A DNA stretch of 59,062 bases, filler included, from Stramenopiles sp. TOSAG23-2 (lineage: Eukaryota): assembly GCA_900128395.1 (NCBI GenBank). It is 6 parts of 6 records of this genome, joined end to end, with 100 filler letters (N's around TTAATTAATTAA, not from the genome) between each part and the next. Parts side by side here need not be neighbours in the genome. Positions count along the whole stretch, not along the records: positions 49,319 to 59,062 come from LT650083.1; 5 more parts are not named here. One strand, 5' to 3'. Each line of letters begins with the position of its first letter. Position 1 is the first letter of the stretch. This document shows positions 1 to 59,062 of the stretch, in pieces. Under the pieces are notes generated by a model. That model did no database searches, was not told the origin of the DNA, and saw only the letters and a list, made by a program, of their open reading frames with translations. Made by a program: the position numbers and the translations under genes.

Positions 1-254
1 GGGTCTAATACTGTACTACTATTATAGGTATAAATACCTGGTAATATTATAATAAATACATCATATACACCATACACCACCCACAACAACGCTACAAAAA
101 AAAAGATGGAAAAATCAAATCAATCCAGCAATCTAATATTTATATATTTATATACACCACTCCTCTCAGTCATATCATATTTAATTCATGCATACCTAAC
201 AATATATATATAGATATAGATATATAAATTGACAAACTTATTATTTTTAATTAC

Positions 255-449
255 ATGGGAAACGAAACATCAATAAACAAAAAAAAAGACCCTTGTTATA
301 AAGTTCTTGGAGAGTATATCAAGTGTATGGAAGTGCATGAAGGAGTAAAGCCAGAATTATATGAACCAGAGTTTTGTACCATAGAAAAAGAAGCATATCG
401 TGATTGTCGAAGTCAGCTTAGTGGTAATAATCAGAAAGATATAAAATAA
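255..449 (+). CDS. Twin CX9C (CHCH-type) small protein, probably mitochondrial intermembrane space
   Basis: 64 aa with two exact C-x9-C motifs (C-YKVLGEYIK-C and C-TIEKEAYRD-C); ATG start. Confidence 0.75.
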   Translation: MGNETSINKKKDPCYKVLGEYIKCMEVHEGVKPELYEPEFCTIEKEAYRDCRSQLSGNNQKDIK

Positions 450-484
450 TAGTAGTAACATTGTCAAAAAATTAAAACAAAAAC

Positions 485-2674
485 ATGAGTATTATAAATA
501 ATAAAATTAACAACGCAAAATCACCTTTGCCATCCTTTTTAAGAAATACTGACTCGGCTGGTAAAAAGATTGCAATGTCGGAAATTAAAAACATTGCTAC
601 ACAAGTTGTCAAAGATCAAGGTATTTCCGACACAAAGGATTATATTCTTGTATATCTTCATTCAAGTGATTCAGTATGTGTCATGGGATCGTGTGATTTT
701 TGTTTATATGCTGGTTCAATTAGTGTACACGGGTTAACATTAAGAAAGCCAAATGCTCAATTTTATGCAATTAATTCGCCGCCACATTCTAGCTCATTAT
801 TGTTTTATCCACATGACAAAAACGAACATGATAATAAGCATCATAATACAATGTTGAAGAATGATAAAGCGAAAGAAATTTTACCAAGTAATATTATTTT
901 AAGTATTGAAAAGTTGATTCAAGACAATAGCAATGATGGAAGTAATAGTATTCAAGAGGGTGGAACAAGTATAAATCAATCATTCAGTGTTTTGATTTTC
1001 AAAGAAAACAAGGCTACTATTGGTTTAAATAAGGCCGTGGAAGCAAGATCATGGTTTCAAAGAAATCTATTGTCTAATTATAGTAATACAACAAGTATTA
1101 TGCATGGTTTTGCATTGATGTTACCAACAAATCAGGAAACAAATAGAAAGACAATAACAAAATATGTTGTTGCAATGCCACAATTATGGGAAGCATCTGT
1201 AAATACTATTTTAACTTCAGTTGCATCATCAACGATGAAAGGTAAGCAAATACATAACAATATTGATAAAGGTAATACAACTGTAGTATTATGTGGTGCA
1301 AAAAATGTTGGAAAATCCACATTAGGACGATATGTAGTAAATCGCTTTCTTTCATACTATCAAAAGCCTTTAAAGGGGGGAAATGTGAATACTACTACTA
1401 CTGACACTACCATGGATAGTGATTCTAGAGGGATGACTGCTCTGAAGAGCGTTGCATACATTGATACAGATCTGGGACAAACGGAGTTTACACCACCGGG
1501 TTTTGTGTCACTATTTTTATTGAAACAATTTGAACCAATGCTTGGACCAGCAATGCCATTCTGGCGACAACCAATATTGTCATATTATATAGGGGATGTA
1601 ACACCTCGCTCGTTTCCAGATTTGTATGTTGCTGCTGTGCAAAATTTAATCAAGAAATATCATGAATTGAAATTTCAACATGAAAGTAAGATGAACGGGC
1701 AACTATTGCCGTTGGTTTTGAATACTATGGGTTGGGTCAAAGGTCTGGGATTAGATTTGTTGAATCAAATAATTGCATTTTCTCAACCAAAGCATATTTT
1801 GCAAATTGTTGGTAATTCGGAGAAAAAACGATTTGCACTTTCGATTTCGGAAGAACAACGACAACGACAACAAAGCGCTGTAAATAATCATAACATTCAG
1901 GGTATAAATAGGAATTATAATATCAGAATCCACCAATTACAATCAAGAGCTGGAAATAAAACGCCTCAAAACAATAACAATAATACCAACAACAACAACA
2001 ACAACAACAGCAACAACAACAACAACAACAACAGCAGCAGCAAGAAGAACAACAACAACAATAATAACAACAATAAAAGTAAGAATCGTACACATGTACC
2101 ATTACGTACAGCAAGAGAATTGCGAGAAGAGCAAATATGTGCATACTTTTCGTACGTTGAAAATGATTTCAATTTAGATTTTTCCAATCGTGTATGTGGG
2201 GATATTGTAGAGCATCTTGTTAACCAACGACCTTATAAAGTTAATTGGAACTGTATTGCTATTAGTTTTCAATTTGATTGTGGTGATGAAATTGATACTT
2301 TAAATGGTAAAGATTTGTTTGATGCTCTGAATGGTACTCTTGTAGGATTAGGTTTATTGGATCAAGTTGATTTATCTTCCTCGAAATCTATCATGCGTTT
2401 AAAAGGATCACCACTATGTAAAAGTATAGGCTTAGGAATTATACGTGGAATTGATTATGAAAGAGAAATCTATTATATTTTATCACCTGTGCCGGAACGA
2501 ATGTTGAGAAATGTAAATGTTTTTATACGTGGTAAATTGAATTCCCCAGTAAAAATGATTCAATGGCGTTCTTGTCCAATTGAAGTTCCGTATTTATCAT
2601 CGGAAACCCTTCAACCACGTTCTCAACAAAAGTCGAATGTACGTGGTATGAAAAGAAGACGGTTAAATCAGTGA
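485..2674 (+). CDS. NOL9: Polynucleotide 5'-hydroxyl kinase NOL9/Grc3 (Clp1 family)
   Basis: Walker A CGAKNVGKST, DTDLGQTEFTPPG, LVLNTMGWVKGLG, and C-terminal ALNGTLVGL...GLGIIRGID...YYILSPV. Confidence 0.92.
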   Translation: MSIINNKINNAKSPLPSFLRNTDSAGKKIAMSEIKNIATQVVKDQGISDTKDYILVYLHSSDSVCVMGSCDFCLYAGSISVHGLTLRKPNAQFYAINSPPHSSSLLFYPHDKNEHDNKHHNTMLKNDKAKEILPSNIILSIEKLIQDNSNDGSNSIQEGGTSINQSFSVLIFKENKATIGLNKAVEARSWFQRNLLSNYSNTTSIMHGFALMLPTNQETNRKTITKYVVAMPQLWEASVNTILTSVASSTMKGKQIHNNIDKGNTTVVLCGAKNVGKSTLGRYVVNRFLSYYQKPLKGGNVNTTTTDTTMDSDSRGMTALKSVAYIDTDLGQTEFTPPGFVSLFLLKQFEPMLGPAMPFWRQPILSYYIGDVTPRSFPDLYVAAVQNLIKKYHELKFQHESKMNGQLLPLVLNTMGWVKGLGLDLLNQIIAFSQPKHILQIVGNSEKKRFALSISEEQRQRQQSAVNNHNIQGINRNYNIRIHQLQSRAGNKTPQNNNNNTNNNNNNNSNNNNNNNSSSKKNNNNNNNNNKSKNRTHVPLRTARELREEQICAYFSYVENDFNLDFSNRVCGDIVEHLVNQRPYKVNWNCIAISFQFDCGDEIDTLNGKDLFDALNGTLVGLGLLDQVDLSSSKSIMRLKGSPLCKSIGLGIIRGIDYEREIYYILSPVPERMLRNVNVFIRGKLNSPVKMIQWRSCPIEVPYLSSETLQPRSQQKSNVRGMKRRRLNQ
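1970..2075 (+). repeat. (AAC/AAT)n microsatellite encoding a poly-Asn tract in NOL9
   Basis: Visible aac/aat trinucleotide runs, in frame. Confidence 0.9.
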
Positions 2675-3036
2675 AAAAAATAAATATTTGTTTTTGTAAA
2701 ATAAAATTAACACATATATGCATAATAAAAAATATGATACTCGTATATATTTATACGAGTATGATATACTTTTTATATATTTTAACTTACGCATACTACG
2801 TATATTTAATATAAAAAATTTCTTTGAGTACACATAATTTATACGCGTATTAAACATATAGTATAAAAAACATATATTTTAGTTAAGCTTATATAAAAGT
2901 GTCAGCATTTTTATTATAATATATACAAGAAAAAAATAAAAAAATACGAAGTACGCGCGCGTAACATTTTTCTAATACGAAGTACGTTTGTATAAATATG
3001 ATGTACGATTATAAATTAATTATACTCCCACACCTT

Positions 3037-4293
3037 CTATACAGAAATACTATCCCTTTTTTCAATCATTGAAGCTGGCTTTATACCTTCAATATCAACA
3101 ATATCATTTCCTACTAATTCACTCAATTGTCTTGATTCAACGTCATCTGACTCATCGAAAGATGTTGCAATGTTTAAATATGCATCAAAATCTACAGCCT
3201 CCTTTGTTAAACTTCTCTTTATAGACTTAGCAATATTCATTTTATCATCTTCACTTAATAATGATTCGCCCAACCTATTTTTACCTTCGAGATCAAAACT
3301 AATTTTGCTTTCTTGCTCTTTGTCAGAACTAAATGTCCTTTTGCAGCAGTCACATTTACATTTAATAAAGAAACATATGCGTTTAAACGTTTTCTTATTT
3401 AAACGCTTTCTTACAAAACTATTTGTACCCCATATTCCAGCTGCTAAAAGACCCCCCATACAGGATCCTGAATATTCCGAAGAGACATCTAAAACCTTCA
3501 TCTCATCAGAGACGATATCATCTCTCAGCTTGAGAAACCATACGAAATTAACAACTAGGAAAATTACTGGTAAACACAGTAACTTTATAAATAATTGCCT
3601 AGTTGTCATTTTTAATTGTATATGGCAATTTTTAAAGGAACTGCTTTGAATAAAACACCATGTGAATGTTCCTAAGAATAGAATACCCAACGTGCTAAAT
3701 ACTGTTACCCAATGATACATCATTTTTCCATTACTAGCGTTTACTTTCATAGAACATACAAATGGATTTGGTGTACTCGTTCCAAAACCATGGTAATCAT
3801 TAATTGCAAGTATATTCAAACCTACTGCGAACGTCAAAAACAAAACATATGTCCGAAGCCGATGTGTTTTATAGGTTATTTGATACGACATACGTGACAT
3901 TCTAGTTCTTTTCATCTTTAGTTTATTTTGAAAGAGATCAAACCGTATCATTAAACAAGATTCTAACGACAAGAGAAATACAAGCCAACAATTCAACAAA
4001 TTTAAACCTACTAATGTAATGCCTTCAAGCTTACAAAATAGGTGACCATCTACTCTCTTTACATACGTAGACGGTAAAAGATATGTTACAGTAAGGTAAG
4101 AGTTTTGACAGGCATTGACAATCATTATAATACCAGTTAATACTACGTACGTATTCCCACTTTTTAACCACTTTTTACGTGTTTTAAATAATGCATATAT
4201 AACAATATAGCACATAATAGCCGACCAACAATTACATAAAATGATCAAATGATCATGTAAACTTTTATCTTTTGTTCCGGTTATTTTTCCCAT
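3037..4293 (-). CDS. 7-TM GPCR-like protein (cAMP-receptor/GCR1/GPR157-like)
   Basis: Seven hydrophobic segments; FCKLEG at the TM3 start, Cys in ECL2 (FVCSMK), KLLCLPVIF in TM6, GLLAAGIWGTN in TM7; C-terminal SISV resembles a PDZ ligand. Confidence 0.7.
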   Translation of the reverse strand: MGKITGTKDKSLHDHLIILCNCWSAIMCYIVIYALFKTRKKWLKSGNTYVVLTGIIMIVNACQNSYLTVTYLLPSTYVKRVDGHLFCKLEGITLVGLNLLNCWLVFLLSLESCLMIRFDLFQNKLKMKRTRMSRMSYQITYKTHRLRTYVLFLTFAVGLNILAINDYHGFGTSTPNPFVCSMKVNASNGKMMYHWVTVFSTLGILFLGTFTWCFIQSSSFKNCHIQLKMTTRQLFIKLLCLPVIFLVVNFVWFLKLRDDIVSDEMKVLDVSSEYSGSCMGGLLAAGIWGTNSFVRKRLNKKTFKRICFFIKCKCDCCKRTFSSDKEQESKISFDLEGKNRLGESLLSEDDKMNIAKSIKRSLTKEAVDFDAYLNIATSFDESDDVESRQLSELVGNDIVDIEGIKPASMIEKRDSISV

Positions 4294-4589
4294 AATGTTT
4301 GTTATTTGGACGATGATAATGAGAATGAGTAAGATGCTACTATAAATATTAATATATAATACGTATATATATATATATATATGTTTAGTCCATCCTACTA
4401 CTACTCTCTGTTTTTATCTTTTTTAATATCTAGTCTATGTATGTGCAGATACAGTACAGTATACCAGACCAGGTAGTTGCAGTGTTGCAGTAGCGGATCC
4501 AAGATAAAAGATCCAACAACCCAAGTAACTAAATTACTAGACTAGTACTATACCAGCAGTGTGGGCTGGGTGGGTGGCCTTCTGGCCTA

Positions 4590-4631
4590 CAAAAAAATCT
4601 TGATGAAGTGCAAAAAAATCTAGATGAAGTG
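4590..4631. repeat. 21-bp tandem repeat x2 (caaaaaaatctWgatgaagtg) in a divergent promoter region
   Basis: Copies at 4590-4610 and 4611-4631 differ by one base. Confidence 0.9.
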
Positions 4632-4981
4632 CTGGAACTGAAACCATAAATCAGTAAATTCTCTTATGCTAGCCGGGCCAACATGCCAGCATTGATCTAT
4701 AGCGGGCTACAGACAGGACAGCATGCTAGCTAGCTAGACTATATATTCTAGCATGCTCTAGCGGCCTATACCACTACGCGTACTGGTGGTAGCCGCCTAC
4801 TTCTGACAACATTCTCTTTATAGATGATGGCCACACATGGAAAATATATAATTATAAATATTATATACTCTATTGCAAGAAATACAACATGTAGAATAGT
4901 ATGTTGTGTAAATATATAATTTATGTTGATAATCAGATATAATAACACTTACCACCTGGTGGTAGGAGAGAGTCATTGAAG

Positions 4982-6466
4982 ATGAACAATAATACAGAGC
5001 TTCCATTGAAACGACAACGTCGTTTTACATCGAGAAGCAAATCACCTGAAATAACACATAAAGAAAAACGATTTATATCCAGAAGCAACTCGGCTGAAAG
5101 ATATAATGATAATGATAAAACAAGAAATAATAATGATAATAATGGTGTAACTGGAAATGACAAAGATATAAATAAAAACAATAATAACTATTCAAAAGCA
5201 TCCAGAAGTAGTGTCTTGGAAATAACCGATGAAGGAGAAATGTTATTATGTCGTGATTGCTCGACAAAGTTTTGTTTTACAAATGGGGAACAAGATTTTT
5301 ATAAAGAAAAAGGATTTAATAATAAACCAAGTCGGTGTAAAGAATGTCGTATAATAGCAAGAAATGCTAGAGATAATAATAATATGGATGGTGGTGGTGC
5401 TGGTGGTGGTGGTGGAAGACGTAATGTTAATAATGCGCCTGCCTGGATGAAAGATGGGGATGGTAATAATGGGCGTACTAGTACTGATAATTATGCAAGT
5501 AGAAATAATAACAATGTTCAAAGAAGATGGAGTGATAGAAGGGATGGGAATGATAATAATCGATATCAAAACAACAACAGACAATTTAATCATAGACGAG
5601 GTGGATTTTTGAATGAAACGGAATTACATCGTAGAAGAGAAATTCGTTTAAATACGCCATTGTCAAAAACTTCGATTTGGGTTTCAAGCGGTCCAGAATT
5701 TGATGATAATGATAGTAGTGATTCTGATGATGAAGTTGATATACGTAGTTTGAAAAAGAAAAAAAGTAAAAAATCAAAGAAGAAAAAAAAAAAGAAAAAG
5801 AAGAAAAAGAAGAAAAAGAAGAAAAGAAGTGGTAGAAAAAGAAAGCGCAGTTTATCTAATTCAAGTAGTAGTAGCAGCAGTAGTAGTAGCAGCAGCAGCA
5901 GCAGCAGTAGCAGCAGTAGTAGTAGTGATAGTGATAGTTCGTCTGATGAGGATAATAATGATTTTATACGAACAACAGGCAATAGTTCTGATATAATTTC
6001 TAGTAATGTAAATTTGAATAATATAAATAATAATAACAGTAACAATACCCCGGCAATTGTCGTGGGGGATTATAATTCATCTGACGATGATATTGGACCG
6101 AAACCCGTTGTAGTGGAGGGTGAATCTAGCATTGCTAATGCAAAAGCTGATTATGGTCAAGCATTATTAGCAGGTGAAGGTTCTGCGATGGCACAATATG
6201 TACAAAAAGAAATGCGTATACCAAGACGTGGTGAAGTTGGATGGTCCTCGACTGAAATTGATCAATTTGAAGATTTAGGATATGTTATGAGTGGTAGTAG
6301 GCATGCACGTATGACCGCTGTACGTTTACGAAAAGAAAATCAAGTTTTAAGTGCAGAAGATAAGCGTACTATGGCATTGTTGGCATTGGAAGAACGTAAA
6401 AAGAAAGAAACTGAATTGCTTGGTGAATTTAGAAGCATGATACAAGAACAAATTAGTGAAAAATGA
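4982..6466 (+). CDS. NKAP: NKAP-like splicing factor with an N-terminal CxxC zinc ribbon
   Basis: C-terminal [30 protein letters not shown]...[23 protein letters not shown] is the NKAP C-terminal domain; poly-K and poly-S tracts; first ATG at 4982. Confidence 0.9.
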
Positions 6467-6843
6467 ATGAAGGAGTGTAGTGTTGCAGAAATTAAAATAA
6501 TATTTTAAAAGCTTTAACCAAAAAGAAGTCTTTTTTTGCTTTAACAACATAAAAATAATTTCTACAACAATAAACCTTATTATATTATAGCATGGGAATA
6601 CAAAGTGGTCTGTTTTGACAAATCACATCACTTCACGTAGACATGATGGCCATATAAACTGCAGTTTTAAATAAAAAAACATACACATCTCATTAATAAT
6701 CACATGTAAAAATACATCATATTAGACATTAGACATTATATACATACTCGTACGTAGATAGATAGATCATTTATCAAATGAAACTTGAAAAAAAATTATC
6801 AAAAAGGAATTGATTTGAATTTTCTACATTTAAATAAAATACC

Positions 6844-7782
6844 ATGAAATCAATAGCTTTATATCTATTTTTGGTATGTATTATATTATTTGTTTTGGAA
6901 ACAAATTCATATGGTCAAAATGAAATAGTTACAACGTTGGGACAGCGAATATTAAGTAATGCCGTAGCAAAACCGCCAGGATATCACGACATCACGCCTC
7001 CCAAACTAATGTTTACTCGTAGTGATGGAAGACCAGCCTTGTATGTTGAAACGTTAAATAATCCTTTGCCAGGAAATGGTGTTCCAAATAATAATTTTCC
7101 CCCTGTACTTAACGTATTGGCAACTGTACAAACTGTCACGATGCATTTATGGATTTCAGATGATTTTTCCGGTTGCAAAACTGTAGAAATTATGACTTCT
7201 GGCCGTGACGGGTCTGATACTTCTTCTATCATGCGACAGTCTGGGCCAGAGTCGCCTGCATATGGCTACACTTCCACACGCCTGAATGGTAGGTGGGAAC
7301 TTCAAAAGGCTATACCGGCACTTTCTGCAAATGGCACGTGGGCAATTAGTTTCATACGTTTAACCGATCTTCAGGGAAATCGGTATACATATAATGAACA
7401 GGAATTAATTGATAATGGTGTTAATACTAAATATCAAGTTGTATCGGCCTTATGTATGACGTCTCCATGGTTATGTCCTGAATATAGGCAGCTGCAAGAT
7501 TTAGTTAACAAAGATGATGAGCGTAATAATAGGCAAAGTTGGATTTATTATTATTATCGTCAAGTATGGTACAATCCAAGTGAACCTATAGGTAGTATTC
7601 AAAAGGCTGGGACATTTATTGGTTTCGACAAAGCGGCGGAGGTGGAAAGTGTTATACAATCAAAAGGAGCTGAGTCAGAAGAAGCAGCAAAATTAAATAA
7701 ACAAATTTTCGGCACTTGGCCAGATAGGAGAAGGCGAATGGTTGCATATGGTGGTGGTGGATCAAGTGGCAATGAGAAATAA
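6844..7782 (+). CDS. Secreted protein of unknown function with a probable beta-sandwich domain
   Basis: 312-aa ORF; signal peptide MKSIALYLFLVCIILFVLETNS; beta-rich core ISDDFSG...NGRWELQKAIPALSANGTWAISFIRLTDLQGN. Confidence 0.75.
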   Translation: MKSIALYLFLVCIILFVLETNSYGQNEIVTTLGQRILSNAVAKPPGYHDITPPKLMFTRSDGRPALYVETLNNPLPGNGVPNNNFPPVLNVLATVQTVTMHLWISDDFSGCKTVEIMTSGRDGSDTSSIMRQSGPESPAYGYTSTRLNGRWELQKAIPALSANGTWAISFIRLTDLQGNRYTYNEQELIDNGVNTKYQVVSALCMTSPWLCPEYRQLQDLVNKDDERNNRQSWIYYYYRQVWYNPSEPIGSIQKAGTFIGFDKAAEVESVIQSKGAESEEAAKLNKQIFGTWPDRRRRMVAYGGGGSSGNEK

Positions 7783-8460
7783 AAGGATAAAAACATATTT
7801 CTTAATATTTCTTAAATTATTATAACACTATTTACAATTAAAACTCGCATATTTTCCATCAAATTTCATCATATTTAACATTTTTGACCTAAATTTTAGT
7901 ATTTCATTGTTATGATGATGGATTTTTCATTTCATTACAAGAAAATAAAGGAAAAACATTGAAAATACCTTTTTAAACTTAGGCTCCACTAGTATACCAT
8001 TTTTCCTATCAATTGGCAAAATAATTTTGACATTTCTTGTTTTCAGAAATTAGGGATAGCAGAATTTCTGGCATCAAATTTTTACACTAAAATTTGTACT
8101 TAAATAAATTATTAATTTACAGAAATGACTAAAATAAACTATAAAATTCATAGAAATCATTAAATTATAAAAATATCCATTTTTTAAAACACAAAATACA
8201 TGTAAAAATTACATCGTCATTTTAACAATTTCATCCTTTTCATACAATAATATATAAATACCACCAAATATGAAATCATACAAAATATCATATTTTAAAT
8301 GGAAATGTCATTTTTTACATAAATTGTAAATATCGTTTTTGGAATATTCAATCCTATCAAAAAATCAATAACTATTTTTGTACTAAATTGTGTAAGACAG
8401 AGCCGACACTACAAGTGAAAAGGACATATTAAGTAGTGTAACATCTATAGGGTTACGCGT

Positions 8461-8842
8461 TTTTTTCAAATTAGTATGGACATAGGCTGGACTAAAAATG
8501 GAAAATTTGAAAATTACAAAAGGTAGTTTATTGTGTATAAATACACATGACTTTAGCAAAGTAAGTATCCACGATCAATTTATATATGTTTGGTAATAAT
8601 CTATCAAGTAGAGTTACAGCTATAGGGTTACGCGTTTTTTTCAACTTTTAACGGTAATTCAAATGTGAATTAGATACAATAATATTGAGATATCTAGTAT
8701 ATTTATTATCAAACATATCAAAATTAATCATGGATACTTATTTTGGTAAAGTCATGTATTTTTATATCCAAAAAACTACCTTTTATAATTTTGAAATTTT
8801 CCATTTTTAGTCCATACTATGTCCATACTAATTTCAAAAAAA
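8461..8842. repeat. Long imperfect inverted repeat (about 140-bp arms, about 100-bp spacer), foldback/MITE-like
   Basis: Reverse complement of 8461-8599 aligns to about 8703-8842, roughly 85-90% identical by eye. Confidence 0.9.
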
Positions 8843-8999
8843 ATCACCATTTTGAAAAAATTTCGTTACCTTGTCAGTTTCATTTAAAACATAATTAGAT
8901 CAAAATATTCATGTACTTCTTTCCTTTAGACATGTGTTGAGAGATGTGTCTTATTTCGAATTAATTCGTAGAAGATTTAGATAGAAAAAATCGACACAT

Positions 9000-9556
9000 T
9001 CTATTTTGGCGATATTTCTGATAATTTTCCAATATTTTGGTCATTTTTTGGTCTCTAACCCTAAACTAACCCGATCTTGAAAATCACATATCGGTGTGAA
9101 GCTCGACTTATACGTGATGTATGGACATGAGAACGGTCGGGGATTGTTCAGGTGATCAGTATACGACTTTTAGGTCTTGGTTTCAGCTTTGTATATAATA
9201 GGAAAGTGTAGAAATAGCATTTGTGTGAGTGTATGTTGGTGCTGAAAAATAGAGTGAGAGGTCCCGTCATGTACGGGATCTATTTTGGTGATATTTCTGA
9301 TAATTTTCCAATATTTTGGTGATTTTTTGGTCTCTAACCCTAAACTAACCCGATCTTGAAAATCACATATCGGTGTCAAGCTCGACTTATATTCGGTGTA
9401 TGGACAAGAGAACGGTCGGGAATTGTTTAGGTGATCAATATATGACTTTGAGGTCTTGGTTTCAGCTTTGTATATAATAGGAAAGTGTAGAAATGGCATT
9501 TGTGTGAGTGTATGTTGGTGCTGAAAAATAGAGTGAGAGGTCCCGTCATGTACGGG
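9000..9556. repeat. 279-bp tandem direct repeat, two diverged copies
   Basis: ctattttgg starts at 9001 and 9280; both units end in cccgtcatgtacggg; scattered substitutions between copies. Confidence 0.95.
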
Positions 9557-9778
9557 TATGACCCCGCAATGCTAAGTAGTGCTAGCATCTCTAACCCTAA
9601 CGTAAATGATCAAAATGAACGATATTTTTAGTAAGCATGGTTCTACACTTAAACTGCCAAGACCACGATCTAAAAACATTATATACGTAACAAATAACGG
9701 ATATACAACGTTTCAAGGTCTAATTTGAATAACTTCAATGAAAGTTTTCAACCTTTCATGATTTTCACCATTTCGATG

Positions 9779-9878
9779 NNNNNNNNNNNNNNNNNNNNNN
9801 NNNNNNNNNNNNNNNNNNNNNNTTAATTAATTAANNNNNNNNNNNNNNNNNNNNNNNNNNNNNNNNNNNNNNNNNNNN
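9779..9878. other. Artificial contig spacer N44-TTAATTAATTAA-N44
   Basis: Identical 100-bp spacer occurs five times in the window. Confidence 0.98.
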
Positions 9879-10578
9879 GAACTAGGACTTTTTTCCCAAC
9901 TAATTGTTCTGGATCTTGTCTTATAAATCCATCTTGTAATTTAAATATTTTACGTGGCCATGACATATTGTATATATATATGAAACACCAATATATTAAC
10001 CTGCTGCATATATATATATTGATATTGGTATGACATATCTTGATGCATGTACCTCGTAATCACATCTGTATATTTCTTTTTAATTTCAGTGGGAATAAAT
10101 AGTGTATTTATTCATAAAAATTATTCATTTTTTTTTATTGTTGTGTATAATAAAAATGTGTCCATCATCAACAAAACATCCATTTTAAAACAAGCTAGAG
10201 CTAGTGATATATTCATACGGTATGAGTATACATTATGAGTATACTCTACTATAGGAGATATGTAGCATGAACATACCATCACATTACGAATTGTATAATA
10301 CCTTATTTTATGTGGTTCAAAAAGGTGCATTAATGTAAATGAATGGACATATATACACATATCTATGTACATATATTTAATATATTATACACATGTGTAA
10401 GAGGATGTGGGAGAGAGAGAGAAATAAAGAGTATGATATTAATATATTATATATTAATAATTATTTGAATTGCAATTCATCGTATCTTTTAATCATATAT
10501 TAAAATATAAAAGAGGATACGCATGTACAAATCATACCGTCTTTGTTGTACCATATATCAATCCACATAAATAAAACC

Positions 10579-11712
10579 ATGGTGAAACTTAGGACCCCAG
10601 AATCGGAAGACAGGGCATTAGGGAAACGTAGACGTACACCACCAAAACAATACACAGCTGAAAGTGCAACAACACATAATAAATCCTTTTCCTCCCAAAA
10701 ACGAAGTAAACCTGTATTGTATATACAAAAATATGATAAAATCATATCATTTATTGCATTTCTAGCAAATTGTAAATTGAATTCGACATGTAGCTTTAAA
10801 AATTACGACAGAAAAGTTGTAAATATTGTTGAAAATGTTATTACGTATCGAACATATGAGTCAAACGGAAGAACAACAGACACCCCAATAGATAGGCCGC
10901 AATCACCAGAACCTGGGAAAACTGTTGTTGGAAGCTGGTATTGGATAAAATGGCGCGATGGGTTGTTTTATGCAGCGGAAGTGAAACGCATCAACTCATA
11001 TACAGAATTTGTTGTTGTGTATGAAGGAGAAGAAACAAGAAACAAGCATCATATTATTAAGCATGGAAAATATTTTGACGACAATATTAAAAATATACAC
11101 GAAAAATTGCGTATTGGAGCAGAATCAGAAGAGTCAGAATCTGAGTTAACAGAAGAGGAGGAGGAAGAAGAAGAACAGGAAAAAATTGAAAATTATACTA
11201 TTTCAAGCAGCCGAAGTAAAGATGGTACTAAGAATAGGAATGTAGCTAGTAGTAGTAGCAGCAGCAGCAAGAAAGATGCACAACTATCCGTTGATTCGTT
11301 ATCATTGTCATGTTCACAACAGGAAGGACCATCATCATCATCATCAACAACAACAACAACAACAACAACAACAACCAGAACATCATCAACAAATACACTG
11401 CCTGATCCTTCATTAACACCTGGAATAGATATACCTCAGAACATGCATGTTGCATCTAGTAGCAGCAGTAATATTGGCGGGAATGTCAGGAGTGGAGTCA
11501 ACATTAACCCCACTATTATAGCTATGTTAAAAATTATCAATAATTTTGGCATGAAAGATAAAAATGAAGAAAATGTACTCGTTCAAGCAGCATTGAGTGG
11601 GAATAAACATTTAATTCACCTTTACATTGCTGGGTTTGATCCTGAACTTTTTATTCGCTATGGGCTAACTGCATTGCATGGTGGTGGTGGTGTTAGTAGT
11701 AGTGTACCCTAA
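10579..11712 (+). CDS. Low-complexity protein with a Tudor-like domain
   Basis: VGSWYWIKWRDGLFYAAEVKRINSYTEFVVVYEGEE fits a Tudor/royal-family barrel; basic NLS-like KRRR; first ATG at 10579. Confidence 0.65.
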   Translation: MVKLRTPESEDRALGKRRRTPPKQYTAESATTHNKSFSSQKRSKPVLYIQKYDKIISFIAFLANCKLNSTCSFKNYDRKVVNIVENVITYRTYESNGRTTDTPIDRPQSPEPGKTVVGSWYWIKWRDGLFYAAEVKRINSYTEFVVVYEGEETRNKHHIIKHGKYFDDNIKNIHEKLRIGAESEESESELTEEEEEEEEQEKIENYTISSSRSKDGTKNRNVASSSSSSSKKDAQLSVDSLSLSCSQQEGPSSSSSTTTTTTTTTTRTSSTNTLPDPSLTPGIDIPQNMHVASSSSSNIGGNVRSGVNINPTIIAMLKIINNFGMKDKNEENVLVQAALSGNKHLIHLYIAGFDPELFIRYGLTALHGGGGVSSSVP

Positions 11713-12085
11713 AGTCGAAATAGTTAATATTTATGGGCAACTTATTATTAAAGGTGTGTAATTAAAAATAAAATCCAATTTAATATTGACCCGGTTTTTC
11801 TTTTTACTACTTCGTAGATAATATCAAAACCTCGTGCACTCTCTAAAAGACAATATTTCTATGCATACGAAAATAAAAATTAAATTAATTTTTTGGAAAA
11901 TTTCAGACATTTTATTTATTTTTAGTCTATTAATATTTTCAAGCCAAGAAGATGCAAATAAATGCACTCTGGGAATTGAGATATTTTTTTTGATCAACAG
12001 AAAGTTAAATTGACGCCATGGTGAAGTTGTGCAATTTTTCAAAAGCCGTCGTCGGAGCTGGTCTCGTCGTCTTTGTTTCCTCGAT

Positions 12086-13162
12086 TTAGACTTTCCCAGC
12101 TCCGCCGGAGTACCCACCATCTGGTGAAACTGGTACTTTTCCGGCACCATGTAGACTCATGGGTAAAGTCTCGCCACCTGCTGGATGCGGGCTATATGCT
12201 TCAGCATTTGGGACCATGGATGCGCTTTTCTTAAAGTTAATTTCGCATGTTGAAATATCTGTCCTGATAATGAGTTCATATAAGGAGCGACAGCCAAAAA
12301 CAGTAAACAGGCAATATGTCGAATCAGTCAAGAAACAACTGTATGCAAAGTCAATAGGAATCATTTGATTGCTAACAAGAGGGGTCGCAGGTTCAATTAT
12401 TACCGTTGCGTTCACAGTCACATCGCGGTGCCGATTTGCATTTTGTAAGTGGCTTCTCCAAGCTTCCATAAATCTGCGTAGATCTTCAGGAACATTTATA
12501 CTTATGTAACTATCAAAAGCCAAACATTTTGTCTTTGCATTATGGTAGCCAAGACGATTAATGTCATCTCCCGAAAATGGTGAATTATCGATGCTAGATA
12601 CAACAGGAGTAAAGTTGTATGTGTGGCAAAACGTTGTTACAGTAACAGTTTCTGTTCGGCGGTGGTGCTTTCCGTTTGAGTCAGTATAGGAAGTGTTGCG
12701 AGTTGTCCTATGCGAACATTTCACTTCAATCCCCGCCTTGACTTTAGTATTTATAATGTTCTGCACGTACCTTTCTACTTTTGCAATAGCTTGTTCCGGG
12801 CTGCTAAATTTTTTCTTGGTTTTCATGTATGTTTTCAAGTAGTTTTCTGTTGTGCTATTGTGGTAACAGCTAAAACAAATAAGAAAAGGCCACATGATCG
12901 CGCTAATCATAATAAACGCCCAGCCATTACACCATGTTCTTCTGCAGTCAATACTAAATTGCTCTTCCAGTGGAAGCGACTCGCATGATGCACGACGTCT
13001 TTCGCAAGCAGCGTTGTCCGCGATACTGATAATAAGGCAAGCGATGCAGACGAGCACCGAGATGTCTCCAATTAGCCCACACAATGATATGGGTTTGTCC
13101 ACGTGCGTAATCTTCAGCGCCGATGAACCAGCGGGCTCGTAATCTGGAGCTGGGTGTTTCAT
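12086..13162 (-). CDS. TMEM151-like two-TM membrane protein
   Basis: Two N-terminal TM helices, then CYHNSTTENYL, VKCSHRTTRNTSYTDSNGKHHRRTETVTVTTF and CLFTVFGCRSLYEL, matching the TMEM151 family pattern. Confidence 0.65.
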   Translation of the reverse strand: MKHPAPDYEPAGSSALKITHVDKPISLCGLIGDISVLVCIACLIISIADNAACERRRASCESLPLEEQFSIDCRRTWCNGWAFIMISAIMWPFLICFSCYHNSTTENYLKTYMKTKKKFSSPEQAIAKVERYVQNIINTKVKAGIEVKCSHRTTRNTSYTDSNGKHHRRTETVTVTTFCHTYNFTPVVSSIDNSPFSGDDINRLGYHNAKTKCLAFDSYISINVPEDLRRFMEAWRSHLQNANRHRDVTVNATVIIEPATPLVSNQMIPIDFAYSCFLTDSTYCLFTVFGCRSLYELIIRTDISTCEINFKKSASMVPNAEAYSPHPAGGETLPMSLHGAGKVPVSPDGGYSGGAGKV

Positions 13163-13957
13163 TGCGATCTATGCGCGTGAAGTGCGTAAACTTTGGATGG
13201 TCCAAAAACTTGTACGTCGCTCGGGGAAAAGATCGTCGATCGCACCGCATTGATATATTGATTTTAATTAAATATTATTATTTTTTTCTTATTTTGCTTT
13301 ACCTTTTACCACCTGATGTGTGTTACTTACTATTATACAGTACCACAGTATTAATGTATAATACACTGACTTTTCCTTTTGGAAAAGTCTAAGGACCTAG
13401 AGTTGCTAGACTAGAAAGCTGGATAGCTCCAGAGCTAGCCAGATAGCCAGATACAGCCCAGCTTAAGCTAGAGTAAAGCTGCTCCTCAAAGAATCGAAGC
13501 GTAATTTATATATATGCGCCTCTCGAAATTTTAATTTAAGGGTGTTATTAGTTTAAGTTCAATGAGTCCAAATAAAGGGGCCTATGCCATTTTAATTTTA
13601 ATTTAAATTTTATTCTATAAACGGTCTTTGCTAGGAGGTATTCTTGTATTCTAAATAGTGTACTTGTATAAATTCACATTTTCAAAGAATGTGACAGTTA
13701 TTTTTTTTCAAAGATCATCATCAGCTTATATGCACCTATTAGTACACAGCTATTATTATATATATACCCTTTTCAATATTAATACAAAGTGAAAGAAGAA
13801 ACAGGAAGAAACACAATACAAAAGTAAAGATATCCTATATAAGATAGAGAGATAGTATAGAGATATAAACAGGCATATAGATATATCCTTTTGTATAATT
13901 TCTTATCAAGATAGAGATACATATATACTCGTGTGTATATATATATATATATATATT

Positions 13958-14105
13958 TATATCAATCCAAAAGAAAATGTCATTCTCATTACATTCTCGT
14001 TCCGGTTCAACCAAATCAAAAACGTTAAACGTATATCAATCCAAAAGAAAATGTCATTCTCATTACATTCTCGTTCCGGTTCAACCAAATCAAAAACGTT
14101 AAACG
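13958..14105. repeat. Perfect 74-bp tandem duplication spanning the start codon of the downstream gene
   Basis: 13958-14031 is identical to 14032-14105. Confidence 0.95.
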
Positions 14106-17100
14106 GGCCTTCACATGATGAGTGGTTAAGACAAAAAGAACGTGAAAAAGATGACCTTGCACATTTAAAAATGTTAAAGAAAAAGAAAGAAAAAGCATTG
14201 AAGCAGAAAAAAAAGGCAGATGTTGAAAAATCGTTCAATAGTTGGGTGAAGAAGAAAAGTCGTTATGAAAAAATCGTTGATCTATTAAGTAAAATGAAAA
14301 TTGCACGTGCACAAGAGGACAAACCGTGGAGAGAAGTTGGTATTTCCCTTGCAGCTTGTGATTGTTTACTAGGTACATATGATTTATCTGATGCGGATGA
14401 TGATATACCAAGCTTAGGACCGAAAATGGCACCTGTACCAAAAGGAAAAAACGTACCAGCATCACAACGACCATTGCCTACGTTGGCGAAGAAGTGGGTT
14501 GCATGGTCAAAAGGACGTGCAGGGGACCCAAGACATCAATATGCAGATGTTATTATACCAAAAGATGAAGGCAAGAAACTATCGCCACAAGTACAAGAAA
14601 ATGCGGAAGTTTATGCACAAAGTTATAAGGAAAGTTTGAAATACAAACGTGGTGAAGGTAGTCAACAAGGCAGTGATGTCGATGATGATGAACAAGATGA
14701 CAGCGAAAGCTTTTGGAAAGTGAGTAAAGATGAAGACATGGATGATGACGAAATAGAGTTTGTATTGCCAGCATTAGGTTTTACACCTCCATTAGGACGT
14801 GCACCAAGAAATAAAATGGAAGAAATTTTAGAAACATCAACTGGTCTATTAAATACGATATGGAACAGACGTACGAAATTGATCTGGAAAAAATGCCAAC
14901 AACAAGTTATTTTAAGAGTAAAAAAACGGCTTGCAAAATTTGAGGCGGATAGAGAGGAAGATAGCGATCCAGATGATGGTGGGTTGGACGAGGAGGAATT
15001 GAAACGGAATAAACTAGAAAGTATATTGCTTTCAATGAGTATCGGCCGCATGTCGAAATGGATTGAGAAAGATCTTATTGCCGATGAGGATCTTAAACGT
15101 GAAAAGGAGGATGAAGATAGGCAAAATGGTATTAATTTACATGCTGGATGGTTAAGAAACAAAAATCGTAATATGATACGCTTACCACCTCCAACGGATG
15201 AGCAATTGGCAGCAGCGAAAAAAGTAGTTGCACCGAGGATGAACTTCGGTAGTCGCTCCGTTGCGCGTAAGAAGAAAATTAATGTAATGACAAATTCAGT
15301 AGACATGATGTTAAGCTCCGGTTTACGCACAATTCATGCAAATCCAAAATCAAAAAGTGATTTAGAAGATGCACGTAAAGCGCTTTTAAAGATGGGATAT
15401 GTCAATAAAGCCAATTTTGTTGCTCAAAATCACGACAAATTAGAAGATGGACAAGTTGATGAGGATGATTTCAGAACGCAATTATTAGAAAATCCAGCGG
15501 TGCAACGTGTTAAAGAATTAAATGCGGAAAAAGATAAGCGAAACGATGGTAAAGATTATGACGATTGGCAATTGCAAAAAGAGCAAGTAGCTAGAGCAAA
15601 AAAATGCTTAAGCATGATTGATAGACCATATGAAGGGGAATCGAAAGAAAGTGATGAAGAGCAGAGAGAAGATTATTGGAAAAAAGTTGGGAAGAATTTA
15701 AAACGAGTGGATGTTACTTTGATGCCACAATATGCTATCTGGTCTGAAGGTTACAAAACATTTGGGGAATGTAAAACCGCATGGGAGAAAAATTACCCAC
15801 CTTTTGATGTCTTTAATCATCCAGATGCAGCGGAAAAATTGAGTAGAAAAGAATTTGCAGATTTGCAAAATAAACAAGTAGCAATGGAATTGACTAAAGA
15901 TACCTTGTTAAAAATTATTAAAAATCGACGTGATTATAATTGGGATGATCCATTTAATGATACAATTGATAGTAAAATTGATCGTTTAGGGGAAAGATAT
16001 GATCAATACAGAGTTTTAAAAAAACTGGATGAATCTGTATTTAAAAAAGTACAAAAAAAAGCATACTCCTATAATGATTTGAATAAAATTTTAAGAAAGG
16101 AAGGTGCACGTTTAAGCGAGGATGACGCACATACTTTATTTATGGAATTAAAATTGAAACGTTATAAAAAAAGACGTGCAATGACACCATCTGAATTGCA
16201 AAAGTTCTTCAGCGATGAAGGTATTGCATTGACTGGACCGGAGATCAAAAGTTTATATGCTGCATTCGATGCAAATAATGATAATGAATTATCATCGACT
16301 GAATTTATGACCTTTGCAAAACAAGCCAGGACTGCACAATTAAACCCAAACAGTGATTTCTGGTCTACCTTACCAACTTTGCAAACATACTTAGAAAAAT
16401 TAAACGAAAAAAGCGTCGACAAACAAAAGTTAAGAAAACAAGGCGTTCGTGCATTAGAAAAGCTTGCACATGCTAATTTAGAAGCAGAAAAAGAGCAAAA
16501 AATGCTTGAAAAAGGACAGCCGCCTGCATCACCACTATTAACAATGGATCGTTCAATGGAAAAAACTAAACGAAAAAGAAGCAAAAAAGGTAATGATGGA
16601 ACAACTAGCTTGACGTTAAATTGGATGCCAGGTGAAAGCGATGCATTACCAATATTCTACGTATTGGAAGTTGCTGACAAAAGTGGAAAAATTTTCGAAG
16701 AAGTTTGCAAGGATCCACCAAGTGCATTTAATAATGGACAACCTGTTTTTCCCGAAGGCGTCAAAATCGTTGAAAACTTAACGCCAAATACAAATTATCT
16801 ATTCCGTATTACTGCGTTCAATGGTTTTGGTCCTAGTACACCTACATACGCAAATTTTACTACGTTACCAATTGCACCGCCACAACCTCGTGTAGCCAAG
16901 ACAACTGTTACAGTAGACAAATGCGCGGTCACATTGTCATGGGGTGAGGGTGAAGAATATATGAAAAAAATCAAACAGTTAAGGAAAATATTTGACATTT
17001 TAGATGATGAACCTCAAGACGGAACATTGTCTCGAAAAGAATTTAAAGATTTTGAAACGGAGATACATAAAAATCCAAATTTAGCAGAATTTTTAGCTTG

Positions 17101-19297
17101 GTCCGGATGTGACAAAAACAAATTATTTGATTTTAATACATATGATGATGATGATGATGGCATAATGACATTTGAAGAGTTTGCGAAAGTGTTGCTTTCA
17201 TTAGTGCAAATTAATGCTAACAAACCAAGAGTTCAGAAGGATGGCGATTTGGAAACAAAAACAACCGATTCTGGCGCAGCAGTTGCATCTGGTACAAAAT
17301 TTTTACTGTTACAATGTGTTGCAGACGACGCGGAGCAAATGTACACACCAGTAACTGCCCCAACTCACAAAACCGAATGGATTGTCTCTGGATTAATCCC
17401 AGGACAGAGTTACCAATTTGCTGTACAAGCGCTTAATCAAGATAACGAAGCCGGCCCACAAAGTAAGCCATGTATCGTCAATGCATTGTATTATGAACCA
17501 GAAGTTCCAAAAGCTATAGTGACAAAAAGTGGTGCTGTTAAAATTGGATGGAAAGCAGCTCCAGTTCTAGATATTAGTAGCATGCTTCTAGGTGATGTAG
17601 GTGGTTCCACACCTTCAAATAGTAAACGGTTGGGTAATAGCCAATCGAAAAATAAATTGCGCAATAGCGATAGCGGAGCTCTGCGTGCATCGAAAGAGAA
17701 ACTTTATAACAAAAACCCGCTAGCAGCAAGTGCACAATTCAATAAAGGTGTGCAAGGGACACAATCAGGGACTTGGATGAAAAAACTTGCTGATTGGACA
17801 AACCCGAAAAGTGAAGGAAGTGATTATGCTGAAAGTGGCGTCAGTCAAAGCTCCGTCGCGCGGATTTTCAATAGATACGACCGGCCTAGTGAAAAAACAG
17901 GGGAGCCGGATGGAACACTAGACGCGACTGAATTGAAAATTTTTTTGAAAGATTTAGGTATGCCTGCAGATAGTGCAGCAGTAGAATCTGTCCTACAAGA
18001 TATGGATGAAGATGGTAATGGAATCATATCGTTGACGGAATTTACAAAATGGTGGAAAAAGCATGATGTTACTTACGTATTGAAATGGGATAATGGTACG
18101 CCAGAAAGTTTACTTAGTGCAAGTGGTGGTAGAGTACCTGGGCGCCCTAATTTTGTAAATGCAGATTATTTCAAACAAGATCAAAATGGCAAAGATATTA
18201 CATCATGTTATTTTAAAATAAATGATGGAAGCGACAAAGGAGTGAAATCTAGAAAAAATTTAAATATAAGCGAATTTTTATTAGAACCAAACACGATGTA
18301 TAGATTTGCAATTAGATATAGAACAAGACGTTCTTTCAGTCCATTAAGTCGTGAACTTCAAATATGTACACCACCGGGCCAACCAACGCAACCTGCAGTG
18401 GTAAGCGTACGTGCTAGAGAAGTTACATTGAAATGGTACCCAGGGCTTGGAGGTGCTGCGTTCAAATATGTTGTATTGTATAAGAAGCTTGCAAAAATTA
18501 ATAGTTCTGGTAAATTAGATACCAAACTACTAGATACAAGCTCCAACGATGGATGGGAAAAATGTTACGAAGGTTCCAATACACTTGCGCGAATTACGAC
18601 TGGATTGGATGCAGAGACGGCATATGCATTTAAAGTAGCTGGATTAAATAGACAATATGCACGTGGGGAGGCAAGCATTCCTGTGCAAATTGTTACAAAA
18701 CGTAGTCGGGAAGATATTAATACAACACCTGATAATGTAGAAGAAATCTTTACAATAGAATGTACTGGAGATGTTGTTACTGGCGATACAATTGTATTTA
18801 CGGAACGAGTTTATGGCATCGTTAGTAAAAATGCTATGGCAATGCAGAAAGAAAATAGAAAACAAAAGGTATTAATGAGTAGGAATAAGTCGAAGGGTTC
18901 ACATTGGCGTCCACCATCGGTTAATAATTCTAAATTAAGTGTTGAGTCATCAGGCTCTATAAGATTGTCGCAATCAATAGATGGTGGTAGTGGCAAGAAA
19001 GAATTCATAACTGAGCGGACAATTGCCGCTGTAGTATTTAAAGAAAGTGATGGTGATAATAAACGAACTTTAACGATGCAAGTTGTTTGGTGTGTCACAT
19101 CAAAGAATACTGATGTAGCAAAGAGTAAAATGGTTAAAGCTGGTGCAATTATTAGTCGTGCAGAAAATCATTTAAGAGAGTTTGAAGTTTTACGTTGTCA
19201 ATGGGCACAAGAAAATGCTAGATGGACTAGTAGTGAAGAAAAGACTGCAAGAGCAATGGATAATGGTCTTTTGGAAGATGATATGGAGATGCTGTAA
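14051..19297 (+). CDS. Large EF-hand / fibronectin type III multidomain protein (1748 aa)
   Basis: EF loops DANNDNELSSTEF, DDDDDGIMTFEEF and DEDGNGIISLTEF; four FN3 signatures LTPNTNYLFRITAFN, LIPGQSYQFAVQALN, LEPNTMYRFAIR and LDAETAYAFKVAGLN. Confidence 0.88.
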   Translation: MSFSLHSRSGSTKSKTLNGPSHDEWLRQKEREKDDLAHLKMLKKKKEKALKQKKKADVEKSFNSWVKKKSRYEKIVDLLSKMKIARAQEDKPWREVGISLAACDCLLGTYDLSDADDDIPSLGPKMAPVPKGKNVPASQRPLPTLAKKWVAWSKGRAGDPRHQYADVIIPKDEGKKLSPQVQENAEVYAQSYKESLKYKRGEGSQQGSDVDDDEQDDSESFWKVSKDEDMDDDEIEFVLPALGFTPPLGRAPRNKMEEILETSTGLLNTIWNRRTKLIWKKCQQQVILRVKKRLAKFEADREEDSDPDDGGLDEEELKRNKLESILLSMSIGRMSKWIEKDLIADEDLKREKEDEDRQNGINLHAGWLRNKNRNMIRLPPPTDEQLAAAKKVVAPRMNFGSRSVARKKKINVMTNSVDMMLSSGLRTIHANPKSKSDLEDARKALLKMGYVNKANFVAQNHDKLEDGQVDEDDFRTQLLENPAVQRVKELNAEKDKRNDGKDYDDWQLQKEQVARAKKCLSMIDRPYEGESKESDEEQREDYWKKVGKNLKRVDVTLMPQYAIWSEGYKTFGECKTAWEKNYPPFDVFNHPDAAEKLSRKEFADLQNKQVAMELTKDTLLKIIKNRRDYNWDDPFNDTIDSKIDRLGERYDQYRVLKKLDESVFKKVQKKAYSYNDLNKILRKEGARLSEDDAHTLFMELKLKRYKKRRAMTPSELQKFFSDEGIALTGPEIKSLYAAFDANNDNELSSTEFMTFAKQARTAQLNPNSDFWSTLPTLQTYLEKLNEKSVDKQKLRKQGVRALEKLAHANLEAEKEQKMLEKGQPPASPLLTMDRSMEKTKRKRSKKGNDGTTSLTLNWMPGESDALPIFYVLEVADKSGKIFEEVCKDPPSAFNNGQPVFPEGVKIVENLTPNTNYLFRITAFNGFGPSTPTYANFTTLPIAPPQPRVAKTTVTVDKCAVTLSWGEGEEYMKKIKQLRKIFDILDDEPQDGTLSRKEFKDFETEIHKNPNLAEFLAWSGCDKNKLFDFNTYDDDDDGIMTFEEFAKVLLSLVQINANKPRVQKDGDLETKTTDSGAAVASGTKFLLLQCVADDAEQMYTPVTAPTHKTEWIVSGLIPGQSYQFAVQALNQDNEAGPQSKPCIVNALYYEPEVPKAIVTKSGAVKIGWKAAPVLDISSMLLGDVGGSTPSNSKRLGNSQSKNKLRNSDSGALRASKEKLYNKNPLAASAQFNKGVQGTQSGTWMKKLADWTNPKSEGSDYAESGVSQSSVARIFNRYDRPSEKTGEPDGTLDATELKIFLKDLGMPADSAAVESVLQDMDEDGNGIISLTEFTKWWKKHDVTYVLKWDNGTPESLLSASGGRVPGRPNFVNADYFKQDQNGKDITSCYFKINDGSDKGVKSRKNLNISEFLLEPNTMYRFAIRYRTRRSFSPLSRELQICTPPGQPTQPAVVSVRAREVTLKWYPGLGGAAFKYVVLYKKLAKINSSGKLDTKLLDTSSNDGWEKCYEGSNTLARITTGLDAETAYAFKVAGLNRQYARGEASIPVQIVTKRSREDINTTPDNVEEIFTIECTGDVVTGDTIVFTERVYGIVSKNAMAMQKENRKQKVLMSRNKSKGSHWRPPSVNNSKLSVESSGSIRLSQSIDGGSGKKEFITERTIAAVVFKESDGDNKRTLTMQVVWCVTSKNTDVAKSKMVKAGAIISRAENHLREFEVLRCQWAQENARWTSSEEKTARAMDNGLLEDDMEML

Positions 19298-19516
19298 AAT
19301 ATGATTGGTTAAAATCTTTTAAAGTTATGTTTTAAATATATAATAAATACGAAGAGAGAAAATATACGAGTATAAAAGAAAAGACTGCAAGAGCAATGGA
19401 TAATGGTCTTTTGGAAGATGATATGGAGATGCTGTAAAATATGATTGGTTAAAATCTTTTAAAGTTATGTTTTAAATATATAATAAATACGAAGAGAGAA
19501 AATATACGAGTATAAA
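19236..19516. repeat. Perfect 140-bp tandem duplication spanning the stop codon and 3' UTR
   Basis: The sequence beginning at 19236 recurs exactly at 19376. Confidence 0.95.
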
Positions 19517-19644
19517 TTTTCTCTTACTCATATATACTCGTATAATTTTTCTCTTATCATACTCATATATATTATTACTATGGAAATCAATATAAGGAAT
19601 TGCATGAGGAACACATCAGGAATGACTCTATTCTGACGCACGGT

Positions 19645-19744
19645 NNNNNNNNNNNNNNNNNNNNNNNNNNNNNNNNNNNNNNNNNNNNTTAATTAATTAA
19701 NNNNNNNNNNNNNNNNNNNNNNNNNNNNNNNNNNNNNNNNNNNN
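19645..19744. other. Artificial contig spacer
   Basis: N44-TTAATTAATTAA-N44. Confidence 0.98.
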
Positions 19745-20084
19745 CAAACAAGATACAACAACGATATCCAAGATGAGTAGTAGCAACAAAAAGCAAAAAT
19801 TAAAAAATAAAATAAAATAAAATATGTTTGAATGCTATAAAGGGCCGCGATTAAAAGTATCAAATACACGATAGTAAACTTTTATGATTATTAGAGTGTC
19901 CTCTATTTATTAAATACGTATGATATGATATAATGTTCATTTATACACCTCGTCGTTGGTATATGATATTATTTATATCATATGATATGATATTTTAAAT
20001 ATCATATCATACACACATGAAACAAGACCCAGCAAAAATTAAAAATATTTTTTCTTTCCGTGTGTGTGTGTGTAAATAATACTT

Positions 20085-20405
20085 TTAACACATACGACTC
20101 TCCTTCAACCATTTTCTTTTATCCTTCAACTCGTTAAATTTCCATTCATCGTGTGCTCCTTCTTTCTCTAATATTTCAATGTCAAACGTGGCGCCTTTAC
20201 TACGTACACCAATAATACCAACTGTATCTGCTTTATTTTTGATTACGATTTCTGCGTTTATCATTTTTGACATTCCTAATGTATTATCAAAATCACTTTT
20301 ACATTTTTTCAAAAACTAAATGATTATAAATAACAGCTATCGTTTGTTCTGTTTTTGTCTCTCTTTTGTTGTTATTTCTTTTCCATTCAAGTATTTCTAC
20401 TCATC
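20085..20405 (-). pseudogene. Possible decayed or frameshifted coding fragment
   Basis: Two adjacent protein-like frames (VEILEWKRNNNKRETKTEQTIAVIYNHLVFEKM* and LKKCKSDFDNTLG...KRKWLKESRMC*) with no clean start; no family recognised. Confidence 0.25.
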
Positions 20406-20995
20406 CATAGTTATGGTTGGTTAACACATTTTGACAGTACGTGTAAATTTATTGGTTATATAATCCCTCCACTTTTTCCACTCAAATTAGATCGACGACG
20501 AAGAAGAAGATTTCACCTCCTTTTTTTTATTATTTTAAATTTATTCAATTTTTATATGCTATTTCTACGTAACATTATTTTAAGGTGTTTTTGGCACCTT
20601 TCGTAGATTTGGAGGAAATGTGTCCGGTGCTCCTGAGAATCGCAGAAGACTAAAGCGTGGCGGAGCAAAAAGATTCCTTCACGTTTTTTTGTCTAGGATT
20701 TAGAATGGACACAGCAGGTACTAAAAAATAAAACTACACAGTATTGAAAAAACGTGTAAGAATACAAGGACCCTCATGAGCACGAAGAAGCACATTTATT
20801 ATTAAAATAAAAGAGGGGAAATATTAAATATATATAAAATAAACATTTAGAAATGGAATGATGAAAGGCGTATTAATATCAAACAGGAAAAACATTTTTG
20901 ATTTAAATAATAGAATATAATATAACCATTTTTCATAACAGGTAGGAATATTATATATATATATATAAACGGGAAAAAATGAAACAAATTATAAT

Positions 20996-21633
20996 ATGCC
21001 TAATATTATATTTATTATTTGTTGTTGTTACTTGATTAAATGGGGGTGTAGTTGGACGGATTTAGATGGGAAAGTGAATGTAATACGAACAACGGAAAAG
21101 TTAAAACCTATTAAATTTGTTGCAAAAACTCTCATTGGTGGTAAACGCTTACCGAAGAATTTGCCAGATTTGTCGCATTTATATAGCCATTGTTGTACAA
21201 AAGAACATTTCACATGTAAAGCATGTAAAGCACATGTTTCAGAAGATTTTTTTTGTAAACACAATCCTGGTAAATATTGCATATTATACCGCATCAAGGA
21301 AATGCACATGCTGCAGGTGGACATGCATTACTACCACATATTAAATTTCAACGTACGTTTGGTGATAGATATAAAAACAATCCAAAATATCCTACTCCAA
21401 TAGAAGCAGAAGATTATCAAGGTTTAAAAGATAATCGATTAATGTTTAAACAATACGACAGATCATCTTTTAAAGTTGGGTATTGCCCACATTGTAAGGA
21501 ACGGGGGCATTTTATTGATACTTGTCCAGTTAGAAAGAAAGAAAAATTTGTCGAATTGCAAAATATAAATGCTTTTAAAGCCCCAACTCCAGTGAAGAAG
21601 GTTGTAAAGAAAAAATTCAGATCTCTGGGATAA
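20996..21633 (+). CDS. Small Cys-rich protein with a C-terminal CCHC zinc knuckle; two frames joined by a 29-nt intron or a frameshift
   Basis: The first frame has a hydrophobic N-terminus and CCTKEHFTCKACKAHVSEDFFCKHNPG; the second has CPHCKERGHFIDTC. Removing GT..AG 21270-21298 fuses them in frame. Confidence 0.6.
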
Positions 21634-21832
21634 AGGCCGAACTTTATTACATATTTTTAAAAAAAAATTCATTTTTTTAAAGCCATAAAATACAAAACAA
21701 CCGCGCATTAAAACGTCGTGTACCAATATTATTTTTTAAAAAAATATATATACAGTGTGTATAAATATATTAGTCGTATGATAATTTTTTTTTATTAATA
21801 AAAATTAGACCGATCGCTTTTCTTCAAAATCT

Positions 21833-24800
21833 TCAATCTTCATCCCCCTCGTTCTCCTCCTCATTATCATCATTATTACTCCTCGTACCATTGTTTACAG
21901 ATAAAAATTCAGACGAACGTAGTAATAATTGACTGATCATCCTTTTACTTTTTAACAATTTATTGATATCGTCCTCATTTGTTACAAAACAAAGTTTACT
22001 TCGTATTTCATGTTCAAATTTCCATCGACAGTTTAAGCACGCTTCAATAAAGGCATCTTTATCCATAATATCATTCGTATTTGTATGGTTTAAATATTCT
22101 TGTAAGCATATTTCATCTGGACAATTAAATAATTCATGAAGTAAAGCAAGAAATACATTGTACGATAATTTTTTTTGATCTTTTCCATCAACAATTGTTT
22201 CATATATTTGCAATAACATATCGATTTCTAATTCATGAACAGCACTCCAAATGACCATGATTTCATATAAAAATCGATCAATTTCAATTCCATTTTCCAT
22301 ATTTGCAATTGCGCCTAAAAGTGTCAATGCACCATCCGATCCCTATTTGTAAAAAAAAGTAAAGCATGTTAGTATAATTATTGTTGCACTAAATTTTCAT
22401 TTGTATCATGATACGAAACAAAATCAAATTATGTGTTATATATATATATATGTGTATGATAGTTTTTTTTTTTTTTAATGCATACCTGAATCCATTCGGT
22501 AATATTACTTTTACCATTCTATATATATACATATATACAATTATATAGATACATTTCAATATAATATACGTACGATAAAATGGGCATATACACATAATTA
22601 TCGGGAGGGAGACACACACGAAAAAAAGGAAATTATAAAAAAAAAAAAGAAACGATGGTCATTAAATACATGTATATATCATGCATTTATCGTTTTCATC
22701 ACCGTATACGTATGTCAATATATATACTCAAGTAGTAAGGTTGGAAGGTAGTGGGTACATAATACTTACATTATTATTTGTAAACATTTCTCTTACGACT
22801 TTTGCTGCTTTTTCTTGTTCAATTAAACATGGCCTATGTTTTAAACTATCGTAGTTTAAACCATCACCCATCATCTCTTTCACGCTAACTGGGAGTTTAT
22901 TATTAAAAAAGAAGTCTTTTTCATTAATATCAAATATCGCCATAACCGTTCTTAAAAAGAAATCAGTTGCTTCTACACGATTCAAATAACTGTGTGGATC
23001 TACACTGCCAATTAATAGCGCAAATACGCGGCATCGAAAATTATCATTTGAATGTTTTATTAAAGCATTGTGTAACATGCTTGAATTTTGTATGGCTAAA
23101 CTTCGGCTTCCATGTTGCTTGACGAAAAAATATTTTGTATATTCACCCAATGTTGAGCGTTGCCTACAAGATTTATCGCAATGGCTATCACTAATTAATT
23201 TATCTTGATAAATATTTGTAATGATTAAATTGCATTCTACAAGCGATAAGGTTTCCTTTGGTTTCGATATTAAAGGTAGATTTTCCCCTAAACTTTGTCT
23301 TTTATTTTGAGTATTAAAATTATTTACGTTTGCATTTGCACTATTATTATCATCATGGCGCAATAAAATGGTTTCTTTTGCATCATCTTGCAACATGCCG
23401 ACAAAACTTAATCTCCTTGCTCTACCTTGTTTGCGTAAATTGGGTTGATTAATTTCTTCAACATGCGTTGTTTTATTTTCAGATGGAGCTGTTGTATTCT
23501 CATCGTTTACCTTGTTTCCTGTTGTTACTGTCGTCGTCGTTGTTGTTGCTGCTGCTGCTCGTATTGATGAAGATATTTGTGGAGTCCCATATTCTTCAAT
23601 TTGTCGCATATGGCTTTTCAACTGAGCTTTTTCACCCATTTCGTTTTCTAATGATTTCATATTTTGTTTCAATTTAAACAATTGGTCTTTCAATAGATCA
23701 CGTTCATCCTCAGCAACTCTTCTACGACGAATAATTTCTTGGAACTTTAATTCAAGCACATTATGTACCTTTTCAATAGAATAATTATTATTCTCCTCAC
23801 TATTCTTGTTATTATTTTGTTTTGTTGATGTCATACCACTAGCAACAATATTTGCTATCTCATTTTCTTCGCTATCATCATCATCATTGTCATCGTCCAA
23901 TTTTTGATTTTCCATATCTTCATATACCATTGCACTTATAATTTTAATGAATTTAGCATGTAATTCTGTATTGCTATGATTATCTTTCATCTTTAAAAGT
24001 GAAATGGCCTTTAATAACGCAAAATCTATTTCTTTTTGTTTTTTATCCTCGCCACGAAGTAATGGAATAACTTTGTCAAATTCCTCATTATTCAATACCT
24101 TTCGTAAAACAAATCGAAATCCATTATCACGTTTACCTGTTGATACTGTTTCCAACCATACTTGTTGTTCATTTTCTGACATTGATTTTGACATTTCTAA
24201 AATAAATTTATACCTCTCCTCCGCTGGCATTACGTTAAATAAAGGTGACAGAACTTTTTCAATCGAAACATAGTCGCTGTGATTCATACCAAGATCTAAA
24301 ACTAATTCGCCTAATGAAGATGAGTCTAATTTATCAATAACTTCGGCTAATATATCAATGTTATTTACGTTATTGAAATTATTTTCGTTGTCACAACGGT
24401 TCATTATATTGCCTTTGTTTATATTTTCATCCACAGTTGCTTTTGCATTTTGAACCGTAATATCAGTCTGCTTTGACCGTCGAAATGTATTTTTACTAAT
24501 TTGCATTAATGTATTGAAATGACGCTTTACGATGCCTAATGATGTTATCATTTTCCGATCATTCATTTCTTTCATAATATCATTTTGTATACGAATAAAA
24601 TCATTGATTCTCAAGGTATATATACGATTTTCAATATCAATACGTTCATATTCACTAAAATATGTCTTTGCATTGAAAAGCTTCGTACCATCTGCGGTAT
24701 TACCATCACGATCTAATTCCAATTTTAAATCTTCCCAATTTACATATATAGCTTTGAAATATTCGTCTGCAAATGCTGATAAAAAACCTTCGTAATTGAG

Positions 24801-25658
24801 CATTTCCTTAGATGCGCGATCAATGCACATGCCAGTTATAGCGACACGTAATGGATTTGTGCCAATATAACGCTCCGTAGTCGCTAATCCTTTTCTTAAT
24901 TTATATTCACAAAATACAGCAAAGGAGTTAAAAGCCCTTTCATTTATATCATCATCATTCATCCATCGTTTTAATAAAATTTTTAATTGCGTTAAAGATG
25001 GTTTCTCTCGTTCATGCCTATCTTCCTCAATCATTTTCTCTGTTAAACCAGCAGATTTTAAATCGTCCATTAGCCCTTTGGTTGGTTTGATTATATTTCT
25101 CTTTCGATTTATAGCATTCATATTTAAATATGGCTCATATCTAGTTACATGAATATTGTTTTTAGTAGTAGTAGTCGTAGTCGCATTCATATGTTTTCGA
25201 CGTATTTCTTTAGCAGTTTGAGGACGCCTAGATTCGTTATGTTTGCCAGTATTGGTATTAGTATGCAACCGATTCATTTGCATGCGTGTTACGGGTCTTG
25301 GTTCTTTTGCGCTTTGAATTCGTTTCCTGCGTGTTTTACCTTTGAATTTTCTTCTACTATTGCTGCTACCTTTAAATACTTTTCGTTGCGTTTGTCCTAA
25401 TATGTTTAAGTTAAAAAAATTATAATTGGAAGCGTCGTAATTACGACGAGTATTGTTATTATTATTCATACCACCACTTTGTGGATATATATTTTGTTCA
25501 TTGTTTTTTCTTTTCCAATATTGTGCAGTTTTTGGCCGTACCCTAGTTTTGATTGGTTGTCTGATGGACGGTGCAGATGGTGGCCGTGGTTTCATAATAC
25601 CTTTCTTTTTTGCAGCAGGAGGTGCATTCAAATGGTCTATTAACATACCTTCATCCAT
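21833..25658 (-). CDS. Coiled-coil protein with a TSNAXIP1-like/axonemal-type C-terminal region; 3 exons (25658-22770, 22518-22486, 22342-21833), about 1143 aa
   Basis: GTAAGT donor at 22769, a 33-nt exon flanked by AG/GT, acceptor at 22343, all phase 0; motif IYQDKLISD...LGEYTKYFFVKQHG...RCRVFALLIG. Confidence 0.75.
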
Positions 25659-26300
25659 TGTTTATTATTATTATTTTTTTGTATGTAGAAATGTCTTATA
25701 TATGGAGAACCAATTGATTAGACTTGTATCGATTTAAAAAGAGAATACAATATACTACAATACATGCATATATTTTATCAGGAACGATAAAAACAAGTGA
25801 TCTTTTTTCTTATATTGATGCATGAAGATGCACACACACAATTCTATTTTAAATCAAAAAACAAGATTGATTTTTTTATATGCTAAAAAAGCAAACGTTT
25901 TTTGTATAACGGCCGGCTGATAGACCATTATTTTTAACCTTATCGAACTTTTTTTCGTCAAAAAAAACAATTCAAGCCCAATATTTAGTATATATAATAT
26001 AGTCAAACTGTTTCCTATCAAAACCCTTGCACCTTACCTAGTATAATATTTCGGAAAGTTCTTAATTTTTCCAACCATATTTTATATTTTACCAAAAGTC
26101 CATCATAATAGTAGGTGCGTAGTATAAGGCCAATACTGATACGTTTTACATCAAGATGACACATTTTTATTACATTTAGATGAGAATATATATATATATA
26201 TATTCATATATTCACTCTGTATGTGTAGATAGAAGTTGTTGTGTATTCTTCTTAAATACAGACGATTGTGTACATATATAATAACAATAATAACAACAAC

Positions 26301-27002
26301 ATGCATCGTACTAATGCTGGTAGAACTAGAAAAAATAAAGGATCACGCCGTGTAAAACGTATTAAAGATGAGGCAACACGTTTATCACAAAAAATGGCAT
26401 TGCGTTCATTAAAAGGTGAAATTCTCGACATATTTAAAGATGCATTTAAAAAATACGATACGTATGGAGATGGAAGTATCGTATCAAAAGATTTAGCAAA
26501 AATCTTGAAAGATTTAGGATTACCTATAACTAGGGAAATGTTAAATAACATTATTATAGAAATGGATGCAGATGGTAATGGTGATATACCATTTGAAGAT
26601 TTTGCTGCCGTAATGGCAACGAAAATGTATTTTCCACACTCTGTAAATGCGTTTAGAGAGGCATGTAAAATGTTTGATGATAATGACAATGGTAAATTAT
26701 ACGTTAGTGATTTACGTTTTGCAATGGAAGAATTGGTACCATTTCCGATGAGTCATGAAGAAACAGATTATATGGTAAATCATATTAATTTTACAAATGG
26801 AGAAACAGATATTGAAAAGATATGTCAACGTATGGAGGATTCTATCCGCATATTAGAGACAATAAATAGTGGAACAACAGCAACACGTAATAATACTGAT
26901 GATGTAATACGTATCCCTGAAAAAACATCGGCAGTGGAAAAAAAAGAAGAAGAAGAAGATTCTGTAGTGGTTGAAATTGGTAATGGAAAGGATAGACAAT
27001 AA
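26301..27002 (+). CDS. Calmodulin/centrin-like EF-hand protein
   Basis: FKDAFKKYDTYGDGSIVSKDL, MDADGNGDIPFEDF and FDDNDNGKLYVSDL; basic N-terminal extension. Confidence 0.88.
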   Translation: MHRTNAGRTRKNKGSRRVKRIKDEATRLSQKMALRSLKGEILDIFKDAFKKYDTYGDGSIVSKDLAKILKDLGLPITREMLNNIIIEMDADGNGDIPFEDFAAVMATKMYFPHSVNAFREACKMFDDNDNGKLYVSDLRFAMEELVPFPMSHEETDYMVNHINFTNGETDIEKICQRMEDSIRILETINSGTTATRNNTDDVIRIPEKTSAVEKKEEEEDSVVVEIGNGKDRQ

Positions 27003-27117
27003 AAAGTATTTTGCGCAGAGAAAGATCCTTGTTGTGTGTGTGTTGTGTGTGTGTGATTTTTTAGAAACTACTTCGTATATATTTTATATTTTTTATATAA
27101 TATTATTTTTGTATTAT

Positions 27118-29250
27118 TTATTTCTCACTATCTTTCTTCTTCTTCGCATCACCGACACGCATACTTTTCTTTGATTTTGTTTTATAACGTCCATGAAATT
27201 TACGATCACGATTTCCTTTTCCACCTTCCCAAAATTTTGTACGTCTAGGTCCAAATGAAAAACCACATGAAGTACATGTTTTATTTGTCGTTGGTTGTTC
27301 AAATGAACATGCCCCGCATACTATACGTGTTGCCCACGCATTGACTGCATCGCAATCTTTAGAATTTTCATGACAAATATCACACGGGTATAATTTTTTA
27401 CAACATGGAAAACGAAACCAACGAAATGATTTACGATAATGTACACAAACACCTTTACCTGGTAATGGTTGACCTCTTCGTAAACCAGTAACTTTGTCTT
27501 TATTTTTCTTCTTTTTATTGCTATTGCTCTTTTTCCCTTTATCTGACGAAATTTCAGTACCATCCACTGCATCAAAAAAATCAACACTTTGAAATTGTAA
27601 TTTCATATGTGTATTACATGATTTACAAGTTGACTCATATGCCTTTGCAATTTCAACGTTGGTTAAATATGAATTCTCTGCACATTCCATGCAAGATACA
27701 ATAAAATTAGATGGTAAATAATCAAAAACTACACAATTTTGTGTTTCAACATAACCAAGTATTTCTGTTTGACTATGTAATGTATTTGGTTGATATACTA
27801 CACGATGACTTGATGAGCATGATGTGCAACGCATTGAACTTGGTTTTTCATAAGATGTAATAACATCATTTTTTTCCCCACAACGAGTACATAAAGAAAG
27901 TAATTTTAATTCGACACATTGCGATATTCCAATCCGACCTAATATTAATTTATGTAACATGATTTTTGTTCCTACTGGACGTGGTTCTATAAAAATAGGT
28001 TTTGGTATACCATCATCAATCGCTGTTTCTTTTCCATCTTGATTCTCTTCCATCGAATTGTTGTTGTCATTATTATTATTATTAGTAGTAGTAGTATCCT
28101 TACTTTTATCAACAAGAATATCAGCTTTTGTTATTAACAATGGTTTTCCATGTTTTAAATGATCTACAATTGCATTATAAGCATATTTAACTTCATCCAT
28201 AGTACGATCTGGCATTTCTTGAGATATTAAAAACCATCGTTCCATTTCTGCCATATTTGCATCAGCATCATTGTCAACATGTAGTTTTGGATATTTACGT
28301 AATGCATTTTGTAATTCTGTAATTTCACTACCTTTCCACATTTTCATCGTAGTTGATGCATCTTCTTTTTTATTATTATTATTATTTTTTATTTTTTTTT
28401 TTGTTGAGCTAGTATTCTTCTTCTTCTTCTTAGAATTCTTATTATTTTTATTATTATTATTTGATTCATCATCATCTTTTTCATTAATTAATCCAATTGC
28501 CATATTAATATTACGATCAAAACAATTTAAAACAGTACGTATCAATGGTTGTTTTTCATTTGCATCATCTGTACCAGTACTATTTAACATGATTTCACAA
28601 CTTTTAGTAAATTTACGTCCTAACCATTTATTACGTTTTAAAGATATTGTATTAAATATCAAAGGTGTTGAAGATGGATAATTATCTGGAACAGTTATTT
28701 GTAATTGAATGCCATCTGTTCTAAATCTAATATTTGGTATAGTAGTATCTGTCGGCCTAAATTGGATACGAAAACAATTTGTATTTATGGAGGAAAAACT
28801 CTCTGGGTATCGACGTTTTATTAATGCAATTTCTTTTTCTTTTGGATTTTTCATTATTTTTATTTTTTCATAAAGAATATCAACTGTATTATTAATATTA
28901 TTATTTATTTTTGAATCATCAGTAGAAATGGATTGTTCTTTTTTTTTTCGTTGTTCTGCGTTGAAAGAGGCATTTTCTAATAGTAGTTGGGCTCTTATAA
29001 TAAAAAAGCGATCATGACATTCTTTTGCTGTCTTTTTATTTACATATTTCGAAACAGTATTCCAATATTCTTTTGGATTGATTAATTTTTTCTGTTTGTT
29101 ATTTTTCTTCTTCTTGCCATTATTCTTTCTGTTATCATTCAAATTATTATTATTAATTGTTGTGGTGGTGATGGTAGTGGTGGTAAATTTTTTATTCGTA
29201 ATATATATACTCTTTTCTAATTGTTGCTGTTGTTTAGAAGACCATGACAT
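27118..29250 (-). CDS. SANT/Myb + RWD + CHY zinc-finger protein
   Basis: YWNTVSKYVNKKTAKECHDRF and WKGSEITELQNALRKYP...RWFLIS (SANT); RPTD...LQITVPDNYP (RWD); CVHYRKSFRWFRFPCCKKLYPCDICH (CHY); several CxxC pairs. Confidence 0.85.
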   Translation of the reverse strand: MSWSSKQQQQLEKSIYITNKKFTTTTITTTTINNNNLNDNRKNNGKKKKNNKQKKLINPKEYWNTVSKYVNKKTAKECHDRFFIIRAQLLLENASFNAEQRKKKEQSISTDDSKINNNINNTVDILYEKIKIMKNPKEKEIALIKRRYPESFSSINTNCFRIQFRPTDTTIPNIRFRTDGIQLQITVPDNYPSSTPLIFNTISLKRNKWLGRKFTKSCEIMLNSTGTDDANEKQPLIRTVLNCFDRNINMAIGLINEKDDDESNNNNKNNKNSKKKKKNTSSTKKKIKNNNNNKKEDASTTMKMWKGSEITELQNALRKYPKLHVDNDADANMAEMERWFLISQEMPDRTMDEVKYAYNAIVDHLKHGKPLLITKADILVDKSKDTTTTNNNNNDNNNSMEENQDGKETAIDDGIPKPIFIEPRPVGTKIMLHKLILGRIGISQCVELKLLSLCTRCGEKNDVITSYEKPSSMRCTSCSSSHRVVYQPNTLHSQTEILGYVETQNCVVFDYLPSNFIVSCMECAENSYLTNVEIAKAYESTCKSCNTHMKLQFQSVDFFDAVDGTEISSDKGKKSNSNKKKKNKDKVTGLRRGQPLPGKGVCVHYRKSFRWFRFPCCKKLYPCDICHENSKDCDAVNAWATRIVCGACSFEQPTTNKTCTSCGFSFGPRRTKFWEGGKGNRDRKFHGRYKTKSKKSMRVGDAKKKKDSEK

Positions 29251-29431
29251 GGTGATAATGAAACGATGGGATATGATTTTTTTTTGTTTCTTCTTTTCTT
29301 TTTTGTACCTTTATGTAGTACGTTTAATTGGTTTATGTTTTAATTTTATTTGTAATACATTTATTAAATTTATTACTTTATTATATTAAATATCTACCAG
29401 GTATCACACATCATCAAAAATATAGTATATC

Positions 29432-29509
29432 TAGTGATGGGCACGGACATCTCTGACGGCTACAATCCGTGGATTTTCTGGAATCCGTCGTCGGTTGTGA
29501 ATTTTTTTG
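29432..29509 (+). mobile_element. Possible hAT-type transposon terminus truncated by the contig end
   Basis: Abrupt switch from AT-rich DNA to TAGTGATGGG..., a hAT-like TIR start, followed by short ACGG/CCGT motifs; the contig ends inside it. Confidence 0.35.
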
Positions 29510-29609
29510 NNNNNNNNNNNNNNNNNNNNNNNNNNNNNNNNNNNNNNNNNNNNTTAATTAATTAANNNNNNNNNNNNNNNNNNNNNNNNNNNNNNNNNNN
29601 NNNNNNNNN
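29510..29609. other. Artificial contig spacer
   Basis: N44-TTAATTAATTAA-N44. Confidence 0.98.
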
Positions 29610-29887
29610 AAAAAGACTGGGATGACGCATTTGGTATTGTGCAGCAAAAAAATGTTCAGTAAAAGTATTTATTAAGAACTTCGTGTATCATATTAATATA
29701 TCATATATATATACGTCGTATATCATAAAAATACAAACACTTTTTCTAAATAAAATAATTTTTACGAGCGTAAATATTTGAATATTTTAATCAAAACACT
29801 CAATCATATATGATATGCCATTATCTACGAACTCGTATCATATATCATATGATATCATATATCATATGCATACTCTCTGAGACTTTT

Positions 29888-31675
29888 TTAATCCAACAAA
29901 TCAAATATTAAATCATTTTCTAACACAATGCCATCATCTTGTTTGTCTTTATTACTACCACTAGCAGGTGCAAGCGTAACTCCTTGTACAATATCTCGTT
30001 TCGCAACTTTATCCATTTCATTTTGAACAATAATTGGTTTTGGCTTCCCATCTTCTTCGTCGTATCCTACACGAACTATATTTGGATCGTTCTTATTTTC
30101 CTCTCGTTGTTTCTCTGCTTGCTTTAATTTCTCCTTTTTCCCATCTTCTTTTTGTTTAATATAATGTTGTGAAATTAAGTCATCTTTAATAAATCGATCT
30201 TCCGGCAATACATCATTTTCATAATCAATTGGGTTGTCCGGTAATAAATGAAATTTATCTTCTGGATATTCTTCATCATCTTCCTCCATTTTTTTCTTTG
30301 CACCAGGCGCATTGCCGTAACTATCTTCCAATGCTTTTATCAATAACCATGGTTGAGATCCAGCATCTGGTCCTGGACGATCCTCCGCTGTGGCTGTTGG
30401 TGGTAATACTGGATCAAAGTCCATGCATTCCATATCAACAGTTAAGTACACTCTCAATACACGCTTGGTTTGATCAAAATGGCATTTACACTCTTGAAAT
30501 ACTGGATATGGTAAAATAACTTCAAGATTATGATATCCTTGAGCACGCATTGATACCATCCATGACGACACTCCAACTTGAACACGAGATTTACGCTTTT
30601 TTTTAACATTATTATTTTTATTATTATTTACATCGTCTTCGTCATTATTACTAAATATAGTTGATAGCTTTGGTAAATCGATTGTCAGCATCATTTGCGC
30701 AGGTACTTGATCTTCCATCCCTGGATCTAATATACATGGATTTGGAACAGTACCTTTACCAGGTTTTGCTATTGGTGACCATTCTGACGTGGCAGTATCA
30801 TCATCGTCATCTCCACCACCTAGGGATTGTCTGGAAAACATTTCATACACTGCATGTTTTATAGGCCCTAATGCTTCTCGTTTCTTTCTTGCCGCTTCTT
30901 TTTGCTTTTTAATACGTTGTTTCGCCGCATCAGCTGCTGCTTGTTTTGGATCTACCACTTCAATAGTTGGTTTCATTTCTTTGCGTATACGTTGCGACGT
31001 CGGCTTTCCTTTATACTTCATTTTTGGTAATTTATAACGACGATCAAGTTCCGTTTTATACTTGTTTTCAATTCGTTGAATCGCGATTTCGCATAGAAAA
31101 TGTCTGAATCCACCTGTTTTATCTTCCTTACTATCTTTTACTACTTCTGGATTAACTATCATATCAAATACCAAACATGATTTACCACTCTTATCTTTGT
31201 CCGGTTTTGGTGGCCCAACACTCATCGGTATATTCACCCCTTCTTGCTCCGTACCATCTTCCATCAATTGCGTTTTTCGAGACAAATTCGCTAAATGTTT
31301 TGAAACACAGATATTTATAAAAACTTTATTACCTGACTTAACGTTTTTCGTTTTCAAAACAAATCCAGGATCAGGTGTTATATCAATACCTTGTGCTTGT
31401 ATAGAGCTAGACACTTCACCATCTTTCATTTTCTTACCTCCAGGCAAAGAAATACCTTCCGCTTTTAATTTATTTTCTAACGCACCAGGTGCTTTTGCCA
31501 TCAAATCATCCATAACTTTTTTATATTGCTTTGGATCTGAATCTTTTAAACCTTCTAGATATTCAGCATACGCTTGCAACATTAGTTCATTTGCCTCTGC
31601 AGCTTGTTCCTCCGTTAGCTCTGGTTGACCATCATTTGTCTTGTTTTTAATTTTGACTTCTTCAATGCCTGCCAT
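29888..31675 (-). CDS. PIH1-domain protein (PIH1D1 / Kintoun-DNAAF2 family co-chaperone)
   Basis: ITPDPGFVLKT, KVFINIC, IPMSVGPPKPDKDKSGKSCLVFDMIVNP and LPKMKYKG; CS-like LEVILPYPV...CHFDQTKRVLRVYL. Confidence 0.88.
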   Translation of the reverse strand: MAGIEEVKIKNKTNDGQPELTEEQAAEANELMLQAYAEYLEGLKDSDPKQYKKVMDDLMAKAPGALENKLKAEGISLPGGKKMKDGEVSSSIQAQGIDITPDPGFVLKTKNVKSGNKVFINICVSKHLANLSRKTQLMEDGTEQEGVNIPMSVGPPKPDKDKSGKSCLVFDMIVNPEVVKDSKEDKTGGFRHFLCEIAIQRIENKYKTELDRRYKLPKMKYKGKPTSQRIRKEMKPTIEVVDPKQAAADAAKQRIKKQKEAARKKREALGPIKHAVYEMFSRQSLGGGDDDDDTATSEWSPIAKPGKGTVPNPCILDPGMEDQVPAQMMLTIDLPKLSTIFSNNDEDDVNNNKNNNVKKKRKSRVQVGVSSWMVSMRAQGYHNLEVILPYPVFQECKCHFDQTKRVLRVYLTVDMECMDFDPVLPPTATAEDRPGPDAGSQPWLLIKALEDSYGNAPGAKKKMEEDDEEYPEDKFHLLPDNPIDYENDVLPEDRFIKDDLISQHYIKQKEDGKKEKLKQAEKQREENKNDPNIVRVGYDEEDGKPKPIIVQNEMDKVAKRDIVQGVTLAPASGSNKDKQDDGIVLENDLIFDLLD

Positions 31676-32580
31676 TATTTTTATTTTTATTTTTATTATT
31701 ATTATATGATTATTAATAATATTATTTCTTAATTAATTTAATGTTATCTACTAATAAATGGTAAATACGTTTTTATGATTTCCAGTAATATTACTATATT
31801 TATATATTTTTTATTTTTGAATTGAAATTCGATTATTTTATGATGTGTTAATTATTTTGAATAGCTTTAGTAGTAGTACTATTATACTCTGTATGGAATT
31901 ACCAGGTATTATAATACCTTGATATTGAATAAATTATTAATATGACAATAGCATTAATTGAATTAATGAACACAGCCACTCAAAAGTATACGTTTAAGTA
32001 CGAAAAAAAGAAACTATTGCAATTTTAAATTTTGCCTTAGCCTGTCTTCTGTCTTTTTTGAGAGAATGACAACAGCCTTTTTTTAATACACAAAAACAAG
32101 TAAAACAAATAAAAATACTAATAACTAAATACTAATCATACAAAATTATAAATCACACATGGACAACGTAAATTTTCATATAACATCAGAATTGAATAAA
32201 ATTTTGATATGTCTTCAATTATATGGTAATCAATCAATATAAAAAAAATGAAACATTTTCTACCGTGGGAACATGATTTATTATATAACCATGTCAACAG
32301 CCAGCCCAGCCAGCCCAGCTGGACAGCCTGCCCTAAAGTCTACAATATTGATGATATGTATTGAATCAATTTATAACTACACACAATGGGAAAAATATGT
32401 TGAAGACGATATATATAATATACATACTCTTTGAAAAAATATAAATAGAGAAGATAAAACAAACAACAACAAAGAAAAAAACAAAACATATCATATCATA
32501 CCATACCATATCATATTGTATATACATACACACACAAACACACACTATATTTATCATAATATCATATACCAATAATCATA

Positions 32581-32946
32581 ATGGCCCAGATATTATCTGG
32601 GCTTCTTCCATTAACATCCGGTGAACAAACTAAACAAATAATAGTACCAGCAGATGATTTGGGAAGACAACTTGAAGAAATTGTAGCCGAGCATGAAAAC
32701 GATATGGTTCGAATTGATGAAAAAGTTTCTAAACATGCACAAAACATTGCTAAATTAGAAAATGATTTTTTAGCAGCAAGTGAAAAACAAGCTAAAGTGA
32801 ATGAAGTTGTCGATGAAAGACTTCAAAAGCTTGAATTAATGATACGTGTATCATTTTACACGCACACGTTTTTTTTTTCATTTCTTCGCTGGCTCAGCTG
32901 GTGGTTTAGTTTTTTTTCGTTTGATTTTGATTTTAATTCTCTTTGA
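32581..32946 (+). CDS. Short coiled-coil ORF, possibly a first exon or truncated gene; its 3' end overlaps the convergent gene
   Basis: The first about 89 codons are heptad-like (LEEIVAEHENDMVRIDEKVSKHAQNIAKLE); the remainder reads antisense to the neighbouring gene. Confidence 0.5.
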   Translation: MAQILSGLLPLTSGEQTKQIIVPADDLGRQLEEIVAEHENDMVRIDEKVSKHAQNIAKLENDFLAASEKQAKVNEVVDERLQKLELMIRVSFYTHTFFFSFLRWLSWWFSFFSFDFDFNSL

Positions 32947-35900
32947 TTTATCAGCTAAGATTTTCTTTGTTTTAATTAATGTACCAAGTGACATAGTATC
33001 AATTTTTGTTGGACTTATTACTTTAGATTTCTTTTTCCTTTTGCTTTTCATTTCATCATTTTCTGTCGCAGGTCCCTTTTTAATTGCTGAATCTTTTTTG
33101 ATAGCATTATTTTTGTCATTTCCAATGCCACCCTTATTATTATTAGTGCTAAATAAATTATTTACAAGCGCAGCTTTGTCGTTTCTTAAATCTCCTATTG
33201 TATTACGACGTTTATCATTTTTTTTTGGTGCTGCTGGACCAATCGTTGACAAACTACGGATTATTGTATCTGCAGTTTCTATATCATTTAAATTTCGAAT
33301 TGATTTTTTACGTTGAAGTTTTTGACGATGTGCCTTTTCCAATCGTAATTTCTTAGCTTGCTTTTTCATAGTTTGAAACATGATCATAAATGGTAATATT
33401 TGTTTTAAGGCATATAATGCCACTGCTGAATTGATTCCAACTAAAAATATTTCAATAAAAAGCATATACCCTTGTTGTTCTTCAACACCATCGACAGTTT
33501 TTAATATTAATCCACAATACATTGTCAACGTAATAGCAACACTTGCCATGGCAGCTAAATGTCTAATCGGCCCTTCAATATGTGGTTTATATGCCAAAAG
33601 GAAGCATAAAAAGAATAAATCAAACATGACAACAATAACTACTTGTAAATCTTTTCCTGGGAAAATTAATGCTACAATACCAGTTAAAAATAACTTTTGA
33701 AGCATTTCCCATATATCCCATAAATACGTCTCTCGGCGATAGATTGCATATAAAAAGCCAAGTCGATTTAAAACATGGCGATCATCTAAATGGTCTCGTT
33801 TTTTCCATAATTGATATGCAAAAAATGCTGGTATTCCAATTGGATATATTATAACAGCTATTATTCCATATATCAAATTATCCTTATGCTTCCCATTCCA
33901 ACATTCAATGGTAAAATCTTTAACAAGATAAGATTTTCCATCATAATATTCAGAACATCGAAAATACTCTATAGCACGACGTGATATAGGTGGATATATT
34001 AACAAGATAATCCACATGGTAAATTGCAATACACGATTTGTAAACGTATCTCGCATGGATTTTTTAAAGGACCGTCCATATTTTCGTTTATACATCATTA
34101 ATCTTATGAAATATGCAGTCGAGACTACTAGTAAAAGTAAGATTGGCATCGACATCATGGCATTGAAACTATCAAAAAAATCATATTTCACTAAACAACC
34201 AACACCTGTGACTGATATGAAATCAAAATTAAATGGGGATGTTAAGCGCAAAAAATTAAGAAAACTTTTTGGCCATGGAATCTTAAATGCACTATCTGAG
34301 ACACTTAAAATTTGAATAAAACCAATAAATGATTTCACAGCAGCGGATGCAGATTTCATAAATTGCTTCACATTTTTTATTTGTTGCCTATCAAGCATAC
34401 GTGCATTTGAGCTTTTATGATCTATAAACGTTTTTGTTGCACTTCTCCAATGTGCTTTGCTATCTTTCACATACATGGTACGGCATAGTGCAAGTAAAAA
34501 CATTGCAAATAAACCACCAAATACTAAAAAGATAACAACCCGACTTTCGTCTTTTCTGTAATGAAGGAATGGGGAAACACCGTCGGGACAGCGTATATGT
34601 TAGGATTTATTTTTTTTCACGATTTTTGTTTGGAAGAGGCGAAATTGGAAAAAAAAATCATACTTACGTTTTCGGACATACGAAACAAAATTCATCCGAT
34701 AAATAATAACCCTCACTGCAAATACCACATACTACACCGGTAAAACCGACTTCGCATCGACTTTTTACACATGTTGTATTTTTGGTACCATTAACCACCT
34801 GTACTGATGAGAAACCACCTTTACATGCACCCTTATACGGGCATTTGTAATACGTATCACTTCTCGTCCCTGCCGTCCACCAACCTTTTACCGCATAGAT
34901 TCCATCCCATTCTGCATCAATCGTTTCACAATCAGCACCAATTGGATGTGGGCAATTAATGCATTTCAATGCTCCATCATTTTCAATCTTTGCATATTGC
35001 GATGGTATTCGACGTGGATCATTGCAATGATCAATCGTCCATTCAACAAACACTGGCGAACCGTCTCGAAGACCTATATCAGAGACTGCACGTGCTTCCA
35101 AACGATGCCTTCCATACAACAAAAGTGGTGTATTTAACGTGCAAAGCGTAGAGATAGTGGTTCCAGGACATGGCAATTCTTGATATGGACCACCATCTAA
35201 TTTCCATTCAATTTTAACAACTTCAGGATTTGGCGAATAAAATTGAAATGTTGCCTTTTGCCATGCACTGAGTGTGGGAGGAGAAAAAGTGATATTTGTG
35301 GATGGTTCTGACCCAATTTCAGGTACGATTACATCTACAAATTCACCAACTAGATTTTCGCTTGCAATACCGTCATTTGTTGCATTGTATTTAGGATCTA
35401 AGCTTTGTGGAATTAATTTAATAACCATCTCTCCTCTTGGTGCACCAGACTTTGCCCTAAATTTTAATTCATAATTAATACTGTTCCAACTGTTCTTTGG
35501 AATCAATACGGTATCATTGCTATTAAAAGTTTCATCATAAATGATTTCAATTTTATTTGATGGAACTTGGACTTGAATTGTTACGTCATGTACCGGTTCA
35601 GATGCAAAACGTTCAATTGTAATGCTTTTTGCATCTTCGTCAGGTTGCAATGTTAACAACTTATTCTCCAACAAAATAACCTTAGCCGTATCATCATCTG
35701 CTGCATTGACAGCTGCCAATAAATCACGTCTCGTCGCCTTTTCATAAAATACAGGATCACTTGTAATAATATTGTGAAAAATGATGAAATCCAATAAATC
35801 ATGATCAACATGATTTGGCATAGATGAATACGTAAAACGTTGATATTGACTCCAATTTGATGGCGTGAATGTCATAAATTTTGGATGCCCGACTAATTGT

Positions 35901-38314
35901 GGCGGATTAAGTATGTTCGCACCATCAGTTAAAGTGATGTTAGGCTCCACACGCACAATTTGTGTTGGTTGCGTATCTAATCGAACACCATATTGAAACG
36001 TGCTGCCTTCTAAATTAAAAAATGATAAAAATTTAACATCATACATGTACTGATCGTTTGCATCTATTGTCCATAATTTCACATCTGCTTCATCGTCGTT
36101 AATGATGTTAACTGTAAGTACACGAGTTGGACTACTTTTATATTGTAGATCCGTTGATTTTAAGGTGTGAAGTATTTCGCACGTATATGCAATTGCATCT
36201 GTACCTTCATCAATTAAATTACCACTTGTTGCTAATATAATCAATTCTTGTGTGTTGTTACCATCGTTTGCAAGAATTGTAATATTAGAAGGGATTAAAG
36301 TGCAATGTAATCCTTCAAGAGAAGAGGTGGCTTCCAAATAAATTATAACATCTGCTGTAGGTGTCATACCGAATGTCAAACCAATGTTGTATTCAAAATT
36401 TGCATCTTCTAGAACCATCTGATTGCCTACAGGTATACCCGTAATTTCACCTTTATCAGTATCATATGTAAAGGAACTTTTAATATTTTGGTTTCTTACA
36501 ATGATCTCAATATCACGTGTTACTCCTGAAGAACCAACTCCAGTAAATTGGCATTGTAGTAATTCTGAATTTGCGGTATCTAGCTTTGGATCTGCACAGT
36601 TTATAGCACAACCATTGTCGTCGTATACTAATACGGTAATCAAGCTCATATCAGTACCAAAATCTGTCCCTGAAATTTGTATAGTTCCACCATTAAATGG
36701 CGGAGACTCTACACCTGTAATGTTTGGTAGTTTGTAAGAATATACTGCTTGTGATGATGCTGAATAAAGAGACGAGTCAATATCATTAATAATTAATTGG
36801 ACAACGATATTGCCACCAACACCTGCCGGTGAAATGGCTTCAATAGATGTTTCACTTTTATATGCAATACTAGTCCATTCCTTTCCATTTGTTTTTATGA
36901 TAATATTATTATCACTAAAACGAAATCCAGTGAATGTTGTTGCAATGCCTCCAGCTGATGTTTGGTTATTGGGACTAATATTAGAAATAAATGGTATTGG
37001 ATAACAATCGTTTTGATTGTCTTGTAGTGTTACATCGTATGGATTAGTTTGTGGTTTTGTTGTTGTATTTGTTGCACAAGGAGTGCAAGAAACAGCACCA
37101 TCATCCCCGGAATAAAATCCGGAAGCACAATCTGTACAAACGCTAACTGAAGTAGCAGCAACTTCTGCGGAGGATTTGCCTGCAACACAGGATATGCAGA
37201 CATCAGCTGAATTGGCGTCAATTTCCGTCAACGAGTATTTTCCCGCGTTGCAATCTGTACATGCGCCCATCCCAGCTGTTGCAGAATATTTTCCTGCAGC
37301 ACAATCTTGACAAACACTATCTGAAATAGCACCAATTTCTGCGGAATATTTTCCTGCATCACAAGTTTCACATATGGAAGCAGCAGGTCCTGAATAATTT
37401 CCCGCTGAACAAACTTTACAAACAGTGTGTATGTTCGCACCTACTTCCGCGGAAAATTTTCCTGCATCACAATCTATACAAGTGTCTGAATCAGCACCAG
37501 GTACTGTTAAATATTTTCCTGCAGCACAATTTGTACAAAAACTTTCTTCGTGAGCGCCTCCCTGTGAGGACCATTTTCCTGCCAAACAATCTTCACAATC
37601 ACTAGCTTTATCCGCTCCGTTTGTTGTTGAATATTTTCCTGCAGCACAATCTGTGCATGCAATTTTAGAATCTGGAGAAAATTTACCTGCATCACAAGCA
37701 GTACAATCAATCCCCCCTTCTGATGCTAATGTATCTGTAATACTACCTGCAGCACAATCTGTGCATGCAATTTTAGAATTTGGAGAAAATTTACCTGCCT
37801 CACAAGGAGAACAACTACTTCCCCCTTCTACAGTCCCAGTATCTGTAATACTACCTGCCTCACAATTCTCGCATACGTTTTCAGTTGCACCTACTTCCGC
37901 GGAATACATCCCCACACCACAAGATACACACTGTGTTGCATTGGAATTGCCCCCCCTGTATTTTCCTGCCTCACAATCTTTGCATGCAAGTGGGTCGGAT
38001 TGCTCATTGTTGTATTTACCTAGTCCACACTCCACACATTTATTATTATTGTTTATATCTTTATAGGTTCCTATTCCGCACATTTCACGACATGGAGGTA
38101 TAGGATTACCATTTGGATCTCTAGCACCACAACGTGAGACTTCATACATGAGGTACATTTCTATCTTACAACACTTGCCTGGCTGGCAGTTAGTGTCGCC
38201 ATCACAACATATTTTACAATCTGCTGGATATACCTGACCAACGCACGAACCAAAATTCCAGTAGAAGAACATCAAAAATAAAACAACACGTATTAATAAA
38301 ATGGTCATATTCAT
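32878..38314 (-). CDS. Large cell-surface receptor-like protein: signal peptide, CxxC-AGKY (GCC2/GCC3, TNFR-like) repeats, IPT/TIG and Calx-beta-like domains, multi-TM C-terminus; 2 exons (38314-34668, 34555-32878), about 1774 aa
   Basis: Many C-x2-C-x-AGK[YF]S repeats; ISNISP...GG (IPT); IINDDEA; GTAAGT donor at 34667 and CAG acceptor at 34556 join the two ORFs in frame; TM domain with IPWP, YLVKDFTIECW, YPIGIP and RLGFLYAIY. Confidence 0.88.
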
Positions 38315-39367
38315 AGTGGTGCCAAATGCTTTTATATGTGAGATAGACGATAAGATATTACTTCTGACAATAAACAAAAAAAAAATGCGCAGACTGCAAT
38401 AAAATATATTTACCAAAAACGTTACACCAGTTAATACTAATAACGAAATAAATTAATTTGTATATAGATTATTAATTTACTATTTCTCTCTTTTATTATT
38501 TTTATATTTTTATTTGTACAAGGAAGTATATGTACTGTATACTGCCAGACTGGTATAATGTACAATATAATATAATATTAATATATATAATAATAATAAT
38601 AAAAATTCCATAATAAACAGAAGACTTATATTATAATTAATTTGTTGACGTTGGTGGTAGTAGTTATAATAGTATTATATTATTATTATATACAGTATAC
38701 AGTATTAATGAAATTAATTAATAGTAATATTATATTATAGTAAGCGTGAAAATGCGAAAATGTGAAGAACATTCTTCGACTTTCGCACTTTCGGGAGTTT
38801 TTATTTTAGTTTTAGGCTCTGTCTTACACCATTATTATAAGTACGAAATATTAATAGAGTCATTGTTTTTTTGATAGGGACAAATATTTTAAAAACGATA
38901 TTTATATATACGATACAGCATTTGTACTAGAATAAATAATAATTTATACCTACTATAAAATAGATTTATTAATAATAGTAAATAGAGTTAATAAAAATGA
39001 ATACGAAGCCATTATTTAAAAATAAAAAAAGGGACGTTGTTATTATTATACAAGTAGGACCTAGATTAAGCCTGCCCGGCCTGCCTGGACAGCACCACAG
39101 CCTTTTTCTATAATACCTGGTACCTGGTACTATAGTACCTGTAAAATACCAGATTATAATTATTTGCAACAAAGAAGTGTAGTATTTTTTTTACCAGGTT
39201 AAGGTAGTAGTATAATTTCAATAATAGTAACAAGAAGCGTTATTTATTATTATTCATCATCATAATTATAATAATACAGTTGAAAATTATTATATATATT
39301 AATATGAATATGTATTAGGTAGATATCATATTTAAATTGGATCTTTGTCCAATTGAAACAAATATAT

Positions 39368-39467
39368 NNNNNNNNNNNNNNNNNNNNNNNNNNNNNNNNN
39401 NNNNNNNNNNNTTAATTAATTAANNNNNNNNNNNNNNNNNNNNNNNNNNNNNNNNNNNNNNNNNNNN
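39368..39467. other. Artificial contig spacer
   Basis: N44-TTAATTAATTAA-N44. Confidence 0.98.
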
Positions 39468-39468
39468 A

Positions 39469-42276
39469 TCACCAAAACAATCGCCAACTACAACAACAGG
39501 AACAACATCTACACCAAATTCAATCTCACAAATAAACGAAGACGGGTCGGTAGTATGTAAATCTGTTAATGAAAATATCACAAGTTTGAAATCACAATTA
39601 GCAACACTAGAATCAACGTTACAAAGTATTCAAGCCATTTTAACACCATTAGTTGATCGTGCTACAAAGCAAATACACTCAATAATTGCTACGAATAGTT
39701 TATCGTCTCATATAATTGCAAATGCATTAGTGACATTATCAATAACTGGTGCAGCAAGTGGAGATTATATCTCAATATTGCCTCAATCAAATAATGGTTG
39801 TACGAATGCACATTTACATTATTATGTAGTTGATTCTAGCATAACGATAAAATTAACTAGTGGATTGAGTGTTGGTACCTATAAAATATGCCATGCATTG
39901 AAACATGTTGATGGTATATCGTCTTCATCAACAAATTATTGGGAGCAAACCGCAACGCTTTCAGTTGTAGCATCATCGTTTTTATCATTGCAAGTAGAAA
40001 ATGCAGCACCAAATAAATTGACAGCAAATGTAAATGTAAATTTGAATGTAACTGGTGTAACAACGAATGATTATCTATCATTTCTTCCAAGCTCAACTAT
40101 TGGATGTAATACTGCTGCAAGTGCAACATCTAAATTTACATTGTCTGATTCGGCTGCATCATTAGTTATATCTATTCCAACTGCTGGTACGTACAAAGTT
40201 TGTCATGCGTTAGCATCAAGTGGTGGTAATTCAAATGATGATTTTGTTGAACTAAAGGATATATTTACTGTTCAAGCTTCTATGGCTACAATTGTCATCG
40301 AATCAGGAAATGATTTGTACATCAGTACATCAACTAATGTACAAATGAAATTGAATTCAAGTAATGAGCAAATAAATGGCACGATTACATATCTTGAGCC
40401 AAGTATCGTTGGTTGCACTGCAAACAATGTATTATTGTTACAATCAACCGTATCAAACAATGTCTTTACGACACCATTAATAACATCTATTGGAAATTAT
40501 AAAATATGTTTTGATAATGTAGATATTGGACAAAGTATTACCGTACAGAATCGTAATATCACAGCACTTGCTGGCAAATCAACAAGATACTTATCGACAA
40601 TTGTAACGGGCGAACATAATACCACTGATTTTGTAACAATTACTGGTGCATCTGTTTCAATATTGTTAAATAATAATGCAAATAATAACAATATTCAAGT
40701 AAATGATAGTGTTGCCATCGTTTTAAGCACAAATAAAAATTGTGAAAATGCTGCAAGCAATTCCGTATTAATTTCTGAATCGGATAGTAACAATAATGCG
40801 ATATATATTCCAACAGATAAATTACCCACTGTAACTGGATTAGGTAAATTATGTTTTGCTCCAACTGGTAGTAGTAGTAGTAGTACTAATAGTGGTGGTA
40901 TAGTAATAACAGACGAAAGTTTTGTCGACCAAGGTGTACAACTAGAATTTATTGATCCAGAACTTGGATTAATAACATATAAAACATCTCCATCTGGAGC
41001 TACGACATTTTTAACACGATTTGACAGTGTGGCGCTAAGTTCATTTCACATAGCATTTTTATCATTTGATACTATTGGTTGTGAGGGTGCAAATAGTGCC
41101 CGAGCACAATTACCAACAAATGCAGCTGTGGCAGCAGATATTAGTTCTTATACATCGAACTTAAAACTCTGCTTTTCACCGTTAACAAGTACCTCTTCAG
41201 ATAATGATTTTATGGATCAAGGGTATTTAATAAATGGCGATGATCCACAATTATTAATTGATGAGACGTTTAATACAGATGCAATTAATCTTCCAACTGG
41301 AATCACACGCAATACGGCAAATGGTGATTTATATATCTCTTCATCACAAGATGGAAAAATATATAAGATAACAAGTGCTGGTGTAAAATCTGAATTTTAT
41401 TCTGGTTTAAATGAACCGTGGGATATTGATATTGATAGTTCAAATGGCGATGTATATGTTGCAGAAAAAGCAGCTGGTAAAATTACACGTATAGCACAAA
41501 GTGGTACAAGTTACCAATATGCAACTGGGCAAACATTGATAACTGCATTGGCACGGCATGATGCAACTGGTGATATTTACTTTGTTGTTGGATATGCAAA
41601 TGCTATATTGAAAAAAATAACTACTAGTGGTACAATATCGACAATAGAAACCGATTTAACGTTTACGCGGCCAAAAAGTTTATACTTTCGTGAAAATACA
41701 AATGATTTATATATGGCATTAGGTGATATAAAAACAGATTCATTAGATGTTACAGGAACGCCAGTAATATATCATATTGATGTATCAACTGATAATACGA
41801 CGATTACAGAATATTTAACTAATATAGATGGTAATATGTGGATTACGAGTGTATATGCACCAAGTTACGCGCCAAACGACTTGTACATAACAGATTATGC
41901 CTCTAACTCTGTTTTAAAAGTGACTAAATCGAGAAATACATATAAATACGTACATTTCCGTAAAGATTTTAGTGGCACGACATTAGAAGCAATGGCACCA
42001 TATTTAATTATTGGTGATGATACAAATGGTAATTTATATAGTGTAAATTGGTGGGCAAATGCAAAAACGACGAGTAGTAGTAATTATTATAATAAAGACA
42101 TTGTTGATAATGTAGTAAAGATAACCGATTATCGTTTTGGTGATAGTTATAATCGGCGGAGGCGTAGATTGATAAATGTGAAAACTGATTTTAATGATAG
42201 AAAAATGAAGAGAGATGATATGATAGGTAATGAAATTGGTGCAATAGGTTTGAACTTTACTGTTTATCAAGATTGA
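39469..42276 (+). CDS. 5'-truncated extracellular-type protein: coiled coil, about five Cys-pair beta repeats, NHL/SMP30-like beta-propeller
   Basis: Frame is open from the contig start; repeats with GC...YK[IV]C(HA/F); propeller blades PTGITRNTANGDLYIS and PWDIDIDSSNGDVYVAE. Confidence 0.8.
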   Translation, partial: SPKQSPTTTTGTTSTPNSISQINEDGSVVCKSVNENITSLKSQLATLESTLQSIQAILTPLVDRATKQIHSIIATNSLSSHIIANALVTLSITGAASGDYISILPQSNNGCTNAHLHYYVVDSSITIKLTSGLSVGTYKICHALKHVDGISSSSTNYWEQTATLSVVASSFLSLQVENAAPNKLTANVNVNLNVTGVTTNDYLSFLPSSTIGCNTAASATSKFTLSDSAASLVISIPTAGTYKVCHALASSGGNSNDDFVELKDIFTVQASMATIVIESGNDLYISTSTNVQMKLNSSNEQINGTITYLEPSIVGCTANNVLLLQSTVSNNVFTTPLITSIGNYKICFDNVDIGQSITVQNRNITALAGKSTRYLSTIVTGEHNTTDFVTITGASVSILLNNNANNNNIQVNDSVAIVLSTNKNCENAASNSVLISESDSNNNAIYIPTDKLPTVTGLGKLCFAPTGSSSSSTNSGGIVITDESFVDQGVQLEFIDPELGLITYKTSPSGATTFLTRFDSVALSSFHIAFLSFDTIGCEGANSARAQLPTNAAVAADISSYTSNLKLCFSPLTSTSSDNDFMDQGYLINGDDPQLLIDETFNTDAINLPTGITRNTANGDLYISSSQDGKIYKITSAGVKSEFYSGLNEPWDIDIDSSNGDVYVAEKAAGKITRIAQSGTSYQYATGQTLITALARHDATGDIYFVVGYANAILKKITTSGTISTIETDLTFTRPKSLYFRENTNDLYMALGDIKTDSLDVTGTPVIYHIDVSTDNTTITEYLTNIDGNMWITSVYAPSYAPNDLYITDYASNSVLKVTKSRNTYKYVHFRKDFSGTTLEAMAPYLIIGDDTNGNLYSVNWWANAKTTSSSNYYNKDIVDNVVKITDYRFGDSYNRRRRRLINVKTDFNDRKMKRDDMIGNEIGAIGLNFTVYQD

Positions 42277-42845
42277 TATGACATATATGTTTTAAAGGGA
42301 AATTTCGCAGTGAAAGTATTTTTATAGTTGATGAGTGGGTGGGTGAAAGTTACTAAGGAAACCCCGCGATGTTATTCGTATATGCATTTTATGGCAGCCT
42401 CAATAGGTGATACGAATAGGTGAAAGTCATGTTGTAGAGGGAAGAAGAAAGAAGAAGAGAAGTATTACGTGGTGCGGTGGAAGTCCAAGATATTTTTGTA
42501 TATATCATATATATATATGTGCCGTTGTGTGAAAGAAACCAAGTGGAGTGCGAGTGTGTCGTCTAATAACAGTATTTTAAAACACATGAATGTCATCTAT
42601 CATCTATATACATGTGTATAAATCTACGGAATGTATATGGTTGTACGTAAAAGTAGAGTGTAACATTTTTAATGAAAAAAGGCTGCACTTTCACGTCCTT
42701 TTTTGTGTGTGTGTTTATTTAAAAAATAATAATAAATTTGAATAAATCAAACTAAAATACTACCTATTACAATATACTATATACAAAAGAAGAAAACATA
42801 TATATATATATATATATATAACAATCATATATATATGTACAAACA

Positions 42846-45003
42846 ATGACGTTAACATCATATGACTTACCATCGAAAAAAGAACAAAAAGAAAATGCAG
42901 TGAAAAAAGTCAAGAAAAAAAAATTATATGCAAAACGATTTGTACAAGCAAATTTATTTTTATTTCCATTATTATTAATTGCACCAACTGCATATCAACT
43001 TACATTGCCAGAACGAGCACCGTTGCCATATAATGCTACAGACGTGTTTGATCAACAACTAGATGAATTAAATCACTTAACAAGAACAAAAATTAATATT
43101 AAGTATTTATATGATGATAATATACAATCTAGTGAAGGCGATGATGTTAGTAGTACTTGTATCAATCGTTTAAATAATATCGATAATAAACATTTCGACG
43201 ATAATAATATAATCAATAAAAATATGAAAACAACAATATTAGATAAAAATAATATTGATTTTTTGAATGAAAATTTTAATGACAATAGTATTATTGATAC
43301 ATATTTATTGAATGATAATTTAATATATGATACAAAAGATGACGTAAATATCCCAGGAATATTTACCTTTATTTTTATCGTATTAAATAATGATGCAACA
43401 ACAAAAGATAATAATAATAATAATAAAATCATTTTAGGACAAAAACGTCATGGATGGATATTTGTATCAAAAGAACAAATGTGTTCATCTACAACTAACA
43501 ATTATCAAACGGAGATCATGAACAAACTACATGATCATTTATCAAATCCTGGACAACATTTACCAAATGGTATTGAGATTATATATCCATCATACCATGT
43601 AACATTGTCATTATTAGTTGAAAATCCAGATGAAAAATTGAATTTAAAATGGAATAATGAAGAATCAAATGGTTTTATCGAAGGTTTTTTGCATCCAAGT
43701 AGTCGTATGAAACGTTTAGGTAAATTTTTCAATGTGTTAAATCAACATATCGTAAGTTGTCTCTCTACATCTCATCATTTACCAAGGAAAAACAATTATT
43801 AACCACATTTTCTATCGACACACACACACACACACACAGGCAACCTTTACAATTGATTCACAATTATTATATTATGTTAAATTAACTGGTGCATTTCGTA
43901 AAGCAATATTAAAAGGGAAAAAACAGACGAAAGACGATGAAAATGAAAAGACAAAGAAAGATAATAAGAATTACAAATTTTCATACGTACGACCAAAAGA
44001 TTTAAGACGTTTTATTAGTATGAATGATCATTTAAATTATGGTTCAGGATTATTAGGTAATTTAGCAAAAGAAGTACATTTTGCTGCATTTATACCATCA
44101 ATAAAACATAGTCCATTGACATTAGGTAAATCAAAAAGTCAAATATTAGAAAATATTATTCAAAAGAATAACAACGAAAAGGATGAAGATAAATATAATA
44201 AACAAATTATACAAACAATTCAACAACAAATGAATGGTTTTATTATACCGCGATGGGGTGGTGTTACAATTATTAATACGAAAAATCCATCCGATGAAGA
44301 TTTAAATAATGATGATTTTCAACGTTTTGAAAGTATGATATTAGCACATGCAAGATCATTATTAGGATTGAATGATCCATACAATTTTCCACCACCATCT
44401 CCGACGACGACGACTACAACAAATAATATGATACAAATAGAGCAAATCAAACCAATTGATTATGGAATTGCTGATTGGGAAATTGATGCAATTGTTAATT
44501 ATAGAATAAAACATCATGGACGAAAACTTACTGAAATGGTAAATGCAACATTAACATTAGCAACGAAAATGTCTGGATTGATTATTCATAAAGAAATTGG
44601 TGAATGTGTTAATCGTGCAGTTGATAATTTAGAACGTTGTATTAATGTATTGAATGGTAATTATAATATTGATACCAATGATCAAAATCGTCGAGATGTT
44701 GCATTTTCATGGTTACGTGATGGATTTTTAGCAGCAGAAGAAGCAAATCGTGATCCATCCATGGTAACGCAACAATATTTTCCAATGGAACAAATGTTTG
44801 CAATATTATGCCCATTGTTATTACCTATTATATTCCCAGTGATCATGGGGGTAACGGAGGCGTATAAACGTGAATGGAAACGATATAAAGGTGAAGCAGT
44901 TAGTGAATCGGATAGTGAGATGGAAAATATTTGGGAAAAATTTGCATTAAGTGAAAGTGATGATGATGAGGAGGAGGGAGATGGAAAGAAGAAGAAGGAG
45001 TGA
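42846..45003 (+). CDS. PIGS: GPI transamidase component PIG-S (Gpi17); 2 exons (42846-43751, 43840-45003), about 689 aa
   Basis: FTIDSQLLYY, HFAAFIPSIKHSPL, FIIPRWGGVTIIN, GIADWEIDAI and DPSMVTQQYFPMEQMFAILCPLLLP; an 88-nt GTAAGT..CAG intron restores the frame. Confidence 0.92.
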
Positions 45004-45213
45004 GAGATATTAAATTTTAAATTACGGGGTGTGTTTATATAAATTTGATTTAAAATATATAAATTAGATAAAATCAGTAATGTGCTAATCTCAGTAATTT
45101 CAGTACCGAAAGTTCTCGTAAACATATCAAGCAACACTTTACGTATTATATTTTTCTTGCGATCTTTTGATCATCCTTCATCTTTCTCTTTCTTATTTCT
45201 TATAGCTATATCT

Positions 45214-48200
45214 CTATATTTTTTTTACACGTTTACTTCTTTTACTATCATCACTACTAGTACCCGGGCCATGATCATCATCATTTCTATGTCGTTTCTT
45301 GTTTTTTTTCTTTATTACAATCCTTGGCGAACGTTGCGATTGTTTTTTATTTCCTCGTCCATTACCATCATTGCTATTACTACTAATATTATCAGAGCCA
45401 ATTGTTTTCAATGTTTCATTCATAGATTTTACTTGATTTTTTAAATTTCGTATTTTTGCTTCGAATTGTCGTATTATTTTTAATCTTACATTAATACCTT
45501 TTTGAAGTTCTTTTCTTGTAGAATTATCAATTGAAATAAGTTTATTATCATTTGCACGAAATAACGATGCTATCGATGATGAAGATACGTTTCGATCAAT
45601 TTCTTGTTGCGAATTATTACCACTACTACCACTACTTTGAACAGGCATTGGTGTTTCTGGTGTTTCTTTCGATTGAATCGTTTTATCTGATTTATTTGAA
45701 GAATTTTCATCATCATCATCTGAAGAAGAAGATGAGGACTCATCCTCATCTGAATCCTCCTCCGACGAGTCATCTTCGTCGTCTGAGTCTTCATTTTCTG
45801 ATATAGATGACTGAGATAAAAATGATGCTTGTGATGTTTGTGATGATAGTTTTTGTTTTTTATATTTTTTCTGTGGTGGTGGCGAGCCATGGGATGTTTC
45901 TAGATCTGAAATGCCTCCATCACTAGTATCATCTTCTTTAGCTGAAGAAAAAAATCCAATATCAACAAATTTTTGATGATGTTCATTACATAATCCACGT
46001 TTTGTTCTATATTTGTTACATTCTGGTACAGTACATACTCTTTTACCAGCTTTGCTAACTTTCTTTTGACTATTGCTGCCACTACTACTACGATTATTAT
46101 TACTAGCATCATCATTGTTGTTGCTTATTTTAGGAGCAACACGAATTGGCGATACATTAATAATTTCTTCCGTTGTACTTTCAATGCTTGTATTTATTTC
46201 AGATTCTTCCGATGTATCCTCTTCATTTCTCCCTGTCATTTCCATATCACTTACACTAAATTTACCAAGACTTAATGCTTTTTTAGCAGCAGCTATTGCT
46301 GGACGACGAGATGCAATTGTTGGGCATAGTTCCAATTGTTTAAATTTGTTACTATATTGCATTGCTTGAACGTTGTAATCATATGTTTGATACTTCCATT
46401 TAAACACGTACGATTTCTTTCTTTTCTTCTTTGTCTTATTTTGTTTCTTTAACGATATTATTTTGCATTCTTGATTATGAACAAGGCCTAATAATAATTC
46501 ATCCTCTTCATGTAAACCAAGTGTCCATTCTGTTTTATTTTCATAATAAACAATTTTATAGACTTCTTTTGTTGTCGATGTTGATGATGCATTATATCCA
46601 ATAATGGTATTGGTTTTCTTTTTACTACTACTTCCTTTTGTTGTTGTTGTTGTTAATAGATTATTATTTATTGATAATGCATCACCACTATTTTTATTGT
46701 TGTTAATTTCATCATTATTATTAATCGATAGATCAATAATATTATTATTATTATCGGAATGATCATGATTATTTGTTTTTTTCACACCTTCATCTACAAC
46801 ATTAACATCACCATCACTAAGTAGACAATATTTTTCAAACGCTTTTTGTGCATCTTGCTTTGCACGTTGTTGGTCCTTTTTTAAAACTAAGTTGTTGTAT
46901 CGAAGAATCTGATGCTTCTTTCTTTTAGCTTGTAAGGCTTGGACACAATATGTTTTTCGATTATCTTTTCTAAAAAATGAAAAAGAATGTTTACTGCCTA
47001 CTCCACATAATTTTATACCATTAATTAACTTGGTGCCAACATGACGTCCAGCAGTCCAACTGCCATCTTCAAAATGTACAACTTTATAATCTTCACCATC
47101 ATTTACAATTTGTGGTGATTGTGAATGACCATTAGTATTATTATTACTAGTATTACTAGTATTTTGTGATTGATTACTACTGGATGATGATTGCGATGAC
47201 GATGTACGTGTTAAGACCAACTTCGTTTTATTCCAAATATTTGTTTTATATTTTGTTCTTTTTTTTGTTGTTAAAATGCCGCTTTCTGGTAAGTATTTTT
47301 TATTTTTTAAATGTGAAAACCTCCCATTTTTTGTTTCTACACAATCTTTTAACACTATTTTATCACGTTGTATCATTTTCAGCGCCGTTGTTAAATAATC
47401 ATTGATATTTAAATGTTCTTTAATGCAATATCTTTCGATTTCTCTTACAATTTGTAATATTAATTGTTTACAATTTGGTGTCATCGTTGGAATACTATCT
47501 TCATCAGTAGTAGTAGTAGTAGTTGTTGTTGTTGTGGTGGTGGCAGTGTTGACAATACTAGTAGGCAAAGCTGATGATACTACTAGCGGCATTTCATTGC
47601 TACTAATATTACTAGATAATCCTGTTGTTGCTATTTCATATAATGCATCAAATGATATATCTTCTAATTCTTTTTGCCATTTTTCTAAATATGAAATGAC
47701 ATTTTTAAATTTAATGAAATTTGGAAACATGGATTTTGATGATGCATTCATACTAACACGTTGATCTTGGCATGCTTCTTTAATGAATTCTGTTGCAACT
47801 TCACTTCTTTGGCGCCTAAACAACATCATAAATGCTAAATATGCAGTTGGTGTCCTTGATCTACCATTTACACAACATACAATATAATCATATGGAAATT
47901 GATTGGTCATTTGACTTCTTGTTGTTGCTGATGTTGTTGTATTATTATTATTATCATTATTATTACTGCCGCTTGTACTAGTAACACCATCATCATTATT
48001 ATTATTATTATTATCCACATCAACAACAATATCATCACCATCCATATTATTATCATGAAGATGGAGATTATCATATACTTCTTTACCATGTGTGGTGTGA
48101 CAAAATAATTTAGTAGCATATTCTGCAAAGCTCAATGATTTTTTCACTATTGCATGTTTTGTTTCTACATGTGTTGATGGTATCACTTCATCGTTGTCTA

Positions 48201-48366
48201 AATCAAGATAAAACCCATGAAAGAGGTTTATATTATATTTTTCTCTCCATTCCATATTTTTTGTGTGTAACTTTGTTGTTAATATTATTCTTTGCTTGGT
48301 TTGTGAATCATAGATCTTTACAAACTCATTTGGTTCTTCTGATATGGATCTTTTATATGTAGACAT
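45214..48366 (-). CDS. Low-complexity protein with a CX5R (dual-specificity phosphatase-like) domain, a two-copy internal repeat and a C-x4-C-x9-C-x2-H zinc finger
   Basis: IVCCVNGRSRTPTAYLAFMM; CTVPECNKYRTKRGLCNEHH; 1050-aa open frame. Confidence 0.75.
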   Translation of the reverse strand: MSTYKRSISEEPNEFVKIYDSQTKQRIILTTKLHTKNMEWREKYNINLFHGFYLDLDNDEVIPSTHVETKHAIVKKSLSFAEYATKLFCHTTHGKEVYDNLHLHDNNMDGDDIVVDVDNNNNNNDDGVTSTSGSNNNDNNNNTTTSATTRSQMTNQFPYDYIVCCVNGRSRTPTAYLAFMMLFRRQRSEVATEFIKEACQDQRVSMNASSKSMFPNFIKFKNVISYLEKWQKELEDISFDALYEIATTGLSSNISSNEMPLVVSSALPTSIVNTATTTTTTTTTTTTDEDSIPTMTPNCKQLILQIVREIERYCIKEHLNINDYLTTALKMIQRDKIVLKDCVETKNGRFSHLKNKKYLPESGILTTKKRTKYKTNIWNKTKLVLTRTSSSQSSSSSNQSQNTSNTSNNNTNGHSQSPQIVNDGEDYKVVHFEDGSWTAGRHVGTKLINGIKLCGVGSKHSFSFFRKDNRKTYCVQALQAKRKKHQILRYNNLVLKKDQQRAKQDAQKAFEKYCLLSDGDVNVVDEGVKKTNNHDHSDNNNNIIDLSINNNDEINNNKNSGDALSINNNLLTTTTTKGSSSKKKTNTIIGYNASSTSTTKEVYKIVYYENKTEWTLGLHEEDELLLGLVHNQECKIISLKKQNKTKKKRKKSYVFKWKYQTYDYNVQAMQYSNKFKQLELCPTIASRRPAIAAAKKALSLGKFSVSDMEMTGRNEEDTSEESEINTSIESTTEEIINVSPIRVAPKISNNNDDASNNNRSSSGSNSQKKVSKAGKRVCTVPECNKYRTKRGLCNEHHQKFVDIGFFSSAKEDDTSDGGISDLETSHGSPPPQKKYKKQKLSSQTSQASFLSQSSISENEDSDDEDDSSEEDSDEDESSSSSSDDDDENSSNKSDKTIQSKETPETPMPVQSSGSSGNNSQQEIDRNVSSSSIASLFRANDNKLISIDNSTRKELQKGINVRLKIIRQFEAKIRNLKNQVKSMNETLKTIGSDNISSNSNDGNGRGNKKQSQRSPRIVIKKKNKKRHRNDDDHGPGTSSDDSKRSKRVKKI

Positions 48367-49218
48367 GTTGGTATATTTGATATATGTGTATGTATGGAAT
48401 GTTATATATGTTACACAAACAAAATATGTATCAAATTAGATTCACACAACGTCTTGTAGTGGGGAGAATATTAAACAAAAAATGTTAAAATGGCAAATGT
48501 TAAATGTTCAAAAAAAAAAATATTTTTTGTTCTATATAGAAATCTTTTTCAACACTTTTTCTTTGATAAATAATTAAGTTAATGCAATGCACACACAAAG
48601 ATGTTATAATTGAATATTTCTCTCTCTCGTCATTACCTTTTGTCATCTACATCACATATCGATCAATCTATCTATCTATTCATTCATTTATCAATGCTTT
48701 TTTTGAAGAAGCGATAAAAACTTGATTATAAAGTATTAGAATATGGATACAGGTACTTAGAAGGTCCTATCATATTGCCATATTTATATTAGAATACCGA
48801 AGGGTGTACTTAAAATCCCTATCATATTTCCATCCATTTTTGAAGCGTTAGACTATCGATAATTGTACTTACAAATTCCAATTATAAAACATCGGGAATT
48901 AGCAGGGAAATAGCAGGTGTAACAGATTTTATCACCGAGGCGGTTTGCTTTCTTTTGCTGTTGATGCGGGAATAGCATGGTAATAGCAGGTGGAAACCGA
49001 TGTTAAAACGACGGCAAAACTGTTTGTTCGTAGATCTAATGCTATTTCTATCGTAAATGGAAGGATGGCTAAAATAGATGAAAAAATGTCTGTGCGGTGT
49101 GCGGGTTAAAAAATCTAAAAGTTAAAAATAAAAAATACGAGAGTAAAAACAAGGTGAACATTTTGTTGATATGAGCCGGTGTGGGCGGCTCGTTAATCAA
49201 GTTGCTATTTGGGTGGGC

Positions 49219-49318
49219 NNNNNNNNNNNNNNNNNNNNNNNNNNNNNNNNNNNNNNNNNNNNTTAATTAATTAANNNNNNNNNNNNNNNNNNNNNNNNNN
49301 NNNNNNNNNNNNNNNNNN
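49219..49318. other. Artificial contig spacer
   Basis: N44-TTAATTAATTAA-N44. Confidence 0.98.
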
Positions 49319-50214
49319 GGTTCAGGTTCACTAACCATGCCATTTTCATGTAATACACCAAAATATTCAACAAATTCAAAATATCTTAGTCTAGCCCTTT
49401 TGTTTTGAAAACGCTCAGGCAAAACCTTCAACATTGATTCAAGTTGAGCATGTGTCACACCGCATCCTGAACGTATTATCATAACAGGTATTTCTTGCCA
49501 AACGCTGAGTCCTCGTAAATGTGAAGTTAGGAATTCTGTTTTAAACACATCCCATTTTTTATGTATTCTTTCACGAAATCCATCAAAAGCAATATCTTGA
49601 AGTTTTAAAAGATTTTCCCGAAGCTCAGACTTTTCAAACATGCCTGTAGAAACCATACTGTTTCCTTCATTATCAGCTTCAATCAAGGGTATTTTAGAGG
49701 TTGCTTGGAGAATATTCCGCCTGAACTTCTTATTTAATATATTACCACCTAGTGGCTTTTTTCTTTTTATATGATCTTCTTCTTCTCTTTTTAAGTTCTT
49801 ATTTACATCTTTTTCATTATCTATTGTTTTATGCTGCAATTCCTCTGGATTAATAGGTGTTAATGCACCATGGCGTTGTAACTCCACTTCTCCTCCTGGT
49901 CTAAGAAAATCATTATTATTGCTATTATTATTATTATTAAAACTTGCATCCGTTTCGTTTATCGTATTAAATATTTCTTGTCTCTCCGATGAGGGCACAA
50001 AGGATGATTGATAATTATGATCTATTTCTCTGGTCCCTAAAAAACTTGGAAAAGTATCAGCAGATTCTGTCCCACGAGCGTTTGGCATCTTATACCATGG
50101 CTTTCCTTTATAACTTTGTACATTTTTTAATCTATCTTCCACTTTAGTATTATCTAATGATTTATTTATGCGACGGTAGCTATCTTCTACGGTAAAATCA
50201 TGATAAAAAGCCAT
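49319..50214 (-). CDS. 3'-truncated protein of unknown function (weak EF-hand-like segment)
   Basis: ATG-initiated frame stays open to the contig edge; RLRYFEFVEYF resembles a degenerate EF exit helix. Confidence 0.65.
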
Positions 50215-50239
50215 TAGTTAATAATAATAACAACGTCGA

Positions 50240-50272
<33 letters not shown>

Positions 50273-50778
50273 CGTATGTATGGCAGGATAGACAAAATTC
50301 TATATTTAAAATCAACGAATTATCGTCAATAATTATGATAATTCTTAAAAGCACAATATCTGGAATGCAGAATTTTACGAACCACATTGTTATATTGTTT
50401 TGTATCTTTAATATTGATTAATTTGTATAATAATGTGAAAAAAAATGACCCAACCAACGTTATTGTATAATAAAAAGATGCACGATTTCTAAAGCTAAAG
50501 TAATGATGTGCTGATGATACTATATTACTATGGAAATAGTACAGAAGAAAATTTCATAAATGGTGATTAAGGGTAAATTTATTGTATTATAATTTATTTT
50601 TAATTTTATCTTTTTAGCAGTTCCATATATATATACATACATATACATACGTTCCAGTAGGTTGAACAACTTTTCCCTAGCACTTGTTGTTTTCCACTTG
50701 CATACTTCATCACCAAGATATATTAATTATCATTGTTGCATAAATCCCCTTTCATATTTAATGTAAATTTATCATAAT

Positions 50779-53700
50779 TTATTCTATTCGTTTCGCAGAA
50801 ATATCATCTGTATCTAAAGTTACTGCTGAATTTGAATTCATTGGATTTTCAATCGTAATCGAAGTCATTTCAATGGATTTTTCATCATCGGGACTAGATC
50901 TACCTTCTACCACCGGATTTTTACTATCTACTACTTCGTCTCCAACATCATTGTTATCATCATTACCATCGCTTACACCTCCCAACAAAGCTTCACTTTC
51001 CCTCTGTTTCAATTGACTCATCATACCTAAAAATTGAGGGAAAGATAATTCATTTTTATCTTCATTTCCAATTAACTTGTAAATTTCGTCCAACGATTGT
51101 TCATCTTGACCGATATAATGCAAAGCCCGCCTCATTTCATCTTCATCTATCGTGCCGCTCTTGTCTTCATCTATTATTTCGAAAACCTGTTTATATTTAT
51201 CAATAGTCCCCCCTGCCATTATTTTTTTGTACTCATCAATGATTGACTTCTCCGCCTCCTCCTTTTCTTTTTCTTTCTTTTGCTCGCTTTGTGCTTCCTC
51301 CATAGCGGTTGTAATAACACCAATAAACAAGGTCATTAAAACAAGAGCGCCGATGACTGTAAAAAAGAAGAAGAAAACGGCACCAGCCCATTCATAAAAT
51401 ATGGCATTGCCTGGGTCTCCATAAATTTCATCTGTCAATTCTCTACAACAGCAATACATCTCATGTATTATTCTCGTGTCACTGACATTTTTGTATCTGT
51501 CATAACAGCTACCTAGGGGACCGGTAGTATTTAGCAACACGTTATCAAAGCCTATATCTTCGCACATTACAAAATGCCCGTAATTAGCACAGCCATACAT
51601 ATTGGTATACATAATATCAGTCCAATCCTCTAACGTCGACGCTCGAAACAAACTATAAATTGCATTTGGTAACGTTCCAAAATGCCAAGGATCATTTGGC
51701 AGGAAAAGAATCTGGAAGAATATACCCATCGCGAAAAAGAATAACATTAAAATCATAGCAACGTAACTAATTGAACTCAAACCTGAAAGCAGTGCTTCGA
51801 CAATAACTTGCAATTGTGGGAATGCCTTTAAAAGTTTCAATACTCGTAGAAGACGCAAAAGCCTTAAAATGACAAGCATTCCACCACCCTCACCCGTAGG
51901 AAGTAAAGATCCAACAACAATCACAAAATCAAAATTATTCCATCCATCAATTCCGTTATTATAGAAATATCTAAATGGTTTATCAAATTCTGCTACAACT
52001 TTAATAACCACTTCTGCGGTAAATATAATTAAAATCAAGATCTCTAAAAGATTCATAAATAATATAAATGGTGCTTGAATTATACAATCAGCGTGACAGT
52101 CAAGGTATACTTCATGCTCCATGACACAATCAATGTCTTTCGAGCCTGGTAGTGTATTATGACTTTTGTAATCTAATGTAGTATTTGGAATCCGCAAGGT
52201 TTCCTCTGGATATGTACAACCTGGTCTACAAGTAGCAAATCGAGGGTCATCATCATTTGTTTCCATACCAATTCCAACCATTAAACCAGCAATAATAATA
52301 ACTACAGTAATAAAATTTGTGAAGCCTGGCGTGTCGTGGGCAATATACTTAGCCAATCGCGATAATTCATAATATTTATAGCAAAGACAGCCTTTTTTCT
52401 TAGCCTCTTCACCTTTGTAATCTATAAGCTTATCCATTGCGGACTCGTCCCACGCGTTTTGAAGCAAATTTTTGGCCTCTTTTTCTTGTAGACTTTGTTC
52501 TTGTTTCAATTCACGTTCGATTTCTGAAGCTTCTCGTTTGAAACTTCTAGAAGTTAATCTTCGAGCTTTGCCTTCGCTTGCTCTTTGATTTTCTCGTTTT
52601 AGCCTCGCCTCTTCTTTTTTTTTTTCACGTTTTTTTTTCTGCGCCTCTCGTTTCAAGTAAGCCTTAATCATCTTATCATTTGATTGTTCCGTTTTCATTT
52701 CTTCCATACTTTCTGTCATAGCCATTGTGACGGCACCTATGAATAAAGAAAGCATAACTAATGCAGATATTAAAATAAATGCTATCCAATATCCCATACC
52801 CAGCCAACCGACAGGACCGGGCGAACCGACCAGATCATTTACTCCCGTTTGATATCCATAAACCCCAAGTGTCCAATCATTGCCCTTAAAAACTACTCGC
52901 TCGCCTCTACTAACCGCATGTGTCCCATTCCATCTCCAAATTTCTCTTTTAAGTTGGGGATCATATCGTGAGTGACAAGTAACTGGACAACCATCAGACC
53001 AATAAAGCCCAGAACGTTGAATTGGATCAGGTTGATTTGGGTGCTTTGGTTGATTTGGATCATAAAGTTTATATGGTTGATTTGGATCATAAGTGTTATA
53101 TATTTGATTTGGATCATCAAGGTGATAGATACCACTGTCATAATACGGACTATCACAACCAAAGTAGTTGATGTACTTAATATCCGTCCAATCTTCTAAT
53201 GTAGATGCCCTGAAAAGTGACATCAATGATCGCGATAAAGTACCAAAATGCCATGGATCGTTTTCCCCAAACAACATATTTCCTATGATGCCAAAAAGGT
53301 ACAGGACTATCGCTAATAACAGCATAATATATGCAATTGACACCATGCCACCTACCAATCCCATAATAATCATTTGCAAAGCAGGAATTTTTTTGATTAG
53401 TTTCGCTAATCTAGCCAAACGGACCAAACGCAATAACTTTACTGCACCACCACCTGCCATACCAGGAATTGGCAAAGATAGAATTACAATGATAAAGTCA
53501 AAGTTATTCCATTTCCACTCTGGTCCAAGCCAATATCTATCTGGCCGAGCACCTTCCGCTAGTACTTTTGCTACTACTTCGAAAATAAATATTATCATAA
53601 TAACAGTTTCACATACACGTACAACCAATAAATTTTCGCAATATCTATCTGTTTGAAATCCAACAACAATACCAGCTAACATAATTATCACGATAATAAA

Positions 53701-53946
53701 ATTGTTAAACTTGTCCGATTCAGTCAAATTTTGCATAGGGTTTGCAACTTTTTCGATCCAAGTTTTGCCACATCCGGTAAAATTGTTAGGATCTTGCGCC
53801 GGTTGACGATGAACTATCTTGTCTTCTTCTGCTTCCCTTTTCCTATCTTCTATCATTTTTATTATATCCTCATCCGTCATCCCTGCTTCCCTTGCCAGTG
53901 CCTCTGCACGGACTTTCTTTGCTGCTATAATTGCTGCTGCAGCCAT
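50779..53946 (-). CDS. Two-domain (2x6TM) voltage-gated cation channel with C-terminal EF-hands
   Basis: Two WNNFDF S3 motifs; two S4 segments (KLLRLVRLARLAKLIKK and LRLLRLLRVLKLLK); two LFRASTLEDWTDI pore loops; DEDKSGTIDEDE EF-hand. Confidence 0.93.
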   Translation of the reverse strand: MAAAAIIAAKKVRAEALAREAGMTDEDIIKMIEDRKREAEEDKIVHRQPAQDPNNFTGCGKTWIEKVANPMQNLTESDKFNNFIIVIIMLAGIVVGFQTDRYCENLLVVRVCETVIMIIFIFEVVAKVLAEGARPDRYWLGPEWKWNNFDFIIVILSLPIPGMAGGGAVKLLRLVRLARLAKLIKKIPALQMIIMGLVGGMVSIAYIMLLLAIVLYLFGIIGNMLFGENDPWHFGTLSRSLMSLFRASTLEDWTDIKYINYFGCDSPYYDSGIYHLDDPNQIYNTYDPNQPYKLYDPNQPKHPNQPDPIQRSGLYWSDGCPVTCHSRYDPQLKREIWRWNGTHAVSRGERVVFKGNDWTLGVYGYQTGVNDLVGSPGPVGWLGMGYWIAFILISALVMLSLFIGAVTMAMTESMEEMKTEQSNDKMIKAYLKREAQKKKREKKKEEARLKRENQRASEGKARRLTSRSFKREASEIERELKQEQSLQEKEAKNLLQNAWDESAMDKLIDYKGEEAKKKGCLCYKYYELSRLAKYIAHDTPGFTNFITVVIIIAGLMVGIGMETNDDDPRFATCRPGCTYPEETLRIPNTTLDYKSHNTLPGSKDIDCVMEHEVYLDCHADCIIQAPFILFMNLLEILILIIFTAEVVIKVVAEFDKPFRYFYNNGIDGWNNFDFVIVVGSLLPTGEGGGMLVILRLLRLLRVLKLLKAFPQLQVIVEALLSGLSSISYVAMILMLFFFAMGIFFQILFLPNDPWHFGTLPNAIYSLFRASTLEDWTDIMYTNMYGCANYGHFVMCEDIGFDNVLLNTTGPLGSCYDRYKNVSDTRIIHEMYCCCRELTDEIYGDPGNAIFYEWAGAVFFFFFTVIGALVLMTLFIGVITTAMEEAQSEQKKEKEKEEAEKSIIDEYKKIMAGGTIDKYKQVFEIIDEDKSGTIDEDEMRRALHYIGQDEQSLDEIYKLIGNEDKNELSFPQFLGMMSQLKQRESEALLGGVSDGNDDNNDVGDEVVDSKNPVVEGRSSPDDEKSIEMTSITIENPMNSNSAVTLDTDDISAKRIE

Positions 53947-55344
53947 GACGTTAATTAATATATATAACTATACAAATACTAGATAATGTATTCGCGTGTG
54001 CCACTAAGTTATGTAAATAAGTATATATATAGTTATCCAAAGAGCTAAGCTAAATATTCTGGATAAATATATGCACGTAAGTATGTATATCCTTGTATTC
54101 GTATTGTACGGATTAATAACACAAAAACACAAGAAAAATACGTATTATATGTTTTCATTTCGTGTGTGTGTGTGTGTGTGTGTCTATTTCTTTCTATGAT
54201 TGTAAAGTGTACAATAATAATAATAGACTATAATAATAATAATATCATTATTATTATTTTAATACCTGGTATTTAATAACCATCATAACTATTAGTTACT
54301 AGTCTAGTAAAATAATATGTGTTTGTGGTGATGTGACATGCTGTACTGTAGCCTTTATTATCAGTTCTAATTTTTTAAATTGTTAAAATTGTAATATGTG
54401 CATATAATCACTGATATAATATATGCAACCTATGGATGGCAATTTACAATGGATTTGTTAGATTGTGGATACTAACATACTAATACTAACTGATACTGTT
54501 ATAGTTTATACTAGTTCAAGACTGTGAAATTGCAACTAATGATTTTAGTAGACTATTCTTCTCGAATTATTTCGTCCTAGTTCGTTTTCCAGTTTACAAT
54601 AAGTTCTTCACAGCACTACATATCATGTCAAGAGGGCACACCAGCACACAACCCAAGGTGCCAAGAGACAAAAACCACACAAATCCACCCAAATATTCAA
54701 CTATCCATAGTTACAGCATTTAAAATATAACTAATACTGTAAAAGGCAAAAAATTAAATAAAAACATTAGCCATCATCATATAAGTGGGAACAATGTGAG
54801 ACGGTAAACACTTAGTACAAGTTTATATAGGGATAATGTTGATAGGTATTTTTTTGATAGAATTGGGAGTATGAAAAAGAACTTGTTAATTTTTAAAAGC
54901 CAAAAATGTTGGAAAAAAGATGAAATGATTAAGTACGGCAATAGTATACAAAACTTCATGCCTAAGAGTTACGGAAGAAGAAAAAATAATAATTTAAATT
55001 AGTCATTATAAAAAACAGATAATAGGCAAAAATATGATTAAAGTACAACAAGTATAATACATCTAGCCAGGCCAGCCGGGAAAATCGGAAAATCATGATG
55101 TCACGGAGGAAGAAGTGGAATTGTTGAATGAAGAAGATGAAGGAAGAACAAAATGAAAAACAACTAACTAGACTATAATACAAATATTATTAATAAAAAA
55201 TAGAAAAACCCGTATATCCCATAACCTCATTTGCAAAGTACCAAGACATCCTATTGGTACAGATATTACATACGGACATACATATAACAACAACACTGTT
55301 TTTTTATTTTTAAATAAACACACGCACCGTAGAAGAAAAAGAAG

Positions 55345-58300
55345 ATGGGGGATTTCTTTTTTGATGTAGATACGACTGGTAAATTTACAAATGATGATGA
55401 TATTATTGAAGAGGAAAAGAAGTTAAGTAAACAAAATAATGTGAATTCATATCAACATTTATTATCGTCCAAATCGTCATCTAGAAGAAGTTATATCAAA
55501 AGAAAGAAGAAAAAGCCCACTATATCTGCAGCAAGCGATATATGGGGTAACGGTACATCTTCTACGAATGCAAATAACTCAGCATCAACGACAACCACTA
55601 CTACTACTACTACAGCAACAACCACTACTGCTTTCACCAATAATAATTGTAATAATAACAACTATAATTTTTTCAACCAGGAACAGCAAGACACTCAACC
55701 TAAAAAACGTTTCAAAAAAACAAGCGCCAGTGCAGCCAATGATGTTTTGGATGATTTCTTTGGTACTGTAAATTATAAAAAAAAGAAAAATGTAACAACA
55801 AAGGACAATAACTCTTCAAATGCGAACTCTATTGGTATGATGATGATGATGCCGGAAACAAATTCAACTCAAGGTTATGGTAACAGCAGGAGAAATGAAG
55901 CGCAACAAAAAAAAAATAATAATAATAAGAAAAAGCCTCTTTATAATGAAAACCACGGTCTCTTAAGAGATTTTGATGATGATAGTAGTGAAAATGATTC
56001 TGATGATGAATTTGGAAAGGATGATGGGTATTTCATTTGGCCAAAACTAAATATAAATTCTTCAAAAGTTACCCATTCAAAAAATAAGCAAATTCCTCTT
56101 CTACTTGATGATGATCCTCCTGATCATCATCCAAATTCAAATCCAATATCTTTAGCTGCTTCTGCAAATGGATTTCTTCGCGACTACCAACGAGTCGGCG
56201 TGAGATGGTTATATAGCAGATATAAAGATAATTTTGGTGGTGTCCTCGGAGATGAAATGGGTTTAGGGAAGACGGTTCAAGTTATATGCTTCATAGCTGC
56301 GATATTAGGTAAAACCCATACTATACAAGATGAAAAAAATTGGCAAAAAAGAGTAAATTTTGCAAATAAATGTTTAGATAAGAGAAAAGTCCCTAACTTT
56401 AAAAGTTTCCATTGGTTTCGTCCAATACTCGTAGTATTGCCCGCTTCATTATTGGATCAATGGAAAAGTGAATTTAATCTATGGGGTTGTTTTGACGTTC
56501 AAATTGGACGGTCTAGGACGAAGATTGCTAAATATTTAGACATGGCTAAATATGGCTTAATCGAGATTTTAGTAATGTCATATGAGCAATTAAGGACTAA
56601 TATGGATGGAATAGTTGAGATCGATTGGTCTCTTATCATATTTGATGAAGCGCATAGATTGAAATCAAAGACCAGTGCATTATCAAAACAGATACTGAGG
56701 CTTCGACATATTAAATGTAAACTTGCATTAACTGGTACACCTATGCAAAACGATATGGAAGAATTATGGTATTTCTTCAATATTATTTGTGAAAATGCAC
56801 TTGGGGGGGAAAAAGATTTTTCAGAGTTTTATCGCAGGCCCATTTTGTTAGGTCGTAAAAATAATGCTTCTAAACAGCAACTTGGGCAAGCTAGAGAGAG
56901 AACAGAAATGCTACATCAACTGATTAGTACCATGATGCTACAACGTAAGAAAGATATAATAGCGCATCAATTACCGAAGAAAGAGGAAAAAGTGGTGTTT
57001 TGTCGAATGTCTGATCTCCAACAGCGAGTGTATCAACGTGTTTTATCGTCGATTGATTTTCAAACTGTGTTAAGACGGAATGAAGAGTGTGATTGCGACA
57101 ATAGTTGCGGAAAGCGAGGAGAATGTTGCTATCAAACGGTACCAAGTCCAATAGAATTATTTGAAGAGTATTGCGATCAAAATGGCATAGCAGATGTAGA
57201 AGATGCATGGAATCATTTAGCAGATGAAGAGAAGGAACCATATGAAATCAATGGGGGTATTTTGTACCCGTACTACCACCCGCATTGGAAAACTCCACAT
57301 AAAACAGATTGTAAAAGCTGCCCGAGATGTCTCATGCTTCCATGTACATCAGTTTTAACTAAGATATCATGTCATTTAGAATTGTTAAAACCACAAAAAA
57401 AATCTCATCCAAATGAGCAAGAATTTCATAGAAAAGTCGCAAAGATGGCATTTCGAGGAGAAGAAGATTTAGTGGGTGGCATTAACCCTTTGTCCAACTT
57501 CATGCAATTAGCAGATGTTGAGCATTGTGGAAAAATGAGAACGTTAAATAAACTTATACCATTGTGGCAAAGGGATCAACATAAATTATTGATTTTTAGT
57601 AATTATACAAGGGTATTAGATGTTCTAGAAAGTTATTTGAAAAGCAAAGGCGCATCATTTTTGCGCTTGGATGGATCTACTAGTTCTAATTTACGACTAG
57701 GTATGTGCGATCAGTTTAATTCTGACAGTTCCATTTTTTGTTTCTTGATCTCTACGAAAGCTGGTGGTGTAGGTTTGAATTTAACAGGTGCTTCTCGTGT
57801 TGTTATATTTGACCCAGATTGGAACCCAGCAAATGATTTACAAGCACAAGATCGTGCATTTCGTATTGGTCAAAAGCAAGATGTACGCGTATATCGTTTG
57901 ATTTCATCCGGTTCAATTGAAGAAATGAAATATATAAGGCAAATGTATAAAACGCAAGTGAATAATACAGTCTTGAACGAAACCATTGAAATGAGGTATT
58001 TTGACGGCGTGGCCAAAGATTCTACGCAAAAAGGAGACATTTTTGGGATTGAAAATTTATGGAAATTAGATCCAAATGGCCATATGAAAACCTTTTTAAA
58101 GAAAACTTCGAAGAGACGAAAGAAAAGGAATAGATCAAACGATGGGGAATCGTCATCAATAACCGCAACTTCTAGCAACGACGTTGAAAGTGATACTTTT
58201 AATGACCCAGATTTTGAAATTGCTGATGACATGGTATCATCGAAAGCATTAGCGTCAAAGAAAAATAGCAATAATACTATTACCAATAATGGTGGTGACA

Positions 58301-59062
58301 ATAATAGCAATGAAATCAATGAGTTGAATAAAATTGGTGGCATAGGAGCTACCGATAGTACCATGGCAAATAGGAATAGCGTAGATGGTGAAAAAAAGAC
58401 AAGTGAGCTAAACAACGATGAATCAACATCCACCGTAGATGATGGTGATCTTGACACAGCATTTTCTAGTACTGATTTATTTGGTGCAAATGAAAAGGAA
58501 AGAAATTATGTACGTCGTGCAAGAGAAGATTTTGAAAATGGTCTACTAAAACAAGATACAAATGGTGGTTTTGGTTTGTCTTCCAACAATAATTTTGGAA
58601 ATTCACATGGTTTCACTAATAATAATAATGATAGTAAGATGGATATAGTAAATTTCTCTGATGAGGATGATGATGGCAATTCAGAATATTTTATAAACGA
58701 AAATACCCCAAAAAAATCCACTGAATTAAATCAAGGTGCTGCAAAAAATATAGCTAACTTTGAGAAGAAACAAGCCAGGAAAGCATTAAAAACTCGTAAA
58801 CGTAGGAATAGATCAAAAGGAAAGAAAGAAATAACTTCTTCAACTGATTCTACGACTACTTCGACTACTGCTACCACAGCTATTTCAAATGTTGCAACAA
58901 CATCAAATAATAGTGGACCAGAAATTCATAGTGAAAATACTGAAGGAAGCACAACTGCGCTTGTCGATTCTATTAAAGATTTATCAGAAAAATTTAACGG
59001 TGATGTTAAATTGATGGCGGAGTATATTAGAAAAAAATGTTCACAAGGGAAGAAAACTTAAA
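55345..59062 (+). CDS. SNF2-family ATPase, ERCC6L2/Rad26L (plant SWI2)-like; 3'-truncated
   Basis: LRDYQ, LGDEMGLGKTVQ, DEAH, LTGTPMQN, FLISTKAGGVGLNLTGA and DWNPANDLQAQDRAFRIGQ; Cys-rich insert with SCPRCLMLPC...ISCHLELLKP typical of the subfamily; no stop before the window end. Confidence 0.92.

Follow-up and report, generated by a model that had tools for sequence, protein, structure and literature searches.

A predicted two-repeat voltage-gated cation channel of Stramenopiles sp. TOSAG23-2 related to bacterial TLEDWTD-type channels

The window, i.e., the whole stretch of DNA analysed (59,062 nucleotides; assembly GCA_900128395.1), carries a complete gene (P0001; 50779..53946, minus strand) for a predicted two-repeat voltage-gated cation channel, and in per-repeat trees both repeats are placed with bacterial TLEDWTD (AnclNav/NavPp-type) channels, either inside their clade or beside it. 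The explanation that we regard as probable is that a single-domain channel of this bacterial group underwent a tandem duplication, at an early point of stramenopile history or already before it, and that the product gained a C-terminal EF-hand pair; in one branch the whole A-B-EF gene would then have doubled, independently of Cav/Nav channels, into an A-B-(EF)-A-B-(EF) form. In the channel described here, two subunits would pair into one A-B-A-B cation pore, which would open when depolarisation shifts both charged S4 helices. Its role may lie, as a guess, in the plasma-membrane excitability of flagellated cells.

Localization and general features of the channel gene

The window is composed of six pieces of approximately 9.8 kb separated by N spacers, so the true neighbourhood of the channel gene is limited to positions 49319-59062 (contig G000:C2249). 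As proposed in the first-pass annotation, the gene is a single uninterrupted ORF (one exon, 1055 aa) running from ATG to TAA with zero internal stops; an in-frame stop is located 21 nt 5' of the start codon. The upstream, head-to-head neighbour (55345..59061, plus strand; ORF and Pfam) encodes an SNF2-type helicase, so that the contig holds no additional channel repeat on that side. The downstream ORF (49319..50214, minus strand), cut by the contig end, has no Pfam match and is not a channel repeat. Neighbouring genes are eukaryotic on this contig and on the contigs of the relatives. A search of the source genome, which also carries separate TPCs and Cav-type channels, revealed no second locus of the two-repeat family.

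RNA contigs from four studies cover the ORF (three runs listed with no shared words were left out). No supported intron joint was found among the covering contigs, two joints of low depth that extended over 22-24 letters on one of their sides not being counted as introns, and none of the contigs spans the entire ORF. Their ends (50656 and 54131-54151) abut masked repeats and are therefore not read as transcript ends.

Architecture of the predicted protein

Two Pfam Ion_trans domains (PF00520; E 2e-67) and EF-hand families were recognised in the protein. In the AlphaFold2 model (pLDDT 74, pTM 0.74), two repeats of six helices each are present, S6 continues as a long helix that enters the linker, and aa 914-989 form a helix-loop-helix pair. 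All of the following features are encoded on the minus strand. Repeat A (S1-S6, approximately aa 78-415; 52702..53715), delimited by Pfam, hydropathy, the model and the trees, has an S4 segment (K170-K186; 53389..53439) with six charges, one at every third position (K170, R173, R176, R179, K182 and K185), and the selectivity filter TLEDWTD (aa 249-255; 53182..53202). In the alignment, P2 and S6 of this repeat are separated by a long extracellular/luminal loop (aa 264-380; 52807..53157), modelled with low to moderate pLDDT, in which Cys264 and Cys324 are invariant across the family. A charged helical linker (aa 416-538; 52333..52701), without an EF-hand according to Pfam and the model, leads to repeat B (S1-S6, approximately aa 540-885; 51292..52329; Pfam, hydropathy, model and tree), whose S4 (R695-K707; 51826..51864) bears five charges (R695, R698, R701, K704 and K707) and whose filter is again TLEDWTD (aa 771-777; 51616..51636). 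A degenerate DNA pattern for this motif has 2 matches in the window and 0 in 100 shuffles.

The C-terminal EF-hand pair (aa 914-989; 50980..51207) was defined by Pfam, the model and the loop residues. Loop 1 (aa 926-937; 51136-51171) is canonical and loop 2 (aa 960-971; 51034-51069) is degenerate, lacking ligands at positions 1, 5 and 12. The acidic C-terminal tail (aa 991-1055; 50782..50976; pLDDT <50) is probably disordered. The two 6TM repeats, the charged S4 segments and the charged helical linker named in the first-pass annotation are thus all recovered, and its TLEDW sites are exact (aa 249-253, 53188-53202; aa 771-775, 51622-51636); its C-terminal EF-hands hold as a pair of which only the first loop is canonical.

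With a 6TM unit and a P-loop in each repeat and R/K at every third S4 residue, the protein is predicted to belong to the voltage-gated 6TM cation channel superfamily. The best 50 Foldseek matches of the model are all Nav/Cav chains, with a whole-chain TM of only ~0.2, and whole-chain comparison was of no help for family assignment.

The two-repeat family and its bacterial relatives

The closest relatives of the channel are two-repeat proteins of 913-1040 aa. The family is widespread, and its named members come from stramenopiles (oomycetes, Hondaea, Parmales, Heterosigma and others) and from one Picozoa single-cell genome. In databases, proteins of the family go under the names of sodium channel or L-type calcium channel subunits, or are listed as hypothetical proteins. 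C-terminal EF loops are present in 116 of 133 family proteins, a canonical EF loop ahead of the end of repeat 2 in only two. In some members the filters have begun to diverge between the repeats (TGDDW, TMDGW, TLDAW). An earlier description of the family was not found in the literature searched. Motif searches of supplementary files gave no matches for family or filter motifs in PMC5824947, for two filter motifs in PMC4820453, or for family motifs across 12 of the 19 files of PMC7041947, negatives that are weak because the files may not hold sequences. Three family motifs had no match in the one text supplement of PMC11085791. In the Helliwell supplements, covered up to 400 characters per cell, the single TLEDW match is a Karenia single-domain channel lacking the family motifs. 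A viral scan yielded one BacNav-like locus, not relevant to the family.

Over 240 core columns, repeats A and B share on average 38 and 42% identity, respectively, with 28 bacterial TLEDWTD-type channels; the corresponding values are 29% for eight plasmid BacNavs, 22-27% for canonical four-domain repeats and 15-19% for TPC repeats. Two pore-flanking motifs, picked after the sequences had been seen, occur in 76/84 and 73/84 family repeats and in 27/28 and 24/28 bacterial channels; among 72 repeats from TPCs, Cav/Nav channels and plasmid BacNavs, none has them. Nannocystaceae channels match the NavPp filter and carry a hinge Thr at 228-232; judged from these channels, NavPp probably lies within the sister group of the family.

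Phylogeny of the individual repeats

The main tree (65 repeats; plain IQ-TREE, SH-aLRT/UFBoot supports) took in TPC, Cav/Nav and bacterial sequences, leaving out EukCat, CatSper, NavPp/CavMr and named TPCR. The TPC set comprised 4-10 proteins, from this genome or unnamed, one of them checked against the PDB. Also left out were P0012, apparently an A-B/A-B chimera from a transcript assembly, and four incomplete proteins of the four-repeat type (P0039, P0089, P0128 and P0129); P0130, entered as a two-repeat protein, turned out to be half of a four-repeat one. The family formed a single clade (99.9/100), which was joined by 12 bacterial TLEDWTD-type channels (91/99; 96 under a site-mixture model). 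Within it, repeat A grouped with DI and DIII of the four-repeat relatives (98/100) and repeat B with DII and DIV (95/94). The tree shape was the same under the site-mixture model and with 184 repeats; in the latter tree P0143 (Picozoa) and P0145 did not sort cleanly into A and then B.

The constrained trees for topology tests came from fast searches, in which a control lost 11 log-likelihood units. The AU test rejected TPC membership (p=8e-5; p=5e-4 for another TPC joining), which together with the per-repeat trees upholds the earlier view that the channel is not a TPC. A duplication specific to this gene was also rejected (p=2e-4). On these grounds the tandem duplication is ancient and family-wide: the independent duplication of a single-domain channel suggested by the first-pass annotation stands, but not as this gene's own event. 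A grouping of the family with TPC and Cav/Nav to the exclusion of bacteria was narrowly rejected by the AU test (p=0.035) and not by the SH test (0.28), and monophyly of the bacterial group without the family was not rejected (AU p=0.21); the tests are thus compatible with a nested or a sister position and with either direction of any transfer.

Four-repeat relatives and a second 1-2-4 series

Seven complete proteins with four repeats, drawn from two source collections, have the repeat order A-B-A-B, and their repeats pair as DI+DIII (97/100) and DII+DIV (84/88) in the 65-repeat tree. EF remnants follow DII in 4/7 and DIV in 6/7 of them, and both in 4/7. These forms are known from database proteins alone; in a metagenome scan with a four-repeat query, the 80 loci kept of 426 all had one or two repeats, and no GPHH domain (PF16905) is listed for four-repeat members. 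Grouping of the four-repeat members with canonical Cav/Nav repeats was rejected (AU p=2e-4). The A-B-A-B order, the EF remnants and this rejection together argue for a second, independent 1-2-4 series. The channel described here would be the two-repeat stage of that separate series; the 1-to-2-to-4 intermediate envisaged in the first-pass annotation survives in this form, not as a step towards Cav/Nav. We think it fairly likely that early stramenopiles acquired a bacterial NavPp-type channel, which doubled into the two-repeat family with EF-hands and then doubled again into four-repeat channels whose domains do not share their descent with those of Cav/Nav, the 1-2-4 path having thereby been run twice in the eukaryotic Na+/Ca2+ branch.

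The 1-2-4 origin of Cav/Nav has been inferred from very distant relatives, the TPCs sharing ~15-25% identity. In the lineage described here, single, double and quadruple forms coexist at ~35-45% mutual identity, and the steps toward an asymmetric pore are open to direct recording and mutagenesis. If the proposed history is true, this is a living series for studying pore asymmetry, ion selectivity and inactivation after domain fusion. The family may also take part in the electrical and Ca2+ signalling of stramenopiles at large, among them oomycetes, labyrinthulids, Parmales and raphidophytes, and has been overlooked as a candidate for it.

Ion selectivity and regulation

The first-pass annotation took the acidic ring of a dimer as a sign of Ca2+ permeability. 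This reading is weakened by NavPp, whose native filter is the same TLEDWTD and which is Na+-preferring (PCa/PNa 0.31) and Ca2+-blocked (PMC7041947); an acidic ring therefore does not imply Ca2+ selectivity. By analogy, we lean slightly towards E/D/D rings that would carry a cation current favouring Na+ or showing weak selectivity, would let in some Ca2+ and would be blocked by Ca2+ from outside. The main competing interpretation keeps the same ancestry and predicts a strictly Ca2+-selective, Ca2+-regulated channel, in which the E/D rings of the dimer would pass Ca2+ as in CavAb/Cav and the EF module would provide feedback. It draws on the high-field site, which in 112/116 two-repeat matches is acidic in both repeats, on the prevalence of C-terminal EF loops in the family, and on Gly at filter position 4 of repeat B in oomycete members (TMDGWSD), a position that has been linked with the Ca2+ selectivity of CavMr. 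TLEDWSD and TLEDWAD filters, moreover, turn NavAb and NaChBac Ca2+-selective, but the same mutants of NavPp, which has the exact filter and probably belongs to the sister group, remain non-Ca2+-selective (PMC7041947). The filter by itself does not reveal which ion is selected, given that comparable acidic filters make engineered NavAb and NaChBac select Ca2+, and this counts against our own reading. Against the competing one stand the NavPp data and the degenerate second EF loop of this gene, and we consider strict Ca2+ selectivity the distinctly less probable outcome. That cytosolic Ca2+ acting on the EF module, with its one intact loop, tunes gating of this channel is an evenly balanced prediction.

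Alternative origins

An origin by dimeric fusion of one eukaryotic single-domain channel (EukCat/CatSper type), or in an ancient eukaryotic lineage that donated the gene to bacteria, either of which would dispense with a bacterial source, seems unlikely. EukCats do occur in stramenopiles, the TLDAWSD filter of some family members resembles TLDAWAD of EukCatA, and the tree root is uncertain. Against this, of 304 short matches the best 120 comprise 47 bacterial-type proteins of 294-323 aa and 73 that score closer to the family profile; none of the 19 short matches examined in full is a complete eukaryotic single-repeat channel; three EukCat sequences, inspected by eye, lack both family motifs; and the bacterial TLEDWTD group spans many phyla.

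We regard it as very improbable that the protein is a divergent TPC, TPCR or diatom TPCL whose filters have become acidic and whose EF-hands have moved. Such a protein would likewise combine two 6TM repeats with EF-hands, a summary in PMC4278181 describes TPCR as a clade of protist TPCs whose filters are Cav-like, and TPC clusters score 0.92 in the ESM Atlas, below the 0.96 of the cluster of the family itself. However, the identity to TPC repeats is low, as given above, and the TPC set of the AU tests included acidic-filter TPC-related proteins. No TPC appears among the best 60 PDB matches, whereas the genome's own TPC matches 15 TPC chains first. Stand-ins for TPCR (filters TxENY/xGExW; one cluster named Cafeteria), obtained by a representative-library search with the acidic-filter TPC-related protein of this genome as query and not themselves named TPCR, group away from the family. 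Identity with diatom TPCL was ruled out, TPCL having a VND filter and no EF-hands (PMC11085791).

That the channel is half of a four-repeat gene, through a truncated assembly or a split transcript, is least credible of all: four-repeat relatives exist, the ORF is not spanned by any single RNA contig and the contig ends lie beside masked repeats, but the ORF has a stop codon of its own as well as the in-frame stop 5' of its start, is flanked by non-channel genes, without a second family locus in the genome, is closest to proteins of two-repeat length, and falls outside the four-repeat clades.

Comparison with known channel families

TPC filters are Asn-based and asymmetric (TANY/VNNW type), and TPC EF-hands, where present, lie between the repeats. 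TPCs (plant TPC1, animal TPC1-3, protist TPCR and diatom TPCL) resemble the channel in having two 6TM repeats per chain, so it is presumably a dimer too, and plant TPC1 also has EF-hands; the channel differs in its separate ancestry, its repeats 1 and 2 not grouping with TPC DI and DII, in its symmetric acidic filters (TLEDWTD twice), in having both S4s charged, and in EF-hands placed after repeat 2. EukCats (PMC6509283) are, likewise, BacNav-like voltage-gated channels with TLxxW filters found in stramenopiles and other algae, but EukCat and CatSper chains have a single repeat, and the three EukCat sequences mentioned above, from the Helliwell supplement, are without the pore-flanking motifs.

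A precedent for independent tandem duplication in protists is given by the two-repeat Kv-like/CNBD channels of oomycetes and dinoflagellates and by four-repeat CNGK (PMC7576140), which, unlike the channel here, belong to the K+/CNBD branch and have TVGYG-type filters; no printed case in the BacNav/Cav/Nav branch was found in the literature searched. Cav, Nav and NALCN (FVCCs; PMC5824947) share the acidic E-ring and, with the four-repeat relatives, the I+III / II+IV pattern. FVCCs have four repeats per chain, whereas the channel here has two, in a closed ORF with non-channel neighbours; the four-repeat relatives themselves differ from FVCCs in that their repeats group apart and that a longer stretch separates repeat III from repeat IV.

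The nearest known system is AnclNav/NavPp (PMC7041947), with the same 6TM fold and a TLE(D/G)W(T/V)D filter, matched by both repeats of the channel, and the bacterial TLEDWTD group was nearest in all trees. AnclNav and NavPp are single-repeat homotetramers of ~300 aa without EF-hands, AnclNav being prokaryotic, whereas the channel here has fused repeats, a C-terminal EF pair and eukaryotic neighbours; compared with the bacterial channels, its post-filter loops are longer and contain Cys, and the S6 Asn is replaced by Ser/Thr. From its sequence, the two-repeat channel is probably a descendant of the AnclNav group, predicted to work like AnclNav, yet not a member of it.

Architecture and transcription of the channel gene

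The minus-strand ORF 50779-53946 (protein P0001) comprises 1055 unbroken codons and is preceded by an in-frame stop 21 nt 5' of it. Pfam analysis distinguished two Ion_trans domains and EF-hand families at aa 917-977, and the TLEDWTD pattern was matched twice in the window versus zero times across 100 shuffles. The S4 segments carry six (repeat A) and five (repeat B) charges, and the repeats share 44% identity (core columns). An AlphaFold2 model (107 relatives in the alignment; pLDDT 74) predicts two repeats of six helices each, a long linker that is also helical, and a helix-loop-helix pair in the C-terminal region. The first-pass annotation had described an uninterrupted ORF with its own start and stop, two TLEDW filters and charged S4 segments in both repeats, all of which are borne out, the filters lying where it had placed them; of the C-terminal EF-hands that it proposed, the domain families are present but only the first loop is canonical. 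The two-repeat channel is a real feature.

The gene lies on contig C2249, one of the six ~9.8-kb pieces of the window; since N spacers (9779-9878, 19645-19744, 29510-29609, 39368-39467 and 49219-49318) join these contig-sized pieces, gene order across them is meaningless. Its true neighbours are an SNF2 helicase gene (upstream, head-to-head) and an unannotated downstream ORF, and therefore the gene has no additional channel repeat next to it. A search of this genome gave 11 matches but no second locus of the family, the other matches being at 26-36%.

The stretch is present in 19 of 22 listed sequencing runs, 14 being RNA (8 studies in all). In the four runs compared (four studies), RNA contigs cover the channel ORF, and two of them run from repeat A across the linker into the first part of repeat B. 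Three of these runs show ~2% differing letters and in-frame insertions, and thus derive from a near strain. One of the four may hold DNA, with upstream intergenic DNA covered too. In a single RNA contig of run X8, one base is lost and another gained at a distance of seven bases (window 52071-52078), which reflects either a frameshift compensated locally or a misassembly.

A family of two-repeat channels

A search with the full-length protein yielded 257 matches, and the 120 listed included 115 two-repeat, one truncated, one four-repeat, two three-repeat and one chimeric-looking protein. All listed matches with a readable organism name come from stramenopiles (Triparma, Bolidomonas, Hondaea, Phaeomonas, Heterosigma, a chrysophyte, Pythium, Nothophytophthora and Phytophthora), and a Picozoa single-cell genome is the source of a more distant member. 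These relatives point to a marine stramenopile as the probable source of the window. Within 116 matches, TLEDWTD occurs twice in 47 and EDW twice in 81, while an acidic high-field residue is found in both repeats of 112. One to three canonical EF loops follow repeat 2 in 116 of the 133 proteins of the two-repeat set. The ESM Atlas holds a matching cluster of 161 members, wholly eukaryotic and bearing an automatic name only. Add-on domains in the family include PH (P0122), ubiquitin-like (P0110 and P0117) and C2 (P0143, Picozoa).

Single-repeat bacterial relatives

With repeat A as query, 304 matches were obtained among proteins 198-630 aa long; of the 120 listed, 47 (294-323 aa) are nearer to a bacterial profile and 73 to the family profile, the latter being fragment-like in 19 matches examined at full length. 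Named sources of the short bacterial-type group are Planctomycetota, Opitutales and a Rickettsiales MAG. Scanning of bacterial genomes with an alignment of this group produced at least 600 matches, and the 80 loci examined, among the matches listed, belong to Bacteroidota, Balneolota, Verrucomicrobiota, Planctomycetota, Myxococcota, Spirochaetota and others. Such channels have been named AnclNav, and NavPp of Plesiocystis has the filter TLEDWTD (PMC7041947). Plesiocystis and Enhygromyxa belong to one family, in which 16 of 61 genomes contain a strong channel match; all 16 loci examined carry TLEDWTD, and those with a placeable start have the hinge Thr at 228-232, versus T232 in NavPp. On the strength of this filter and hinge Thr in its relatives, NavPp likely belongs to the bacterial TLEDWTD group.

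Phylogenetic placement of the repeats

The 184-repeat tree (quick LG+G4) sampled 28 of the 133 two-repeat proteins and all 7 full four-repeat proteins. Also included were 11 of the 24 canonical four-domain channels, 10 of the 16 TPC-like proteins, 28 of the 89 bacterial channels of TLEDWTD type and 8 plasmid BacNavs. A 65-repeat subset was analyzed in a quick site-mixture run and, separately, with full search and bootstrap. The TPC set comprised the canonical TPCs of this genome (one PDB-checked) and acidic-filter TPC-related proteins; EukCat, CatSper, NavPp and named TPCR sequences were outside the sampling.

In all three trees the family repeats form a single clade (100; 100; 99.9/100) that adjoins or nests in the bacterial TLEDWTD group and stands apart from TPC and Cav/Nav repeats (98.5/100 in the full 65-repeat tree). 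Mean identities and two common pore-flanking motifs agree with this placement. A bacterial clade excluding the family was not rejected (AU p=0.21). Grouping of the family with eukaryotic channels was narrowly rejected by the AU test (p=0.035), the SH test being not significant. Any clade of family plus TPC (p=5e-4), a duplication private to the studied gene (p=2e-4) and TPC membership (p=8e-5) were rejected by the AU test. The earlier proposal that the channel is not a TPC is borne out. In the 184-repeat tree, the repeats of P0143 and P0145 are not sorted as A then B; these proteins may have branched off early or may stem from duplications of their own.

Four-repeat relatives

When the four-repeat protein P0016 served as query (162 matches, 120 listed), the matches listed included six further proteins with four full repeats, as well as several that are partial. 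The seven full proteins (five JGI and two EukProt entries) are known here from protein records alone. In the full 65-repeat tree, DI and DIII join repeat A (98/100) and DII and DIV join repeat B (95/94), with 97/100 for DI+DIII and 84/88 for DII+DIV. In the 184-repeat tree the seven DIII repeats make up a single clade, as do the seven DIV repeats, and the same holds for DI and for DII when the half-protein P0130 is counted. DI and DIII of one protein share only 33-46% identity, which argues against an assembly duplication. An EF-module profile matches after DII in 4 and after DIV in 6 of the 7; as this profile also matches unrelated EF-hands, position is the evidence. Domain-wise grouping with Cav/Nav was rejected (p=2e-4). 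In P0126, a cyclic-nucleotide-binding domain and EF-hands are placed between DII and DIII.

Other genes of this genome

Contig C640 carries a 1257-aa ORF (L049:1348-5118, plus strand) with four Ion_trans repeats, KCNQ/Kv channels as top PDB matches, and pore motifs LFGEFP, LSGESP, LTGDFP and LGGEWA in place of TVGYG; it looks like a further four-repeat channel belonging to the Kv branch, its filter being of a non-K+ type. Contig C2302 (L050) encodes a two-repeat channel related to TPCs, whose filters are acidic (TAENY/VGEAW) and whose long N-terminal arm bears EF-hands; its relatives include Cafeteria, and it is possibly TPCR-like. Other channel loci (L040-L048; contigs C5557, C4152, C1480, C721, C3664, C668, C1477, C1661 and C732) comprise two canonical TPCs, two divergent TPC-like proteins, two canonical four-domain Cav-type channels, one tandem Kv-like channel and two tandem CNBD channels.

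Elsewhere in the window, two overlapping ORFs (42822-45003, plus strand) share split PIG-S homology, indicating an intron or frameshift, and neighbouring minus-strand ORFs (32878-38452) with ephrin-receptor-like/TIG repeats and a TRP-like membrane domain are probably one split receptor-channel gene.

Standing of the family, predicted function and comparison with known channels

No description of the family or its four-repeat branch was found in the full-text literature searched, which included passages of PMC11085791 (TPCL), PMC6509283, PMC10120453, PMC6259924, PMC4278181, PMC8490419, PMC12839299, PMC10349818 and PMC5824947; subscription papers or FASTA supplements could hold an earlier one. 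Oomycetes are reported to have multiple CatSper and VGCC homologs (PMC4820453), so family members may have been counted under those labels. Independent tandem duplication of K+/CNBD channels (PMC7576140) makes a tandem duplication here plausible and less unique. The studied channel is one member of a widespread and apparently undescribed family, which, judging from sequence comparisons, has a source of bacterial type and a four-repeat branch of its own.

In the TPC/BacNav architecture, a two-repeat chain must pair for a four-sided pore, and upon depolarisation the charged S4 opens it. By analogy, two chains of the studied channel would pair into such a pore, opened by their charged S4 helices upon depolarisation. 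The EF module, half degenerate in the studied gene, suggests feedback by cytosolic Ca2+.

As to selectivity, the channel may well be Na+-preferring or weakly selective. NavPp passes Na+ best (PCa/PNa 0.31), is blocked by outside Ca2+ and was not turned Ca2+-selective by CavAb-type filters (PMC7041947). Ca2+ selectivity of the studied channel is a doubtful alternative, and any other outcome is improbable. Gly at filter position 4 did confer Ca2+ selectivity (PMC8677417), and the studied channel carries Asp there.
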